Shown: one piece after another, positions 1-64,000 of the stretch | Layout: each line of letters begins with the position of its first letter | Numbering within the stretch: the stretch's first letter is position 1 | IMG/VR virus record: IMGVR_UViG_3300020478_000004 | Coordinates: 32,001 to 96,000 of that record | DNA: 64,000 bases | Source of the DNA: a virus | Strand: one strand, 5' to 3' | The notes under the pieces: generated by a model | Told to the model about the DNA's origin: nothing | Databases searched by the model: none | What the model saw: only the letters and a program-made list of their open reading frames with translations | Program-made: the position numbers and the translations under genes

Positions 1-2
1 CT

Positions 3-3000
3 ACTCCTGAACATGATTGTAGAATTGAAATTACAGAAGCAGATACTAGCGGAGATATAATTACAATTAATGCAACAGGAACAGCATTTGATGGTAATGC
101 TTCCTACTCAGGACTAACAGGTACAAATACTAACGGTGTTGGTACGGGTGCATTGTTTGATATTTCATATACAAATAATACGTATAGTGTAAGTTTAGCA
201 CAGCCAAGTTATACAAATGTTTCAGGAACAAATCTAGGTGGAACTGGATCAGGTGCACACTTTGATATTACTTTGTCAAATAATACATATACAGTTGCTC
301 TTAATGCCGGTGATGCAAGTACAGGATATACAGTTGGCGATAGAATTAAAATTGACGGTGCTACATTAGGTGGAACAAGTGCTACACATGATGCCGTAGT
401 TGCTGTTTCATCTGTTAATGGTTCCGGTGGAATAACAGGACAAACTGTTACAGGTACGGCAGTAGATGCAGATGTAAGTTATCCAAACGTAACATATACT
501 ACAACATCTATTGGTGGTACAACTGCAAATATTACTGTTAGAAGAGTAGGTACTACTTATGAAGTTAATGTTGTTGGAGGCGGTTCAGGTTACTCAGCAA
601 CAGAAACATTAAGCGTTTTAGGAACAGATGTAGGTGGAGCATCTCCGGCTAATGATGCAACAATTACTATTGATGCTGTTGGTGGATCAGGTGAAATTAC
701 AACAGCTAGTATTACAGGTACTGCGGTTAATACTCAACTGTATGCAGACATCACTAGTGGTGTCAACCAATTAGGTAGCTCAGCAATATTTGATGTCACT
801 GTAAATTATAATAATACATATACAGTTACTATAGGAAATACTGGCGGTGTTAATTACGGCGTTGATCAAAAAATTACTCTAGCAGGAACATCATTTAGTA
901 ACGGATTAAGCCCAGCTAATGATATAACAATTACTATTACAAGTGTTAATCCTACTGGATTAATAACAGGAATTACTCATACTGGTACATCTGCAGATGC
1001 AACAACGAACTATGTAATTGGGGATAGATTATCAGTTTTAGGTAGTATTGTTGGCGGTGTTGATACAACGAATGATGCTATAATTAATGTTACAGGTGTT
1101 AATAGCGGAGTAATTACAAATTTAACAATTAGTGGTGCGGCCCCAGATGCGACAGAAACTTATGTTAATCCAGTTTACACTACAAATACAGCTGGTGGTA
1201 CTAACGCATCATTTACCGTTACAAGATTAGACATAGCTTATTCGGCACTAATTACTGTTCCAGGTACAGGATATTTAACTGGTGAAACATTTACAATTGA
1301 CGGTGCATTACTAGGTGGTTCAACAACAACAAATGATTGTACAATTGAAGTTGCAAGTATCGGTGGTAGTGGTGAAATATTAACAGTTAACGTAACTGGT
1401 ACAGCATTAGACCAAAAAACTTATTATGGTATAAGCCAAGAGGCTGGACAAGCTGTTATGAAAATCGGGGCAGGTGCTACTTGGGACGTTACATTAAGTG
1501 GTGGTGTTTATACACCATCTAATGCAAACCCAGGTACTGATTATAATGCAACGCAAGAAATTATAATTAATGGTAACCAATTAGGTGGAACATCTCCAAC
1601 TAATGATTTAACACTTACAATTACCGGCGTTACAGGAACAGGAGCAATTTCTACATTTACTCATAGTGGTACTGCACCTGGTGGAACTGCATCTTATACT
1701 GATGTTGGAGGAACTAATTTAACTAACACAGGTGCTGGTGCAACATTTGATGTTATACGAAGCACCGGAACTTATAGTTCCTTTACTATAAACTTAGATG
1801 GTGGCAACTATGTAGTTGGAAACAAAATTAAAATTTTAGGATCACAATTAGGCGGAGTTGATGTTACTAACGATCTTATTCTTACTATTACTGGTGCTAC
1901 AACAGATGGTAGTATCAGTAGTGTTTCAGGATTAGGAACAGCTATTACAGGAACAGTTGTTAAAACGTATTCAACTGTAACCATGTCAGAACAATTATTA
2001 CAAGCACTTCCGGCACTTGAAACTGAAGCGTTTGCGGCATTGGCAACTGTAGAAGTTACATTTACTAGTGCTCACGGACTTGTTCCTGGAGATTCATTTA
2101 TTTCAACAATAGCTAGTGATAGTGGCGCAAATAATCACACACTTTGTGAAGGACCATTCTTTGCACAGCAAATTCCAAGTAATACAAAACTTAGATACCA
2201 GTGCAGAGCTCCTGGTACAATTACCGATGTTAATGATATTATAGGCGATATTTATCCAAGACCAGATTCGTTCTTTGTACATAGACCATATGACGGTGGT
2301 GTTATGCTAGGAACAGGTGGACCACAACATGGATCACAAGCAATACGTCAAAGTAAAAAATACATTAGATATCAGTCAGGTAAAGGTATCATGTATACAA
2401 CTGGTGCCTTATTTGCACCAAGTTATGACTTACTTGATGTTACAGCAGATGGAACAACTGCTGGGTCATTTATTACTGTTACTACAGATGATGTTGATCA
2501 CGGATTACAAATTGGTGGACGTATTAGATTAATAGGAATCGAAACTCCAGGTTATAATGGTGATTATACAGTTTCACAAATTACAACAGAGCGTACTTTT
2601 AAAGTTATTGCGGCAACACAATTAGGAAATCAAGCACCAACGTTAAGTGCAAGAGCACAAATTTCATTACTTAAATGGCATGGTGCAACTGTTCGTTCAG
2701 GAGCATTTGACGACCAAAACGGAATCTTTATGGAATACGATGGTGAAAACTTTACTTGTGTTCAACGTACTGCAACATTACAATTAGCAGGTACAGTAAG
2801 TATGAACGTTGATAGTAACACTTGTAGCGGTATAGGAACACGATTTAGAGATCAATTAAAAGCAGGTGATAGAATTGTTATTAAAGGAATGACTCATGTT
2901 GTTTCTGAAGTTGAAAATGATACAACAATGTATCTTACACCTGACTTCCGCGGTGTAACTCCAGCGTCAGCTTGTAAAATATGTTTAGTTAGTGATAAGA

Positions 3001-4685
3001 AAACTAAACAAAACGAATTTAACAAAGATACACTTGATGGTACTGGTAGTAGTGGATATATTTTAGATGTTTCTAAAATGCAGATGATGGGAATTCAATA
3101 CAGTTGGTACGGAGCAGGATTTATTGACTATATGTTACGTGGTGACGACGGTAACTTTATTTTCTTCCATAGAATGAGAAATAGTAATGTAAACACAGAA
3201 GCATTTATGCGTACTGGTAATATGCCAGTTAGATATGAAATTACTAACGAAGGTCCAACAGGTAAACTTGCGGCAGATATTGATTATGCACAAACTACTA
3301 TTCCATTAGTAGATGCAAAATACTTTCCATCAGCAGGAACAATATATATTGATGGTGAGATGATTTCTTATACTGGTATTACTGGAGATACATTAACTGG
3401 GGCAACTAGGGCGGCACCTATGTCAAACTATGCATCAGGAGCCAACAGAACATATACAGCTGGACCGGCCGCGGCTCATTTAGCAAAAACGGGTGTACCA
3501 TTAATTAGTAATACTATATCACCAATCATATCACATTGGGGATCAGCATTCTTAACAGATGGTGGATTTGATAGTGATCGTGGTTACATTTTCTCATATG
3601 CTTCAACTGGTAACGAAATTAGTACAACAAGAAATACAGTTTTCATGCTTAGACTAGCACCTAGTGTATCTAATGCTATTGTTGGTGACTTAGGTGAACG
3701 TGAACTACTTAATAGAGCCCAGTTGCTACTTGAAGGTATTGAAGTTACATCAGATACAAGTACAGGTGGTATCGTTATTGAGGGTGTATTAAATCCACAA
3801 AACTATCCAATTGATCCAAGTAACGTTGGTTGGAGCGGATTATCCGGACTAGCGGCAGGTGGTCAACCTAGTTTTGCACAGATTGCCCCGGGTGGATCTG
3901 TTACATGGAGTACAGGTGCTACACAGGTTGTTAGAAATGCAACGACAACTGCACAATTGTCAGCATCAGCTAATTCCTTGTATAATAGATGGAGTACTAC
4001 ATGGCATTACTTTTCAACAAGTGAATGGGATAGTTTAAATGACGAAGTAGAATCTGGGACAGAAATTATTGCAACAGGAAATCCGGCTACAGGAACTTCA
4101 GACTTTCCAGCAGGAACAACGATTTTTGATATCTATGTAGAATCTTGGTATAACAGGGTACGTATTAGAACTACTAATAGAAACACAGGTCAAATTACTG
4201 CTGGCGAATCAATTACATTTGGTATTGGTGGTGATTTAGCTTATACTAACTACTTGTACTTTACAAGAACATCTTGGGAATCCACTGGTGCCGTTGCAGG
4301 TACAGAAGTAAGTGATAATAAGTTCCCGGCGGGTACTGCGGTATCAAAAGTTGAAGGACCAAAAACATTTGGTGCAACAGAATACTACAAAGTAACATTT
4401 TCACAAACGTCAATTGCAAATATTACAGCTGGTTCAACTGTAGGATTCTTATTTGGACAACCACCGTATGCACAACCAGGTGAAACTGTATTTTCATTCA
4501 TTGCAAATCCAGGTAGTCTTGCAAATCTAGACTTAGGTGGATTGAAAGAGTTAACAAATACTACATTAGGTGGACGAGGAACATATCCAAACGGACCTGA
4601 TGTATTAGCAATTAACGTTTATAAAACGTCAGGTGCGGCTGTTAATGCAAACTTAATCCTTAGATGGGGCGAAGCTCAAGCCTAA
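3..4685 (+). CDS. Giant Gly/Thr-rich repeat-containing virion structural protein (tail fibre/baseplate-associated), 5' end truncated by the window
   Basis: The frame of the 153..4685 ORF stays open back to position 3 (TPEHDCRIEITEAD...). At least 7 imperfect repeats (G[DE]xIxIxGxxLGG...ND) in the N-terminal part; beta-rich composition typical of myophage tail/baseplate proteins. Confidence 0.7.
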   Translation, partial: TPEHDCRIEITEADTSGDIITINATGTAFDGNASYSGLTGTNTNGVGTGALFDISYTNNTYSVSLAQPSYTNVSGTNLGGTGSGAHFDITLSNNTYTVALNAGDASTGYTVGDRIKIDGATLGGTSATHDAVVAVSSVNGSGGITGQTVTGTAVDADVSYPNVTYTTTSIGGTTANITVRRVGTTYEVNVVGGGSGYSATETLSVLGTDVGGASPANDATITIDAVGGSGEITTASITGTAVNTQLYADITSGVNQLGSSAIFDVTVNYNNTYTVTIGNTGGVNYGVDQKITLAGTSFSNGLSPANDITITITSVNPTGLITGITHTGTSADATTNYVIGDRLSVLGSIVGGVDTTNDAIINVTGVNSGVITNLTISGAAPDATETYVNPVYTTNTAGGTNASFTVTRLDIAYSALITVPGTGYLTGETFTIDGALLGGSTTTNDCTIEVASIGGSGEILTVNVTGTALDQKTYYGISQEAGQAVMKIGAGATWDVTLSGGVYTPSNANPGTDYNATQEIIINGNQLGGTSPTNDLTLTITGVTGTGAISTFTHSGTAPGGTASYTDVGGTNLTNTGAGATFDVIRSTGTYSSFTINLDGGNYVVGNKIKILGSQLGGVDVTNDLILTITGATTDGSISSVSGLGTAITGTVVKTYSTVTMSEQLLQALPALETEAFAALATVEVTFTSAHGLVPGDSFISTIASDSGANNHTLCEGPFFAQQIPSNTKLRYQCRAPGTITDVNDIIGDIYPRPDSFFVHRPYDGGVMLGTGGPQHGSQAIRQSKKYIRYQSGKGIMYTTGALFAPSYDLLDVTADGTTAGSFITVTTDDVDHGLQIGGRIRLIGIETPGYNGDYTVSQITTERTFKVIAATQLGNQAPTLSARAQISLLKWHGATVRSGAFDDQNGIFMEYDGENFTCVQRTATLQLAGTVSMNVDSNTCSGIGTRFRDQLKAGDRIVIKGMTHVVSEVENDTTMYLTPDFRGVTPASACKICLVSDKKTKQNEFNKDTLDGTGSSGYILDVSKMQMMGIQYSWYGAGFIDYMLRGDDGNFIFFHRMRNSNVNTEAFMRTGNMPVRYEITNEGPTGKLAADIDYAQTTIPLVDAKYFPSAGTIYIDGEMISYTGITGDTLTGATRAAPMSNYASGANRTYTAGPAAAHLAKTGVPLISNTISPIISHWGSAFLTDGGFDSDRGYIFSYASTGNEISTTRNTVFMLRLAPSVSNAIVGDLGERELLNRAQLLLEGIEVTSDTSTGGIVIEGVLNPQNYPIDPSNVGWSGLSGLAAGGQPSFAQIAPGGSVTWSTGATQVVRNATTTAQLSASANSLYNRWSTTWHYFSTSEWDSLNDEVESGTEIIATGNPATGTSDFPAGTTIFDIYVESWYNRVRIRTTNRNTGQITAGESITFGIGGDLAYTNYLYFTRTSWESTGAVAGTEVSDNKFPAGTAVSKVEGPKTFGATEYYKVTFSQTSIANITAGSTVGFLFGQPPYAQPGETVFSFIANPGSLANLDLGGLKELTNTTLGGRGTYPNGPDVLAINVYKTSGAAVNANLILRWGEAQA

Positions 4686-5272
4686 AAGTTGAACGCTATT
4701 GTTGTGCGTTCTACACCTTTCTTACTCGGCAATACTTGATGTTTTAAATAAGAAGGAAACATTAAAATTCTTCCTTTTACAGCGTTATGAATATTCCCCT
4801 GCCAAGAAAAAACAGCATTAGGATTATAATCTTGTGAATATTCAGTGAATGGATTAGGGTTTCTAAACATTAATCCACCGGCGGCGTTATTAGCTCTAAC
4901 CCAATAAATTCCTGAAATACGTCCTATACCATGTTCATGCTCGTTATGAACATCACCTTCAATATAGTCTTGACACCAATATTCAAATTCATTTTTATTA
5001 GTTTGTAATTGTCGATTAATTGCTTTAAAATTATTACCTTCTTGATATGCGTCTTTACATTGTTTTAATTCTAACCATAATCCAGGAAGATCTTTTGGTA
5101 AGTCTGGAATTATTTTTTCAGGTTCAAAATAATCAGTTGAGTGCGGTGCAGGACCTTCTCGCGAAGGCATTTTATCAAGTTTACTAACTACAAATTTTTC
5201 TACTTCGTCAGCAAGATCTTGTGGGACATCATGTACTAGTAATCCAATTGGAAATAATGGTTCTATATGCAT
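4682..5272 (-). CDS. Putative 2OG-Fe(II) oxygenase (TIGR02466-like)
   Basis: HxH (HEH)...ISGIYWV...FPSYLKHQV...RTTIAFN pattern. Confidence 0.8.
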   Translation of the reverse strand: MHIEPLFPIGLLVHDVPQDLADEVEKFVVSKLDKMPSREGPAPHSTDYFEPEKIIPDLPKDLPGLWLELKQCKDAYQEGNNFKAINRQLQTNKNEFEYWCQDYIEGDVHNEHEHGIGRISGIYWVRANNAAGGLMFRNPNPFTEYSQDYNPNAVFSWQGNIHNAVKGRILMFPSYLKHQVLPSKKGVERTTIAFNF

Positions 5273-5727
5273 TAATCATCACTTAATTCTACTTTAGTAT
5301 CACCGATACTTGGAGCATTAATAGATTGTTCAGCTTCAGTTTTTGCCTGTTGTTTTTCTGCTTCTTGACTGTCACCTGGAATAACTCTATAATTATCACT
5401 AATTGAATCAGCTGTACTAACTTCAGTTATACTACTACCTGCTTCTTGACAAATTAATTGATGTGGTTGTAAAGGAGGATTGTGCCACGTCATTCCTGTT
5501 GTTAATTCTTTTTGAAGAAGTGAAGCAGTTTTAGTATCAATCCAAAGTAATTGAAATTTCCCATTATTTACAAACCAAGTTTCGTCTTTTTCTTTATGAA
5601 AATGCATTGAGAATTTTGCACCAACTTTATCAAAAACTAAAATTTTGCCACAGTACTTGTCAGTAGAAGCCCATATTACTTCATAACCCCAACCTTTTTC
5701 TACTTTTCCATGTAATCTATCTGTCAT
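5272..5727 (-). CDS. Cupin-fold sugar isomerase-like protein
   Basis: KGWGYE...SMHFHKEKDETW...PHQL cupin motifs; lies in the heptose operon. Confidence 0.7.
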   Translation of the reverse strand: MTDRLHGKVEKGWGYEVIWASTDKYCGKILVFDKVGAKFSMHFHKEKDETWFVNNGKFQLLWIDTKTASLLQKELTTGMTWHNPPLQPHQLICQEAGSSITEVSTADSISDNYRVIPGDSQEAEKQQAKTEAEQSINAPSIGDTKVELSDD

Positions 5728-6536
5728 AAAACAAATTCCTCTACTGTTCTAAATTTATGTTCCCCTATAGTACTATTTAATTTTTCTATATTTGCTTGTG
5801 TATAATACTGATATTGATTTTTTAGTTTATCTGGAATTGGAATTTCAATAACTTCTGCCGACCATTTTTTAGCTACTAATTGAGCTATATAATCAAATGA
5901 ATTTGCTTTTCCTGTACCAACATTCCATATATCTGTTGCATCTATAGTTAAAAATTTTTCCAAAATTTCGCATACATCTCCAATATGAATAAAGTCTCGG
6001 AAAATTTCTTTACTACCTTTAAATACTTTAATTTTTCCAGTTTCAATTGCTTGTTTTTTAAATTTATGAAAAACGCTCATCTGCTCACCTTTATGTTCTT
6101 CTCCAGGACCATAAACATTAAAAAATCTAAAACCTTGAACATTAATTTGATATTCGTTTACTGAATGAACAAATCTATCAAACAAATATTTGCTCCAAGC
6201 GTATGGTGATTGTGGATCTACAGGTGAGTTTTCTTTAAATTCTTTTCCTTGTCCATACACACTGGCACTAGATGCATACATAAATGTTGTTCCAAAAGTA
6301 TCACATAGTTCTAACATTTTAATACTAAATTCATAATTCTGTTTTAAAATTTTATCAACGTCTTTTTCAGTTGTATCACTAATCGCTCCTAAATGAATTA
6401 CTCTATCATATTCTTTTGGATCAGGAAAACGTCCGTCTATATAATCATAACCTTCTACTTCATGGCCTTTGTGAACAAGATATGGTGCTAAATTTTTACC
6501 TATAAATCCGTTTGAACCTGTAACTAAAATTCTCAT
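5724..6536 (-). CDS. hldD: ADP-L-glycero-D-manno-heptose 6-epimerase (extended SDR)
   Basis: TGSNGFIG, HLGAISDTT, YASSASVYG, YAWSK, RFFNVYGPGEEHKG, YQYYTQA motifs; near hldE. Confidence 0.85.
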   Translation of the reverse strand: MRILVTGSNGFIGKNLAPYLVHKGHEVEGYDYIDGRFPDPKEYDRVIHLGAISDTTEKDVDKILKQNYEFSIKMLELCDTFGTTFMYASSASVYGQGKEFKENSPVDPQSPYAWSKYLFDRFVHSVNEYQINVQGFRFFNVYGPGEEHKGEQMSVFHKFKKQAIETGKIKVFKGSKEIFRDFIHIGDVCEILEKFLTIDATDIWNVGTGKANSFDYIAQLVAKKWSAEVIEIPIPDKLKNQYQYYTQANIEKLNSTIGEHKFRTVEEFVL

Positions 6537-7246
6537 ATTTTTTCAAACCTTATATTATTTGGTTCTATTTTAATCCAACACATACCGCTTTGGCCTGTAT
6601 TATGTATATCGTGTTTTCTTATTGTTGTTAAAGAAAATTTATGGTCTTCAACAAATTGTTTTGCATAACCTTCTTGTTTTGCTGTAAAAATACTTTCTTT
6701 ATGAAAATATTGCATTATAGATTTAGGTATCCTCTTGTCATTTAACATATCAATTAAGAGTTTTATATAATAAAATCCTTCATCATAACTGCACAATCCG
6801 TCTATAAAAATAGATGAATAATTATTCATACTATATAAGCCCCAAGCTATTAATTGATCAATTACTTTAACATCTCTATCAAAATCAGAAAAAACACAAT
6901 CAACATTATTCATTAGCTTAAAGTCTATGTCTTGGTTTAATAAAGTAAAATGATCTTGTATTTCTAATTTTTCAACTGTAGAATTAATAAACTCTGAATA
7001 AGATTTACCACCTTCATTACAAGGATGACCATACTGCCGACCATTATCAATAGTTATACAGTTACCTATTCCATTTTCTTTCATTGCGTATGCAACTGCA
7101 AATGAAGTACAACCTAAACCAGTTCCAAACTCTACAAAAGTTTTATATTTTTTCATTTTTGTTAATGCATAAAAAAATAATGAACTATCTTCAGTATTAT
7201 ATGCTATTCCGTGCTCTTTTATGTATGTTAATAAGTCTTGGTTCAT
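6533..7246 (-). CDS. Class I SAM-dependent methyltransferase-like protein
   Basis: VEFGTGLG motif I, later acidic motif (TIDNG). Confidence 0.6.
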   Translation of the reverse strand: MNQDLLTYIKEHGIAYNTEDSSLFFYALTKMKKYKTFVEFGTGLGCTSFAVAYAMKENGIGNCITIDNGRQYGHPCNEGGKSYSEFINSTVEKLEIQDHFTLLNQDIDFKLMNNVDCVFSDFDRDVKVIDQLIAWGLYSMNNYSSIFIDGLCSYDEGFYYIKLLIDMLNDKRIPKSIMQYFHKESIFTAKQEGYAKQFVEDHKFSLTTIRKHDIHNTGQSGMCWIKIEPNNIRFEKI

Positions 7247-8499
7247 TGTTTAATCTTCTTTATTAAATCTGTTGTTGAATGTCCTTTTATTCTAGGAAAT
7301 ATAACAACATTAGCTAATTCATTTCCTACAGTAGTTTCAACAGTATAATCATCACCTTTTACAATAACATCAGGATTGATTTTTTTGATAATATCTATTG
7401 GTGTATCTTCATCAAAAATGATAACCTCATCTATAAATCCTAATGCTTCTAATGTTTCTTTTCTTTTAACTTCATTATTAATGGGTCTATTTTCGCCTTT
7501 AAGACGTCTAACACTTGCATCACTATTAATACCCACCACAAGACGTTTTCCTAACGTGTGTGCGTGTCTTAGTAGCTTTAAATGGCCAGTATGTAGTATA
7601 TCAAACACTCCATTAGTCCATACTATACCACGATTTAAATCATCAAGTGTAACTGGAGATACACCACGCTTTTCTACAGTTCTAGTTGCGGCATAACAAG
7701 CAAGTTCACACGCTTTAGGAATATCTATTCCCTTATTATAAGCATGAACAATAACTGCTAATACTGTATCACCAGCACCTGATACATCGGCTACTTCTTT
7801 TGTATCTTCTTTAAAATAATGATACTCTCCGTCTGTATTTAAAACATGAATACCATTAGCACCATCAGTTACGACTAACCATGTCCAGTTATGGTCTCGC
7901 ATATATTCTAATGCATGAGTTTTATTATATTTTCCATTCCATTGTTCGTATTCTAGCATATTAGGTTTAACCAAAAATGCTCCATCATAAAATCTTGCAT
8001 CTTGTTTAGGATCTACAAATATTTTTACATCTGCAAACTCTTTTATATCACTAATAGTATCTTCTGTAACAGTTCCTTTTCCATAATCACTAACAACTAT
8101 TATATTAGAACTTCTTATAGATGCTTTTAACCTATTAAGTGCTTCATGACTTTTAATTGCTACTACTTCTCTGTCCCAACGTAAAAGATGTTGCCCTGTT
8201 TTTCCTACTAATCTTGTTTTAATAGTTGTTCTAGGTGCATCCTTAGATAAATTACTAACTATATTAGTCTTTTCTAATAAATGAAGTATATGAATACCTT
8301 GTGTATCTTTTCCTATTACTCCATATAATTCTACACGATTATTAATGTTCGCTAAATTAATTGCTAAATTGGCGGCACCACCTAAATTGAACTTTTGTTG
8401 TTCTTCTTTTAATATTAAAACATCTGCTTCTGGCGATACCCTACTAGCATCACCGATGATCCAACGATCCAACATTATATCGCCATAAACTTTAATCAT
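7243..8499 (-). CDS. hldE: Bifunctional heptose-7-phosphate kinase / heptose-1-phosphate adenylyltransferase
   Basis: GDIMLD, GGAANLA, SDYGKG, DVSGAGDT (PfkB kinase) fused to TNGVFDILHTGH, GINSDASV, KGDDY (nucleotidyltransferase). Confidence 0.92.
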   Translation of the reverse strand: MIKVYGDIMLDRWIIGDASRVSPEADVLILKEEQQKFNLGGAANLAINLANINNRVELYGVIGKDTQGIHILHLLEKTNIVSNLSKDAPRTTIKTRLVGKTGQHLLRWDREVVAIKSHEALNRLKASIRSSNIIVVSDYGKGTVTEDTISDIKEFADVKIFVDPKQDARFYDGAFLVKPNMLEYEQWNGKYNKTHALEYMRDHNWTWLVVTDGANGIHVLNTDGEYHYFKEDTKEVADVSGAGDTVLAVIVHAYNKGIDIPKACELACYAATRTVEKRGVSPVTLDDLNRGIVWTNGVFDILHTGHLKLLRHAHTLGKRLVVGINSDASVRRLKGENRPINNEVKRKETLEALGFIDEVIIFDEDTPIDIIKKINPDVIVKGDDYTVETTVGNELANVVIFPRIKGHSTTDLIKKIKQ

Positions 8500-8936
8500 T
8501 TTTGTTCCATTAATGATACTAGTTTAAAGACTGTTTCTAGTTTTGTTAAATTTGCTTTATTTTGTAATGTATTACGTAAACCTTGGTGCAATGGTTTAGG
8601 CCAATTATTGAAACTTACCCAAGCATATCCATTATGTTCTTCGTTTAATTTTGGAATAAATTCTTCTTTTACTACACAAAGATATGTGTGAAAATTAAAT
8701 TTGTCATCCCTACTAACAAACGTTTCTAAAGGAATAGACTTTATTATATCAGGAATAAACCCAATTTCTTCTTTGATTTCTCGTTGTAATGCTTGGAATG
8801 GAATTTCTTCACTTTCATTAGTACCACCTACAAGACCCCAAACATTATTTTGTTTACTTTGAACCCTATGCAAAAATAAAAATCTTTGAGTATCTAATGT
8901 GTAGAAGAGAGCACCACTACATATTATATTAGTCAT
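8496..8936 (-). CDS. NUDIX hydrolase
   Basis: WGLVGG-x-ALQREIKEEIG Nudix box. Confidence 0.85.
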   Translation of the reverse strand: MTNIICSGALFYTLDTQRFLFLHRVQSKQNNVWGLVGGTNESEEIPFQALQREIKEEIGFIPDIIKSIPLETFVSRDDKFNFHTYLCVVKEEFIPKLNEEHNGYAWVSFNNWPKPLHQGLRNTLQNKANLTKLETVFKLVSLMEQK

Positions 8937-8949
8937 ACTAATAATTATG

Positions 8950-10404
8950 TTAAAGTGCTAGGCGCCAAGTGCCTTTTCGATATTCGCCTTCGAAGCTTAA
9001 TGTCCAAGATGTACCGTCCCATTTATATTGGATACCGGTATTAAGATTGGTTGTATACTTGACATCTATAGTTGAATCAGAGCCATCATTTTGACTAGCG
9101 TCAAAAACTATAGTCCAAGCATTATTATCCCATTCAATTATATCGTTTGTTGATGCAATCAAATCGTTGCCACTAACATCTTTCCAAGCATCTGCACCGT
9201 CTACATTAGTAGTTGCACCAATATCACCTAATAATAAAATCCTAGTTCCACTTTGTTTAATATCTGTAGGATTAGTTCTTGTTGGGTCAATGATATAATC
9301 AATAGTGCCTTTAGTAACTGCTGGTCCTTCAAATACAGAGTTAGTTGGAATTGTGTCTGTATCCCAGTTTACAATAAGTTGTGTTTCGTCTAACTCGTTA
9401 AGTGCAATAGTTCCTACAACACTACCTAAGTCTAATCTATTTAAATAAATTTTACTTAACCCTGCAACATATTGTCCAGGTAATGCATCTAAAACTACAC
9501 GCCAATTAACTTCACCTGCAACACCTCTATCACCTAATACAGCAATATTATTAGTTACTATTAAGTCGTAATCTTTATACGTACTAATTGCTAGTGCTGT
9601 AGCATCGGCTCTAGTTGCTGTAGCTGTTTTATCATGTTTAGTACTTGTGTTATCATCACCTTTAACATCTTGTGATTCACTATCATCATAACGTTTAAGT
9701 TCAGGTTGCGAAGATCCTAAATCAATTGTACCTTTAGTTTCATCAAAAATACTCATTACAACACTTGTTATAACTCCTAGCTTTTTAACTTTAGCAGGAG
9801 GTGATAACCAAATGGGAGTCATGAAAGATAATTGGCCGACATCAATCTCACTTTCTGTACCCATAGGAATACTTCTAGTAGAAAACGTAACATTTTCTAA
9901 ATTTACTACACTTAAACTTGTCCAATCAACGTAGTTATCAGTTGTTTGAATTTCTAAACTTGGATTAAACAATGTTAATATTTGCTCTATTATTTGTAAC
10001 TTTTGTTCTGTATTAGTTGACCAAATATCTACATTAATACCTAAATTAAACGGAGTAGGCATTAAACGTTCTACTGTATAGTTTTGTCCTTGCGTATTTA
10101 AATATTCTTTATTATTACTGTCATATGCACGTTCACGTAAATGAATTTTTCCTGTATAGGTCGCATCAGATGTTCTCTCTCTGTCCATTGCTAATGATGT
10201 AATATAAACAGATATTCTTGGAGCACTAGGTATTTTATTTTCACTATTATCACGTATGATATGTCCTACTTGACGAGTAATGTCGCCATACATCACCGGT
10301 ATTTGTGTTAAATTACCTTTGCCATCCTTATAAGAAAAGTTACTAAACAATCTTATAAGTTGAGTAATGTAACGTCTTATTTGTCCGTCATAAAAATGTT
10401 GCAT
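8950..10404 (-). CDS. Tail sheath stabiliser / tail completion protein (T4 gp15-like) with C-terminal extension
   Basis: FYDGQIRRY, IPVMYG, P-F-L...QIIEQILTLFNP pattern; next to neck genes. Confidence 0.65.
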   Translation of the reverse strand: MQHFYDGQIRRYITQLIRLFSNFSYKDGKGNLTQIPVMYGDITRQVGHIIRDNSENKIPSAPRISVYITSLAMDRERTSDATYTGKIHLRERAYDSNNKEYLNTQGQNYTVERLMPTPFNLGINVDIWSTNTEQKLQIIEQILTLFNPSLEIQTTDNYVDWTSLSVVNLENVTFSTRSIPMGTESEIDVGQLSFMTPIWLSPPAKVKKLGVITSVVMSIFDETKGTIDLGSSQPELKRYDDSESQDVKGDDNTSTKHDKTATATRADATALAISTYKDYDLIVTNNIAVLGDRGVAGEVNWRVVLDALPGQYVAGLSKIYLNRLDLGSVVGTIALNELDETQLIVNWDTDTIPTNSVFEGPAVTKGTIDYIIDPTRTNPTDIKQSGTRILLLGDIGATTNVDGADAWKDVSGNDLIASTNDIIEWDNNAWTIVFDASQNDGSDSTIDVKYTTNLNTGIQYKWDGTSWTLSFEGEYRKGTWRLAL

Positions 10405-11561
10405 TAGTTATCTGCCCTTGGTTTCAATGCTTTAGACAAAGGTTGACGTTCTTTAACAGTTTCGCCGCCTATTACATTTTCTTTAGTATTATTAATAAAT
10501 GATCCTTTATATGTAGCTTTGTCATCAGTATTAGTTAATGTCATACGTACTGCATCTTCCATTTTAATCCACCTTGTTCCATCAAACCTAAATAATCTAT
10601 TAGGTAAGAAATCTGTTCTTAAGAAGTAATCACCTTTAATATTAGTAGCTGGAAATCCTATACCATGACCAAATGCTTCACCATTAGGTGCAATTCCATC
10701 ACCTAATAAGTATCCATCATATCCGCTTCGTTCAGGTGTTTGATTAACCCTATCAGCTAATAGTCCGGCCTGTGAAGCATCTAATGTATCAACGTCTGTT
10801 GTAACAAGTTCAGGTTTACCTTGTTTATCAACTTGTAATGTATATAATTGTTGTGTTTCGTATCCTGACTTTTTAGCATCTGCTTCTGCTTGTTGAACAA
10901 CTGCATTATTAATTTGCATTTCTTGTTCATAAGTTGACAATACATCACGTAATGTATCAGAAGAACCTTCTTCTGCTGGTAAGTCAAGTATTTCTTTAAA
11001 CTCTTGACTATCTACTATTTGTTTTAATTTTACACGATATAAATGCGGATACCAAGTTTGGCTAAATCCTTCTGCCGCTCTGTTAACATCTTCAACTACA
11101 TAATAACGTTTTAATGCAACTTGATAATCATTAAGTGCGTGTGGATCTTTTAAGTGTGGTAGTTCTATTACATCACCTGACATAATTTTTCTACCTAATG
11201 TTTTTACACTATCATTAATATGAATAGTCATAAACAATGTATCATTTTGTAAAAATAATCCAAATTGACTCATATCAAAGTCAATGTCTTGCACGTTATA
11301 AATTCCTCTAATTTGATAAATGTCAGGATCATATTTTCTATCCCTATTTTCAAGGAATAGCATATCCTGTATATTTGTTTCTTTTATAGCATCGTATCTT
11401 GGTTTGTCAGCCGTAGCATCTGCTTCTTCAGGATTTACAGGTCCTAAATACTTGTGAACAAATACGTCAGTTCCGCCCACTTGGAACATTTCACCGATAT
11501 GTCTGTCTAAAAAGACGTAATCATTACCGTGTTCTGGTTTATATAGTGTAAGTTTAGGCAT
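10404..11561 (-). CDS. Neck / head-closure protein (T4 gp14-like)
   Basis: SQFGLF...GDVIELP pattern; divergent from the gp13-like gene and upstream of the gp15-like gene. Confidence 0.55.
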   Translation of the reverse strand: MPKLTLYKPEHGNDYVFLDRHIGEMFQVGGTDVFVHKYLGPVNPEEADATADKPRYDAIKETNIQDMLFLENRDRKYDPDIYQIRGIYNVQDIDFDMSQFGLFLQNDTLFMTIHINDSVKTLGRKIMSGDVIELPHLKDPHALNDYQVALKRYYVVEDVNRAAEGFSQTWYPHLYRVKLKQIVDSQEFKEILDLPAEEGSSDTLRDVLSTYEQEMQINNAVVQQAEADAKKSGYETQQLYTLQVDKQGKPELVTTDVDTLDASQAGLLADRVNQTPERSGYDGYLLGDGIAPNGEAFGHGIGFPATNIKGDYFLRTDFLPNRLFRFDGTRWIKMEDAVRMTLTNTDDKATYKGSFINNTKENVIGGETVKERQPLSKALKPRADN

Positions 11562-11569
11562 CGTAACAG

Positions 11570-11599
11570 TATTTATTCGATGCCGCTTCCCGATAAATA
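11570..11599. promoter_or_regulatory. Back-to-back T4-type late promoters (ATAAATA): minus strand 11570-11576, plus strand 11593-11599
   Basis: TATTTAT and ATAAATA in the short gap between divergent neck genes. Confidence 0.75.
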
Positions 11600-11618
11600 C
11601 ATATGGAGAGCATATAAT

Positions 11619-12377
11619 ATGAGCGGATTAGCAACACAAAAGCAAGAAGTATTTGATTATGTAAACCTATCATTAGGTGGGGGTATGGTCGATGTTGAGC
11701 TTGACCCAGCACATTATGAAACAGCCTTGAATAGGGCATTAGCTAAATTTAGGCAACGATCTGATAATTCTGTTGAAGAATCATATATGTTCCTTCCTAC
11801 AGTAATTGATCAAAATACGTATATACTACCAGAAGAAGTAATTGAAGTTAGACGTATTTTTAGACGATCAATTGGATCAAGAACTGGAGGAGGAGATGGT
11901 GGTACATTATTTGAACCATTTAATTTAGCATATACAAATACCTATTTGTTAGCAAGTACAAATATGGGTGGATTAGCTACATACGAATTGTTCTCACAAT
12001 ACCAAGAACTTGTTGGAAGAATGTTTGGTAGTTTTATTGAATTTAAATGGAATACAACTACTAAAGAATTAACAATGTTACAACGCCCTCGTGCTGAAGA
12101 AGACTTACTTTTATATTGTTACAATAAACGTCCAGATAGCGAATTATTAAAAGATTATTTGGCACAACAATGGTTAAAAGACTATACACTCGCTACTTGT
12201 AAATATATGCTTGGTGAAGCTAGAAGCAAATTTGCCACAGTAGCAGGACCACAAGGCGGTACATCACTAAATGGTGATGCTCTTAAAGCCGAAGCTATTG
12301 CCGAAATCCAAACACTTGACGAAGAGCTTAAAACACAAGTTGCAGGTGGACAAGGATACGGCTTCTCAATTGGTTAA
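11619..12377 (+). CDS. Neck protein (T4 gp13-like head-tail adaptor)
   Basis: LGGGMVDVEL...WLKDYTLA...KF...GPQGG..LNG. Start moved to ATG 11619, which follows the late promoter and a GGAG SD. Confidence 0.75.
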   Translation: MSGLATQKQEVFDYVNLSLGGGMVDVELDPAHYETALNRALAKFRQRSDNSVEESYMFLPTVIDQNTYILPEEVIEVRRIFRRSIGSRTGGGDGGTLFEPFNLAYTNTYLLASTNMGGLATYELFSQYQELVGRMFGSFIEFKWNTTTKELTMLQRPRAEEDLLLYCYNKRPDSELLKDYLAQQWLKDYTLATCKYMLGEARSKFATVAGPQGGTSLNGDALKAEAIAEIQTLDEELKTQVAGGQGYGFSIG

Positions 12378-12386
12378 AATCAATAC

Positions 12387-12415
12387 TTGACATTTACTCG
12401 TATTTCTCGTATAAT
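12387..12415 (+). promoter_or_regulatory. Consensus sigma70 promoter TTGACA-N17-TATAAT
   Basis: Exact consensus with 17-nt spacer upstream of the dNMP kinase. Confidence 0.85.
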
Positions 12416-12444
12416 ATAAACAATATTATATGAGGAATAATCAA

Positions 12445-13038
12445 ATGGTAATTGGAATTTGTGGGCTTATTAGCTCAGGCAAAGATACAATAGCAGATTA
12501 TTTAATTAAAGAGCATAATTTCGTAAAAATCTCATTTGCAGATAAGTTAAAAGATAGCGTAGCCGCTATGTTTGATTGGGATCGCGAATTGCTTGACGGT
12601 AAAACTGCTGAAAGCAGAGAATGGCGCGAAAAAGTAGACTCATATTGGACTAATGAAATAGGTAGCGAAATTACACCTAGACTAGTACTACAAAAATTTG
12701 GTACAGAGTGTATGCGTAATGGATTTTATGATGGTATATGGGTTAGCTTAACTAAAAAGAAAATACTAGATAATCCTGATATTAATTATGTTATTCCAGA
12801 TACACGTTTCCCAAATGAAGCCAAAATGTTATATGAAATTAACGGGCAAGTTTGGAGAGTAGTACGTGGTGAAGATCCACAGTGGTTTACAGATTATAAG
12901 GATTTTGGTACAGAACCTAAAGATGTACACCCTAGCGAATGGGCTTGGGCACACACAAAATTTAAACATATTATTAACAATAATGGGACTATTGACGAAC
13001 TTAAAAGTCAGGTACAAGGTCTCCTTGTTTCCAAGTAA
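12445..13038 (+). CDS. Deoxynucleoside monophosphate kinase (T4 gp1-like)
   Basis: GICGLISSGKDT P-loop, SFADKLK, PRLVLQKFGTE, DTRFPNE, HPSE; GAGGA SD before ATG 12445. Confidence 0.88.
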   Translation: MVIGICGLISSGKDTIADYLIKEHNFVKISFADKLKDSVAAMFDWDRELLDGKTAESREWREKVDSYWTNEIGSEITPRLVLQKFGTECMRNGFYDGIWVSLTKKKILDNPDINYVIPDTRFPNEAKMLYEINGQVWRVVRGEDPQWFTDYKDFGTEPKDVHPSEWAWAHTKFKHIINNNGTIDELKSQVQGLLVSK

Positions 13039-13339
13039 CACCTTCTTTATATAAAATCTTACTACAGTTTGCACAAACAGTTTTTAAGTTTGATGTACGA
13101 ACATTATTAAGATCTCCATCTATATAATAAACATGAAATTGCTCGCTATGTTTACTACGAAAGTTACATTTATCGCAAGTATTCTTTTTAAGATAGCCAG
13201 CTAACTCATACTTTGATGGTCCACGTTTTTTACCTCCATGCTTGGCACAGTTCTCACAAAGGCTTCTATAATAAGGTACGCCTTCCTTATAATAATTAAT
13301 TGCTACCGGCTTTTTACCGCATTTGCATAAAGGTCTCAT
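13001..13339 (-). CDS. Zinc-binding HNH-like protein (catalytic His apparently lost)
   Basis: CxC, CxxC, CxxC...IDGDLNN..SNL..VCANC. Start at ATG 13339, 5 nt after GTAAATA. Confidence 0.6.
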   Translation of the reverse strand: MRPLCKCGKKPVAINYYKEGVPYYRSLCENCAKHGGKKRGPSKYELAGYLKKNTCDKCNFRSKHSEQFHVYYIDGDLNNVRTSNLKTVCANCSKILYKEGVTWKQGDLVPDF

Positions 13340-13421
13340 AATAATATTTACCCCTGCCCTTTTCAAATCCCTTTTGTATCCTAAATTAGCGAATCATTCC
13401 GTGGTGTTTTTTGGTAAATCA

Positions 13422-13429
13422 TATAAATA
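13422..13429 (+). promoter_or_regulatory. T4-type late promoter TATAAATA
   Basis: Exact T4 gp55 consensus upstream of the tail sheath gene. Confidence 0.8.
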
Positions 13430-13468
13430 CTAACAATAAGATGACTATGTCCAACGGGAGAACATACA

Positions 13469-16400
13469 ATGGCTAATTTAGTATCACCAGGCGTACAGGT
13501 TCAAGTTATAGACGAAAGTTTCTATACACCAGCTGAACCGGGTACAGTACCTATGTTATTCTTTGTATCCGCACAAGATAAGAAAAACGGTGCAGGAACA
13601 GGAACAGCTACAGGTACAACTAAAAAACAAGCAGGAACACCATTCTTGCTAACATCACAAAGAGAATTAACAGAAACGTTTGGAGATCCAACGTTTTATA
13701 CAGACACTAATAACAATCCAATCAATGGAAGTGAGCTTAACGAATACGGTTTACAAGCGGCTTATTCTTACTTAGGTGTAAGCAATAGAGCATTTGTAAC
13801 AAGAGCAGATATTAATACATCTGAACTAATTGCTTCAGCAACAGAGCCTGCGGCAAATCCAGCAGATGGCACACATTGGTTTGATACAAAAAATACATTA
13901 TGGGGCATTTTTGAGTGGAATTCAAATGCGGCGACTGTTACTGGTGGACAGACGTTTACTAATAAAATTCCAACTGTAATTACAGATAGTACAAAAGTAA
14001 CAGGTGGAGTACCTAAGACATCCGTTGGCGCTGTAGGTGACTATGCCGTTGTTGCTACTACTACACTAAACAAAGTATATTACAAAAATTCAGCAGGAAC
14101 ATGGGTACAAGTTGGTTCAGCAGATTGGATTAAAGCTAATGCAACAGTAATTGGAACAGAAAGTAATCCAACTATTACTAACGCGGCTAGTATGAGCGTT
14201 AATGGTACAGTAGTTACATCAGGTGGAACAGCTTTAGCAGATGTAGTAATTGCACTTAACGCCGCAGGTATTGCCGGTGTAACTTCAGAAGTTGTTGATG
14301 GTAAATTTGAAATTTACTCAACAGGCGTTGATGTTGTATTAGCAACTAACAGTTCAACATTACTTGCAGAAATTGGTTTAACAGCGGCAACACATAAAGC
14401 GCCAGCGTTACAAATTTCAGCACATACTGATGTACCAACATTTAAATCTACTGATACAGCACCAAGACCAACAGGGTCGGTTTGGATTAAAACTACACAA
14501 CCTAACTTAGGTGCTCGCTTTAGAGTTAAAAAGTTTAATGGAACTACAAATCTTTGGGAAGATGTTGTAGCACCAATGTACACAGATGGACACACGGCAT
14601 TGTTTAATTTAGATAAAGCAGGCGGTGGTGTAAATCTTGCAGTTGGTACTTTATACGTTAATTATAATAACGCTGAAGAATCATCAACTGTAGCAGATTT
14701 TAAAATTCACAGACGTACTAATACTGGAAACACAAGTATTAAGAGTTCAATAATTGCGGCACAGCTTACAGCAAACACTTATGCATTTAATATTCAAGAG
14801 TCAATTGTTGGTCAAGCGGCTCTTAGTGCAGACAAAACAGTTAGTGTAACTACAACAGCGGCATCAAGCGATGCTGATGTTATTGCAGGCGCAATTAACG
14901 CCGCAGGGTTTACTAACGTTGTTGCTTCAGTAGACGCTTCAAACAGAATCGTTATTGAACACAATGATGGTGGTGAGTTCCGTATTAAAGATACAGGTGG
15001 CGTACTTAACTTGGCAGGATTTAGTGCTTTTGTAAATGCTAACTCCGGTACACCTAATTTATATACAGCACCAACAGGTGACACAACACACGACTTTGTT
15101 GCAAGTAACTGGCAAGTATTAACATATACTGCTTCAGCTACGGCTCCAACTGCTTTAACAACAGATGGTAGACTATGGTATAGTTCAATTGTTGATGAAG
15201 TTGATATTATGATACACAATGGTACTACTTGGGTAGGATATTTAGATTCAACTAGTCCGTATTTTGCGGCGGCTGATTCAGATAAAACTGACCCAGCTGG
15301 ACCAATTGTTTCAGCAACAGAGCCAACTTTGCAATCAGATGGAACTGCACTTAAAAACGGTGACATTTGGATTTCAACAGCTGATACTGAAAACTATCCA
15401 AAAATTTACAAATACAATGGCACAACTCTAAAATTTGTACTTGTTGATAACAGCGACCAAACAACTGAAGATGGAGTTGTTTTTGCAGATGCACGTTATA
15501 ATACAGCAGGTGCAAATTCAGATAAAGCAGGAACTATTGCTTCATTACTAGTAAGCAACTTTGTTGATATTGATGCTCCAGATCCAGCACTTTATCCAAA
15601 AGGAATGTTACTTTACAATCTACGTAGAAGCGGATTTAATGTTAAGAAATTTGTTCGTAATCACGTAAACACAGCAACAGATAACATTCGATTTGGCGAC
15701 GAGTCGCAATCAGGTTACTATGCACACCGTTGGGTTACTGAATCAGCTAACCAAACAAACGGTGCAGGTAGCTTTGGACGTAAAGCACAACGCAAAGTTA
15801 TTGTTCAGGCATTACAAGCTCTAGTAAATAGTAATCAAAAAATTAGAGATGATGAATCAAGAATCTTTAATTTAATGGCTTGTCCTGGTTATCCAGAACT
15901 AATTGGTGAAATGGTTACATTAAACACTGATAGAGGTTTAAGTGCATTTATTATTGGTGACAGTCCATTTAGACTAACACCAGATGCAACTACACTTAAT
16001 AACTGGGGTAAGAATACTGCTTTAGCAGTTGAAGATAACGACGATGGACTTGTTACAAGTGACGAATACTTAGGTGTGTTTTATCCAAGTTTATTCACAA
16101 GTGATAACGCAGGTAACAATGTAGTTGTTCCAGCAAGTCACGGTATACTTAGAACATTTGCATTGAGTGATCAAGTTTCGTTTCCATGGTTTGCACCAGC
16201 AGGTACAAGACGTGGTGGTATTACAAACGCTACAGCGGCAGGTTACATTGACAGCGAAGGCGAATTTGTAAGTACTGCACTTAACGAAGGTCAACGTGAT
16301 ACATTATACAGCAATAACGTAAATCCAATTACGTTCTTAACAGGCGCAGGCCTTTTAAACTTTGGTCAAAAAACAAGAGCCAAAAATGCTTCAGCGTTAG

Positions 16401-16717
16401 ATAGAATTAACGTAGCACGTTTGGTAGTTTACTTACGTGGCCAACTTAAAAAACTTGCTAAACCTTATATCTTTGAACCAAATGATAAAATTACGCGAGA
16501 TGAGATTAAGGCACAAGCAGATACATTGTTACTTGAACTAGTTGGGCAAAGAGCACTTTATGACTTCTTAGTAGTGTGTGATGAATCAAACAACACACCA
16601 TCAAGAATTGATCGTAATGAGCTTTATTTAGATATTGCCATAGAACCAGTGAAAGCAGTAGAGTTTATTTACATTCCACTAAGGCTTAAAAATACTGGTG
16701 AGATAGCGGGACTGTAG
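13469..16717 (+). CDS. Contractile tail sheath protein (T4 gp18-like), enlarged
   Basis: LVSPGVQV N-terminus, FGDP, WFAPAGTRRG, RINVARL, FEPND, IEPVKAVEFIYI C-terminus. Confidence 0.95.
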   Translation: MANLVSPGVQVQVIDESFYTPAEPGTVPMLFFVSAQDKKNGAGTGTATGTTKKQAGTPFLLTSQRELTETFGDPTFYTDTNNNPINGSELNEYGLQAAYSYLGVSNRAFVTRADINTSELIASATEPAANPADGTHWFDTKNTLWGIFEWNSNAATVTGGQTFTNKIPTVITDSTKVTGGVPKTSVGAVGDYAVVATTTLNKVYYKNSAGTWVQVGSADWIKANATVIGTESNPTITNAASMSVNGTVVTSGGTALADVVIALNAAGIAGVTSEVVDGKFEIYSTGVDVVLATNSSTLLAEIGLTAATHKAPALQISAHTDVPTFKSTDTAPRPTGSVWIKTTQPNLGARFRVKKFNGTTNLWEDVVAPMYTDGHTALFNLDKAGGGVNLAVGTLYVNYNNAEESSTVADFKIHRRTNTGNTSIKSSIIAAQLTANTYAFNIQESIVGQAALSADKTVSVTTTAASSDADVIAGAINAAGFTNVVASVDASNRIVIEHNDGGEFRIKDTGGVLNLAGFSAFVNANSGTPNLYTAPTGDTTHDFVASNWQVLTYTASATAPTALTTDGRLWYSSIVDEVDIMIHNGTTWVGYLDSTSPYFAAADSDKTDPAGPIVSATEPTLQSDGTALKNGDIWISTADTENYPKIYKYNGTTLKFVLVDNSDQTTEDGVVFADARYNTAGANSDKAGTIASLLVSNFVDIDAPDPALYPKGMLLYNLRRSGFNVKKFVRNHVNTATDNIRFGDESQSGYYAHRWVTESANQTNGAGSFGRKAQRKVIVQALQALVNSNQKIRDDESRIFNLMACPGYPELIGEMVTLNTDRGLSAFIIGDSPFRLTPDATTLNNWGKNTALAVEDNDDGLVTSDEYLGVFYPSLFTSDNAGNNVVVPASHGILRTFALSDQVSFPWFAPAGTRRGGITNATAAGYIDSEGEFVSTALNEGQRDTLYSNNVNPITFLTGAGLLNFGQKTRAKNASALDRINVARLVVYLRGQLKKLAKPYIFEPNDKITRDEIKAQADTLLLELVGQRALYDFLVVCDESNNTPSRIDRNELYLDIAIEPVKAVEFIYIPLRLKNTGEIAGL

Positions 16718-16750
16718 AATGATAAATACAGCTAATAGGGAGATATTATA

Positions 16751-17383
16751 ATGAGTATATCAACATTATCAAAACTTACAGTACCTTTAGATTCAAGTGC
16801 ATCAGCCTCGAATCAAGGGCTGTTAATGCCAAAACTCCAGTATCGCTTTAGGGTGACATTGGAAAATTTTGGTAGATCAACACCAACAACTGAATTAACA
16901 AAACAAGTTGTTGATGTTACAAGGCCTAACGTGTCCTTTGAACAAATTACACTTGACGTATACAACTCACGTGTGTTCTTAGCAGGAAAACATACTTGGG
17001 AACCAATCACACTTAACTTACGTGAGGATGTTTCTAATAACGTACAAAAATTAGTTGGTGAGCAACTACAAAAACAATTTGATTTCTTTGAACAATCATC
17101 AGCGGCATCAGGTAGCGATTACAAATTCGTAACTAGAATTGAAATTTTAGACGGTGGTAATGGTACAAATGCGGCGGCGATTCTTGAAACATTTGAACTT
17201 TATGGTTGTTACTGTGAAAGTGCAAACTACAATACATTAGCATATAGTACAAACGATCCAGTAACTATTGCATTATCTATTAGATACGATAACGCAATAC
17301 AAACACCACAAGGTACAGGTATTGGTACAGCTATTGGTAGAACAGTTAATACTGCGGCTACTGGTGGTGGATCAGCAACTTAA
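16751..17383 (+). CDS. Tail tube protein (T4 gp19-like)
   Basis: Follows the sheath gene; PKLQYRFRV, AGKHTWEPITL, YD motifs; ATAAATA at 16722-16728. Confidence 0.85.
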   Translation: MSISTLSKLTVPLDSSASASNQGLLMPKLQYRFRVTLENFGRSTPTTELTKQVVDVTRPNVSFEQITLDVYNSRVFLAGKHTWEPITLNLREDVSNNVQKLVGEQLQKQFDFFEQSSAASGSDYKFVTRIEILDGGNGTNAAAILETFELYGCYCESANYNTLAYSTNDPVTIALSIRYDNAIQTPQGTGIGTAIGRTVNTAATGGGSAT

Positions 17384-17411
17384 TAAAAATAAATTATAAT
17401 ATTTCCGAGTC

Positions 17412-17445
17412 AAAGGGGGTCTTTTTAGGCCCCTTTTTTCTTTTT
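17412..17445 (+). terminator. Rho-independent terminator
   Basis: AAAGGGGGTC...GGCCCCTTT stem followed by T runs after the tail tube gene. Confidence 0.8.
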
Positions 17446-17508
17446 GTATAACTCTTCAATAATACATTCATGTTAAATACCCACTTATTTTTATAGATAA
17501 ATAATAGT

Positions 17509-18918
17509 ATGGCTAGCAAATTTCAAGGATTTTTTGATAACATAATAGCAGGGACTTTAAATCCCAAGGGTAACCTTGGTGACTGGCAACACGCTAGAGC
17601 ATTATATACTAATGACGATTTTCGTCTCGCTCCTAAACATAAGTTTTTATATCATGTGGCTTTTACATTAAACGAAAGAGCGGCAAAAGTAATTCCACAA
17701 TTAAAAACAGAAGAACTTAATATGTTAGTTAAGTCAGTCGACTTACCTAAGTATAATATAAGCACTACTCTAAAGCACCAATACAATAAAAAACGTAATT
17801 TACAAACAAGATTAGATTATGATCCTGTTAACATTACCTTCCATGATGATAACTGGGGTATAACAACTGCTATGTGGGAAGCATACTATAGATACTACTT
17901 TAGAGACGGAACATATTCAGCATTGTCAGGCGCCGCTCCTGCTTCGTCTTCTAATGCTGGAAAAGATAACAGTGGATTACCACAAGGCGCTTATAACAGA
18001 GCTAATACATACTTAGACAGTTCAGTAAACAGATATCGTTTTGGTATGGACAACGATCAATTTGAAAACTTTTTTGATACAATTCAAATTTTTCAAATGT
18101 CAAGACGAAGGTATACTTGTTTTACTTTAGTTAATCCTATAATTTCAAGTTGGCAACACGATACTATGGATAATAGCGATAGTGGTGTTGTAGCAAATCA
18201 AATGACAGTTCAATATGAAACTGTATGGTATGCACGTGGACCAGTTAAAGAAGGTACTGCTCCTAAAATGTTTGGTACTCCATCAGGACACTATGATTCA
18301 ACTCCGAGTCCAATAACCTTAGAAGGTGGCGGAGTAGCAAGTTTATTTGGTATTGGTGGTGTAGCTTCAGGTGGTTTAGATGTGCTTGGTGATATTACAA
18401 GTGGAAAAGCAACTGGAAGTTTAGGAGGTTTTCTTGGAACAGTATTAAAAGGTGCTAACGTATTTAAAAATGCAAAAAGTTTATCACGTAGTGGAATACG
18501 TCAAGAAGGATTTAATATTTTAAAAGGAGCTTTGGGTCAAGTAAATAATTCAGCTGTAGGCGGAGTTGCTAATACTTTCTTTCCGAAAGGAAGTGGTACA
18601 GGAAGTAGTAGTGCAAGTCTTATCAATACAGTTGCAGGTCTCACAGCAGGGGCATCAATTATAAAAACTGTTTCTTCTGGAAGTACATTAGATGCTGTTA
18701 CCTCGTTAGTTAATAATCCAGGTAAACTAGACCAACTAGCCCTAGCAGGAAGTTTCTTAAAAACACATCTTGAAACAGGTGGAAGTGCAGTTATTGATGA
18801 AGTCGGAACAGCTTATGCTAATTTATCCGAGTCCGCTAAAAATTCATTTAGACAATTAGAATTAGATAATGTACAACAAACATTACAAAATAATTCTAAC
18901 TTAACATTGGAGGCCTAG
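17509..18918 (+). CDS. Tail-tube-fold baseplate protein (gp54/gp48-like tube initiator)
   Basis: VKSVDLPK...YDPVNITFHDD...WEAYY tube-like fold; ATAAATA at 17497-17503. Confidence 0.55.
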   Translation: MASKFQGFFDNIIAGTLNPKGNLGDWQHARALYTNDDFRLAPKHKFLYHVAFTLNERAAKVIPQLKTEELNMLVKSVDLPKYNISTTLKHQYNKKRNLQTRLDYDPVNITFHDDNWGITTAMWEAYYRYYFRDGTYSALSGAAPASSSNAGKDNSGLPQGAYNRANTYLDSSVNRYRFGMDNDQFENFFDTIQIFQMSRRRYTCFTLVNPIISSWQHDTMDNSDSGVVANQMTVQYETVWYARGPVKEGTAPKMFGTPSGHYDSTPSPITLEGGGVASLFGIGGVASGGLDVLGDITSGKATGSLGGFLGTVLKGANVFKNAKSLSRSGIRQEGFNILKGALGQVNNSAVGGVANTFFPKGSGTGSSSASLINTVAGLTAGASIIKTVSSGSTLDAVTSLVNNPGKLDQLALAGSFLKTHLETGGSAVIDEVGTAYANLSESAKNSFRQLELDNVQQTLQNNSNLTLEA

Positions 18919-18920
18919 TC

Positions 18921-19331
18921 ATGGGTGAAGAAATAACAACAAGTATAGTTACACCAGATCCACAACCTACTAATCTACCACGTCAACCAGTTACTGATTC
19001 TACTGCACAAGTAAAACAATTTTTAGATAGATATTTTCAAGCACCTTTAAGTTTTCCTTCTAACCAAGTAGATGCAGTTATTGGATTTTTTGAAAGTAGA
19101 GATTTTGATTTGACTAGTGCTCAAACTATCGGTACAGTTTTATTGCAACAAGCAAAACTAGATGACGTTAATGTATTTGAACTTTTAGATACACTTAAAG
19201 GTTTAGATACACTTCAATTAAGTGCAGTTGTTACAGAAGTAATCAATTATAATAGATCAAAAATTAGTACCTTAGGATATAAGTTAGACAAATCTGCTAA
19301 TAAGTTAGAAGTGCGTAATGTATTGGTTTAA
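18921..19331 (+). CDS. Hypothetical protein (structural module)
   Basis: ORF with GGAGG SD inside the virion operon. Confidence 0.6.
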   Translation: MGEEITTSIVTPDPQPTNLPRQPVTDSTAQVKQFLDRYFQAPLSFPSNQVDAVIGFFESRDFDLTSAQTIGTVLLQQAKLDDVNVFELLDTLKGLDTLQLSAVVTEVINYNRSKISTLGYKLDKSANKLEVRNVLV

Positions 19332-19334
19332 CAA

Positions 19335-19772
19335 ATGGCGAAGTTTGCACAGGGTAGATTTACATTAAAAAATGCTAACAAATACCTAGGTAAAAAAACA
19401 CCTTTATATAGATCAAGTTGGGAATTTGCTTTCATGCGTTTTTGCGATGAAAGTCCTTCAGTTGCCAAATGGGCAAGTGAGTCTGTTAAAATTCCTTACA
19501 AAGATCCATTAACAGGAAAACTTACTGTATATGTTCCTGACTTTATGATTCAGTATACTGATAAAAATGGTAGAGGTCACGTAGAACTTATAGAAGTTAA
19601 GCCAGAAAACCAAATGAAGAAAGAACATATTGGGAGAGATAAATTTAGACAAGCTCAATATGTTAGAAATGTAGCTAAATGGGAAGCCGCAAGACATTGG
19701 TGTAAAAGACGTAAAATATATTTTAGAGTAATAAATGAGAATGATATTTTTCATAGAGGTCGAAGAAAATGA
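19335..19772 (+). CDS. Head completion nuclease (T4 gp4-like, TnsA-type PD-(D/E)xK)
   Basis: YRSSWE, WASE..IPY, YVPDF, IEVKP, KWEAA motifs. Confidence 0.88.
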   Translation: MAKFAQGRFTLKNANKYLGKKTPLYRSSWEFAFMRFCDESPSVAKWASESVKIPYKDPLTGKLTVYVPDFMIQYTDKNGRGHVELIEVKPENQMKKEHIGRDKFRQAQYVRNVAKWEAARHWCKRRKIYFRVINENDIFHRGRRK

Positions 19773-19786
19773 CGGAGGGCGTAGAA

Positions 19787-19942
19787 ATGCAATCAGATCT
19801 TCAAACCATAGTAAGCCTATGGCCTATATTTTTAGGATTTATTACATTAGTAATTGTATTAGCCAAAATGCATTCAAGTATTGAGGTATTACGTGAAAAA
19901 GTTAAAACTCTTTTTGAATTATGGAATGAAAAAGACAAATAA
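19787..19942 (+). CDS. Small single-TM membrane protein, 51 aa (absent from the ORF track)
   Basis: GGAGG SD; MQSDLQTIVSLWPIFLGFITLVIVLAKMHSSIEVLREKVKTLFELWNEKDK. Confidence 0.65.
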   Translation: MQSDLQTIVSLWPIFLGFITLVIVLAKMHSSIEVLREKVKTLFELWNEKDK

Positions 19943-19954
19943 ATACACGTAGTT

Positions 19955-20443
19955 ATGACAAAGAAATTAGAAGAACTCTTAAACTTACCCGAGTCAAAAG
20001 AAATTATTGACGAGGATAAAAAGAAAGCCAAAATAGAAGCTAAAGAGGAACAAAAAGAAACGTTCCGTGAAATAGCTGAATTTGATAAAATTACGGCCGC
20101 TTTACCACAAGTAAAAGGTTTAGGAGAACTAGGAGACAAAGAGCTTAACGAAGTAGCTGAAAAATCCATGCAGGCTTATGAAGATTTAATGGATTTAGGT
20201 ATGAACGTTGAATCACGCTATTCAGGGCGTGTTTTTGAAGTAGCTGGTCAAATGCTTAAAACCAATTTAGATGCTAAAAATGCCAAGCTAGATAAGAAGC
20301 TTAAAATGGTAGAATTACAGCTTAAAAAGGAAAAAATGGACAGAGAAGGGTCTGTCGAAGGCGATACTTTAGTGAACGGTGAAGGATATGTTATAACAGA
20401 CCGTAATAGCCTTATAGAAAAACTAAAGAAGATAGATAAATAA
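19955..20443 (+). CDS. Putative terminase small subunit
   Basis: Helical 162-aa protein near the terminase large subunit; late promoter at 19939-19945; function is inferred from context. Confidence 0.45.
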   Translation: MTKKLEELLNLPESKEIIDEDKKKAKIEAKEEQKETFREIAEFDKITAALPQVKGLGELGDKELNEVAEKSMQAYEDLMDLGMNVESRYSGRVFEVAGQMLKTNLDAKNAKLDKKLKMVELQLKKEKMDREGSVEGDTLVNGEGYVITDRNSLIEKLKKIDK

Positions 20444-20466
20444 CAATATAACGGGAAAACAAAGTC

Positions 20467-21054
20467 ATGAGTAAAACATTTGTTGAACATCTAAATGAAG
20501 CAAAAAAGAACTATTCTTTTAAAGTAGGAGTAGCAGGCGATTTGCCAGAAGGCTATGCTGATCACTTAGAAAGCGTATTGCAGAAATTTAAGGTTGAAAA
20601 TATGAGTGCAGGTAAACGTACTCCTATTACTGAAAGACCTTTAGATTTTCCACAGTTACAAAACACCCATGTTCACTACTATGACGTTGAACTAGGTTAC
20701 CCAACTACACCACAAGTACTTCAACAGTATATTGCACAATCCTGTGGCATTCATGAATCTCATGTTATTGTAAGAGATCCAAATGCACCACAAGAGCAAT
20801 ATCAAGAAGACGGAGTTATCGGTGAGCAGGAATATAACAAAGTTTATACTGCAAACTTAGGTACTGATTTAGAAAGTGCAGACACAGATGCACAAAAACA
20901 AGTTGGTGGTGAAAGAATAATGGGATTATTAAAAGAACTTGAAAAAGCTCGTGGTGAACGTGAGAATAAACAAGTTCCGGATGGTATATCCGATAAAGAT
21001 CAAAAACACGATATGGGCGAGCCTGGTAAAACTAGTCCTGTAGGGAGCAAATAA
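20467..21054 (+). CDS. Hypothetical late protein (probably virion/head)
   Basis: ATAAATA at 20436-20442; acidic ORF. Confidence 0.6.
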   Translation: MSKTFVEHLNEAKKNYSFKVGVAGDLPEGYADHLESVLQKFKVENMSAGKRTPITERPLDFPQLQNTHVHYYDVELGYPTTPQVLQQYIAQSCGIHESHVIVRDPNAPQEQYQEDGVIGEQEYNKVYTANLGTDLESADTDAQKQVGGERIMGLLKELEKARGERENKQVPDGISDKDQKHDMGEPGKTSPVGSK

Positions 21055-21644
21055 TGAAACTAGAAGACATTTATAAAAAGATCGATTCTCTTAACGAAGT
21101 TGCTTCAATGAACATCTCTATGAGCGGTGAAACTGCTGATGACGTTGGAAAACTTTTGAGATTGATGAAAGACGCAGGCCTAGAAAAAGCTGAGCCTGTT
21201 GGAGCAGATCTATTAAACCCTCCATCAATGAGAGGTGACATGGATAAATTTAAAGACATCATTGATAAAGGACAACCCGACACTATGGGACCTCCAAGTC
21301 CAATGGATAGTCCATGTGGTGCACCAGACGGTCCAGATGATGGTCCAGATGACGGTCCAGGTGATATGAAAATTATTAAACTTGACGGTCCAGATGGCCC
21401 AGAAAAAGATGATGATGACGAAAAAGAATCCGGCTATGCTAACGAACCAGACGAAAAGTATGGTACTACAGATTTAATGACTAAAGATTTAGCAGGTGGA
21501 TTAAATGGACCTAAAAAATCTTATCCTAAAGTAGCAGGCGGTGACAATCCAATGTCAATTCGTGCAGAATTAACTCGCTTAGAAAATTCTATTAAAGACG
21601 AACTAGCGGCTTCTTTAGCAGAAAAAATGAGTGGAGATAAGTAA
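21054..21644 (+). CDS. Acidic Pro/Asp-rich hypothetical protein (possible head core/scaffold component)
   Basis: GPDD repeats; TAATG coupling with both neighbours. Confidence 0.55.
   Translation: MKLEDIYKKIDSLNEVASMNISMSGETADDVGKLLRLMKDAGLEKAEPVGADLLNPPSMRGDMDKFKDIIDKGQPDTMGPPSPMDSPCGAPDGPDDGPDDGPGDMKIIKLDGPDGPEKDDDDEKESGYANEPDEKYGTTDLMTKDLAGGLNGPKKSYPKVAGGDNPMSIRAELTRLENSIKDELAASLAEKMSGDK
21327..21362 (+). repeat. Three 12-bp in-frame tandem repeats GAYGGTCCAGRT (DGPD)
   Basis: GACGGTCCAGAT GATGGTCCAGAT GACGGTCCAGGT. Confidence 0.8.
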
Positions 21645-21997
21645 TGGTTAGCGTAACGAGAGTAACAGGTTTAGGCGTAACAGCAGGAACACTTTACGGT
21701 CATAATGCAAAGGCAATGTTAGTTACTGTAAAAAATGCAGGTGCAACAGCAATTGACTTACGTGCAGAAGACGATGCAGTAGGTGAAGCGGCTGAAGTAG
21801 TACTAGGCGAAATTAGTCCTTTAATGTATTTGGTAACTAATTCAAACGCAGGTACAATTTCAGTTATTACTGACATTAGTGCTAACGCGGCAGACTTACA
21901 AGCGAAGATTAGAGCATTAGGAACAGCAGTAGGACCAAACGATATTGACGTATCAGGTACAACTGTAGCTGATGGTACTTCAGTAGTTGTATCATAA
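21644..21997 (+). CDS. Small hypothetical virion protein (possible capsid decoration)
   Basis: Ala/Val/Thr-rich 117 aa, followed by a terminator. Confidence 0.55.
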   Translation: MVSVTRVTGLGVTAGTLYGHNAKAMLVTVKNAGATAIDLRAEDDAVGEAAEVVLGEISPLMYLVTNSNAGTISVITDISANAADLQAKIRALGTAVGPNDIDVSGTTVADGTSVVVS

Positions 21998-22034
21998 ACA
22001 ATAATACAATATTTCCTCCCCATATTGTAAACTC

Positions 22035-22060
22035 AAATAGGACTTTCGGGTCCTATTTTT
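22035..22060 (+). terminator. Rho-independent terminator with UUCG loop
   Basis: AAATAGGACT-TTCG-GGTCCTATTTTT. Confidence 0.85.
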
Positions 22061-22076
22061 GCCAATAAATACTATC

Positions 22077-23669
22077 ATGAGCGTAAAAAGTCTAGATGGT
22101 GTTTTAACTAAAAAAGCCCACCAACGTGAAAAGTTTGGTGAGGCAGAGATAGAACATCTTAAAAAATGTATGGATGACGATACAGGGTATCTTCATTTTG
22201 CACGAAATTTCTTTTATATTCAACACCCTGTTGAAGGTAAGATGTTATTTAATCCCTTTAAATATCAAGAAGAACTTTTAAGTGCTTACCACCAACATAG
22301 ATTTAATGTTAATATGTTACCACGACAAAGTGGTAAAACAACTTGTGCTTCTGCATATCTTTTATGGTATGCTATGTTTCATCCTGATCAAACAATATTA
22401 ATTGCCGCACATAAATTTGCTGGTGCTCAAGAAATTATGCAACGTATTCGTTATGGATATGAATTATGTCCTGACTTTATTCGTGCAGGAGTTACAAACT
22501 ATAACAAAGGTTCGATGGAATTTGAAAATGGTAGTAGATTAATAAGTGCTACTACTACAGGAAATACTGGTAGAGGTATGTCTATATCTTTACTATATTG
22601 TGATGAGTTTGCATTTGTTAATCCTAGTATTGCAGATGAATTTTGGACTTCAATGTCACCTACACTAGCAACAGGTGGTCGTGCAATTATTACTTCAACA
22701 CCAAACTCAGATGAAGATACGTTTGCAATTATATGGAAAGAATCACAAAATAAATTTGACGAAAACGGAATTGAAAAAGACGTAGGCATTAATGGATTTC
22801 ATGGATATACTGCTGGATGGGACGAACATCCTGACCGAGATGATGAATGGATGAAAGCAGAAATAGGTCGTATTGGTGAAGAAAGATTTAGACGTGAATA
22901 TGGTTGTGAGTTTTTAGTTTACGATGAAACATTAATTAACGCAATTAAATTATCTACAATGGAGGGAGTAGATCCTATACTTAATATGGGGCAGACTCGT
23001 TGGTATGGAACTCCAACTGGAGATAAAACTTATGTAATTGCTTTAGATCCATCAATGGGTACAGGTGGAGATTTTTCAGCGATACAAGTTATTGAGTTAC
23101 CTACTTATAAACAAATAGGCGAGTGGAGACATAATACAACTCCAATTCCGACTCAAGTTAGAATTATGAAAGATATTTGCATTTATATTAGAGATAAATG
23201 TGGAACTCACGGGCAAAATATATATTGGAGTGTAGAAAATAATGCTGTAGGAGAAGCCGCACTTATTGTTATTAATGACTTTGGTGAAGAAAATATTCCA
23301 GGAATGTTTGTAAGCGAGCCTATTAAAAAAGGACATATACGTAAATTTCGTAGAGGGTTTAATACAACACATATGACTAAAGTTAGTGCTTGTGCTAAAC
23401 TAAAAACTATGATTGAAAATGATAGATTACAAATAAACAGCAAATTATTAATAACTGAGCTTAAAGGGTTTATTGCATCTGGATCTAGTTATAAAGCAAA
23501 ACCAGGAGAAACTGATGATTTAGTTATGGCGGCTATACTAACAATGCGTATAATTACTGTACTAAAAGCCTGGGATCCTAGAGTATATGATACATTTAAC
23601 CAAGCTGACGAAGAACCTGAAGATTACGTGCCGCCTATGCCGATCATGGTTACCACGTTTCCAAGATAA
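22077..23669 (+). CDS. Terminase large subunit (T4 gp17-like)
   Basis: PRQSGKTT Walker A, LLYCDEFAF Walker B, TSTPN, ALDPSMGTGGD and DDLVMA RNase-H motifs; ATG 22077 lies 5 nt after ATAAATA. Confidence 0.95.
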   Translation: MSVKSLDGVLTKKAHQREKFGEAEIEHLKKCMDDDTGYLHFARNFFYIQHPVEGKMLFNPFKYQEELLSAYHQHRFNVNMLPRQSGKTTCASAYLLWYAMFHPDQTILIAAHKFAGAQEIMQRIRYGYELCPDFIRAGVTNYNKGSMEFENGSRLISATTTGNTGRGMSISLLYCDEFAFVNPSIADEFWTSMSPTLATGGRAIITSTPNSDEDTFAIIWKESQNKFDENGIEKDVGINGFHGYTAGWDEHPDRDDEWMKAEIGRIGEERFRREYGCEFLVYDETLINAIKLSTMEGVDPILNMGQTRWYGTPTGDKTYVIALDPSMGTGGDFSAIQVIELPTYKQIGEWRHNTTPIPTQVRIMKDICIYIRDKCGTHGQNIYWSVENNAVGEAALIVINDFGEENIPGMFVSEPIKKGHIRKFRRGFNTTHMTKVSACAKLKTMIENDRLQINSKLLITELKGFIASGSSYKAKPGETDDLVMAAILTMRIITVLKAWDPRVYDTFNQADEEPEDYVPPMPIMVTTFPR

Positions 23670-23677
23670 ATAATAAC

Positions 23678-25597
23678 ATGAGCACAATGGATAAAATATC
23701 TGAGAATTTATTTGCTAAAATTAGGGGTCGTTTCCCATCAATTACATTGGGCGACGAAACAGGCGTAGTTACAGATGAGCCTAAATTAGCACGATATTTT
23801 GACTTTGATTTTAAAGATGGCGAAGAAACATTAGGAAAAGTAAGTATAACACTTAATGATGATGCTGGTGTAGTAGTAACATTTAATAATGATTTTGTTA
23901 CTAATGAAAACGAAGATGTTAAAAACAAATGGTACGACTTTTTAAAAGAGTTACGAGTATTTGCTAAGAAAAATATGTTAAATTTTGATACACGCGATAT
24001 TACAAAATCAAATCTCGATAAACGAGATTATGCCCACTTAACTAAAACTAGTTCCGGAGACAACACAATGAGAGAATCAACAATGTACGGAACGAGTAGA
24101 ACAAGCTATGAAGATGTTGGAACTGCTCGTTTAGTATTAAAACATAATCAGGCGGTTAATACAGAAATTCCTGGTTCAAGAACCCAACACGTTCATAGCA
24201 TTTATATTGAAAGCGACAATGGTGAAAGATTTATGTATCCATATAGGCACTTAAATGGTGCGAGAGCATTAGCACGTCATGTCTCCGAAGGTGGTAATCT
24301 CTATGATGATTTTGGTAAACACATTGTTGGGTTAAGTGAAGAATTAGCAAAGTTACGTCAATTTAAAACATACATGAATCGTTCAGCAGTAATGGCAGAA
24401 GGTTTAAAACAATATATTGATGTTGTTAACGAAAGACTAGAATCTGTTAAAAAAGAATGTTTAAAATTACAACGTGAAACATATTATAAAGAAGCGTTTA
24501 AAGATTATAAACAAGAAGTTTTAGAAGAAGTTCCAGAAGATGTTACTAATAGTTGGATTGATGAATTAACTGTTAGATCATTTAATGAAGAATTAAAAAG
24601 TGTATTTCCTTACATTTATAAACTTATTAACGACTCTAAGAAGGTTGAAGAGATTGATACAGTTGAAGGAATTAGTAAAGTAGTCGAAGATCACGGACCG
24701 AATGTTGATGAGTTCTTAACTAAAATTGCAAATAGTGATGATTGGTTTCAATTAATAGATCAAGGTCTAACAGGAAAACACGGTCCTGAGATTGAAAAAG
24801 CATTACAAGATATGTACGATGGTGTTGCCGCTGATCATGGATTCCATGGCAAAGACGACCATGAAGAAATTTTTAATCGAATGCAGATGGATATCGAAGA
24901 TGCATATGGCACTAAAGAAGAATTAGAACCACAAGCATTTGATCCAGTAGCAGAATACGAAAAAGTTGTTGACTATATTGTTGGTGAACAAGAAAATGCA
25001 TTAACAGATGGGTCAGACGAAGATAAAGCTCAAGCAATTGATAGACTTAATGAATTGATGGGACAACATTTTCCAGCAGGTGTTAATGGTACAAACGCAA
25101 TTGAAAGTTTAGCTGGAATAATTGATGATCCAAAATTACAAGAAATGTTCCGCAAAGTTGGACAAAAAGATTCCGACATTTGTGTAAGACCACTTGTAAT
25201 GAAATGGATTAAAGCACACGCACCAGACGTAACATCACAAATTAATACAGGTGATATGGACGGTGGAGCAGAAGTACCTGCAGAGGCGGCACCATTAGAT
25301 CATCCAAAAACTTATATGGATCCAGAGCTAGTCAAAAAAATTGTCAAACAAAAAGGCGCAGAACGAGATAAAGAAAAAGGCGACAACAAAAAACCATCGG
25401 AAAGATTAGAAGAGCTAATCAAAAGTTATTATGATTACACAACTAATAAATTTCCAAAAGGCGAAACAGCAGTATTAACGGCTGTTGAAAAAGAATTTGG
25501 TGAGAAAAGTCTACCATATGCAGAAAAAATGATTGAGAAACTATTTTACGGCCAAGATGCAGAAATGGAACGTATAAAAAGTTTAGCAGGCGTATAA
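23678..25597 (+). CDS. Large acidic hypothetical late protein (probably virion/head assembly)
   Basis: 639-aa ORF; ATAAATA at 23666-23672. Confidence 0.6.
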   Translation: MSTMDKISENLFAKIRGRFPSITLGDETGVVTDEPKLARYFDFDFKDGEETLGKVSITLNDDAGVVVTFNNDFVTNENEDVKNKWYDFLKELRVFAKKNMLNFDTRDITKSNLDKRDYAHLTKTSSGDNTMRESTMYGTSRTSYEDVGTARLVLKHNQAVNTEIPGSRTQHVHSIYIESDNGERFMYPYRHLNGARALARHVSEGGNLYDDFGKHIVGLSEELAKLRQFKTYMNRSAVMAEGLKQYIDVVNERLESVKKECLKLQRETYYKEAFKDYKQEVLEEVPEDVTNSWIDELTVRSFNEELKSVFPYIYKLINDSKKVEEIDTVEGISKVVEDHGPNVDEFLTKIANSDDWFQLIDQGLTGKHGPEIEKALQDMYDGVAADHGFHGKDDHEEIFNRMQMDIEDAYGTKEELEPQAFDPVAEYEKVVDYIVGEQENALTDGSDEDKAQAIDRLNELMGQHFPAGVNGTNAIESLAGIIDDPKLQEMFRKVGQKDSDICVRPLVMKWIKAHAPDVTSQINTGDMDGGAEVPAEAAPLDHPKTYMDPELVKKIVKQKGAERDKEKGDNKKPSERLEELIKSYYDYTTNKFPKGETAVLTAVEKEFGEKSLPYAEKMIEKLFYGQDAEMERIKSLAGV

Positions 25598-25621
25598 ATC
25601 ACTTTTTCGGCAACATAGAAC

Positions 25622-25650
25622 TTGACTTACTAAATAAAAGATAGTAGTAT
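25622..25650 (+). promoter_or_regulatory. Sigma70-like promoter TTGACT-N17-TAGTAT with an embedded late TAAATA (25631-25636)
   Basis: Upstream of the SSB gene. Confidence 0.6.
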
Positions 25651-25716
25651 ATACGATATGTGCTACTGCTTAAGGCACTAAAGCGATAGGCTTAAAAATA
25701 TAAGGAGGCTTAAATT

Positions 25717-26679
25717 ATGGCTACATTAGCAGAAATTCGTGCAAAACTTAAAGAACAAGAGAATCGCTCTTCTGGCGGTTCAGGCGGCGGCGACAACGCC
25801 ATTTACCCATTTTGGAATTTGAAAGAAGGAGAATCGGCAACGATTCGTTTCTTACCAGACGGAGATGAAAATAACACTTTCTTCTGGCAGGAACGTTTGA
25901 TGATCAAACTACCTTTTGCAGGTGTTAAGAATGAATCCGATTCTAGACCTGTACAAGTTCAAGTACCATGTATGGAAATGTATGGTGAAACTTGCCCTGT
26001 ATTAAGTGAAGTACGTGGTTGGTTCAAAGATAAAAATTTGGAAGACATGGGACGTAAATATTGGAAGAAACGTTCATATGTGTTTCAAGGCTTTGTAACT
26101 GATAACCCTCTTAAAGAGGACAATTCACCAGAAAACCCAATTCGTAGGTTTATCATTGGTCCGCAAATTTTTCAAATCATAAAGGGTGCATTAATGGATC
26201 CTGACATGAATGAATTACCAACAGACTATACCGCAGGTGTAGACTTTAGAATTTCTAAAACTTCTAAAGGTGGTTATGCAGACTATTCAACTTCAACATG
26301 GGCTCGTAAAGAGCGTCCTTTGAACGAAGACGAGTATAAGGCAATCGAAAATCATGGATTGTTTACTCTTAGCGACTACTTACCTAAGAAACCTAGTGAA
26401 GTAGAAGTTGAAGCTATCAAAGAGATGTTTGAAAAATCTGTTGATGGTGAAGCATACGATATGGACAAATTTGGAAATTATTTCCGTCCAGCGGGAATGT
26501 CAGCTCGTACAGGTGATCCTGTAAAGGCGACTACTCCAAGTCCAAAAGCAACTCCAACTCCAGAAGCAACTGTAACTGAGAGTGTTGCAACTGAAACAGC
26601 AGAAGCACCAAAAACTGACAACAATAAAGCGGAAGACATTTTAGCAATGATCCGCAATCGTCAGAACGACGCTAGTTAA
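25717..26679 (+). CDS. Single-stranded DNA-binding protein (T4 gp32-like)
   Basis: IRFLPD, CPV, YWKKRSY, KGGYADYSTS; precedes uvsX; AAGGAGG SD. Confidence 0.85.
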   Translation: MATLAEIRAKLKEQENRSSGGSGGGDNAIYPFWNLKEGESATIRFLPDGDENNTFFWQERLMIKLPFAGVKNESDSRPVQVQVPCMEMYGETCPVLSEVRGWFKDKNLEDMGRKYWKKRSYVFQGFVTDNPLKEDNSPENPIRRFIIGPQIFQIIKGALMDPDMNELPTDYTAGVDFRISKTSKGGYADYSTSTWARKERPLNEDEYKAIENHGLFTLSDYLPKKPSEVEVEAIKEMFEKSVDGEAYDMDKFGNYFRPAGMSARTGDPVKATTPSPKATPTPEATVTESVATETAEAPKTDNNKAEDILAMIRNRQNDAS

Positions 26680-26684
26680 AGTAT

Positions 26685-26708
26685 AAAGGGGGGCTTCGGT
26701 CCCCCTTT
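26685..26708 (+). terminator. Terminator-like hairpin with C(UUCG)G tetraloop
   Basis: AAAGGGGGGC-TTCG-GTCCCCCTTT after the SSB gene. Confidence 0.75.
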
Positions 26709-26730
26709 CAATTTGGATTAAGGAGATATA

Positions 26731-27783
26731 ATGACCAATAAAGTATTCGACGTTTCTAAGTTTCGTAAAAACTTAACTAAATCAATAACCGGTATGAGTC
26801 ATGGGTTTCATGATCCAACTGATTGGATCAGCACAGGAAACTTTGCACTCAATTATCTTATTAGTGGCGACTTCCATAAAGGCGTACCGCTAGGTAAGGT
26901 TACAGTTCTGGCCGGTGAATCAGGTTCAGGTAAATCATTTATAGCGGCAGGTAATTTAGTACGAGCCGCACAAGAACAAGGTATCTATGTTATTCTAATT
27001 GATTCAGAAAATGCATTAGATGAAACATGGTTACAGGCATTAAATGTAGACACCGACGATAAAAAATTACTCAAATTAGGTATGAGTATGGTTGATGATG
27101 TTGCAAAAACAGTATCAACTTTTATGACAGACTACAGAGAAATGCCAGAAGAAGAACGCCCAAAAATATTATTTGTTATTGATAGTTTAGGTATGTTATT
27201 AACACCTACTGATGTTGATCAATTTACAAAAGGTGATATGAAGGGTGATATGGGACGTAAACCAAAGGCATTAACAGCTCTTGTTAGAAATTGTGTTAAT
27301 ATGTTTGGTAGTCATAATGTAGGGCTTGTAGCAACTAATCACACGTATGCATCGCAAGATATGTTTGATCCAGACGATAAGATTAGTGGTGGACAAGGCT
27401 TTATATATGCAAGTTCAATAGTTATAGCAATGAAAAAGCTAAAACTAAAAGAGGACGAAGACGGTAAAAAGGTTACTGATGTACGTGGTATTAGAGCCGC
27501 TTGTAAGGTAATGAAAACACGTTACGCCAAGCCTTTTGAATCTGTACAAGTTAAAATTCCATATGAAACTGGAATGGATCCATACTCGGGGCTAGTTGAC
27601 TTATTTGAGAAGAAAGGCCTACTAAAACAACAAGGCAATCGACTTAAATACGTTGATTCTTCAAAACAGGAGCATCTGCATTATCGGAAAGACTGGGACG
27701 GTGAGAAGTTAGAGATAATTATGAATGACTTCAAGAACCTTAATGTAGACGAGGCAGTTGAAGATGAAAACACTGAGGAGTAA
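26731..27783 (+). CDS. uvsX: RecA-like recombinase
   Basis: GESGSGKS Walker A, IDSENA, VIDSLG, NHTY, SGGQG. Confidence 0.92.
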   Translation: MTNKVFDVSKFRKNLTKSITGMSHGFHDPTDWISTGNFALNYLISGDFHKGVPLGKVTVLAGESGSGKSFIAAGNLVRAAQEQGIYVILIDSENALDETWLQALNVDTDDKKLLKLGMSMVDDVAKTVSTFMTDYREMPEEERPKILFVIDSLGMLLTPTDVDQFTKGDMKGDMGRKPKALTALVRNCVNMFGSHNVGLVATNHTYASQDMFDPDDKISGGQGFIYASSIVIAMKKLKLKEDEDGKKVTDVRGIRAACKVMKTRYAKPFESVQVKIPYETGMDPYSGLVDLFEKKGLLKQQGNRLKYVDSSKQEHLHYRKDWDGEKLEIIMNDFKNLNVDEAVEDENTEE

Positions 27784-27790
27784 AAATCTT

Positions 27791-28027
27791 ATGGAAAGTG
27801 GTTCACAAATTAGTGAAATCTGGTCATGCTTTAAAGAATATGTTGATAAAAAACATATTGAAACAGTAGCAGAACGTTTTGTTGACTTATGTGCAGACTA
27901 TGGCACACCAGATGAAGCATTTAGAGATGCACTAGGCGTAGATAACGAACTAGACAAGGCAATAACATATTACTTAGATGAGGATTTTGATGACAACGAC
28001 GATTGGACTGAAGACGAGGACTTTTAA
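27791..28027 (+). CDS. Small acidic hypothetical protein
   Basis: GAGGAG SD before ATG 27791; lies between uvsX and uvsY. Confidence 0.6.
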   Translation: MESGSQISEIWSCFKEYVDKKHIETVAERFVDLCADYGTPDEAFRDALGVDNELDKAITYYLDEDFDDNDDWTEDEDF

Positions 28028-28482
28028 TGGGCTGGTATTCTGATATTGCCAAAGATGTTGGCAAGATACCTGCGGCAATTGGTTATTTTGAACATGAATT
28101 AGAAGAAGCAAAAGCTGAGGTAAGAATTAGAGGAAATGTAGAAAAATCTGCGGCGGAAATGCCGGGGATTGTTGAACATCGATTTAATCAACTTCAAGAA
28201 TTAGAAGCAATATTAGAATATTTAAACATTGAATTGCGTAGGCTAAGAAGTAGATATTTTAGAAAATATTTGGAAAATTATCAAAGAGCATTAAGTAGTC
28301 GTGACGTAGAAAAGTATGTTGACGGCGAAGCAGACGTAGTTGACTACGAAAAAATTATAAATGAGTTTGCATTAATGCGTAATAAATGGTTAGGAGTCAC
28401 AAAAGCACTCGACCAAAAACAATGGCAACTAACTAATATAGTAAAACTTCGTGTTGCAGGAATGGAAGATGCTAGACTGTAG
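28027..28482 (+). CDS. uvsY: Recombination mediator (UvsY-like)
   Basis: Helical 151 aa ending K.W.L.NIVKLRVAG; near uvsX. Confidence 0.7.
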   Translation: MGWYSDIAKDVGKIPAAIGYFEHELEEAKAEVRIRGNVEKSAAEMPGIVEHRFNQLQELEAILEYLNIELRRLRSRYFRKYLENYQRALSSRDVEKYVDGEADVVDYEKIINEFALMRNKWLGVTKALDQKQWQLTNIVKLRVAGMEDARL

Positions 28483-28494
28483 AGAGGAAAATGA

Positions 28495-29196
28495 ATGAAA
28501 CTAACAGATACACAATTAGGTAAACAAATACAAGATCAATATGGTGGTAATCACCGAGGTACTGATCATAAAGAGGAAAAGGCCGAATCTAATAGATTAC
28601 CTACACCTCAAGAATATGCAGAAATGTATAAAGAAAAATACGAAAGAACAGGACATCCTGCTTTGCCAGGATCTATTCAAAAAATAGAACGATATGATCG
28701 TATGCCTAAAGCTACATTTGTTAATAGAGTAATGGGCGACTTCCAAAAAATTAGTACTGAAGAAATTTTTCCAAATAAAAAAGTTGTATTGTTTGGTTTA
28801 CCAGGTGCATTTACACCAACGTGTTCAACTAAACAATTACCAGCATATGACGAAGCATATGATAGGTTTAAAGGTCTAGGTGTTGACGAAGTTTATTGTG
28901 TATCAATGAATGATGGCTTTGTTATGAATGCTTGGGGTGAACAACTTGGTATTAAAAATGTAAAATTACTTGCTGACGGCAATGGTGATTTTACACAATC
29001 CTTAGGAATGAGTGTTAATAAAAGACATCTCGGCTTTGGTCCACGTTCGTGGCGTTATTCAATTTATGTTATTAATAGCATTGTTGATAAAGCATTTATT
29101 GAACCGGGATTTAATCAAACAGGTGAAGACAATGATCCTTATGAATGTACTGATCCTGAAACAATAATCAATTATATCCAAACAACATTACGTTAA
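28495..29196 (+). CDS. Peroxiredoxin (Prx5/redoxin type) with N-terminal extension
   Basis: LPGAFTPTCS, NDGFVMNAW, DGNGDF, RSWRYS. Confidence 0.9.
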   Translation: MKLTDTQLGKQIQDQYGGNHRGTDHKEEKAESNRLPTPQEYAEMYKEKYERTGHPALPGSIQKIERYDRMPKATFVNRVMGDFQKISTEEIFPNKKVVLFGLPGAFTPTCSTKQLPAYDEAYDRFKGLGVDEVYCVSMNDGFVMNAWGEQLGIKNVKLLADGNGDFTQSLGMSVNKRHLGFGPRSWRYSIYVINSIVDKAFIEPGFNQTGEDNDPYECTDPETIINYIQTTLR

Positions 29197-29214
29197 TTAT
29201 TAAATACAGTTGTA

Positions 29215-29973
29215 ATGACAATTGTATTAGTAACCGGTGGATTCGATCCAATTCACTCTGGCCATATAGCATACTTCGAAGAAGCAAAAAAGCTCGGCGA
29301 TGAACTATGGGTTGGAATTAATTCTGACGCATGGCTAATGCGTAAAAAAGGTAGAGCGTTTATGCCTTTTAACGAACGTGCTACAATAGTAAAAAATCTT
29401 AAAATGGTAGATAGAGTTATTGACGTCCCAAATGACGACAAAGTTGATAATTCTGGAGGAGCTATTTTTAAATCATTTGCCGTCGGTGCTAAAAAAATTA
29501 TTTTTGCTAACGGAGGTGATAGAACTAAAGAAAATATTCCCGAAATGAAACATTGGGGTGATAATCCGAATGTAAAATTTGTATTTGGTGTAGGAGGTGA
29601 TAAACAAAATTCTAGTAGTTGGATATTAGAAGAATGGAAAAGTCCTAAAACAGTACGCAATTGGGGATGGTATAGAGTATTAGATGACAAGCCTGGTTAC
29701 AAAGTTAAAGAACTAGTAATAGAACCTGGCAAAAGTTTAAGTATGCAACGACATGAATATAGGTCCGAACATTGGTACGTATTAAAAGGCAAGTGTTTAA
29801 TTAGAACAGAATGGGAAGATAGAGTAGACGAACATAGTATTGATGAAAATAATACATATACAATTGGTAGAGCTGTATGGCATAGAGGAATTAATGAAAC
29901 ATCAAAACCGTGTCATATACTAGAAGTGCAGTACGGTGAAAAATGTATAGAGGAAGATATAGAACGTAAATGA
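29215..29973 (+). CDS. Cytidylyltransferase-like domain fused to a type II mannose-6-phosphate-isomerase cupin
   Basis: TGGFDPIHSGH, FANGGDR; RNWGWY, SLSMQRH..RSEHW, ILEVQYG. Confidence 0.85.
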   Translation: MTIVLVTGGFDPIHSGHIAYFEEAKKLGDELWVGINSDAWLMRKKGRAFMPFNERATIVKNLKMVDRVIDVPNDDKVDNSGGAIFKSFAVGAKKIIFANGGDRTKENIPEMKHWGDNPNVKFVFGVGGDKQNSSSWILEEWKSPKTVRNWGWYRVLDDKPGYKVKELVIEPGKSLSMQRHEYRSEHWYVLKGKCLIRTEWEDRVDEHSIDENNTYTIGRAVWHRGINETSKPCHILEVQYGEKCIEEDIERK

Positions 29974-30689
29974 AAACAAAAAAAGAATTAGCCTGGGAAC
30001 GTAAATTACAACAAGATATTGATCATTCGCACTTAACTGATGAAGAATGGTATATGGTAGGAGTGTGTAAACCATATACTATGACAAGCGGTAAAAGACT
30101 TTTACATACATTTAATACTGTTAAAGAACTAGATAAAAATAATATTAAAGGTGATATAGTAGAATGTGGAGTATGGCGTGGCGGACAAATAATTAGTGCC
30201 TGGTTAGCAAATAAAACAACAAATAGAAATTTTTGGTTGTTTGATACATTTGAAGGAATGACTCCTCCAACAACTAATGATTATAAAATTAATCCAGATG
30301 GATCAAAAGGATTTGCTCATGACAGTGGTAAAGCAAAAGCAGGTTATGATCAATGGTGTAGAGCAGAATTACAAGAAGTTGTAAACAATTTAAATCCATA
30401 TATTCCACAAAAGCAAACACATTACGTTGTTGGAGATATATGTGAAACACTTAAAAATCCAAAAAATATTCCTGATCAAATTGCATTACTTCGTTTAGAT
30501 ACCGACTGGTATGACAGTACAATGGCCGAATTAACACATTTATGGCCTAAAGTAGTGTCAGGCGGTATATGTGTACTAGATGATTATAACAGTTGGCAAG
30601 GTAGTAAAAAAGCCTTTCATGACACCTTTGGAGATACAATAAAGATACATACTATTGACCAGGTGGCAGTCTGGTTTCAGAAGGAGTAA
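29970..30689 (+). CDS. TylF/MycF-family sugar O-methyltransferase
   Basis: GDIVECGVWRGG, FDTFEG, LRLDTDWYDST, DDY. Confidence 0.88.
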   Translation: MKTKKELAWERKLQQDIDHSHLTDEEWYMVGVCKPYTMTSGKRLLHTFNTVKELDKNNIKGDIVECGVWRGGQIISAWLANKTTNRNFWLFDTFEGMTPPTTNDYKINPDGSKGFAHDSGKAKAGYDQWCRAELQEVVNNLNPYIPQKQTHYVVGDICETLKNPKNIPDQIALLRLDTDWYDSTMAELTHLWPKVVSGGICVLDDYNSWQGSKKAFHDTFGDTIKIHTIDQVAVWFQKE

Positions 30690-30690
30690 T

Positions 30691-31440
30691 ATGGGTACAA
30701 GAGGCATGAGACAATTAAAAAATCCTAATCAGCTACAACTTTCGGAGTTGGCAACAAATAAAGTCTTTATAGGATATGATGTTAGAAGTGATATTCCTTG
30801 GCAGGTTTGTGAGCATAGTATTAAACGATTTAATAATAACATTGAAGTCCAACCATTAGCACAAAAGGATTTACGAGAACGTAAGTTATATTGGAGAGAT
30901 GAAGATAAACTTGCTTCAACGGAATTTACATTTACAAGATTTTTAGTGCCTGCATTAATGAATTATAACGGTTGGGCATTATTTTGTGATGATGATATTA
31001 TATTTTTAGAAGATGTACAAAACTTATTCGATTTAGCTGACAACAAATATGCAGTTATGTGTGTACAACACGATCATAATCCATCACCGGGTATGAAAAT
31101 GGATGGTCGAGTACAAACACAATATCCAAGAAAAAACTGGAGTTCGGTAGTATTATGGAACTGTGGACATCCAAGTAATCAAAAAATTACAGTTGATTTA
31201 ATTAACAATCCTGACACAACAGGAAAATATTTACATAGATTTTCTTGGCTTAAAGATGAAGAAATAGGTAAGATTTCAAACGAATGGAATTGGTTAGTTG
31301 GTTGGTATAAAGAACCACAAGACGGTACACCTAAGGCATTACATTATACAGAAGGTGGACCTTGGTTTAAAAATTATCGTGACTGTGAGTATAATCAAGT
31401 TTGGAAAGATGTACTTGCAGAAACAATGCAAGGGAAATAA
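30691..31440 (+). CDS. GT-A glycosyltransferase (GT8-like)
   Basis: FIGYD, STEFTFTRFLVP, FCDDD (DxD), YPRKNWSS, LHYTEGGPW. Confidence 0.8.
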   Translation: MGTRGMRQLKNPNQLQLSELATNKVFIGYDVRSDIPWQVCEHSIKRFNNNIEVQPLAQKDLRERKLYWRDEDKLASTEFTFTRFLVPALMNYNGWALFCDDDIIFLEDVQNLFDLADNKYAVMCVQHDHNPSPGMKMDGRVQTQYPRKNWSSVVLWNCGHPSNQKITVDLINNPDTTGKYLHRFSWLKDEEIGKISNEWNWLVGWYKEPQDGTPKALHYTEGGPWFKNYRDCEYNQVWKDVLAETMQGK

Positions 31441-31442
31441 AA

Positions 31443-32495
31443 ATGGAATGGGACCCCAGACATTTGAAACCCGAATTAAAAAATTTAGTTAATAACATTT
31501 TAGCCGCAGTTGCACAAGGCAAAGCTAAAGATGCCGTTAATGCTGTAACTGAAGCATTTGAAGATGTTAAATCTCCTGAATTAATTTGTGTTGATAGTGG
31601 AATTAAAAAAGTAGAGAAAAAAGAAAAAGCACCATTTGGATTAGTAGATTCATTTGTAATGGCAATGGCTTTAGGTTCCAATGGAAAATATATTAGAGCA
31701 GATGATTTAGACTGGAACGATAAAACTCCTTTATTAGTTAGAGGTTTAGGCAAAACTAAAATTATTAAAAGATGTATTGAAGAAGGTAGAGATTTTTACT
31801 TTATGGATACAGGGTATATAGGAAATAATCCTAGTCCTTTAAATCCTAATGGTAAAAAGATGTATCATAGAATAGTTAAAAATGCATTACAAAATCTTCA
31901 TATGCCGGCAAGAGATAGAATTGAAGATAAAGGAAAAGATCCTCGTGATGATGATCAAACTGCACAAAGAAAATTAGACGCTAACTTATTAATAAAAGCT
32001 CCCGAACATTATAGTGGTGAAAGATGGAAACGTCTTGGTATACAATTTAAAGACGTTACAAATGGTAGAAAAATACTTGTTGTTCCTCCTAGTGAAAAAG
32101 TTATGAAATTCTTTGAATTAGATTTAGACGTATGGATTGAAAATACTATTCTAGAAATTAAAAAGCACACACAACGTCCAGTAGAACTTAGAAGAAAACC
32201 AAGTAGAGAAGCTAGAGTTTCTACACAAACAATGGAACAAGCATTAGATGAAGATGTACATTGTATGGTTACATTTAATAGTATTGCGGCTTTAGAAGCA
32301 ATGATTTATGGTAAACCTGCGTTAGTATTAGGTCCTAATTGTGCTCAAGATCTTTGTGAGAAAAAGATTGAACGAATTGAATTTATAAAACATCCTGGAC
32401 GAAAACAACTTACATGGCTTTGTCGTTATTTGGCTAATAATCAATTTACGTATGACGAAATGCTTAATGGATATGCTTGGAGTAAAATAAAATGA
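31443..32495 (+). CDS. Capsule-biosynthesis-like (KpsS/KpsC-like GT-B) protein
   Basis: C-terminal VTFNSIAALEAMIYGKPA motif; paralogous to two neighbours. Confidence 0.5.
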   Translation: MEWDPRHLKPELKNLVNNILAAVAQGKAKDAVNAVTEAFEDVKSPELICVDSGIKKVEKKEKAPFGLVDSFVMAMALGSNGKYIRADDLDWNDKTPLLVRGLGKTKIIKRCIEEGRDFYFMDTGYIGNNPSPLNPNGKKMYHRIVKNALQNLHMPARDRIEDKGKDPRDDDQTAQRKLDANLLIKAPEHYSGERWKRLGIQFKDVTNGRKILVVPPSEKVMKFFELDLDVWIENTILEIKKHTQRPVELRRKPSREARVSTQTMEQALDEDVHCMVTFNSIAALEAMIYGKPALVLGPNCAQDLCEKKIERIEFIKHPGRKQLTWLCRYLANNQFTYDEMLNGYAWSKIK

Positions 32496-33418
32496 GAGTA
32501 GTTGGATATACAAAAGTTATTCCTCCTGGAACTAGAACTAAACCATTAAAGCATAATCATAAAGAACAAATTATTCGTAATTTTGTTGCAGGTGTTAGAC
32601 AATGTGGAGATAACGGTTTAGTATATGATGGATTTAATTTATTAGATTGTGATGTTGCAATTATGCAAGGCTTTATACATGATGGAAGTGCCCATGTACC
32701 TCATATACAATTAAGAAGATCTATTTCTGAAAATACTGCCAATAAAGCATTTATAACAGCAGATAGTAATTTATTTTTATATAAAGCAGTAACGAACGAA
32801 CCACATCATTATTTACGATATAGTATTAACGGTGTATTCAATGATACTGGCAATTATTGTAATACTAATTCAGACGACACACAATGGAAAAAAATACAAA
32901 GAGATTTACGAGTTACTTTACAACCTTGGTCATTAAATCAAAGAGAATGCATACTATTATGTTTGCAACGTAATGGCGGTTGGTCAATGAAAGGTAAAGA
33001 TGTTGTACAATGGGCTAATTTAAAAATAGCAGAAATTAGAACATTTAGTAATAGACCAATTATAGTTAGACCACATCCTGGTGATAAGAAAGCACCAGAG
33101 TATACAAAAAATATTCACGGGCCTGATGTACGTATAAGTTTTGAACCACGTATAGAACATGATTTAGCAAAAAGTATGGTCACAATAGTTTATAATAGTA
33201 GCCCGGCAGTGGCCAGCGTAATAGAAGGAGTACCAGTAATCGTGGAAGATCCAGTATCTAGTCAAGTATCTGAAGTATGTCACCGCAAGTTAGCTGACAT
33301 AAATGATTTACAACCATTTAATAGAGACCAATGGATTAAAAATATTGCACAATGCCATTGGAGTTTTGCAGATTTAACATCAGGAGAAGCATGGAACCAT
33401 ATGCGAAAGTTTTTATAA
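32492..33418 (+). CDS. Capsule-biosynthesis-like (KpsS/KpsC-like GT-B) protein
   Basis: IIVRPHP...YNSSPAVASVIEGVPV. Confidence 0.55.
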   Translation: MRVVGYTKVIPPGTRTKPLKHNHKEQIIRNFVAGVRQCGDNGLVYDGFNLLDCDVAIMQGFIHDGSAHVPHIQLRRSISENTANKAFITADSNLFLYKAVTNEPHHYLRYSINGVFNDTGNYCNTNSDDTQWKKIQRDLRVTLQPWSLNQRECILLCLQRNGGWSMKGKDVVQWANLKIAEIRTFSNRPIIVRPHPGDKKAPEYTKNIHGPDVRISFEPRIEHDLAKSMVTIVYNSSPAVASVIEGVPVIVEDPVSSQVSEVCHRKLADINDLQPFNRDQWIKNIAQCHWSFADLTSGEAWNHMRKFL

Positions 33419-33419
33419 A

Positions 33420-33575
33420 ATGGCTATGTCCCCGGCAGAATTTGACCGAGAGCTGGCAAATAGGATATGGTGGATGATAAAGGGCAAAGCAATACCTGAC
33501 CAATATACAGATGAAGATTGTAAAGCAATAGTAAAACGTTATTGGCACAGAGCAATGGAACAAGGAAATGGATAA
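33420..33575 (+). CDS. Small hypothetical protein, 51 aa (absent from the ORF track)
   Basis: Fills the gap between flanking ORFs; MAMSPAEFDRELANRIWWMIKG... Confidence 0.5.
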   Translation: MAMSPAEFDRELANRIWWMIKGKAIPDQYTDEDCKAIVKRYWHRAMEQGNG

Positions 33576-33833
33576 ATGAAAATATTAAAAATTATAATGT
33601 GGCCATTTATAATGGTAAAGAATATATTAGATGGTAATTACTGGGCAGAAAAAATTGGTAATAAAACTGGTGCATATGATAAAGCACATAACAGTAAACT
33701 TGCACAATGGTCGCGTAGCCTTACAGGATGGAAATGGTGGGCATGGCAAATAGGTGGCGGTTTAGTATTTGTTGTTGTAATAGAGATGTTATTAAATTTT
33801 ATAGGCCTTAGTATGTTGCCTTGGAGATGGTAA
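33576..33833 (+). CDS. Small Trp-rich membrane protein
   Basis: C-terminal hydrophobic helix. Confidence 0.55.
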   Translation: MKILKIIMWPFIMVKNILDGNYWAEKIGNKTGAYDKAHNSKLAQWSRSLTGWKWWAWQIGGGLVFVVVIEMLLNFIGLSMLPWRW

Positions 33834-34306
33834 TGAAAATTATTGAGAATTGGTTAGAACCAGAGTTAATAGAGTATCTACATGAACAATTTTTGTATAA
33901 TACTCCGCATTATTATACTGAACGCTCAAGTACTGATACATTATTTTATTCTCATGATTTTAATAGTCGCGATCTTTTACTTGGACATTTAGAACTTAAA
34001 CTTAGAACAAATTATCTTACACCAGCTCATGAAATTAATAGAATATTTTTTAATGTACAGCATCCTGGGATGAATGGATCTTTTCATGTAGATTCTAACC
34101 AAGATGATAGTGTAACTGCTATTTTAAATCTTAGCCCTGAGGATGAAGGCGGAGATTTTGTTTATTTAGAAAATGATATAGAAAAAAGAATAAAATATAA
34201 ACGCAATAATTTAATATTACTTAATAGTACTATGCCACATTACGGCGAAGCATTTAAAAAGGATCCAAGACTTACATTGGTGTTTCATACTTATGTCAGA
34301 CATTAA
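33833..34306 (+). CDS. 2OG-Fe(II) oxygenase (prolyl-hydroxylase-like)
   Basis: FHVD...GG.F...HYG...R.TLVF. Confidence 0.75.
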   Translation: MKIIENWLEPELIEYLHEQFLYNTPHYYTERSSTDTLFYSHDFNSRDLLLGHLELKLRTNYLTPAHEINRIFFNVQHPGMNGSFHVDSNQDDSVTAILNLSPEDEGGDFVYLENDIEKRIKYKRNNLILLNSTMPHYGEAFKKDPRLTLVFHTYVRH

Positions 34307-35135
34307 ATTTGTAACTACATTTCATAATCCAGGAATGGTGGAATACGGGCAACGCTTTATTGATAGCTTTGCAGAGCGTGTTGATAAAAATATACATTTA
34401 GTTGTATATGCAGAAGACTGTTGGCCTGATAATCCGGATCCTTTACAAATTATTATTAAAGATCAAAAAGAAGTACCAAAGCTAATAGCATTTAAAGAAC
34501 GTTGGAAAGACGTTCCTAAAGCAAATGGAAAATGTCCTTGGCCTGAAAGACGACCTCGTGATCATCATAAAGAATTTAAATGGCACGCCGTAAGGTTTGC
34601 TAATAAAACGTATACAGTATTTCAAGAAGCACTAGATCCAACTATTAATTGGTTAGTATGGATTGACGCAGATACATTTGTGCATAGTGATTGGAGTTAT
34701 GAGCAAATTAAAAATTTACTACCTAGAGATAAATGGATAACTTATGTAGGTAGAGGTATAGGATCACAAACTTGGCCTGAGTGCGGATTTTATGGATTAA
34801 ATGTTAAAGACAGAATGTGTAAACAATTTTTAACAGAATTTGAAAGATATTATGAAGATGCTGACAATGGTATCTTTACACTAGATGAATGGCATGATTC
34901 ATTTGTTTTCGGTCATATACTAAATCAAATGAAAGCAAAATATCCTAATGTATTAGATTATAGTGCTAACATTTATAATAATACAGCAAAGACTGGGGGT
35001 GGCGGTCATCCTCTAATTAATTCTGTTTTAGGAACATGGCTCGATCATATGAAAGGTGTTCGTAAGTCAGAAGGTAGTAGTAGAAAAAAAGATCTTCTAG
35101 TACCTAGAAATGAGAAGTACTGGAATGAAGTTTAG
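34293..35135 (+). CDS. GT-A glycosyltransferase-like protein
   Basis: VWIDAD (DxD), ECGFY, WHDSFVF, DHMKG. Confidence 0.7.
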   Translation: MSDIKFVTTFHNPGMVEYGQRFIDSFAERVDKNIHLVVYAEDCWPDNPDPLQIIIKDQKEVPKLIAFKERWKDVPKANGKCPWPERRPRDHHKEFKWHAVRFANKTYTVFQEALDPTINWLVWIDADTFVHSDWSYEQIKNLLPRDKWITYVGRGIGSQTWPECGFYGLNVKDRMCKQFLTEFERYYEDADNGIFTLDEWHDSFVFGHILNQMKAKYPNVLDYSANIYNNTAKTGGGGHPLINSVLGTWLDHMKGVRKSEGSSRKKDLLVPRNEKYWNEV

Positions 35136-35976
35136 TTTATGGACAAACTATGGTGCAAAAAATAGTAAACCTGTTTTTGATAGTTTTGCTAGTGGTGTTC
35201 GTATTGCCGGCCACTCTGTTACTTACAATGAGTTTAGTGGTGACGTGGGTGTTATTTGGTCTATTTTGTGGAACGGCAGAATGGCTGACAACAGGAAAGT
35301 CTGGGACTATTACCGTTCGCAAGATAAACCGGTTATAGTACTAGAAGTTGGTGGCATTAAACGAGGCACTACTTGGAAAGTTGGAATTAACGGAATTAAT
35401 AATGAAGCAAACTTTGGTCCTAAAGGTAATGGTCCTGAACGTGCAAAATTATTAAATCTAGAATTACAACCTTGGCGTACTAATGGACGCGACATTATTA
35501 TTTGCGGACAACACGACAAAAGTCATCAATGGCGTCATATGCCACCAATGGCTGAATGGATTTTTCAAACAATTAGTGCAATACGAGAACATACATCAAG
35601 AAGACCTATTATCGTTCGACCCCATCCTAGATGTACAGTAACTACCGAACTTAATAAATTTGAAAATGTAACAATAGAATTTCCTCGCCAAATTCCAAAC
35701 ACATATGATGACTTTGATTTTGATTTCCATAATGCATGGGCAGTAGTGAATTGGTCAAGTAATCCTGCTACCCAGGCCGTAATTGGAGGAGTTCCAGTTT
35801 TTGTTGGGCCTAGTAGTTTAGCTTGGGATGTTGGAAACGATTCATTAAAAGATATTAATAATCCAGTTATGCCTGACCGGCAACAATGGTTAAATGATCT
35901 AGCATATACTGAGTGGACAACGGAAGAAATTTCTCAAGGAATTCCGCTTAAACGATTGACATTTGACATAGAATAA
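35125..35976 (+). CDS. Capsule-biosynthesis-like (KpsS/KpsC-like GT-B) protein
   Basis: IIVRPHP...WSSNPATQAVIGGVPV. Confidence 0.55.
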   Translation: MKFSLWTNYGAKNSKPVFDSFASGVRIAGHSVTYNEFSGDVGVIWSILWNGRMADNRKVWDYYRSQDKPVIVLEVGGIKRGTTWKVGINGINNEANFGPKGNGPERAKLLNLELQPWRTNGRDIIICGQHDKSHQWRHMPPMAEWIFQTISAIREHTSRRPIIVRPHPRCTVTTELNKFENVTIEFPRQIPNTYDDFDFDFHNAWAVVNWSSNPATQAVIGGVPVFVGPSSLAWDVGNDSLKDINNPVMPDRQQWLNDLAYTEWTTEEISQGIPLKRLTFDIE

Positions 35977-35984
35977 AGTATAAT
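35956..35984 (+). promoter_or_regulatory. Consensus sigma70 promoter TTGACA-N17-TATAAT, ATG 6 nt downstream
   Basis: Exact consensus in the sequence. Confidence 0.85.
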
Positions 35985-35990
35985 AGTTTT

Positions 35991-37265
35991 ATGATTGAGA
36001 AATCGTTAACTATTGAAGATTGTTTAGAATTGGTTGCTGGTATTAGTCAATTAAAATATCATAACGACCCTGACCTTTCCAAACTCCAAAATTTTAAATT
36101 ACACGAAGACAATCATAAAATAATGTTTAGTATTGCTAAACAAGTTATGAAAGGTACTGCTTTAACCCAAAGACAATACAATTTAGTTAAAAAGTTATTA
36201 ATCGAATATTATGAACCCCAATTTAAAGCTCACGAAATTGAGCTTAAAGATTGTCTTGGGAAGTTAAGAACTCCTTTAAGAAAAATTAACGACGAGCATT
36301 GGATTAAACTTTTGGATTATAAGGAAATGAAAATGCTTGTTATTCGTTTTCCTTTTAATAAAAAGGTTATAAAGTATATTGAAGAATTAAAAAATAGTGT
36401 TGATAAAGAATACTTTTATGAAGCTCATAAACATTTCTTCCCATACGAAGAAAAGTATGTTTGGAAACTTGTTACTATAGCTAATAAGTTTGAAAGGAAA
36501 TTTAACATTGAAAAACAAGTATTAGACATTTATAATAAATTACTTGAATTCAATAATAATAAAACTGATTATATTCCGGGCATATACAACTATAAAATAC
36601 GTAATATGCCGCAACGTGGTATTGATTATTGTATTAATACTTTAGGAGAACCTTGTAAGGAAAACTTCTACAAGTATTATGATAGACGTCTTATGTTTGG
36701 CTTTGAACATATGGATCCAGATAATTTAATAGAAAGCCAAGGATATCTTTCAATCTTATCACGTAAGATTATAAACAGACGAACTACTACAGTTCTTATT
36801 AATAGTAAGTCTTGGACAATAGATCAAATACTAACTAGTATTCACGAACTAGATAGATATCCATTATTAATTGTTTTAGATAAACATCATGCTATGGATG
36901 AGATATCACAGTTGCATCGTCGTTTTAGAAATTATATTGCACCAACAGAAATGTCTGTTATGTTTAGATTAGATTCTAATCCAAAAGGAAACTTATTTAA
37001 CCATTTCGTCAGAGATGAGAGATTAAATAATATAGTTGACAAGCAAACTAAAATAGTGTATATTAGTACTAATAAGGTTCCTAAACCTTTAATAAAAACA
37101 AATTGGCGACCTATTGCTACATTTACTTTAGGCAGTAAAAGGAACTATACTAAAGTAGACGGCTTTATATCAGGTACTGATTTGTATATGCAGTATGATG
37201 AAGATGCATCACCTTATTTGACACATTCGAATCATTTTGCGGATAACAAAATAGAAAAAATATAA
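35991..37265 (+). CDS. Hypothetical protein upstream of UvsW
   Basis: 424-aa ORF; contains an internal TTGACA-N17-TATATT at 37036-37064. Confidence 0.65.
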   Translation: MIEKSLTIEDCLELVAGISQLKYHNDPDLSKLQNFKLHEDNHKIMFSIAKQVMKGTALTQRQYNLVKKLLIEYYEPQFKAHEIELKDCLGKLRTPLRKINDEHWIKLLDYKEMKMLVIRFPFNKKVIKYIEELKNSVDKEYFYEAHKHFFPYEEKYVWKLVTIANKFERKFNIEKQVLDIYNKLLEFNNNKTDYIPGIYNYKIRNMPQRGIDYCINTLGEPCKENFYKYYDRRLMFGFEHMDPDNLIESQGYLSILSRKIINRRTTTVLINSKSWTIDQILTSIHELDRYPLLIVLDKHHAMDEISQLHRRFRNYIAPTEMSVMFRLDSNPKGNLFNHFVRDERLNNIVDKQTKIVYISTNKVPKPLIKTNWRPIATFTLGSKRNYTKVDGFISGTDLYMQYDEDASPYLTHSNHFADNKIEKI

Positions 37266-38723
37266 ATGGTAAGTTGCAGAATAGTAATTCAAGACGAAGT
37301 TAATGTAAAGGTCGAAAATCTACCGGTAGAATACCGACGTAAGATTGCAAACAAGTTAAAGTTTGCTGTCCCGTATGCTCGATACTTACCTAAATATAAA
37401 TTAGGTCGATGGGACGGTAAGATTAACTTTTTTGGAATTGGAGGAACTGGGTATGTTAACCATCTCGATATTATTGTTAATACTCTTGTAGATTCAGGAG
37501 TTGAAATTGCAGAAATAAAAGATCATAGAGTAAAGCATGATCTTTCATTTAAACAAATTACTAAAAATTATTGGAGTCATAAAACATGGCCTAAAGGACA
37601 TATTGCTGAAGGCGAAAAAATTATATTACGTGACTACCAAGTTGAAGTTGTTAATAACTTTTTAAAAAATCCACAAGCATTACAAGAAGTTGCCACAGGT
37701 GCAGGCAAAACAATTATTACTGCAACATTATCACATCTTTGTGAGAAGTATGGGCGTACACTTGTTATTGTTCCTAATAAAAATTTAGTTACACAAACAG
37801 AAGAAGACTATGTTAACTGTGGATTAGACGTTGGTGTATACTTTGGCGATAGAAAAGAATTAGGTAAAACACATACTATTTGTACTTGGCAAAGTTTGAA
37901 TATACTTGATAAGAAAAGTAAAAACTATGAAGATACATTAACACTTGCAGAATTTTTAGATGGAGTAGAAACATTAATTGTTGATGAAGTACACCAAGCT
38001 AAAGCTGAAGTATTAAAAAAATTACTAACACAGAATTTAAAACACGCACCTATTAGATGGGGACTAACTGGAACTGTACCTAAAGAAGATTTTGAATTTC
38101 AGGCTATACTTGCTAGTTTAGGTCCAGTAATAGGAAAAATAAGTGCTAAAGAATTACAAGATAAAGGAGTGCTATCTAATTGTCATGTTAATGTTGTACA
38201 ATTAATTGATACACCGATACATACCAATTATCAAGAAGAATTAAAATATCTTGTTACAAATAAAGATAGAGTAAAATATATAGGCAAAATGATTAAAACA
38301 ATTAGGGATTCAGGTAATACACTAGTCCTTATTGATAGAATTTCTTCAGGCGAAAAATTACAAGAACAAATACCAGATTCAGTTTTTATTAAAGGCGATG
38401 TAAAATTAGCAGATAGAAAAGAACAATATGACGAAGTTAAAGAAGCAACTAATAAAGTACTTATTGCTACCTATGGCGTTGCTAGTGTTGGCATTAACAT
38501 ACCAAGAATATTTAATTTAATACTAATAGAACCAGGCAAATCATTTGTGAGAGTAATTCAATCTATAGGCAGAGGTGTACGTAAGGCAGAAGATAAAGAC
38601 TTTGTACAAATATGGGATATTACTTCTACGTGTAAGTTTGCAAAGCGACATTTAACACAACGTAAGAAGTTTTACAAGGAAGCACAATATCCCTTTACTA
38701 TTGAAAAAATAGACTGGAATTAA
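37266..38723 (+). CDS. uvsW: SF2 DNA helicase (UvsW-like)
   Basis: LRDYQ, ATGAGKT, DEVH, GLTGT, QSIGRGVR. Confidence 0.9.
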   Translation: MVSCRIVIQDEVNVKVENLPVEYRRKIANKLKFAVPYARYLPKYKLGRWDGKINFFGIGGTGYVNHLDIIVNTLVDSGVEIAEIKDHRVKHDLSFKQITKNYWSHKTWPKGHIAEGEKIILRDYQVEVVNNFLKNPQALQEVATGAGKTIITATLSHLCEKYGRTLVIVPNKNLVTQTEEDYVNCGLDVGVYFGDRKELGKTHTICTWQSLNILDKKSKNYEDTLTLAEFLDGVETLIVDEVHQAKAEVLKKLLTQNLKHAPIRWGLTGTVPKEDFEFQAILASLGPVIGKISAKELQDKGVLSNCHVNVVQLIDTPIHTNYQEELKYLVTNKDRVKYIGKMIKTIRDSGNTLVLIDRISSGEKLQEQIPDSVFIKGDVKLADRKEQYDEVKEATNKVLIATYGVASVGINIPRIFNLILIEPGKSFVRVIQSIGRGVRKAEDKDFVQIWDITSTCKFAKRHLTQRKKFYKEAQYPFTIEKIDWN

Positions 38724-38725
38724 TT

Positions 38726-38953
38726 ATGAAGGAATTCTTAATAAAGGTGAAAGTCGGAGATGAAATTGAGGTAGGAAGGTTTAGAAACGTTTCAACAAAA
38801 ATCAAAGCTATTGAATTTGATGAATACGGACAACCTGTTGTAGTAACTGATAAAGGAAAGAAAAAACTTTTAAGTTGTAGGCTATCAAAATTAAATCCTG
38901 GCAATAAAACACCAAAAGAAATCCTAGCAGACGCTAGAAGGAAAAAGAAATAA
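38726..38953 (+). CDS. Small basic hypothetical protein
   Basis: ORF tightly packed between neighbours. Confidence 0.5.
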   Translation: MKEFLIKVKVGDEIEVGRFRNVSTKIKAIEFDEYGQPVVVTDKGKKKLLSCRLSKLNPGNKTPKEILADARRKKK

Positions 38954-39460
38954 ATGAAGATATTAACCCTGGAAAATAAATGTTTTCTCTTGAATAACCT
39001 ACCAGAAGAACTAACAGATGATGTAAGATTTGCAGTATTAGATAACTCTAATCCAAAAGAACCTGACTTCTTTTTTATACCGCTAATCTTTCTAGAAAGT
39101 TTTAGTTCACCAGCAATGGTATTAGAAATAGGTGGCAAAGAAATAACAATGCCTGTAGATTGGAGTTTAGCAGTAGGCGATAGTAACGGAGCAGGTGAAA
39201 TAGAAATACTACCTTTAACAAGTTTAAATGATAGAGGTTTTGAAGCATTTTTATTTAATCCGTTAACCAGTTATACTTTAAATTGGGGACCTGTTAAGAT
39301 AACTAATTTTTATAACGATGTGAAATGGTACTTTCCTAAAATGAAAAATGGACAGCTTCTAGCTACTCCGATTACCGAAGGTGAGAATCCATTATGTGCA
39401 TACTTTGTTAAAGATATTAGTAGACAAAGTGAAATGATTGATTACGGTGCATTAATATAA
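38954..39460 (+). CDS. Hypothetical protein (possible degenerate Hint fold)
   Basis: 168-aa beta-rich ORF; fold suggestion is by eye only. Confidence 0.55.
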   Translation: MKILTLENKCFLLNNLPEELTDDVRFAVLDNSNPKEPDFFFIPLIFLESFSSPAMVLEIGGKEITMPVDWSLAVGDSNGAGEIEILPLTSLNDRGFEAFLFNPLTSYTLNWGPVKITNFYNDVKWYFPKMKNGQLLATPITEGENPLCAYFVKDISRQSEMIDYGALI

Positions 39461-40218
39461 TGTGGGACGGATCTCAGTATAATTATATGTTTTGGAAAAA
39501 GAAAAATACAATCGTATTAGACGCATATACTGATAGGAAAGAAATATTCGAAGCCTATCAACCTATGTTAGCAAGGAAATTTATTCCCGACTGGTGGAAA
39601 AATTTACCACAGTACAGAGAAACAGATATGCCTGGCTATGATAAAATGCCAGTTGCAACTTTAAGACAATGTCCAGCAATTAATGATATACTTAAAACAG
39701 GAATTATAGTCCCGGCTTGGTGTCAAGTTCATGCAAAAATAGATATGGGCGGTAATAAAGAAATCCATATGGTTCCTAACTATACTCAAGTAAGTCAACA
39801 TGACGAGCGTGACTTTGGTCATCATAAACCTGATATGGTGCATTTAAAAATTACATCTCGTTGGGCGTTTGTAGAAAAAACAGGTGTTAAGTTTGTTTGG
39901 GTTAAACCTGATTGGCATCATAAAAACCCATTAGCATATTGGACAGTTCCTGGTATAATAGAATACAAATATCAACACGCCGTTCTACATAATTTAATGG
40001 TTCCATATAATACTAAATTACAAATTGATACTGGAACTCCGTGGTTACAATTAATACCTTTATCTGAAAAGCCAATAGAAGTAAAATGTCATTTAGTTTC
40101 CACACAAGAATTAGAACAGATAATGAATGCAAATGCACAAATTTCAACAACAGGGGGCTATTTAAAAAAAATAAAAGATATTAGAAAACAGCAGGAGAGA
40201 CTAGATGAAAACGATTAG
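39460..40218 (+). CDS. Hypothetical protein, paralogue of 46713..47435
   Basis: PDWWK...CP.I.D.L..G.I.P.W...GTP..Q.IP shared pattern. Confidence 0.6.
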   Translation: MWDGSQYNYMFWKKKNTIVLDAYTDRKEIFEAYQPMLARKFIPDWWKNLPQYRETDMPGYDKMPVATLRQCPAINDILKTGIIVPAWCQVHAKIDMGGNKEIHMVPNYTQVSQHDERDFGHHKPDMVHLKITSRWAFVEKTGVKFVWVKPDWHHKNPLAYWTVPGIIEYKYQHAVLHNLMVPYNTKLQIDTGTPWLQLIPLSEKPIEVKCHLVSTQELEQIMNANAQISTTGGYLKKIKDIRKQQERLDEND

Positions 40219-40765
40219 TGAAGAATATATATTACAATTATCTAGATTGCATGATCAAAAAGCATCATTTGGTGATGCTAAAGGATTAAAACAGTCAGAG
40301 AAATATATTAAAAAATATAATCCAGAGAGTGTAATTGATTACGGGTGTGGTAAAGGTGGAGTAACCTTAGCATTACAAGAAGCATATCCGGATATGAAAG
40401 TAGTAGGATATGATCCAGGTAATCCTACTTATGCGGCTAAACCTGAAGGAACATTTGATATGCTTATATCAACAGATGTATTAGAGCATATTGAACCACA
40501 GTTTTTAGAAAATGTTTTACGGCATATGAACGAACTATTTACTAAAGTTGCTTTTTTAATTATTGCAACAAGCCCTGCTAAAAAGTTTTTACCAGATGGG
40601 CGTAACGCACATCTTATTGTTGAAAACCCAGGATGGTGGAAACCTTTATTAGAAAAGTATGTTGGTGGTAAAATTGTGCATCATGAATTTGTAGAAAAAA
40701 CTAGAACAGATAAAAAAGGTATTGTTCATCCTAATAACAAATATATTGTAGTACTGGAAAAATAA
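40205..40765 (+). CDS. Class I SAM methyltransferase
   Basis: IDYGCGKG, GYDP, DVLEHIEP. Confidence 0.85.
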   Translation: MKTISEEYILQLSRLHDQKASFGDAKGLKQSEKYIKKYNPESVIDYGCGKGGVTLALQEAYPDMKVVGYDPGNPTYAAKPEGTFDMLISTDVLEHIEPQFLENVLRHMNELFTKVAFLIIATSPAKKFLPDGRNAHLIVENPGWWKPLLEKYVGGKIVHHEFVEKTRTDKKGIVHPNNKYIVVLEK

Positions 40766-41262
40766 TGGTTACAAAAGCAGATTACACTATCACAGAAAAC
40801 TTCTTAGATGAAGAAGCATTTAAGTTTATTGAACAACAACTTATGGGTACACAATTTCCTTGGTTCTTTCAACCAGGAGTTGTTGAAGAAAACGATGACG
40901 GACTATGGACTTATTTTGCTCATCAGTTCTTTGCAGAAAATAGACCACAATCAAATTATATACAAATACTTCAACCTTTATTTGATAGGCTTAACCCTAA
41001 AGCACTTGTAAGAGCAAAAGCAAACTGTTATATACGTTCTGAAAAATTACATCAACATAACTTCCATATTGATGGTGATTACGATCATAATTTAGCAATA
41101 TTATCTATTAATACTTGTAACGGATTTACTGTCCTTGAAGATGGAACAAAAATAGAAAGTAAACGGAATCGTTTATTAATAATTAATGGTTCACAAAAAC
41201 ACGCCAGTACTACTTGTACAGATGCTCAAATGCGAGTAAACATAGGAGTTAATTTTTTCTAA
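40765..41262 (+). CDS. 2OG-Fe(II) oxygenase
   Basis: FHID...NG.T...H.S....R.NI..NF. Confidence 0.75.
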   Translation: MVTKADYTITENFLDEEAFKFIEQQLMGTQFPWFFQPGVVEENDDGLWTYFAHQFFAENRPQSNYIQILQPLFDRLNPKALVRAKANCYIRSEKLHQHNFHIDGDYDHNLAILSINTCNGFTVLEDGTKIESKRNRLLIINGSQKHASTTCTDAQMRVNIGVNFF

Positions 41263-41993
41263 TGTCTTTTACAAACTTAATGACTATAGCCCTTGATTCT
41301 ATATTAGATGAAGTTACTTGCAATGGTAAGTGTGCTCCTAATGTAGTTGAACTTGGTAACCAAAGATTAAAAAATAATAAGTCACGTGCTAAAATGTACC
41401 TAAAATTAAACACTACTGGTACTGAAGGACTGTCAACAACAAAAGAATTTTATAAAGACATTGGCTTTAGGAGTTATCTAGCGATCGATGTAAACACCGA
41501 TAATGATGCAGTTGCGTTAGATCTTAATATGGATTTAGAAAAGCATTACGGATTTAAAGACAAATTTGATTTAGTAACTAACAACGGTACTGGTGAACAC
41601 GTTTTTAATCAGTATATGGTATTTAGAAATGTTCATAACTTATGCCAAGTTAAAGGTTTTATGATTCATGTATTGCCTTTTTATAGATGGGTTGATCACG
41701 GATTTTATAATTTTCAACCTAATTTATTTCCGTGTTTAGCATTACAAAACAATTATAAATTAAATGGTTTATGGATAGGATCAAGCGATGGTCAAAGAAT
41801 AGAAAAACTATCTGGAAAATTATCTCGTGATAAAGGATATAGAAATGACTATAATTTAGATAGTTGGGAACGTGATCCAATGATAGTTGCTATTATGCAA
41901 AAGAAAGAAGATAACGAATTTACTTCTCCACAACAACATTTATATAATAACGATAATATTACTAGTGAGGAAATATCTGAAAGATACAAATGA
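41262..41993 (+). CDS. SAM methyltransferase-like protein
   Basis: VELGNQ, FDLVTNNGTGEHVFNQ, DHGFYNF. Confidence 0.65.
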   Translation: MSFTNLMTIALDSILDEVTCNGKCAPNVVELGNQRLKNNKSRAKMYLKLNTTGTEGLSTTKEFYKDIGFRSYLAIDVNTDNDAVALDLNMDLEKHYGFKDKFDLVTNNGTGEHVFNQYMVFRNVHNLCQVKGFMIHVLPFYRWVDHGFYNFQPNLFPCLALQNNYKLNGLWIGSSDGQRIEKLSGKLSRDKGYRNDYNLDSWERDPMIVAIMQKKEDNEFTSPQQHLYNNDNITSEEISERYK

Positions 41994-42739
41994 ACCTGTC
42001 AGTATTACAAAACTTTAAACCTGAACATTTTAAAATGGATCCGTTCCCACATATCCATATACCACAGGTATTACCATGGGGGTTATATAAAGAATTAGAA
42101 GAAACTTATCCCGAAGAACTTATGCTTAAAGGTGAAACTAAAGGCTTTGGCGATATGCGTTATCAACAAAAAGATTTTGATTACTCAGCTATTACTCCTT
42201 TATGGAAAGCATTTGCAGATTATAATACTAGTAAGTGGTTTAAAGATGAAGCCGTACAAGCATTACAAGAAGGAATAAAATATCACTATGGTGATAAGTT
42301 ATATACAAAATATGCCCGAGCTGATGTAAAACCTAGATATGAAAAAGGCCCTGCTGATGCTATGAAAATGGAAATGCAATTTGTTATTAATGCAATTGAT
42401 GTTAAACAAATTAGAACACCACACGTTGATCAAGCACGTGAATTATTTGCATTTTTATTTTATTTTAAAAAGTTTGCTGACAAAAAAGAAGACGGTGGAT
42501 TAAATCTTTATAAGAAAAAAACAACAGGACAATGGCGAAGATCCGGCGGTCGTGTTGCATTACCTGATGATATTGAACCTGTAGCTCATATTCAATATCG
42601 CCAAAATACTATGGTAGGTTTCTTAAATACAGTTAACAGTTTGCACGGTGTAACACCTAGAGAAAATCCTACTAATATTAGACGATATGTTAATATTGAT
42701 TGCCATGTGCAGGAAAAATTATTTAAATTTCAAGATTAG
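41990..42739 (+). CDS. 2OG-Fe(II) oxygenase
   Basis: PFPH, PHVD, GG.L, SLHGVTPR...RRYVN. Confidence 0.75.
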   Translation: MNLSVLQNFKPEHFKMDPFPHIHIPQVLPWGLYKELEETYPEELMLKGETKGFGDMRYQQKDFDYSAITPLWKAFADYNTSKWFKDEAVQALQEGIKYHYGDKLYTKYARADVKPRYEKGPADAMKMEMQFVINAIDVKQIRTPHVDQARELFAFLFYFKKFADKKEDGGLNLYKKKTTGQWRRSGGRVALPDDIEPVAHIQYRQNTMVGFLNTVNSLHGVTPRENPTNIRRYVNIDCHVQEKLFKFQD

Positions 42740-42747
42740 GAGAAATT

Positions 42748-42858
42748 ATGTTTGAAAACGAATGGGTATCTTGGATATTAGGATATAAGTTACAATATTG
42801 GTATTGTAAAAATTATGATTTCGTTAATAAAAGATGTAAAAAGTGGGAGTGGAGATGA
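42748..42858 (+). CDS. 36-aa Trp-rich peptide (absent from the ORF track)
   Basis: AGGAG SD; ATGA overlap with the next gene. Confidence 0.45.
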   Translation: MFENEWVSWILGYKLQYWYCKNYDFVNKRCKKWEWR

Positions 42859-43217
42859 CAGTTAAAGCAGGAAAGATATGGGGACAAACGGAATTAATTC
42901 ATGCTAATGGTGTGTTAGAATTCCATCGTATCGAATTTAAAAAAGGTTTTAAATGTTCAGAACATGAACACTTATATAAGTTTAATGGATTCTTTGTTGA
43001 ACGTGGCAAGATGCTTGTTCGCGTTTGGCAAGATGATGATCAAGAAGGTTTAATAGACGAAACTATTCTTGAAGCAGGAGACTTTACTGTAGTTAAACCC
43101 GGTAAAGTTCATCAGTTTGAAGGCATAGAAGATGGCGTAGCCTTTGAACTATATTGGGCTGAATTTGATCATAACGATATAGTTCGTAGAACAGTCGGCT
43201 CAAAAGTTAACCCTTAA
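42855..43217 (+). CDS. Cupin-domain protein
   Basis: KIWG, CSEHEH..K.NGF.VE.G, PGKVHQF. Confidence 0.75.
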   Translation: MTVKAGKIWGQTELIHANGVLEFHRIEFKKGFKCSEHEHLYKFNGFFVERGKMLVRVWQDDDQEGLIDETILEAGDFTVVKPGKVHQFEGIEDGVAFELYWAEFDHNDIVRRTVGSKVNP

Positions 43218-43230
43218 CCAGAGGTATAAA

Positions 43231-43521
43231 ATGAAGTTTACAGTATTAGTTTTATTGAGTTTTATGTTTATGGGATGTGTAGGATTATATGCTGATTCAG
43301 ATATTAATACACGATTGGATCAGGCAAGTAAAACAAAATGGCGTTCTCAATCCTGGCCGTTCATGCAATATCCAGCAGATGAGAAAAAGCTCACAAAGTT
43401 TTTAGCTAGTACATCTTTGTATAAAGATTGCGTAGCTAAGAAAGGTCATGTAACACAAATGTACCAGGATGGTATGATTGGTGACTTAACTCTTATTTGT
43501 GAAGAGAAAGTTGGAAGATAA
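43231..43521 (+). CDS. Hypothetical exported protein or lipoprotein
   Basis: Signal-peptide-like N-terminus ending FMGC. Confidence 0.5.
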   Translation: MKFTVLVLLSFMFMGCVGLYADSDINTRLDQASKTKWRSQSWPFMQYPADEKKLTKFLASTSLYKDCVAKKGHVTQMYQDGMIGDLTLICEEKVGR

Positions 43522-43713
43522 ATGCCTTTATATCCATATCTATGTCGCAGGTGTTGTTGGACTGAAACACTTGACATAGAAGTTAAGGATAGGGATAAAA
43601 AGCAATGGTGTGATTCTTGTCGGGAACATACGCTAGACAGGACGTCATGGCGTATAAAACCCGAAGGATGGTACACAAACGAACATGGTGTAGTAACTAT
43701 TAGAAAGGAATAG
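43522..43713 (+). CDS. Zinc-ribbon protein (FmdB-like)
   Basis: MPLYPYLCRRC...CDSC. Confidence 0.6.
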   Translation: MPLYPYLCRRCCWTETLDIEVKDRDKKQWCDSCREHTLDRTSWRIKPEGWYTNEHGVVTIRKE

Positions 43714-43856
43714 ATGTTTGGAATATGTAAAAAAATATGTCGTTGGTTATGTCCAGAGAAACCTCTGGTATTAAAAAACGAAGTAAAAACAAAGAAAAAG
43801 AAAAAGTATAAACGTAAAGCTAACCCTTATGGTGGCAAATGGAATGGGAGGTTATA

Positions 43857-44051
43857 ATGTCAAAAGAACTTAACGAAAACGAAACACGCCCTAGAATTTA
43901 TGAGCGTAATCCTGATACAGGAGTTATTCGTTGGAGATATGTTGGTGAAAGTCCTGACGATTATGGATGGCCAAATTATGGCAACATTCTTACTAAAGAG
44001 GAAGAGAAAGAGTTGGATAAAGATTGTAAAGATGGAGGTTGTAAGTTGTGA
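43857..44051 (+). CDS. Small hypothetical protein
   Basis: GGAGG SD; IYERNPDTG motif. Confidence 0.5.
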   Translation: MSKELNENETRPRIYERNPDTGVIRWRYVGESPDDYGWPNYGNILTKEEEKELDKDCKDGGCKL

Positions 44052-44173
44052 GAAGCAAAGATGAATATCAAGATTTAGCTGATTGTATTCGTTCTGATCA
44101 ATTATCTGCTAGACAAGTAGTAGATGAAATGGAGGCTGATCCGGAATTTGCAAAATGGTATAAAAAGAAGTAC

Positions 44174-44202
44174 TTGACAAATAATGAAGAATAAAGTATA
44201 CT
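44174..44202 (+). promoter_or_regulatory. Sigma70 promoter TTGACA-N17-TATACT, ATG 6 nt downstream
   Basis: Near-consensus match in the sequence. Confidence 0.8.
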
Positions 44203-44208
44203 AGTACT

Positions 44209-44664
44209 ATGTATAATAAAGAACTATTCATGGCGCTTGACAAAGATAGTAAAGGCGTATGGGACGAATATACTGATGACGAGCGTACACAAATTATTAA
44301 AGAAAAGTTTTGGTTACTAAATCGTTATATGAGTTTAGTCAACGGCACACAGGCAGAAGAAGAATTTGCTGTTACGGCTACAAACGAACTGTATAATATA
44401 AATTGGGCTATAGTTAGTAAACATCCTAAATTACTTTGGCAATTGTTATGTTGTACACATAATCCAGAAAGAAAAGAACGAAGTCATGGTTGGATAGCCT
44501 TAAAGAAAAAAGGTAGCAAAGATCCAAAAACAAAGTTCTTATTAGAACTATATCCAAATAAAAAACAAGACGAGGTTGAATTACTTGCTAGAATATCTAC
44601 AAAAGCGGAACTTAAACAACTCGCCCAAGATTTGGGATACGAGAAAAAAGATGTCAAGTTCTAA
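44209..44664 (+). CDS. Clamp-loader small subunit (T4 gp62-like)
   Basis: FWLLNRYMS..NE..N...L.W pattern resembling gp62; replication context. Confidence 0.5.
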   Translation: MYNKELFMALDKDSKGVWDEYTDDERTQIIKEKFWLLNRYMSLVNGTQAEEEFAVTATNELYNINWAIVSKHPKLLWQLLCCTHNPERKERSHGWIALKKKGSKDPKTKFLLELYPNKKQDEVELLARISTKAELKQLAQDLGYEKKDVKF

Positions 44665-45337
44665 ACCATATATTTGTAAATACTGTGGAACAGGATACAC
44701 AAGAGAAAAAACTCTTGCTGTTCATATGTGCGAAAAGAAAAGACGCCATATGCAAAAAGACGAGAAAAGAGTACAATTAGGATACTTAACGTTTAATAGG
44801 TTCTATCAATTGTGCCAAAAGTTTGAAGGAAATAAAACTTATGAAGAATTTTGTGATAGCCCTTATTATAATGCTTTTGTTAAGTTTGGGAGTTTTCTCA
44901 ATAACGTGCGACCTCTTTATCCTGACAAATACATCGATTATGTCGTAACAAGTGGTGTTAAACTTGATCATTGGTGCAGAGACGAATTATATGAAAAGTA
45001 TGCATTGAATTTAATTCTTAAAGAAAGTGTTGAAACTGCACTTGAAAGAAGTATTAAAACAATGATGGATTGGTCAGAAGAAAAAGAAGCTCCTTGGCAA
45101 CATTATTTTTCTTATGTTAGTTTAAATCGTGCTTGCCAAGATATTAAAGATGGGAAAGTAAGTCCGTGGCTAATACTTAATACTAAGAGCGGAAAAGAAA
45201 TGTTAGCAAAATTTAGTGACGAACAATTACAAATTGTATTTCACGTTATGAATCCACAACATTGGGCTATGAGATTTAAAAGACACGTAGCTGATGTAGA
45301 GCTAGTTAAGGAAGTAGCAAAAGAAAGTAATTTATGA
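44651..45337 (+). CDS. Hypothetical protein with N-terminal zinc finger
   Basis: YICKYCGTGY...LAVHMC. Confidence 0.6.
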   Translation: MSSSKPYICKYCGTGYTREKTLAVHMCEKKRRHMQKDEKRVQLGYLTFNRFYQLCQKFEGNKTYEEFCDSPYYNAFVKFGSFLNNVRPLYPDKYIDYVVTSGVKLDHWCRDELYEKYALNLILKESVETALERSIKTMMDWSEEKEAPWQHYFSYVSLNRACQDIKDGKVSPWLILNTKSGKEMLAKFSDEQLQIVFHVMNPQHWAMRFKRHVADVELVKEVAKESNL

Positions 45338-45567
45338 AAAAAGACGATAAATTTAAAGCACATGGTATTATAATAGAAGATATTCAAGCACAAGTTAGTA
45401 TTGAAAAAGATGACTCTGTAACTATTAAATTTGTTGGGTTTAAATCTAATGGCTCTGCACAAGAATATGCAAATAGAATTCTTGCTAACATGGGATTTAT
45501 ATTAGAAATGATAGAAGAAAATGCTCCTAATGAACCTAAAGGGCAAATTAAAAAGACGATACACTAA
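45334..45567 (+). CDS. Small hypothetical protein
   Basis: ATGA and TAATG overlaps with neighbours. Confidence 0.5.
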   Translation: MKKDDKFKAHGIIIEDIQAQVSIEKDDSVTIKFVGFKSNGSAQEYANRILANMGFILEMIEENAPNEPKGQIKKTIH

Positions 45568-46157
45568 TGCCAGATATTGATATAGACTTTGCTAATAGAG
45601 ATGTTATATTAGAAAAAATAAAACATCGAGTAGCAAGATTAAACAAAGAAAAGAAACATAATACAGGAGTTTACTTTACAGAAATTCCAAGCAATCCTGT
45701 AGATAATATGTCAACTGTTGATTATAAGACTGCTGAAAATCGTGGCTATTTCAAATTAGATTTTCTAAATGTAAGTCTGTATAAAGACATAAAAAATGAA
45801 GATCATCTAAATACGTTAGTACATAAGGAACCGTTATGGACACTTCTAGAACACGAAGATTTCGTCAAAAAATTATTTCACGTAGGCGAACATTTTTCAA
45901 TTTTAAAAAGCATGAAACCAAAGTCAGTAGAACAACTCGCTATGGTCCTAGCAGTAATACGACCAGGGAAACGTCACCTACTAGGGAAGACGTGGAACGA
46001 TATGAAAGAGACAATATGGGAGAAACCGAAAAACAATGAATACTATTTCAAAAAAGCTCACGCAGTTGCCTACGCTATGGCAATTGTGGTACAAATAAAT
46101 TTGATATGTGAGCAATTGAATGAAGGGAGCAACACTAATCCAGTGTCAACGATGTAG
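45567..46157 (+). CDS. Miniature DNA polymerase III alpha (family C) catalytic core
   Basis: PDIDIDF, KHNTGVY, GYFKLDFL, LAVIRPG and YYFKKAHAVAYA occur in DnaE order within 196 aa. Confidence 0.8.
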   Translation: MPDIDIDFANRDVILEKIKHRVARLNKEKKHNTGVYFTEIPSNPVDNMSTVDYKTAENRGYFKLDFLNVSLYKDIKNEDHLNTLVHKEPLWTLLEHEDFVKKLFHVGEHFSILKSMKPKSVEQLAMVLAVIRPGKRHLLGKTWNDMKETIWEKPKNNEYYFKKAHAVAYAMAIVVQINLICEQLNEGSNTNPVSTM

Positions 46158-46266
46158 AGTTGGTAGCTTGATATATATTAAAGAGAATATATGGAAGTGT
46201 AATACGTGCAAACATGAATTCAGAAAATTTTGGCAAAGTAAAAATAATAGACAATTGGATAGATAA
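46120..46266 (+). CDS. 48-aa zinc-ribbon peptide (absent from the ORF track)
   Basis: MKGATLIQCQRC...WKCNTCKHEF; overlaps both neighbours. Confidence 0.45.
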   Translation: MKGATLIQCQRCRVGSLIYIKENIWKCNTCKHEFRKFWQSKNNRQLDR

Positions 46267-46729
46267 AGATTTTATTGATCATTTATCCGATCAATTTTTG
46301 TATAGTTATCCACATTACTTTGTTGAAAGCTCATTGAACACAAAACCTAATATGTACTCGCATGATTTCCCGCCAGGAAATCCTATAATTAGTATGCTAT
46401 CAGAAAAGATACAAAAACAATTCGGACCTAAACTTAATTTTACTAGAGTTTATTTTAATGTTGCACACCCAGGAATGAACGGAAGTTTTCATGTAGACTC
46501 TAAAGATCCAAATGCTGGTCCTTCTATAATGTTAATGGTTACACCTAAAGGCGAAGGAGGTGAATTTTTTTATAAACCCGACCCAACCGATAACTTATGT
46601 ATAGAAAAAATAGAATATGAACAGAATAGATTGCTCGTATTTAATTCACACATGGAACACTACGGACAATCATTTACTAACAAACCTCGAATAACTTTGG
46701 TATTTAAAACTTATGTCGAACCCAATTAA
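46214..46729 (+). CDS. 2OG-Fe(II) oxygenase, paralogue of 33833..34306
   Basis: HPGMNGSFHVDS and HYG...PR.TLVF.TYV shared. Confidence 0.75.
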   Translation: MNSENFGKVKIIDNWIDKDFIDHLSDQFLYSYPHYFVESSLNTKPNMYSHDFPPGNPIISMLSEKIQKQFGPKLNFTRVYFNVAHPGMNGSFHVDSKDPNAGPSIMLMVTPKGEGGEFFYKPDPTDNLCIEKIEYEQNRLLVFNSHMEHYGQSFTNKPRITLVFKTYVEPN

Positions 46730-47435
46730 AGTTAAATTTTTTACACCTTTTGCTGAATTACAAGAAACATTACCACCAGTTCCAGCTAGTAAGTTTTGGC
46801 CTGAATGGTTTAAAAATGCACCAGGAACACGACCCGGTACTGAAGGATACCACAAAGATTCTAGAACTGTAAAGAGCTGTCCAGGCATATTAGATATGCT
46901 TAATATGGGATATATTATTCCACTATGGGCGGATTATAAAGTTACTAGACAAGAAGATGGAAATGTAAACTGGCAAGTACCTTCATTAAGCAACGGTCGT
47001 TCTATGTATGGAGCAGGAATTCATCCACATGATCAAATAGAAAGTTATCCTTTTGAAGAAGATACTTATAAAGGTTCATTTAAGTTTCAAAATCCTTGGG
47101 AAGTAAAAACTCCTAAAGGATATAGTTGTATTATGATTCATCCTTTTTATAATAAACATCCTAACTTACAAGTTTTAACTGGAAATGTTGATACTGATTA
47201 TTATCATGAACTTCATGTAAATTCTTTCTTTACTGCTCCAGTAAATAAAACAATTTTATTTGAGTATGGTATGCCACTAGTGCAAATTATTCCTTATAAA
47301 AGAGACGAATATGAAATGGAAGCATTAGCTGGAGATCATCGTACAAGAGATAATATTCTAACACAGTTTATACACAATTCTATATTTGCTCCTCAGCATT
47401 ATAGAAAAAATCTATCTCCTAAACGATACAAATAG
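46713..47435 (+). CDS. Hypothetical protein, paralogue of 39460..40218
   Basis: PEWFK...CPGI.D.L..GY.IPLW...G.PL.QIIP. Confidence 0.6.
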   Translation: MSNPIKVKFFTPFAELQETLPPVPASKFWPEWFKNAPGTRPGTEGYHKDSRTVKSCPGILDMLNMGYIIPLWADYKVTRQEDGNVNWQVPSLSNGRSMYGAGIHPHDQIESYPFEEDTYKGSFKFQNPWEVKTPKGYSCIMIHPFYNKHPNLQVLTGNVDTDYYHELHVNSFFTAPVNKTILFEYGMPLVQIIPYKRDEYEMEALAGDHRTRDNILTQFIHNSIFAPQHYRKNLSPKRYK

Positions 47436-47807
47436 TTAAGATTTTGGCTTTCTAATTAATTGGACACTCTTTCGTTTAACTCGCTTTACAGATAAGTTAC
47501 CTAAATTTACAATAGGTCCTACTGTTACTTTAACATCTTTGCTATTCATAGTAACTAAGGCGTGTTTAAATCTAGTGAATTCTTTAGGTAAGAAGATACT
47601 TATAGGAATAGTTCTATTGCTTTCAAACCACCAAGTCTCTCCCATGCGTATAAAATGCTCTTTTTCTTCAGCTTCTCTGAGCATAGTATATACGTACATG
47701 GAAGTAACGTGTTGATCTTGATTAGCAATTATACCTATATATTCGTCACCCCCGTATTGTACAACACTTAAAAAGGGGAAATTTGTTTCTATATCTTTTA
47801 ATAGCAT
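47436..47807 (-). CDS. Hypothetical protein
   Basis: 123-aa ORF whose stop abuts the stop of the converging gene. Confidence 0.6.
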   Translation of the reverse strand: MLLKDIETNFPFLSVVQYGGDEYIGIIANQDQHVTSMYVYTMLREAEEKEHFIRMGETWWFESNRTIPISIFLPKEFTRFKHALVTMNSKDVKVTVGPIVNLGNLSVKRVKRKSVQLIRKPKS

Positions 47808-47847
47808 CTTTCAAATAAATACACTTATATAAAATAGTGAGAACATT

Positions 47848-48636
47848 ATGCAGTTAACACCTAGATATTTATCAACCAATAAAGCCATAGTCATAGCAGA
47901 TTTGGCTAATAACATAACGGAGTATAGACCAGTGTACCAGAGAAATTTACAAGTATATAAAGGCATAGATAACGTATTGACCTTTGAGATTCAGAATCCA
48001 GATCAGAAACCTTTAAGTATATTAAACATTTACACGCCTAAATTTGTGGCGTTTGATGAAAATAACAATCTTGTCATTGAACATGATGGAACAATTAAAG
48101 AAACATCTACTCCTTCATTTAAAGGACAATTTACTGTAACAGTGACAGAAAACGATCTATTAGATTTAAAATCGCAATACCTAAGCTATAACATTTATCT
48201 TATAAAAACTGCGGATTTATCAAAAGTATTAACGTATGCAAACACTCACTATAACGCACACGGAACTATATTTGTAAGTGCTGAAGCATTCCCTGGTCCT
48301 TCTACAACTTATACTGTAAAAACATTTAGTGAAACTGCTGTAGATAGCAAAGTATTTGTAAGTGAATCTGTTACTGCCGAGCCGGCTAAAAATGGAAACG
48401 AAGCATTACATACTGCGGCATTTTATACAACTGGTTTTGAAGGAACAGTACATATTGATGCTACATTGGATAATGCAGTTACACTTGCTACTAAATGGGG
48501 CGAAGTTGCCCAACTTACTTTGGACAGTCCAACACAACCACAATACGTAAATTTTAATGGCGTATTCTCACACATAAGAGCTAGATATCAAAACAAAGTA
48601 TCAGGTACAATTGATCAAGTATTGATAAAAAACTAG
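47848..48636 (+). CDS. Putative virion structural protein (Ig/BppU-like)
   Basis: Late promoter ATAAATA at 47815-47821; beta-rich. Confidence 0.5.
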   Translation: MQLTPRYLSTNKAIVIADLANNITEYRPVYQRNLQVYKGIDNVLTFEIQNPDQKPLSILNIYTPKFVAFDENNNLVIEHDGTIKETSTPSFKGQFTVTVTENDLLDLKSQYLSYNIYLIKTADLSKVLTYANTHYNAHGTIFVSAEAFPGPSTTYTVKTFSETAVDSKVFVSESVTAEPAKNGNEALHTAAFYTTGFEGTVHIDATLDNAVTLATKWGEVAQLTLDSPTQPQYVNFNGVFSHIRARYQNKVSGTIDQVLIKN

Positions 48637-48665
48637 TTGACTTTTTCGCTAGTTTCTCATATAAT
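48637..48665 (+). promoter_or_regulatory. Sigma70 promoter TTGACT-N17-TATAAT, ATG 6 nt downstream
   Basis: Near-consensus match in the sequence. Confidence 0.8.
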
Positions 48666-48671
48666 AGTAAT

Positions 48672-49652
48672 ATGAGTAATCTAGTTCATGATACATTATT
48701 TTCGCACTTACCGGCAAAACGGAAAACCACTCCGAGTGGATGGACTAGTTTTAATGCACCATGTTGTCACCATAATGGTGAAACTCAAGATAAAAGAGCA
48801 AGAGGCGGATTAATAACAAACGGTGATGGTGGAATTAGCTTTCATTGTTTTAATTGTGGATTCAAAGCAAGTTATCAAAAAGGTCGTAAACTTTCTAGAA
48901 AGATGCGTAATCTTTTAGAATGGTTAGGAGCATCTGATAGCGTTATAACTTCACTTGCATTACAAGTTTTAGAATTTAATGAAAGCAATCCAGATTATAA
49001 AGTATTACCAGAACTTCCAAAATTTAAAGATGTAGAATTACCAAAAGGTGCAAAACCTATTACAGAATATAGCGATAATAATTTTACTAATAAGGTACTA
49101 GACTATATGAAACAACGTCAATTAAATGTTGACGATTATAATTTTCATTGGAGTCCCGAACTTGGTTATCGTGATAGATTAATTATTCCGTTTTATTACA
49201 ATGAAAGAATTGTTGGTTGGACAGCAAGAAAAATTACAGATGGCAGACCCAAATATATGTCCGAACAACAACCTGGTTATGTATTCAATTTAGATAATCA
49301 GGACTATAGAAGGTTATTTGTAATACTTGTAGAAGGTCCAATAGATGCAATAAACATTGACGGTTGTGCATTAATGGGTAGCGAAGTCAGAGATCAACAA
49401 GCACTATTGGTGAATAGTTTAAATAAGCAAGTAATAGTTTTGCCAGATAGAGACAAAGCAGGTATTAAACTAGTTGAAGAATCTATAGAGTTAGGTTGGT
49501 CAGTTAGTATGCCAGAATGGGAAGATGACGTGAGAGATGTTAATGATGCAATCCAAAAATATGGAAGAATGTTTACACTACACACCATTGTTTCTTATGC
49601 AGAAGAAAACGAATTAAAAATTAAATTAAGGAGCAAAAAATGGTTTGGTTAA
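48672..49652 (+). CDS. DNA primase (DnaG/T4 gp61-like)
   Basis: Zn finger (FHCFNCG), RLIIPF, TOPRIM motifs VEGPIDA and PDRDKAG, DVND. Confidence 0.88.
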   Translation: MSNLVHDTLFSHLPAKRKTTPSGWTSFNAPCCHHNGETQDKRARGGLITNGDGGISFHCFNCGFKASYQKGRKLSRKMRNLLEWLGASDSVITSLALQVLEFNESNPDYKVLPELPKFKDVELPKGAKPITEYSDNNFTNKVLDYMKQRQLNVDDYNFHWSPELGYRDRLIIPFYYNERIVGWTARKITDGRPKYMSEQQPGYVFNLDNQDYRRLFVILVEGPIDAINIDGCALMGSEVRDQQALLVNSLNKQVIVLPDRDKAGIKLVEESIELGWSVSMPEWEDDVRDVNDAIQKYGRMFTLHTIVSYAEENELKIKLRSKKWFG

Positions 49653-49772
49653 AAAAACTTTGGACTAAAGTTTGTACACCGTTCAAACAATGGCGAGAAA
49701 ATCGTCGCTTTAAAAAAAGAATAAAAGAACTCCAGAAAAAGGATCCTTTTATTTACAAGTAGGAAAGGTAGC

Positions 49773-50018
49773 ATGATGTTAGGACACGAACAAGACGAAG
49801 AAAAATTAGAAATTGCATATAGAAAGTTTGAAAAACTAACAGAAGAATTATGTAAGAACGGCCAACATGGACCATTAGAAGTTGCAGGAGTTATGATGGC
49901 ACAAGCTATGCGAATCTATAAAACTGCACTTAAAGAAGAAGACTTTGATCATCTTATTGAAACTATTTTAGAGAGTAGACATGGAATTACTCCGATACAG
50001 AAACCTACAATAAACTAA
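49773..50018 (+). CDS. Hypothetical protein
   Basis: 81-aa ORF with SD-like sequence. Confidence 0.5.
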   Translation: MMLGHEQDEEKLEIAYRKFEKLTEELCKNGQHGPLEVAGVMMAQAMRIYKTALKEEDFDHLIETILESRHGITPIQKPTIN

Positions 50019-50019
50019 T

Positions 50020-50343
50020 ATGCCTAAGAAGAGAGAAAAACTGGATGACAAAATCAAAGCCCTAGATTCAACAAGAGTTTTTAAAAAAATAACACCGAAG
50101 GGAGACCTTAGCTGGTACGTTAAGTGGACAGCTAGTGTTATTATTTTACAGGGGATGGTGTTAACAAGTATCGGAGGATTAGAACCTTGGAACTTGGTAC
50201 TACACTTTATTGGAGTAACAGGTTGGTTAGTAGTTGGTTTGTTATGGCATGATAGAGCTTTAATTTTTATTAATACAGCGGCCGCAGTTATATTTGGTAC
50301 AGGTATATTAAGAATTATATTGGAGAATTATAATGGCGTTTGA
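50020..50343 (+). CDS. Small membrane protein with about 3 TM helices
   Basis: SWYVKW...WHDRALI; three hydrophobic segments. Confidence 0.6.
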   Translation: MPKKREKLDDKIKALDSTRVFKKITPKGDLSWYVKWTASVIILQGMVLTSIGGLEPWNLVLHFIGVTGWLVVGLLWHDRALIFINTAAAVIFGTGILRIILENYNGV

Positions 50344-50974
50344 TATATTAAGACCTTTTGGTCCTTCAATCTATCATTCAACAATGTCTGATGAGATGTT
50401 AAACACTTGTAAAAAAATTGCAGAAGACAGTCGTAGTGACGGTGCAGATATGCGTCAGAGACTAGCAGGCAATATCGCTAGAGAACGTCGATGGGTAGTT
50501 GACGATGAAGTACAACATACCTTTTATTATCAGTTAAAAGAACATCTTCATAACTTTTCTGAAGCAGAAAATAAAAGATTTCAGAATCAATTAATTAATC
50601 CAGGAGTCATGCCTGATCTTGATAAAATGGAATATCAGTTTATTACTGACCCGTGGATTAATTATCAATTAGCTAACGAGTTTAATCCAATTCATTCTCA
50701 TCATGGACAATATAGTGCAGTCTTATATATTAATGTGCCAGAAGTAATTGCAGAAGAAAATATACACAGCCAAAGTAATATGGCGTGTAGCGGACAAATA
50801 GAATTTGTCGGCGATGCAAGTGATAGAGTAGGAGCAAACGGAACACACAAAATTATTCCGAAGACTGGAGACATATTACTATTTGATGCTAAATTAAAAC
50901 ATTGTGTATATCCGTTTAAAAGTGAAGTAGAAAGAATCAGTATGAGTTTTAATATTGCAGTTAATTTTCAATAA
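50333..50974 (+). CDS. Putative 2OG-Fe(II) oxygenase (TIGR02466-like)
   Basis: NPIHSH, SAVLY, FDAKLKHCVYPF, RISMSFN. Confidence 0.8.
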   Translation: MAFDILRPFGPSIYHSTMSDEMLNTCKKIAEDSRSDGADMRQRLAGNIARERRWVVDDEVQHTFYYQLKEHLHNFSEAENKRFQNQLINPGVMPDLDKMEYQFITDPWINYQLANEFNPIHSHHGQYSAVLYINVPEVIAEENIHSQSNMACSGQIEFVGDASDRVGANGTHKIIPKTGDILLFDAKLKHCVYPFKSEVERISMSFNIAVNFQ

Positions 50975-50985
50975 GGAGGGTGTTT

Positions 50986-51333
50986 ATGTTAGATGGACAT
51001 TTTATAGATCCAGCAGACGCATATGACAATCAGAACATTAAAGATTTTATAATGGTGTATTGTCCTAAATGCCAAGAAAGAGTTGAGTTTCCAATTACTC
51101 ATAGTGGAGCAAATGGAAATTTTTTTCAAGCAATTAATATTCCTGTCGAGATTGCAACTGTTATGAAATGGGATAAGAAAGACGTTTTTTGTGAAAATTG
51201 TAATTTACAATTAGATGTCGAAAAAGAATTCGAACAACCAAAACGTGTCGAATTAAAGGTACGTATAGATTGTTCAGATATGGACCCAGGAATGGATTCA
51301 TGGTATGATGAACACGGAAGAGGATATGATTAA
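50986..51333 (+). CDS. Zinc-binding hypothetical protein
   Basis: CPKC...CENC; AGGAGG SD. Confidence 0.55.
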   Translation: MLDGHFIDPADAYDNQNIKDFIMVYCPKCQERVEFPITHSGANGNFFQAINIPVEIATVMKWDKKDVFCENCNLQLDVEKEFEQPKRVELKVRIDCSDMDPGMDSWYDEHGRGYD

Positions 51334-51342
51334 GGAGAAAAA

Positions 51343-51930
51343 ATGTCGCAATTAATACCGATGGTCGTAGAGTCGACTAACAAAGGCGAACGTGCATATG
51401 ACATTTATAGTAGGCTATTAAAAGATAGAATTATCTTTTTAACAGGACCTATTGATGAGAATGTTGCCGCATCAGTTTGTGCCCAACTACTATTTTTAGA
51501 ATCAGTTAGTAAGGATAAAGATATCTCAATGTACATACAATCGCCAGGAGGATATGTTCATTCTGGATTAGCAATTTATGATACAATGCAATATATTAAA
51601 CCTGATGTAACAACTGTTTGTATAGGTATGGCGGCATCAGCTGGCTCTATGTTATTAATGGCAGGAGCAAAAGGAAAACGTATTGCATTACCTAATAGTA
51701 AAATAATGATTCACCAACCGTCAGGTGGCTTTAAAGGACAAGCAACTGATATGGAGATTCATGTTAAAGATATTATGGAAACGAAAGATCGTTTGAACAA
51801 ACTGTATGCTAAACATACAGGAACAGAACTTAAAGTTATTCAAGATGCTATGGAACGTGATAATTTTATGTTACCTCAGGAGGCAATTGAGTTTGGTCTT
51901 ATTGATCGAATTGAGGAGAATCGTAAGTGA
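51343..51930 (+). CDS. clpP: ATP-dependent Clp protease proteolytic subunit
   Basis: [30 protein letters not shown] (Ser), MIHQP (His), ERD (Asp). Confidence 0.95.
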
Positions 51931-52910
51931 TAACTTGGGGAATGGTCGGTAATAGTCACGATGCCAGTATAGCAGTTTTTAAAGACGAAACGCTAGTATG
52001 GTCGGCTCTGGCTAAAGACTTTTCTAAAATAGACAACGATCCGCATTTAAATCCAGAACTTATTAATGCCGCCAAACAAGCTGGTGGCTGGCGAGATCCT
52101 GACGAAATTGTATGGTACGAAACACCGTGGCTTAAAACTTTAAGACAATGGTGGGCTGGACAAGGTTGGTTAGGAAAAGAAAATAATATTGAAAAATATT
52201 TAAAACAATGGAATTTAAAATGTCCTATTAAGTATGCTATACATCATCACAGCCATGCCGCCTACGGATGGTACACTAGTGGATTTGAAGATGCTACTAT
52301 ATTAGTTCTAGATAGTATAGGTGAGTTTGAAACATTTACTATATGGCGTGCCACAGATCATCTTAAAAAAATTTATACACAAAGATATCCACATAGTGTT
52401 GGATTATTTTATTCTGCTATGACTCAACGTTTAGGCTTCAAAGCAAACAGAGATGAATATAAAGTTGCTGAACTAGGTGCTCCTATTAGAACTGAAGAAA
52501 ATTTACACTTAATAAATGACATGGTAGAAACTTTCGTTGAACCTGAATTAGGTGGAGAAATGCCTGGAGTTCATTTCAAAGTTAATATGCATAAAGGGTG
52601 TGATTGGTATAAACCTGAATTAACATCAGATATGGATTTGGCAAGACTTGCAAATGCAACACAATTTGTATTTGAATTAATGCTCAAATCAAATAGTAAA
52701 TGGTGTTTAAAACATCTTCCAAGTCGTAATCTTATTATTACAGGCGGATGTGCATTGAATAAACAAGCGGTTAATTTAATTCAAAAAGAATGGGATAATA
52801 TTTGGGTACCACCAAATCCAGGCGACCCTGGATCATGTATTGGAGCAGTATTATCAAGAACAAAAAAACATATTGACTTTAACCCTAAAGTATGGTATAA
52901 TAATAACTAA
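51927..52910 (+). CDS. Carbamoyltransferase (NodU/CmcH) N-terminal Kae1-like domain only
   Basis: HDAS, HHHSHAA, LDSIGE, SVGLFY, EYKV, TGGCALN, PNPGDPG; no C-terminal YrdC-like domain. Confidence 0.8.
52873..52901 (+). promoter_or_regulatory. Sigma70 promoter TTGACT-N17-TATAAT (TGn extended) for the helicase gene
   Basis: Lies inside the 3' end of the upstream CDS; ATG 8 nt after the -10 box. Confidence 0.75.
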
Positions 52911-54346
52911 TGGCTACAAAACAAAATATAGATTACGGATATAATATACAAAAAACTTATCTAGAAATTATGTTAAGTGATGCACAAACTTTTGTGCGTT
53001 GTCAAGGCATATTCGATCCATCTTTATTTGATCGTAAGTTACAAAGTACTGCACAATTTTTACAAGACTTTGTTGCTGAACATAACGTATTGCCAACACA
53101 AGACATTATAAACAGTTCTTGTGATGTAAAATTAGAACCTTCTAAAGATTTAAATGAACAACATTATGATTGGTTATTAAATGACTTTGAAACTTTTTGT
53201 AGACATAAAAGTTTAGAGAAAGCTATACTTGAAAGTGCTGACTTATTAGAAAAAGGCGAGTATGGACCAGTAGAAGATTTAGTTAAGAAAGCAGTACAAA
53301 TAGGTTTACAAAAAGACCTAGGTATTGATTATTTTAAAAGTCCTAAAGAAAGATTACTAGCATTAAAAGATAATAACGGACAAGTAAGTACAGGTTGGGA
53401 AACATTAGATAAAAAATTATTTGGTGGCTTTAACAAAGGTGAACTTAATATATTTGCAGGTGGTTCAGGTGCAGGTAAATCTTTGTTCTTAGCTAACATG
53501 GGTGTTAACTGGGTACTACAAGGACTTAATGTTGTATACTTAACATTAGAACTTTCTGAGTCATTAGTTGCTATGCGTTTAGATAGTATGATGACTGAAA
53601 TACCAACTAGGGAAATATTTAAAGACTTAGATGGTGTTGAAATGAAAGTTAGACTAGTAGGTAAAAAAGCAGGAAACTTTCAAATTAAGTATATGCCAAG
53701 TGGTAAAAATGCAAACGATATTAGAAGCTTTGTTAAAGAATATGAAATTAAAACAGGACATAAAATTGATGTACTGTTAGTAGATTATTTAGATTTATTA
53801 ATGCCGTTAAGTAAAAAAGTATCACCTAGTGATTTATATGTTAAAGATAAATTTGTATCAGAAGAACTAAGAAATTTATCAATGGAATTAGGAATTATAT
53901 TTGTAACTGCATCACAGTTAAACAGACAAAGTGTTGAAGAAATAGAATTTGATCACTCACATATAGCAGGTGGTTTAAGTAAAATCCAAACAGCAGATAA
54001 TGTTATAGGGATCTTTACAAGTAGGGCTATGCGTGAACGTGGACGTTATCAAGTACAGTTAATGAAAACTAGATCATCAAGTGGTATAGGAAGTAAAATT
54101 GATTTAATGTTTGACATTGATAGTTTACGTATTTCAGACTTAGATGAAGAAGAATCATATAGTTCTAGTAGTAGTAATTCTCCTATATTAGCAGGACTTA
54201 AGAAAACAACTACAGTAAGTGATGCACCTGAAGAAATAAAAGAACCAGACGAAGGTAAACCTATACCTAAGATTCATGCAGAAACAGATTCTACAAAATT
54301 AAGAGAGTTTTTAAATAATCTTAATACAGAAAAAGACTCAGACTAG
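52910..54346 (+). CDS. Replicative DnaB-like helicase (T4 gp41-like)
   Basis: GGSGAGKS, LELSE, VDYLDL, TASQLNR, MKTR. Confidence 0.92.
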   Translation: MATKQNIDYGYNIQKTYLEIMLSDAQTFVRCQGIFDPSLFDRKLQSTAQFLQDFVAEHNVLPTQDIINSSCDVKLEPSKDLNEQHYDWLLNDFETFCRHKSLEKAILESADLLEKGEYGPVEDLVKKAVQIGLQKDLGIDYFKSPKERLLALKDNNGQVSTGWETLDKKLFGGFNKGELNIFAGGSGAGKSLFLANMGVNWVLQGLNVVYLTLELSESLVAMRLDSMMTEIPTREIFKDLDGVEMKVRLVGKKAGNFQIKYMPSGKNANDIRSFVKEYEIKTGHKIDVLLVDYLDLLMPLSKKVSPSDLYVKDKFVSEELRNLSMELGIIFVTASQLNRQSVEEIEFDHSHIAGGLSKIQTADNVIGIFTSRAMRERGRYQVQLMKTRSSSGIGSKIDLMFDIDSLRISDLDEEESYSSSSSNSPILAGLKKTTTVSDAPEEIKEPDEGKPIPKIHAETDSTKLREFLNNLNTEKDSD

Positions 54347-54357
54347 GAGCTCTTACC

Positions 54358-55158
54358 ATGAGAACTTTACATATCTTTGGCGATAGTTTTACAGAACCAT
54401 TCGAAGAAGATTGGGTATGGACTAAACAATTAGCCACTAAATTAAAAGTTGAAGCATTACGTAATCACTCGTGTATTGGTGTTAGCAATGATTGGATCTT
54501 TTCAAACATTCGTACAGCAATACTTGAACAACGTTTACGAAAAGATGATATAGCTGTTGTAGTAATAACATCTCCCTACCGGTATTGGTTCTTTGAAGAC
54601 AAACCTGAACTATCTAATTATATGATTACTAACTGGGATGAATTTGCTACAGAAACAGATAAATCTATAGTTGATGCTGTCAAAGGCTATGTTAATCATA
54701 TACAAAGAGACGATTTAGATCAGATTAGGACAGAATTCCAAGTAGGTTGGCTTAAACAAATGCGTAATCAAATTGGATTTAATTTGTTATTAATTCCTGG
54801 ATTTGCTATGACTATTGACTTTAGCGGTATTCCTGAAGTGCTAGGAGACTTAACAGGATCAGTATCTAATGCAGAATTTGTCAGTCCTAAAGATGATACT
54901 CTTTGGTATAGGCAAGGTATTGATACTCGCTATAATCATTTATGTAAAGACAATCACGAAATACTAGCTGATAAGTGTGTACATACTTTATTAACTAATA
55001 ATCCTTTAGATTTATGTGTAGGATTTAAACGACATTTTTTAAGAGCTGACGAAAGAAATACTAATAAACAAGTCGGATCTAGTTTAATTAAAAAATCTCA
55101 AAAATTAAAAGTAGAGTCGCTTAGGCGCACCAATACAAAACACTGGTTAAAAGAATAA
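54358..55158 (+). CDS. SGNH-hydrolase-like protein
   Basis: FGDSFT, G.SN, NHL...H..LAD. Confidence 0.55.
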   Translation: MRTLHIFGDSFTEPFEEDWVWTKQLATKLKVEALRNHSCIGVSNDWIFSNIRTAILEQRLRKDDIAVVVITSPYRYWFFEDKPELSNYMITNWDEFATETDKSIVDAVKGYVNHIQRDDLDQIRTEFQVGWLKQMRNQIGFNLLLIPGFAMTIDFSGIPEVLGDLTGSVSNAEFVSPKDDTLWYRQGIDTRYNHLCKDNHEILADKCVHTLLTNNPLDLCVGFKRHFLRADERNTNKQVGSSLIKKSQKLKVESLRRTNTKHWLKE

Positions 55159-55169
55159 GTAATACTATC

Positions 55170-55664
55170 ATGAGAATTATAGATAACTTTCGAGACTGGA
55201 TTAATCCACAATGGATTGAACATTGTACAGAAGTTAAAGGATTAAAACAAGAAGGTAATAAAGGAATTGACCATGTTCCATTCGAAGGCTTTGAGTGGGA
55301 ATTGTACGATAGGCATAATACAAATTTTAATGTAGCACCACCATTTGATTTTGGTACACATAATTGGGATTGGTGGATTAAAAAATTATTACCTAGTGAC
55401 GGATTTCCAGTAGTAACATTAACTGAATCAACTAGACGTCTTTGGATGCCTTTAACTGACTATGAAATGGGGCATATTTTTATATACGACGAAAGAATGA
55501 TAGCTCCATATCTAGCTGGTGATTTATTTGAGTTTGAGCATAATGCTCCTTATGCCGCAGTTAATTTAGGTACTACACCTTTCTATATGATGATGTTTTC
55601 TGTTAGCAAAAAACAACAATGGGACAGCGGCAAAGTCCACGGCATAAGTAACCTTCACGAATAA
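55170..55664 (+). CDS. Degenerate cupin/2OG-oxygenase-like hypothetical protein
   Basis: R.WMPL.DY..GHIF...GDLFEF...AAVNLG; metal-binding His residues absent. Confidence 0.45.
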   Translation: MRIIDNFRDWINPQWIEHCTEVKGLKQEGNKGIDHVPFEGFEWELYDRHNTNFNVAPPFDFGTHNWDWWIKKLLPSDGFPVVTLTESTRRLWMPLTDYEMGHIFIYDERMIAPYLAGDLFEFEHNAPYAAVNLGTTPFYMMMFSVSKKQQWDSGKVHGISNLHE

Positions 55665-55672
55665 ATCATAAG

Positions 55673-55740
55673 ATAAATATACAGACGTAACGTGCAGTTT
55701 CAGACGTAATTCCTGAACTGGAATAAACGCTGTATAAGGA
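55673..55740 (+). promoter_or_regulatory. Late promoter followed by a structured 5' leader
   Basis: ATAAATA at 55673-55679; stems TATACAG/CTGTATA and CAGTTTCAG/CTGAACTG; AAGGA SD at 55736-55740. Confidence 0.5.
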
Positions 55741-55746
55741 TAATAC

Positions 55747-56091
55747 TTGAAACTCTGTTCGATCATAATAATGTCGATGTTACTCCTTCAAGGGTGTGCG
55801 TTGATTCCCTGGCAAATATCCGTAGCTCTACAAACCGCTGATGTTATATCCGCATCATCTTCAAATAAGACTTTAGTTGAACATGGAATGAGTAGTATAA
55901 CAGGACAGGATTGTCAATGGTATAGATTACTAGATGGTGCAGAAATATGTATGACTCAAGAAGAAGAAATAGCATACCTTAAAGAACATAAGTGCAAAGT
56001 TCATGCTTGGAACATATTAGCTATTCCATACTGTAAAGATTTATTACTACCTATTCAAAATCCTATGTTACCTACGCCTACTCTAGAATAA
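55747..56091 (+). CDS. Putative lipoprotein
   Basis: TTG start with SD; hydrophobic signal peptide and lipobox LQGC. Confidence 0.65.
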   Translation: MKLCSIIIMSMLLLQGCALIPWQISVALQTADVISASSSNKTLVEHGMSSITGQDCQWYRLLDGAEICMTQEEEIAYLKEHKCKVHAWNILAIPYCKDLLLPIQNPMLPTPTLE

Positions 56092-56188
56092 GAAAGACGA
56101 ACACGACACTATTCGGACATGGCCGCAAAATCATGTTCAAACCATTAAGACACCGCTTTTTATATCATTTGATAAATACTACTTTAGT

Positions 56189-56461
56189 ATGCCGAGAGAA
56201 CTCTTAAATACTAAAAACCACAAAACACCAACACATACCATCTCCAATACACAATATCAAGACGTAGAATTAGTCAAACTTATGACTGAAGCATTAACGA
56301 ATAAGAACAAGTATACTGTTCGTGTAGAAGGTTGGAATATAGAGTACAAACGGCATTGGACCTCTAGCATTAACAGTATCACTAATTGGGACAATTTAAA
56401 CTTTAATTACAACCAAAAAGCTGATACATTTGTCTTTCAACATAGGAGCAACGGACAATGA
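56189..56461 (+). CDS. Asn-rich 90-aa ORF coupled to the aaRS-like gene
   Basis: ATAAATA at 56172-56178; 13 Asn in 90 aa; ATGA overlap with the next gene. Confidence 0.55.
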   Translation: MPRELLNTKNHKTPTHTISNTQYQDVELVKLMTEALTNKNKYTVRVEGWNIEYKRHWTSSINSITNWDNLNFNYNQKADTFVFQHRSNGQ

Positions 56462-57372
56462 CCCAACTAATTAACCCACAAGCCTTTACCGAAACTGTCG
56501 GCCGTTTACGGTCGTTTTTTTTGGACAAGGGATTTTACGAAGTACACACTCAAAACAGATTAAGCATACTAGCCGCTTGTGAAGACCCGTTTAACGTAGC
56601 AACATACAATTACGCAGACCAAGTATGGCCTTTACCCCAAACAGGCCAGATGTGGCTTGAACACGAATTATTAAGTAGCCCCTCTTCGAAGGGGTTTTTT
56701 TGTGTCTCCACATCCTATAGGCAGGAACCAAATGCAATACCAGGAAGACATGATATCATCTTTCCAATGTTTGAATTTGAGATGCCTGGTGATATAGATG
56801 ACCTTAAGAAGATGGAGTATGAATTATGTGAACACTTGGGCTTTAAAAAGCCTACTGAAAAAACTTATGCTGAATGGCAAAAGCATTACGGTCATGCTGA
56901 AGACTATGAAATGACTGCGGAAGAAGAAACCAAGATGCACCAAGAGTTTGGTACAACCATGATAACAGACTTTCCTGAAATGACATCACCTTTTTGGAAC
57001 ATGAGTAGAAATGATGATGGCAAAACTGCAAAGAAGATAGATGTTATACTAGGTGGTATGGAAACAATAGGAAGTGCGGAACGTTCATGCGATGTAGAAA
57101 TGATGCGTGATACATTCCATAGCATTACAGACGGAGAGTACAGTAAGCTACTTTATAAACTGTTCAGTCAGGAACGTGTTGAAGCAGAGCTAGAAAAGTT
57201 TCTAGAGTTTGACTTCTTTCCGAGAGTTGGTGGCGGAATAGGATTAACTCGTTTGTTAAGAGCAGTTGAAGATTATAAAAGTAAAAAAGTAAAAACTGAT
57301 GATGACCGTGAAATTTTATATAATAAACGCCGAGAGATGAATAGGCAAAGCGTACACGGAATACTTCAATAA
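56458..57372 (+). CDS. Stand-alone class IIb aaRS catalytic domain (AsnRS/AspRS paralogue, like archaeal-type asparagine synthetase A)
   Basis: Motif 1 (LRSFF..GF.EV.T), motif 2 (SYRQE...RH...F.MFEFEM), ETIGSAER, motif 3 (GGGIGLTRLL); no OB-fold anticodon domain. Confidence 0.82.
   Translation: MTQLINPQAFTETVGRLRSFFLDKGFYEVHTQNRLSILAACEDPFNVATYNYADQVWPLPQTGQMWLEHELLSSPSSKGFFCVSTSYRQEPNAIPGRHDIIFPMFEFEMPGDIDDLKKMEYELCEHLGFKKPTEKTYAEWQKHYGHAEDYEMTAEEETKMHQEFGTTMITDFPEMTSPFWNMSRNDDGKTAKKIDVILGGMETIGSAERSCDVEMMRDTFHSITDGEYSKLLYKLFSQERVEAELEKFLEFDFFPRVGGGIGLTRLLRAVEDYKSKKVKTDDDREILYNKRREMNRQSVHGILQ
56499..56522 (+). terminator. Intragenic terminator-like hairpin 1
   Basis: CGGCCG-TTTA-CGGTCG followed by T8. 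Confidence 0.5.
56677..56701 (+). terminator. Intragenic terminator-like hairpin 2
   Basis: AGCCCCT-CTTCGA-AGGGG followed by T7. Confidence 0.55.
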
Positions 57373-57378
57373 GGCTTT

Positions 57379-57465
57379 TCCGGGGTGGTGGAAACGGTAG
57401 ACACGATAGCCTGTTTAGCTATTGCTTGGGAGAGCGTGAAGGTTCGAATCCTTCCCCCGGAGCCA
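57379..57465 (+). tRNA. Atypical tRNA with anticodon GTT (Asn), long variable arm and encoded CCA
   Basis: Acceptor TCCGGGG/CCCCGGA, G73, CCA; D arm GTGGAAACGGTAGACAC; anticodon arm ATAGC-CTGTTTA-GCTAT; 15-nt variable region; T arm GAAGG-TTCGAAT-CCTTC. Confidence 0.9.
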
Positions 57466-57625
57466 CTGGTCTTGTAAGATGATCTAGTGTGATTGTTTGA
57501 TGTAGAGGGATCATAGTAGTATCTCCCTCTGAATTAATATTTTTAGGCTTTGCTTGATATTTAAGTTTTTTAGCCAACTTCTTTTGTTGTCTCATTATAT
57601 GTCTATCAGAATGTTTAGCCATCAC
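57419..57625 (-). CDS. Possible small basic protein whose 3' end runs antisense through the tRNA
   Basis: Overlaps the stop of the upstream minus-strand gene; doubtful. Confidence 0.3.
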   Translation of the reverse strand: MMAKHSDRHIMRQQKKLAKKLKYQAKPKNINSEGDTTMIPLHQTITLDHLTRPVAPGEGFEPSRSPKQ

Positions 57626-58322
57626 TTGTCTCTATATAAGCCCATACCTTTTTAAGTAATTTTTTTATTACAGGATGGTTAGTATCAAAATCAAATGCCG
57701 CAAAATATCCAAATAAGTTAGGTGATAATAATTTTTCTTTGTCTCTATATTGTGCAGTTTTTCCTGCCATACGTAATAAAGTAAGAGCAGTTTCTTTATC
57801 TGTTTTACGTACTAATTCACTAGCAATATTTTTAGCATACGCTTCTATTTCATCGTCATTACCTAAGTATTCTCTAGTTCGTCTTATTTTATCAGATAAT
57901 CCTTTTTTAGGTTTAAACTCACGTTGCTTTTTAAACCCTCTACCTCGATATTGGCTTTGATGAATTAACTCGTGTTCTAATACATCAATGATTCTATTCT
58001 TAATATTTTCAACACCTTCAGGACTAAAAGCAATTGTTTTATCTTCTTTAGAAAATATTAATTCAATTTCAAAATGTTCAAAGCCTTCTTGGTCATCAAT
58101 AGGATCATATGAAGCATTCATATTCATATCTCCTACTTCTACATTTTTAGAACGTAGAACATTTACTTCGTCAACTCCAATAGGTTTGGTATCAATTTCT
58201 AATTTTTTAGCAATATCTTTAAGGGGGATTTCTTCACCTGATGCTATAAATGTAAGGAACGGAGCAAGAGACTTTTCAATCTCTTTACGACTTGCAGGTT
58301 TTGTAAACTCCATTATTAACAT
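57615..58322 (-). CDS. HExxH zincin-like protein
   Basis: VLEHELIHQSQY...EIEAYA. Confidence 0.6.
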   Translation of the reverse strand: MLIMEFTKPASRKEIEKSLAPFLTFIASGEEIPLKDIAKKLEIDTKPIGVDEVNVLRSKNVEVGDMNMNASYDPIDDQEGFEHFEIELIFSKEDKTIAFSPEGVENIKNRIIDVLEHELIHQSQYRGRGFKKQREFKPKKGLSDKIRRTREYLGNDDEIEAYAKNIASELVRKTDKETALTLLRMAGKTAQYRDKEKLLSPNLFGYFAAFDFDTNHPVIKKLLKKVWAYIETSDG

Positions 58323-58546
58323 TATGCACCGCCATCATCTTTGTGTACAGCATGACCATCTTTACGACCATCTTCTTCTACTTTACGTTCAGGTCCTTCA
58401 CCTTTAAGACTAGCGGCTAAAAAACTTGCGGCCGCTAACATAGGTATAGTATATACCATCTTTTCTGTAAAAAAAGCTACAGCATAAGTTGGTACTAAGA
58501 CTACTAATCCTTGTAAAAGGGCTATACGTATATTACTTATTTTCAT
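58322..58546 (-). CDS. Small two-TM membrane protein
   Basis: Two hydrophobic segments and a charged tail. Confidence 0.55.
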   Translation of the reverse strand: MKISNIRIALLQGLVVLVPTYAVAFFTEKMVYTIPMLAAASFLAASLKGEGPERKVEEDGRKDGHAVHKDDGGA

Positions 58547-58629
58547 AATTTATCTAACAATTTTTGCAACTTATAACCCATTAACCATACAAAGTTATAT
58601 ATTTTAGCTTTAATAATCCATAGTTTCAT
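58543..58629 (-). CDS. 28-aa peptide (absent from the ORF track)
   Basis: ATG 4 nt after late ATAAATA (58634-58640, minus strand); ATGA overlap with the next gene. Confidence 0.4.
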   Translation of the reverse strand: MKLWIIKAKIYNFVWLMGYKLQKLLDKL

Positions 58630-58641
58630 ATTATATTTATT

Positions 58642-58905
58642 CTACCCTATACTGCCGGCATCTTCGATATAATCCACTACTTTCTTTTTATTAGGCGGAA
58701 TAAACGACTCATATGCGTTAGATTGTTGTAGCTGTTTAATAAGAACATCTTTGTTCTCTAAATCTTCACGTAATTTAGAAATAGTAGCATTACTCAATCC
58801 AAGTTCTGATTCTAGGTTACTAATCTTTCCATCACGTACTTGTAATTGAGATTCTAAAATTGCGATTTGTGTCATAAGCATTGACTCGTTATCTTGAGTC
58901 CACAT
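58642..58905 (-). CDS. Coiled-coil hypothetical protein
   Basis: Heptad pattern; AGGAG SD before ATG 58905. Confidence 0.55.
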   Translation of the reverse strand: MWTQDNESMLMTQIAILESQLQVRDGKISNLESELGLSNATISKLREDLENKDVLIKQLQQSNAYESFIPPNKKKVVDYIEDAGSIG

Positions 58906-59013
58906 CTCTTTTCTCCTTTGTACAAGCCCACTTATCAACCCAAGACATTATGGGATTATTTGTAAAAACAATCAAAATATACAGTGGTGCTAATATAAAA
59001 ATTAAATATTCCA

Positions 59014-59208
59014 TTAAGCGTATATGTTTACCATACTCCCTTTACCAACCTCAGGCACTACGGGAGCAGAAGCAGAAGCAGGTCCAGGGGCTGGTGTATT
59101 CATAGTACCTGATAACTGCTCTGTCATGTTTTCGCCAACAAATCTATCTTGTTGGATAGGTGCTGAGTTTAATGGTTGTGCTGTTGAACTTAACCCTGTT
59201 ACTTCCAT
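59014..59208 (-). CDS. Small Pro/Ala-rich hypothetical protein
   Basis: AGGAG SD; ends KGSMVNIYA. Confidence 0.5.
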   Translation of the reverse strand: MEVTGLSSTAQPLNSAPIQQDRFVGENMTEQLSGTMNTPAPGPASASAPVVPEVGKGSMVNIYA

Positions 59209-59379
59209 GCCCTCTCCTATATTTGATTAACTGCCCAAATAATACCAATTAAAAATACTATCCAACCTATGATAATTACTTTAGTTCGTTTACTCATAGG
59301 CTTTTCTTTTTCATTCTGTTTAGCAATTCTACTATAATGATCTTCGCAATTACCCCATCCCATAATTGCCTCCTCTCGG

Positions 59380-59676
59380 TTACGTCATACTCTTGGCAAT
59401 AAATTCACACCCTTTTATTACCCCATCTACGAATTCTCGTTCTGTATCAAATTTCTCGTGACACGTATTAAAACTAACTTTCATCGAAGTTCCATTATCA
59501 ACCATATAATGATTTGCTTCTACTCTAGTTCTACCTAATTCTACAGTATTTGATTCGCAAGTAATTACAGACTCACACCAATCACGGAGTTGATTTGCAA
59601 TTGCAACTGCGTGTAATAACGGTATTCGTACGTAATATGTTTTGACTAATGGATTTCCGGTTAAGGAACACTCCAT
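59380..59676 (-). CDS. Hypothetical protein
   Basis: ORF in the minus-strand block. Confidence 0.5.
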   Translation of the reverse strand: MECSLTGNPLVKTYYVRIPLLHAVAIANQLRDWCESVITCESNTVELGRTRVEANHYMVDNGTSMKVSFNTCHEKFDTEREFVDGVIKGCEFIAKSMT

Positions 59677-59694
59677 AACTAGCCCCTTAAAGAA

Positions 59695-60306
59695 TTATAT
59701 ATCGGTAGATTTATAGTCTTTATCGACCACGCACATAACCATATGAATTCTGTCTGCTTCACTACCATTAAATTGCGAATGATAAAAACGTGTATCAGTA
59801 AACCAGCAAGTTCCAGTTTTCATATGATGTACTTCATCTTCGATAATCATTTTTGATCCAATTAACGTTCTTATAGGAACGTGTATTCTTGGCTCTGGAT
59901 CACGATGCCAAGACAAAGCTCTTCGTGGACTAGATAGTACTAAACGTACTCTACCAATTCTCCAGTCCGCTGAAATTGTATCATAAACTTCTTTAAAATA
60001 TGTATGAGCAAACTCTGGAATAAACTTTGTATACTCACTTTCGCATATATCTTGTAAACGACTTACTTCTTTACCGGTAGCATCAAACGTATCATAATGC
60101 CCGCCAAGTCCTCCACGAAATGCTTTTTCTTCTTCTTCTTTTTCTGTTAAACAAATTTGTGGAGAGTAAATATCGTTTCTTCCAAACTTGTTTACATTCC
60201 CTCCTGACATCTTATCGCCCCAGGGGCATATTTGCAAGACATCATGCATACCTTGTTCTAGCTTTTCAGCATCGAACTCGTACGTTAATTTTTTAAAATA
60301 CTTCAC
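59695..60306 (-). CDS. Aspartyl/asparaginyl beta-hydroxylase-like 2OG-Fe(II) oxygenase
   Basis: GRVRL, WHRD, RIHVPI.T, H..FNGS...RIH. Confidence 0.75.
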   Translation of the reverse strand: MKYFKKLTYEFDAEKLEQGMHDVLQICPWGDKMSGGNVNKFGRNDIYSPQICLTEKEEEEKAFRGGLGGHYDTFDATGKEVSRLQDICESEYTKFIPEFAHTYFKEVYDTISADWRIGRVRLVLSSPRRALSWHRDPEPRIHVPIRTLIGSKMIIEDEVHHMKTGTCWFTDTRFYHSQFNGSEADRIHMVMCVVDKDYKSTDI

Positions 60307-60448
60307 GAAACATATTACCTATTGCCATTTTTACTTGAACATACCAAGGTGCCATGGCTGGACAACCACTTGGCATATTAATCCATATTAAACCTATCAT
60401 GGCTCCAACAACAAACGCTCCCATTCCTACTTTCCAAAATGTTGTCAT
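60293..60448 (-). CDS. Small membrane protein
   Basis: AAGGAG SD; one TM helix. Confidence 0.5.
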   Translation of the reverse strand: MTTFWKVGMGAFVVGAMIGLIWINMPSGCPAMAPWYVQVKMAIGNMFREVF

Positions 60449-60571
60449 GCTATGCTCCTTTAATAAAGTGTAAAGCAACTAAAGTGCCTATAATAAACAC
60501 TATCCAAACTACTGTCATTAATACTCTTTCTTTAGTCTTTGACTTAAAAAGATAATGATGTTCTTGCATTG

Positions 60572-61693
60572 TTATTTCATTATAAACATACTTCCAAACG
60601 TTGTTTCGATTGCGTCATTTAATGAAACGTCTTCTTGTTTATAATAGCCCTTCGGTTTAAGTTTACCCTTTAAAAATAATTCAACCATTGTTAATAATCC
60701 TGATGCTGTAGTTAACTCTATTGCTGTATAATATCTGCCGTTTTCTCTAATAGGATAAAAGAATTTTTTATAACATCTTTCTTTATGGTTACCGTTTTCG
60801 TCCCATCCACCAACTACAACATAAATGATTACAAGATCACGTCTTGTAGTTGATACACCTCGTTTAATAATGTCAATTAATTCATTTTTAGGAATTCTTA
60901 AATCATTCATTAAAAAGTCTATAAGGTTATGATGTCCTTTATATCTTATTGTTTTATAATTTAAATCTACATTTTCAAATCGTTCATATGGGTGAGAATT
61001 AGATATTGTTTTTGCAAACGACCCTAACCCTCCACTTGTATTAAATGCTTCATATGTATTACCGTCAATCATTAATTCTTCATATCCTGTAAGTGTTGGC
61101 ACTTTATAATAGCTTCCATTTCTAACAATTTCACAGTCGCCACTATATTCATTTATTAATCCATCGGGGCTCCACATCAAATGATACTTTAATTTATTAG
61201 TAGAATCTTGTGATAATGAACCTACACGTATTTTAATATAATCAACCTTTTCCATATCATGCATTAGATGGTTAGCAATTACTGTACTCATGCCAGGTGC
61301 TAACCCACAATGTGGCATTGTAAATGGTAATGGTTTGTTTAGATCAATGTTATGAATAAAGTCATTTAATTCAGCATCTTCTGAGAAATCAAAATAAGGA
61401 ATGTTATGTTCCAAACAAGCACTATATATAACTACATTTTCAGTATATGGAAGTGCATTAATAACAAGTGTTTTATCAGCTATAAACATCTTAAGCATAT
61501 TATTGTTAGTGCCCGGATGTCTAGTATCTATTTGTTGATAGTGTTCTTCAGCAATTGCTTTAGGATGGAGGTCTTTATAATCACGCATATCCGCTACTGT
61601 AACGCTGTATGTTGTACGATCTCTTAATAGATCGTATACAGCACTACCTATAGCGCCTGCTCCAAATATTGCAATTTTGACTTGATCGGACAT
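60572..61693 (-). CDS. Saccharopine dehydrogenase / lysine 6-dehydrogenase family oxidoreductase
   Basis: GAGAIG, INALPY, CGLAPG, WSPDGLINEY, EAFNTSGG, YKTIRY.GH. Confidence 0.85.
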   Translation of the reverse strand: MSDQVKIAIFGAGAIGSAVYDLLRDRTTYSVTVADMRDYKDLHPKAIAEEHYQQIDTRHPGTNNNMLKMFIADKTLVINALPYTENVVIYSACLEHNIPYFDFSEDAELNDFIHNIDLNKPLPFTMPHCGLAPGMSTVIANHLMHDMEKVDYIKIRVGSLSQDSTNKLKYHLMWSPDGLINEYSGDCEIVRNGSYYKVPTLTGYEELMIDGNTYEAFNTSGGLGSFAKTISNSHPYERFENVDLNYKTIRYKGHHNLIDFLMNDLRIPKNELIDIIKRGVSTTRRDLVIIYVVVGGWDENGNHKERCYKKFFYPIRENGRYYTAIELTTASGLLTMVELFLKGKLKPKGYYKQEDVSLNDAIETTFGSMFIMK

Positions 61694-61704
61694 AGTATTA
61701 TTAC

Positions 61705-62553
61705 TTATCTAGCAAAGTACTCCTTTAGGATATTAATACCTACAAATTTAAGATTCTTAAACTCCATTAAACGTCTTGTTACATAGGGCATCCAATTATC
61801 ACCATACGGCACGTATGTTCTAACTTTATACCCATCTTCTAATAATCGTTTAGCTAAATCTCTTCTAATACCAAATAACATCTCAAAATAAAACTTTGTT
61901 TTACAAGCATATTGAGTAGCTAATTCTTTTATGTTTTCAATAAGGTATTCGTCATGTGTTGCTAATGATACTAATTCTTGTTGATAACTTTTATGATAAA
62001 AATATCCGCTTCTAAATAATTCCTCTACTAACTCTAAGTACGCAAACCTTATTTTAGTCATATTCGTTATATCGCCTTTGTATGCTCCTTTACATATTCT
62101 TACTCTACGAAACCTTTCAATTACATCAGCTAAATCAGTATATGACCGTTCCATATTAGCTTGTAGCACAATACCTACATCATTAAAACAACGGGAAAAT
62201 TTTATCGTATCATCAATTAAGTCTGCCTTTTCCATATCAAATTTAATTTTAATTCTTGGATTATCTTTTATTGCATTAACTATTTGTTCTACAGGCTCTT
62301 TCCATTGATATGGTGCATTACCAAATTGACTTAACTTAATTGATATTTCATATTGTCTAACAGCCCACGTACCTTTTAGATAATCAATTAAATGTAAATA
62401 TTCTGTTAAGTTTTTTAATCTTTGTAAATCTGTAGTAGCAGTTTCACCTACATAATTAATAGTTACTAAATCATAATAAACAATATTATGTATCATAGAC
62501 TTAACATCATCGCCTGCTATAAATCTTTTAGCCAACGGATATAATAGTTTCAT
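61705..62553 (-). CDS. Monofunctional proline dehydrogenase (PRODH)
   Basis: RFIAG, SIKLSQFG, DME, GIVLQA, RICKGAY, ATHD, MLFGIR, YVPYG..W.PY..RRL.E. Confidence 0.88.
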   Translation of the reverse strand: MKLLYPLAKRFIAGDDVKSMIHNIVYYDLVTINYVGETATTDLQRLKNLTEYLHLIDYLKGTWAVRQYEISIKLSQFGNAPYQWKEPVEQIVNAIKDNPRIKIKFDMEKADLIDDTIKFSRCFNDVGIVLQANMERSYTDLADVIERFRRVRICKGAYKGDITNMTKIRFAYLELVEELFRSGYFYHKSYQQELVSLATHDEYLIENIKELATQYACKTKFYFEMLFGIRRDLAKRLLEDGYKVRTYVPYGDNWMPYVTRRLMEFKNLKFVGINILKEYFAR

Positions 62554-63029
62554 TATCTCACTTCTTTAAAATATTTTAATTCGTTTTCCATTACACCAAA
62601 TTTTAATTGCATATCTTTTAATGGAATATCCCAATCTTCTTTATGCCAGGGCCATTCGCCTATACGTTTAACACCTTTACGAGTTTTTCCATAATAAAAC
62701 CCTCTTTGAAATATTTGTATTTGTTCTTTTGTAAATTTATTTTCTTCTGGATATAAGTAACGTGAAATGAATTTAAATAATGTTACTTCCCAACTTTTAA
62801 TTCGATCGTCTGTACCCATAGTGAATCCGATTACAAATGCTTCTGAATCATTTGATTGATCACACTCTAGTAATACGTGAACAGCATCATGATCACGTAG
62901 ACTAGCTGACCCGTGTAAACAAAATGGAGACATTGGATTCTCCATTAACCATATCATGAAAGGTATTGCCTCTGGCTCTACCGTTTTGTATCCTTGCATG
63001 AACCTTTCGAATGCCTGACGAAAAGTCAT
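62553..63029 (-). CDS. Coq4-like metal-binding protein
   Basis: HDAVHVLL...EAFVIGF (HDxxH...E). Confidence 0.5.
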   Translation of the reverse strand: MTFRQAFERFMQGYKTVEPEAIPFMIWLMENPMSPFCLHGSASLRDHDAVHVLLECDQSNDSEAFVIGFTMGTDDRIKSWEVTLFKFISRYLYPEENKFTKEQIQIFQRGFYYGKTRKGVKRIGEWPWHKEDWDIPLKDMQLKFGVMENELKYFKEVR

Positions 63030-63042
63030 AACTTACCCTCTT

Positions 63043-63321
63043 TTATAAAAACAACATTTTGTATATTCCAAACAATGTAACACATATAACGATTATATTT
63101 AACACTACTAAATTAATACTTTGTCGCATATAAGCATTAACTGAATGTAATAAAGATCCAGCAAGTGTTAAAAGGAACACAAGCATGACTTTAGCATCAT
63201 CGCCAAACCATGCTAGTACAACATAAACAGATATAAAACATAATGCACCGGCTGTTTCTATTACTAGTCTTACTCTGTTATTTTCCCAGTCATCTTTTAA
63301 CCATTGCTGGATACTTTTCAA
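63043..63321 (-). CDS. Small membrane protein with about 3 TM helices
   Basis: Three hydrophobic segments. Confidence 0.55.
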   Translation of the reverse strand: MKSIQQWLKDDWENNRVRLVIETAGALCFISVYVVLAWFGDDAKVMLVFLLTLAGSLLHSVNAYMRQSINLVVLNIIVICVTLFGIYKMLFL

Positions 63322-63713
63322 ATACTGTCTCCGTCGGGTTTAGGAGCAAATAATTTTGCTCTGTTACCGCCAACAATACAAGCTAAATCTTTATGCTTAT
63401 AGAAAAATACAATAGCCCATGTGTCGTTATTTGGATTCATCCACATTTCAACAGACATAAGCTCTTTATAGAATTCGTTATGCACTAGTCCTTCCATGGC
63501 TTTATGCATTTTATAATCACTTTCTGCCATCTCACGCATTTTATCTCTAGTATCACAATACGTAAGAATATTATCTAACTTTTTTAAGTTAGGTTCGTGC
63601 TCTTGACTTTCGTGTGCTTTAGCTGAATTCATACTACATAAAGTTATAGCACACATAATGACAAATAAGAATAATAATCTAAAAAAACCTATATTAGGTT
63701 TATACATTGTCAT
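63318..63713 (-). CDS. Hypothetical exported protein
   Basis: Signal-peptide-like N-terminus (AKA-H). Confidence 0.55.
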   Translation of the reverse strand: MTMYKPNIGFFRLLFLFVIMCAITLCSMNSAKAHESQEHEPNLKKLDNILTYCDTRDKMREMAESDYKMHKAMEGLVHNEFYKELMSVEMWMNPNNDTWAIVFFYKHKDLACIVGGNRAKLFAPKPDGDSI

Positions 63714-63714
63714 T

Positions 63715-63924
63715 TTACCTCCTTTCTTCTAAGAGTTGCTCAGAGCCTTTATTAACAATCATGGAACAAGGCATCCATACCTGTTCTTTTGCATGATAGT
63801 GAATATTTGATCCACAGTCTAAAAACTCAGCGGCCTGTAATGCTTTTTGCGGAGTATTATACGTATGATCAAAAATATTATCTGAATCTATTACTCCATC
63901 TGGAACATAACGCTTTAATTCCAA
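63715..63924 (-). CDS. Small hypothetical protein
   Basis: GGAGG SD upstream; A..A...L.C...H.H.....WMPC pattern. Confidence 0.5.
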   Translation of the reverse strand: MELKRYVPDGVIDSDNIFDHTYNTPQKALQAAEFLDCGSNIHYHAKEQVWMPCSMIVNKGSEQLLEERR

Positions 63925-64000
63925 ATGTTTACCTCCATGGGAACCTTCAGGAAATGGTATTTCTCCAGGAACAGTACCTGGTATTTCTCCACCTTGTCCT

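Follow-up and report, generated by a model that had tools for sequence, protein, structure and literature searches.

A conserved phage cassette of an AsnRS-like catalytic core and an unusual GUU tRNA, with a possible role in pyrimidine synthesis

The window, that is, the whole stretch of 64,000 nucleotides of viral DNA analyzed here, encodes a stand-alone AsnRS-like catalytic core directly upstream of an unusual tRNA with a GUU anticodon, and the two genes form a conserved, co-inherited cassette in phages. Because the bacterial and giant-virus relatives of the enzyme lack the tRNA and lie beside pyrimidine genes, the cassette probably represents a new metabolic enzyme provided with a private tRNA rather than a charging pair of the ordinary kind. 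We tentatively propose that the enzyme supplies a pyrimidine precursor, probably by acting on asparagine, and that the tRNA is a non-decoding asparagine carrier charged by the host, a reading that we consider a serious possibility, if short of probable. A limited literature search returned no paper on the enzyme-tRNA pair, nor any that places an AsnRS-like enzyme in the synthesis of pyrimidines.

Organization and conservation of the cassette

A sequence-only reading of this locus had described a late promoter, an Asn-rich upstream ORF (uORF), a class IIb synthetase core lacking the OB fold and an abnormal GUU tRNA, and had proposed that they constitute a co-evolved asparagine unit. As shown in Table 1, all four elements were found where that reading had placed them. 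The ATAAATA motif is rarer than expected in the window (15 matches versus 47.7 ± 7.7), and several copies other than that at 56172 lie just 5' of virion ORFs, including those of the tail sheath and tail tube; because of this depletion and the placement of these copies, the motif at 56172 is plausible, on sequence grounds, as a T4-type late promoter. One copy, at 13423, lies 5' of the tail sheath ORF at 13469, and further copies are found at 17497, before the ORF at 17509, and at 23666, before the ORF at 23678. The cassette may form one transcription unit, probably expressed late.

Table 1. Features of the locus in the window
Feature	Coordinates	Strand	Basis and remarks
ATAAATA, T4-type late-promoter-like motif	56172..56178	+	motif match only; 11 nt 5' of uORF start
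uORF, 90 aa	56189..56461	+	TGA overlaps enzyme ATG as ATGA
AsnRS-derived stand-alone class IIb catalytic core, 304 aa	56458..57372	+	PF00152, phrog_29758, AF2 model
Class II tRNA, GUU anticodon, 87 nt	57379..57465	+	Rfam and ARAGORN; 6 nt after enzyme stop

Loci were found in two ways. In the 80 phage loci found via the protein, the tRNA lies downstream of the enzyme gene in 77, and, in the loci found via the tRNA pattern, the enzyme lies directly upstream of the tRNA in 104 of the 108 that were assessable (96%). The spacing between the two genes (6–25 nt) is kept down to ∼55% enzyme identity and across genome contexts, and the pair has been kept together in hundreds of ocean phages. The pair has different genomic surroundings in P-SSM2, P-SSM7, and the window and thus moves as a unit, which it would do among marine T4-like myoviruses. 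Exceptions are few: the enzyme occurs without the tRNA at L026/L027, L054, and L126; two huge-phage records (LR756501 and LR756508) contain enzyme homologues with no tRNA within 3-kb flanks; and a similar tRNA is found at three loci that lack the enzyme, including one where it adjoins thymidine kinase. At many loci, the enzyme gene lies within a phage tRNA array.

The Asn richness of the uORF was borne out (13 residues or 14.4%, compared with an average of 5.9% in the long ORFs of the window), as was its ATGA coupling to the enzyme gene. Homologues of the uORF, however, were detected in only 3 of the 80 loci (L010, L011, and L062; 34–41% identity), where the ATGA overlap is the same but Asn makes up only 4.6–5.7% of the residues. 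The uORF is an occasional neighbor that stands outside the conserved enzyme-tRNA cassette. Thus, the proposal of a co-evolved asparagine unit, checked here by linkage among viral homologues, is supported for the enzyme and its GUU tRNA, which are co-inherited in phages, but not for the Asn-rich uORF. A VRVEGW motif prompted us to consider the uORF as a split OB-fold anticodon domain; this candidate was rejected because profile searches of Pfam, NCBIfam, and PHROG gave nothing above threshold and because the uORF is missing from 77 of the 80 loci. A megablast search of phage records with the locus gave no match.

Properties of the enzyme and the tRNA

The enzyme matched PF00152 (tRNA-synt_2; E 6e-18, 65.3 bits against a gathering threshold of 25, profile positions 28–293 of 308), the only family returned by the Pfam search, and phrog_29758, which is of unknown function (E 2.4e-128, 267/267 profile positions). 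Because the PF00152 match starts at residue 13, an N-terminal OB fold would not fit and, consistent with the sequence-only reading, this anticodon-binding domain is absent by both the PF00152 match and the AlphaFold model. The model (AF2, mean pLDDT 94) consists of the catalytic fold and a C-terminal helix only; relatives of the enzyme are usually 273–280 aa long, and the 304-aa copy is longer by a helical C-terminal extension of ∼30 aa. Comparison of the model with AsnRS and AspRS structures gave query-normalised TM-scores of 0.62–0.72 (Foldseek E ∼1e-17), and a search of the PDB with the family profile ranked AsnRS (2.5e-15) before AspRS (6e-12), the asparagine synthetase AS-AR (1.7e-6), and EpmA (4.5e-5).

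The ATP, Mg, and amino-acid sites of the enzyme are intact and AsnRS-like. Its ACED and QTGQMWLE motifs align with ACEG and with QSGQLYIE or QSSQLYLE of AsnRS, whereas the AspRS counterparts are PEGAR and QSPQQYK; across the family, ACE(D/G) and GQ(M/L)x(L/I)E are found as in AsnRS, and the Lys of the AspRS QSPQxxK motif is lacking. By this motif signature, the pocket is of the AsnRS type. Further, the enzyme shares its fold with AsnRS from P. horikoshii (1X54), human (8H53/8TC8), and Brugia (2XTI), motifs 2 and 3 match, and it has retained the ATP, Mg, and Arg residues. It differs from AsnRS in lacking the OB fold, in its low identity to AsnRS/AspRS catalytic domains (17–20%), in a motif 2 loop that is 1–2 residues longer, and in motif 3, which reads R-x-GGGIG-x-TR instead of H-x-G-x-G-x-G-x-(E/D)R. 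The family also differs from AsnRS in being tied to PyrD, PyrE, and PyrF and in occurring in genomes with another route to Asn-tRNA. Scores fell far under the NCBIfam cut-offs for asnS (TIGR00457, 31.3 versus 342.6 bits; NF003037, 30.6 versus 414) and for the EpmA equivalog (TIGR00462, 20.4 versus 286.9 bits). EpmA/PoxA (GenX), a LysRS paralogue that lysylates EF-P, resembles the enzyme as a class IIb core that lacks the anticodon domain, and EpmA passes its activated amino acid to a non-tRNA acceptor; however, the pocket here is Asn-type and not Lys-type. Overall, the protein would be a ligase that uses ATP, having originated from the catalytic domain of AsnRS and lost the anticodon-binding domain.

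The tRNA scored 51.4 bits with the Rfam tRNA model (RF00005, gathering threshold 29) and was called Asn(GTT) by ARAGORN. Its variable region (positions 44–48) comprises 14 nt, where an ordinary class I tRNA would have 5 nt, and it further has a D stem of 3 bp, the anticodon loop CUGUUUA with U37, an encoded CCA, U1-A72, and G73; the earlier description of this tRNA as abnormal is therefore correct. Over 48 distinct homologues, 99.7% of the cells of the cloverleaf are paired, and compensatory two-sided changes are seen in 17 of the 24 pairs. The anticodon G34-U35-U36, G73, and U1-A72 are invariant (48/48). U33 is present in 45 of the 48 but lost in ∼10% of 114, and position 37 is U in 32, A in 12, and C in 4, that is, a pyrimidine in 36 of the 48. 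The variable arm ranges from 10 to 36 nt and also varies in sequence. Known tRNA-Asn, by comparison, is a class I, ribosomal tRNA with U33 and A37, and one phage contig (G241) carries, in addition to the cassette tRNA, a canonical 76-nt tRNA-Asn with U33 and A37.

GUU and G73 are identity elements for both AsnRS and AspRS. The U1-A72 pair is a determinant for the bacterial amidotransferase (PMC1635274). The cassette tRNA thus appears, from its sequence, to keep the elements that host enzymes read, whereas U33 and the purine at position 37, which the ribosome needs, have drifted, and it is probably not an ordinary decoder. Together with the AsnRS-type pocket, these invariant positions substantiate the convergence of the enzyme and the tRNA on asparagine that had been noted before. 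We also considered tRNA-guanine transglycosylase as the cause of the conserved GU, which is unlikely because this enzyme needs a U33 determinant, and U33 varies in the cassette tRNAs.

Pyrimidine and asparagine genes in carriers of the family

The family has members in phages, giant viruses, Patescibacteria, and other bacteria; only the phage members are accompanied by the tRNA. Ocean metagenomes hold thousands of members, and the cultured cyanophages P-SSM2, P-SSM5, and P-SSM7 carry the enzyme, annotated just as "tRNA ligase." A search of viral contigs with two distant single proteins gave no related loci. In the phylogenetic tree, the family clade has 99% support and is separated by a stem of 1.7 changes/site. 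Around 100 positions with at least 90% conservation do not differ between phage copies linked to the tRNA and the remaining members; group-specific positions are minor and few, and no phage-specific surface changes were seen.

The window protein falls in a monophyletic clade together with members that carry a PyrD or PyrF fusion or adjoin PyrD/PyrE-PyrF, to which it is 53–60% identical. We found at least 9 PyrD-core fusion clusters and 1 core-PyrF fusion (42–56% identical to the window protein), and a giant-virus locus (L104) contains a PyrD/PyrF/core cluster. Of 71 cellular loci, 14 have a PyrE-PyrF fusion gene <5 kb from the core and 5 have PyrD at such a distance; in several Bacteroidota loci, the gene order is PyrE-PyrF (-), PyrD (+), core (+). 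The nearest neighbor in 18 of the 71 cellular loci, all in the Patescibacteria clade, is tRNA dihydrouridine synthase. PyrB was above cut-off in none of 14 core-carrying genomes; by comparison, it was so in 68 of the 78 genomes of one order that lack the core and in 14 of 14 controls. CarB was not found in the core carriers G005, G006, and G042, nor was PyrC in G005 and G006. G001 and G002, both complete Patescibacteria genomes, have the enzyme, and PyrD, PyrF, and PyrB were not found in them.

With respect to asparagine, asnS above cut-off was not found in G001–G004 and AsnB is absent from G001 and G002, whereas GatB is present in all five genomes tested. The core occurs in Patescibacteria that, for want of AsnRS, cannot put free asparagine to use in translation. 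The core is also present in one genome that has AsnRS (G005). Among 101 Saccharimonadia genomes, 5 have the core, 11 have an AsnRS-like gene, and 85 have neither; no clear pattern of the core with PyrF or AsnRS was seen in this group, PyrF being found in 3 of the 5 core carriers and 35 of the 96 others, which gives no signal. In phages, neither PyrD nor PyrF was found in P-SSM2, P-SSM7, or the record of the window (estimated to be 31% complete), and P-SSM2 and P-SSM7 have only a weak phosphoribosyltransferase match. Any such role in the phage would therefore rely on host enzymes.

Possible roles of the cassette

In bacteria and giant viruses, the family may act at a step of UMP synthesis that precedes dihydroorotate dehydrogenase, in the absence of aspartate carbamoyltransferase; several carriers also appear to lack carbamoyl-phosphate synthetase and dihydroorotase. 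From these gene associations, we infer that the enzyme needs no carbamoyl phosphate and turns asparagine, or possibly aspartate, into dihydroorotate or the compound immediately before it. The phage copy would then be an auxiliary metabolic gene, supplying host PyrD, PyrE, and PyrF for DNA synthesis. GUU and G73 would serve AsnRS or a non-discriminating AspRS, and U1-A72 would serve GatCAB, the elements of tRNA-dependent asparagine formation all being kept in the cassette tRNA; once charged by the host, the tRNA could contact the enzyme as a private asparagine carrier or scaffold. We know of no precedent for a dihydroorotate-type reaction by a class II core. Further, the conserved pocket residues suggest, by their sequence, canonical α-amino acid binding, which counts against the pyrimidine reading, and activation of the α-carboxyl group gives no obvious path to dihydroorotate. 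Also weighing against the proposed reading are the two Patescibacteria genomes with the enzyme but without PyrD, PyrF, and PyrB, the tRNA dihydrouridine synthase neighbor in the Patescibacteria clade, the lack of a clear pattern among Saccharimonadia, the phage records without PyrD and PyrF, the absence of phage-specific surface changes in the enzyme, and the loci that have only one of the two genes. A more specific version, to which we give little weight, is a tRNA-coupled, carbamoyl-phosphate-free route in which host AspRS and GatCAB, or AsnRS, load asparagine onto a phage tRNA unfit for the ribosome, and the ligase converts this asparagine, either tRNA-bound or released, with CO2 and ATP to dihydroorotate. 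Such a route would do without carbamoyl-phosphate synthetase, aspartate carbamoyltransferase, and dihydroorotase and would escape their feedback control.

A tRNA of this kind has a parallel in the staphylococcal tRNA-Gly used for peptidoglycan bridges, which has kept its synthetase identity, lost its translation features, and feeds a metabolic enzyme. By analogy, the cassette tRNA may likewise be non-ribosomal, although the staphylococcal tRNA is class I and cellular and serves Fem transferases, whereas here a synthetase-derived phage ligase would be the partner. If the pyrimidine reading is true, the cassette would be the second case of a tRNA withdrawn from translation for metabolism and would add a new member to the auxiliary metabolic genes of marine phages, and the family, present in at least 14 bacterial genomes without PyrB as well as in giant viruses and cyanophages, would provide an unrecognised entry into UMP synthesis that changes metabolic reconstructions of many uncultured bacteria.

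The enzyme could also be pyrimidine-linked and the tRNA without any mechanistic tie to it, placed there for co-expression only, either as a tRNA-Asn for translation, as a nuclease-resistant or decoy variant, or as a 3' processing or stability element of the transcript. We regard this as rather unlikely, even though the giant-virus and bacterial enzymes work without the tRNA, the phage enzymes show no specific surface changes, the gene often sits inside a phage tRNA array, and three loci have the tRNA without the enzyme; phage tRNAs with altered anticodon loops are also known to evade host anticodon nucleases. Against an untied tRNA stand the close spacing retained despite enzyme divergence and changing contexts and the enzyme found upstream of nearly every assessable tRNA copy. 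In addition, invariance of GUU, G73, and U1-A72 would be superfluous in a processing element, U33 and a purine at position 37 would presumably have been retained in a decoder, and one phage already has a canonical tRNA-Asn. A private aminoacylation pair, in which the core charges only the cassette tRNA with asparagine via the acceptor end and the tRNA decodes AAY, would give an AT-rich phage its own supply of Asn-tRNA and, if it were such a minimal pair, a natural anticodon-independent orthogonal pair relevant to genetic-code engineering. The intact AsnRS-like sites, the tight linkage, the encoded CCA, and an invariant U1-A72 and G73 within reach of the catalytic core are consistent with it. 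We nevertheless consider it unlikely: no domain of the enzyme could read the anticodon, which nonetheless never varies; neither U33 nor position 37 is conserved; the asnS score is only 31 bits against a cut-off of 343; the same enzyme occurs without such a tRNA in cells with AsnRS or GatCAB; the core shows no clear sign of standing in for AsnRS among Saccharimonadia; and the PyrD/PyrF fusions and the absence of PyrB in carriers are left unexplained. Doubt falls in particular on the proposal of the sequence-only reading that the long variable arm replaces anticodon recognition in an orthogonal pair, given that the arm varies in length and sequence while the anticodon does not, that the enzyme has no extra domain to read an arm, that enzymes with the same ∼100 conserved positions work elsewhere without the tRNA, and that one phage has a normal tRNA-Asn too.

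Finally, the enzyme could be an archaeal-type asparagine synthetase (Asp + NH3 + ATP to Asn) and the tRNA an ordinary extra tRNA-Asn, the two together raising asparagine and Asn-tRNA for late proteins. Asparagine synthetases are often carried by viruses. AS-AR (3P8T and 1NNH) and AsnA resemble the enzyme as stand-alone class II cores with an AsnRS/AspRS ancestor that are now metabolic and use Asp/Asn and ATP; AS-AR is also of similar size (294 aa), and the family profile matches its chains 3P8T (1.7e-6) and 1NNH (6e-5). However, this match is weak, the profile being far nearer to AsnRS (59.5 bits) than to 3P8T (30.6 bits), the enzyme scores 12.5 bits with asparagine synthetase A NF005053 against a cut-off of 322, and the genomic context is different; to our knowledge, neither AS-AR nor AsnA has a dedicated tRNA. 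We therefore find an asparagine synthetase highly improbable, and a supply of free asparagine or Asn-tRNA for late proteins, as had been suggested, is weakened by the ties of the family to pyrimidine synthesis through fusions, neighborhoods, and phyletic distribution, which it leaves unexplained, and by the presence of the family in Patescibacteria that lack both AsnRS and AsnB, free asparagine being of no use in translation without AsnRS. Also against an asparagine synthetase, the core occurs in a genome (G004) that has six full-length AsnB-family matches.

The cassette in phage genomes

The window comes from a T4-like myovirus with 34% GC and encodes a tail sheath, tail tube, large terminase and UvsW-type and DnaB-type helicases. 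The promoter motif, Asn-rich uORF, enzyme and tRNA described in the sequence-only reading are all in place at the positions tabulated below. The ATAAATA heptamer is 3-fold depleted in the window (15 copies versus 47.7 expected), several of its other copies sit before virion genes, and, judged from its sequence, the copy before the uORF is plausibly a T4-type late promoter. The uORF contains 13 Asn in 90 aa (the window mean is 5.9% Asn), and its stop overlaps the enzyme start as ATGA.

An IMG/VR scan seeded with the enzyme protein yielded >590 loci; in 77 of the 80 best, which were used for the tRNA count, the same tRNA lies ∼6–130 nt 3′ of the enzyme, and it is also present in the cultured cyanophages P-SSM2, P-SSM5 and P-SSM7. 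Linkage was also assessed in reverse by scanning IMG/VR with a degenerate tRNA pattern. The enzyme was directly 5′ of the tRNA in 103 of the 117 matches and one further match overlapped it; nine matches were cut by contig ends, three were a related tRNA without the enzyme, and one was spurious. The proposal that enzyme and tRNA form a linked unit in phages is thus borne out, but the uORF, which had been counted as part of that unit, drops out of it: homologues were found in three loci only, likewise ATGA-coupled and with just 4.6–5.7% Asn. The cassette is surrounded by cytidylyltransferase and lipase genes in P-SSM2 and lies between gp23 and gp3 in P-SSM7; because these surroundings differ among P-SSM2, P-SSM7 and the window, we infer that enzyme and tRNA move as a cassette. 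The related class II tRNA(GUU) genes without the enzyme are at loci L345, L288 and L338; that at L345 is flanked by a 158-aa ORF without known function and a thymidine kinase gene, with PhoH beyond.

Coordinates of the cassette and associated features (window positions unless a locus is named)
Feature	Position	Strand	Remark
Late-promoter-like motif ATAAATA	56172		motif match
uORF	56189-56461	+	
Enzyme	56458-57372	+	
Terminator-like hairpins	56499-56522, 56677-56701	+	hairpin + T8/T7
C-terminal extension of enzyme	57271-57369		pLDDT 65-81
Special tRNA	57379-57465	+	starts 6 nt after enzyme stop
Long variable arm	L004, L013, L029, many others		alignment A1, columns 46-82
Canonical tRNA-Asn	L374 1498-1573 = G241:C1:101262-101337	-	in ten-tRNA array
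Related tRNA(GUU) without enzyme	L345 6067-6144	-	
Permuted tmRNA-like gene	L007/L008 1101-1483; L019 1097-1478		ARAGORN
Patescibacteria-clade locus with tRNA dihydrouridine synthase neighbor (example)	L195 8221-9192		

The enzyme and its tRNA

PF00152 was the sole above-threshold Pfam match of the 304-aa ORF, which is modeled as a class IIb catalytic core (pLDDT 94). No curated equivalog family came near its cut-off, and the PHROG family of the enzyme carries no annotation; GenBank labels the gene "tRNA ligase" and the RNA "tRNA-Asn," and a limited literature search found no description of the enzyme-tRNA pair or of a pyrimidine link. A profile built from 45 relatives and run against the PDB ranked AsnRS first (2.5e-15), followed by archaeal/eukaryotic AspRS (6e-12), archaeal asparagine synthetase (1.7e-6) and EpmA (4.5e-5). 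In aligned motifs, the family has the AsnRS forms ACE(D/G) and GQ(M/L)x(L/I)E and lacks PEGAR and QSPQxxK, which are typical of AspRS. With the residues for ATP, Mg and motif 3 also in place, the protein is an active-looking ligase of AsnRS descent. The window enzyme also has a Lys/Arg/Asp-rich, predicted helical C-terminal extension of ∼30 residues, which is absent from most relatives (273–280 aa).

The 48 distinct tRNA sequences align as a cloverleaf in which 99.7% of cells pair and 17 of 24 pairs have changes on both sides. U1-A72, G73, U8, G18-G19, the T loop and G34-U35-U36 are among the elements that never vary; only the P-SSM2 and P-SSM7 type lacks an encoded CCA, and the variable region spans 10–36 nt. 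The 48 sequences have U (32), A (12) or C (4) at position 37, and U33 is substituted in 3 of them (∼10% of a wider set, n = 114). Such an anticodon loop is abnormal for a tRNA that decodes. AsnRS or AspRS recognizes tRNA-Asn through the anticodon and G73. The U1-A72 pair of tRNA-Asn is read by the bacterial amidotransferase (PMC1635274). The conserved elements are precisely those that proteins recognize on tRNA-Asn, and features required by the ribosome are not kept. The 133-kb phage contig G241, which has the special tRNA beside the enzyme, also encodes a canonical 76-nt tRNA-Asn with U33 and A37, 44 kb from the cassette.

Long-arm tRNAs have a near-fixed variable-arm loop, GUACUGCAAUAUAUUU or CUCGCAAAGUAUUU, on a co-varying stem; the window's copy has a short variable arm only. 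The P-SSM2 tRNA lies at 3813–3900 of locus L001 (NC_006883.2), equivalent to record positions 162082–162169, directly after PSSM2_198; the RefSeq tRNA-Asn feature PSSM2_199 is placed at 164094–164179, inside a CDS and ∼2 kb beyond the actual tRNA, and its coordinates look stale. In three phage loci, ARAGORN placed a permuted tmRNA-like gene with the tag ANDNALDNVTF...ALAA ∼1.5 kb 5′ of the enzyme.

The family beyond phages and its pyrimidine genes

At least nine clusters of relatives that share 53–56% identity with the window protein have an N-terminal dihydroorotate dehydrogenase (PyrD) domain, and one relative, 42% identical, has a C-terminal OMP decarboxylase. A scan with a fusion protein as query gained dozens of giant-virus contigs, none with the special tRNA; giant-virus locus L087 has a PyrD fusion and L104 a PyrD/PyrF/core cluster. 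The cellular scan, with one genome per prokaryotic species, gave 410 matches (52–62% identity) in Saccharibacteria and other Patescibacteria, Aureispira and other Bacteroidota, Dependentiae, and Rickettsiaceae and other Proteobacteria; the special tRNA was absent at these matches, the exceptions being a few MAG-binned contigs that resemble phages. Several Bacteroidota loci have the order PyrE-PyrF (−), PyrD (+), core (+). In the tree, the family is a single clade (99% support) on a long stem and contains a phage group, to which tRNA-linked members are confined, one of Patescibacteria, and one that unites giant viruses with Bacteroidota and Proteobacteria. When 86 tRNA-linked sequences were compared with 123 others, only about a dozen minor positions distinguished them; because ∼100 positions are ≥90% conserved and carry the same residue in each set, we assume the same chemistry for the phage copies.

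PyrB (aspartate carbamoyltransferase) was above cut-off in 0 of 14 core-carrying cellular genomes examined, in 14 of 14 control genomes, and in 68 of 78 core-less genomes from the order of genome G006; the chance of all three carriers in that order being PyrB-less is ∼0.003. G004 and G005 encode both PyrD and PyrF. No carbamoyl-phosphate synthetase large subunit was found in G005, G006 or G042, and no dihydroorotase in G005 or G006; thus, with PyrB also missing, the core is the only visible candidate maker of the PyrD substrate there. Two observations misfit the pyrimidine reading: two complete core-carrying Patescibacteria genomes had no PyrB, PyrD or PyrF, and in Saccharimonadia the core occurred in 5 of 101 genomes with no pattern with PyrF or AsnRS.

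In 18 of the 71 cellular loci, all from the Patescibacteria clade (among L175–L245), the core is preceded at ∼200 nt by a gene for tRNA dihydrouridine synthase (PF01207, E 2.5e-62). DnaX follows closely downstream in 18 loci. Genomes of the clade with the synthase neighbor had no PyrB, PyrD or PyrF where tested.

Candidate reaction and rival explanations

Formally, joining the two nitrogens of asparagine through a carbonyl gives dihydroorotate. The predicted pocket of the enzyme looks like an asparagine pocket, and we therefore propose a route in which the enzyme would form dihydroorotate from Asn and CO2 in an ATP-dependent manner. Less likely, it would start from Asp or carbamoyl-aspartate, with the β-carboxyl activated as in AsnA. 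Canonical α-carboxyl activation offers no obvious route to dihydroorotate and is a misfit for the proposed mechanism. PyrD and PyrF were not found in P-SSM2, P-SSM7 or the IMG/VR record holding the window (108.5 kb, estimated 31% complete), and the product of the phage enzyme would need to feed host enzymes. Host enzymes would also charge the tRNA, which could serve as a private Asn carrier or scaffold.

A tRNA mechanistically unrelated to the enzyme is rather unlikely, yet the strongest of the rivals. A true minimal synthetase paired with its tRNA would suit the AsnRS-type motifs and the cassette; given that the same enzyme also occurs without such a tRNA in cells, we consider it improbable. 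An asparagine synthetase like the archaeal enzyme (AS-AR), which appears in the PDB ranking well below AsnRS, is very doubtful.

Within the first 250 nt of the enzyme coding sequence are two terminator-like hairpins, each followed by a T run; the region has 4 such sites versus 1.3 expected. Phage homologues retain the two hairpins and the two T runs, with stems changed on both sides (GGCCG/CGGTC versus GGCCT/AGGTC; CCCC/GGGG versus GCCC/GGGC). The hairpins may be a by-product of coding because the T runs encode a conserved Phe-Phe; alternatively, they could be pyrBI-like sites of UTP-sensitive attenuation, in keeping with a pyrimidine enzyme.
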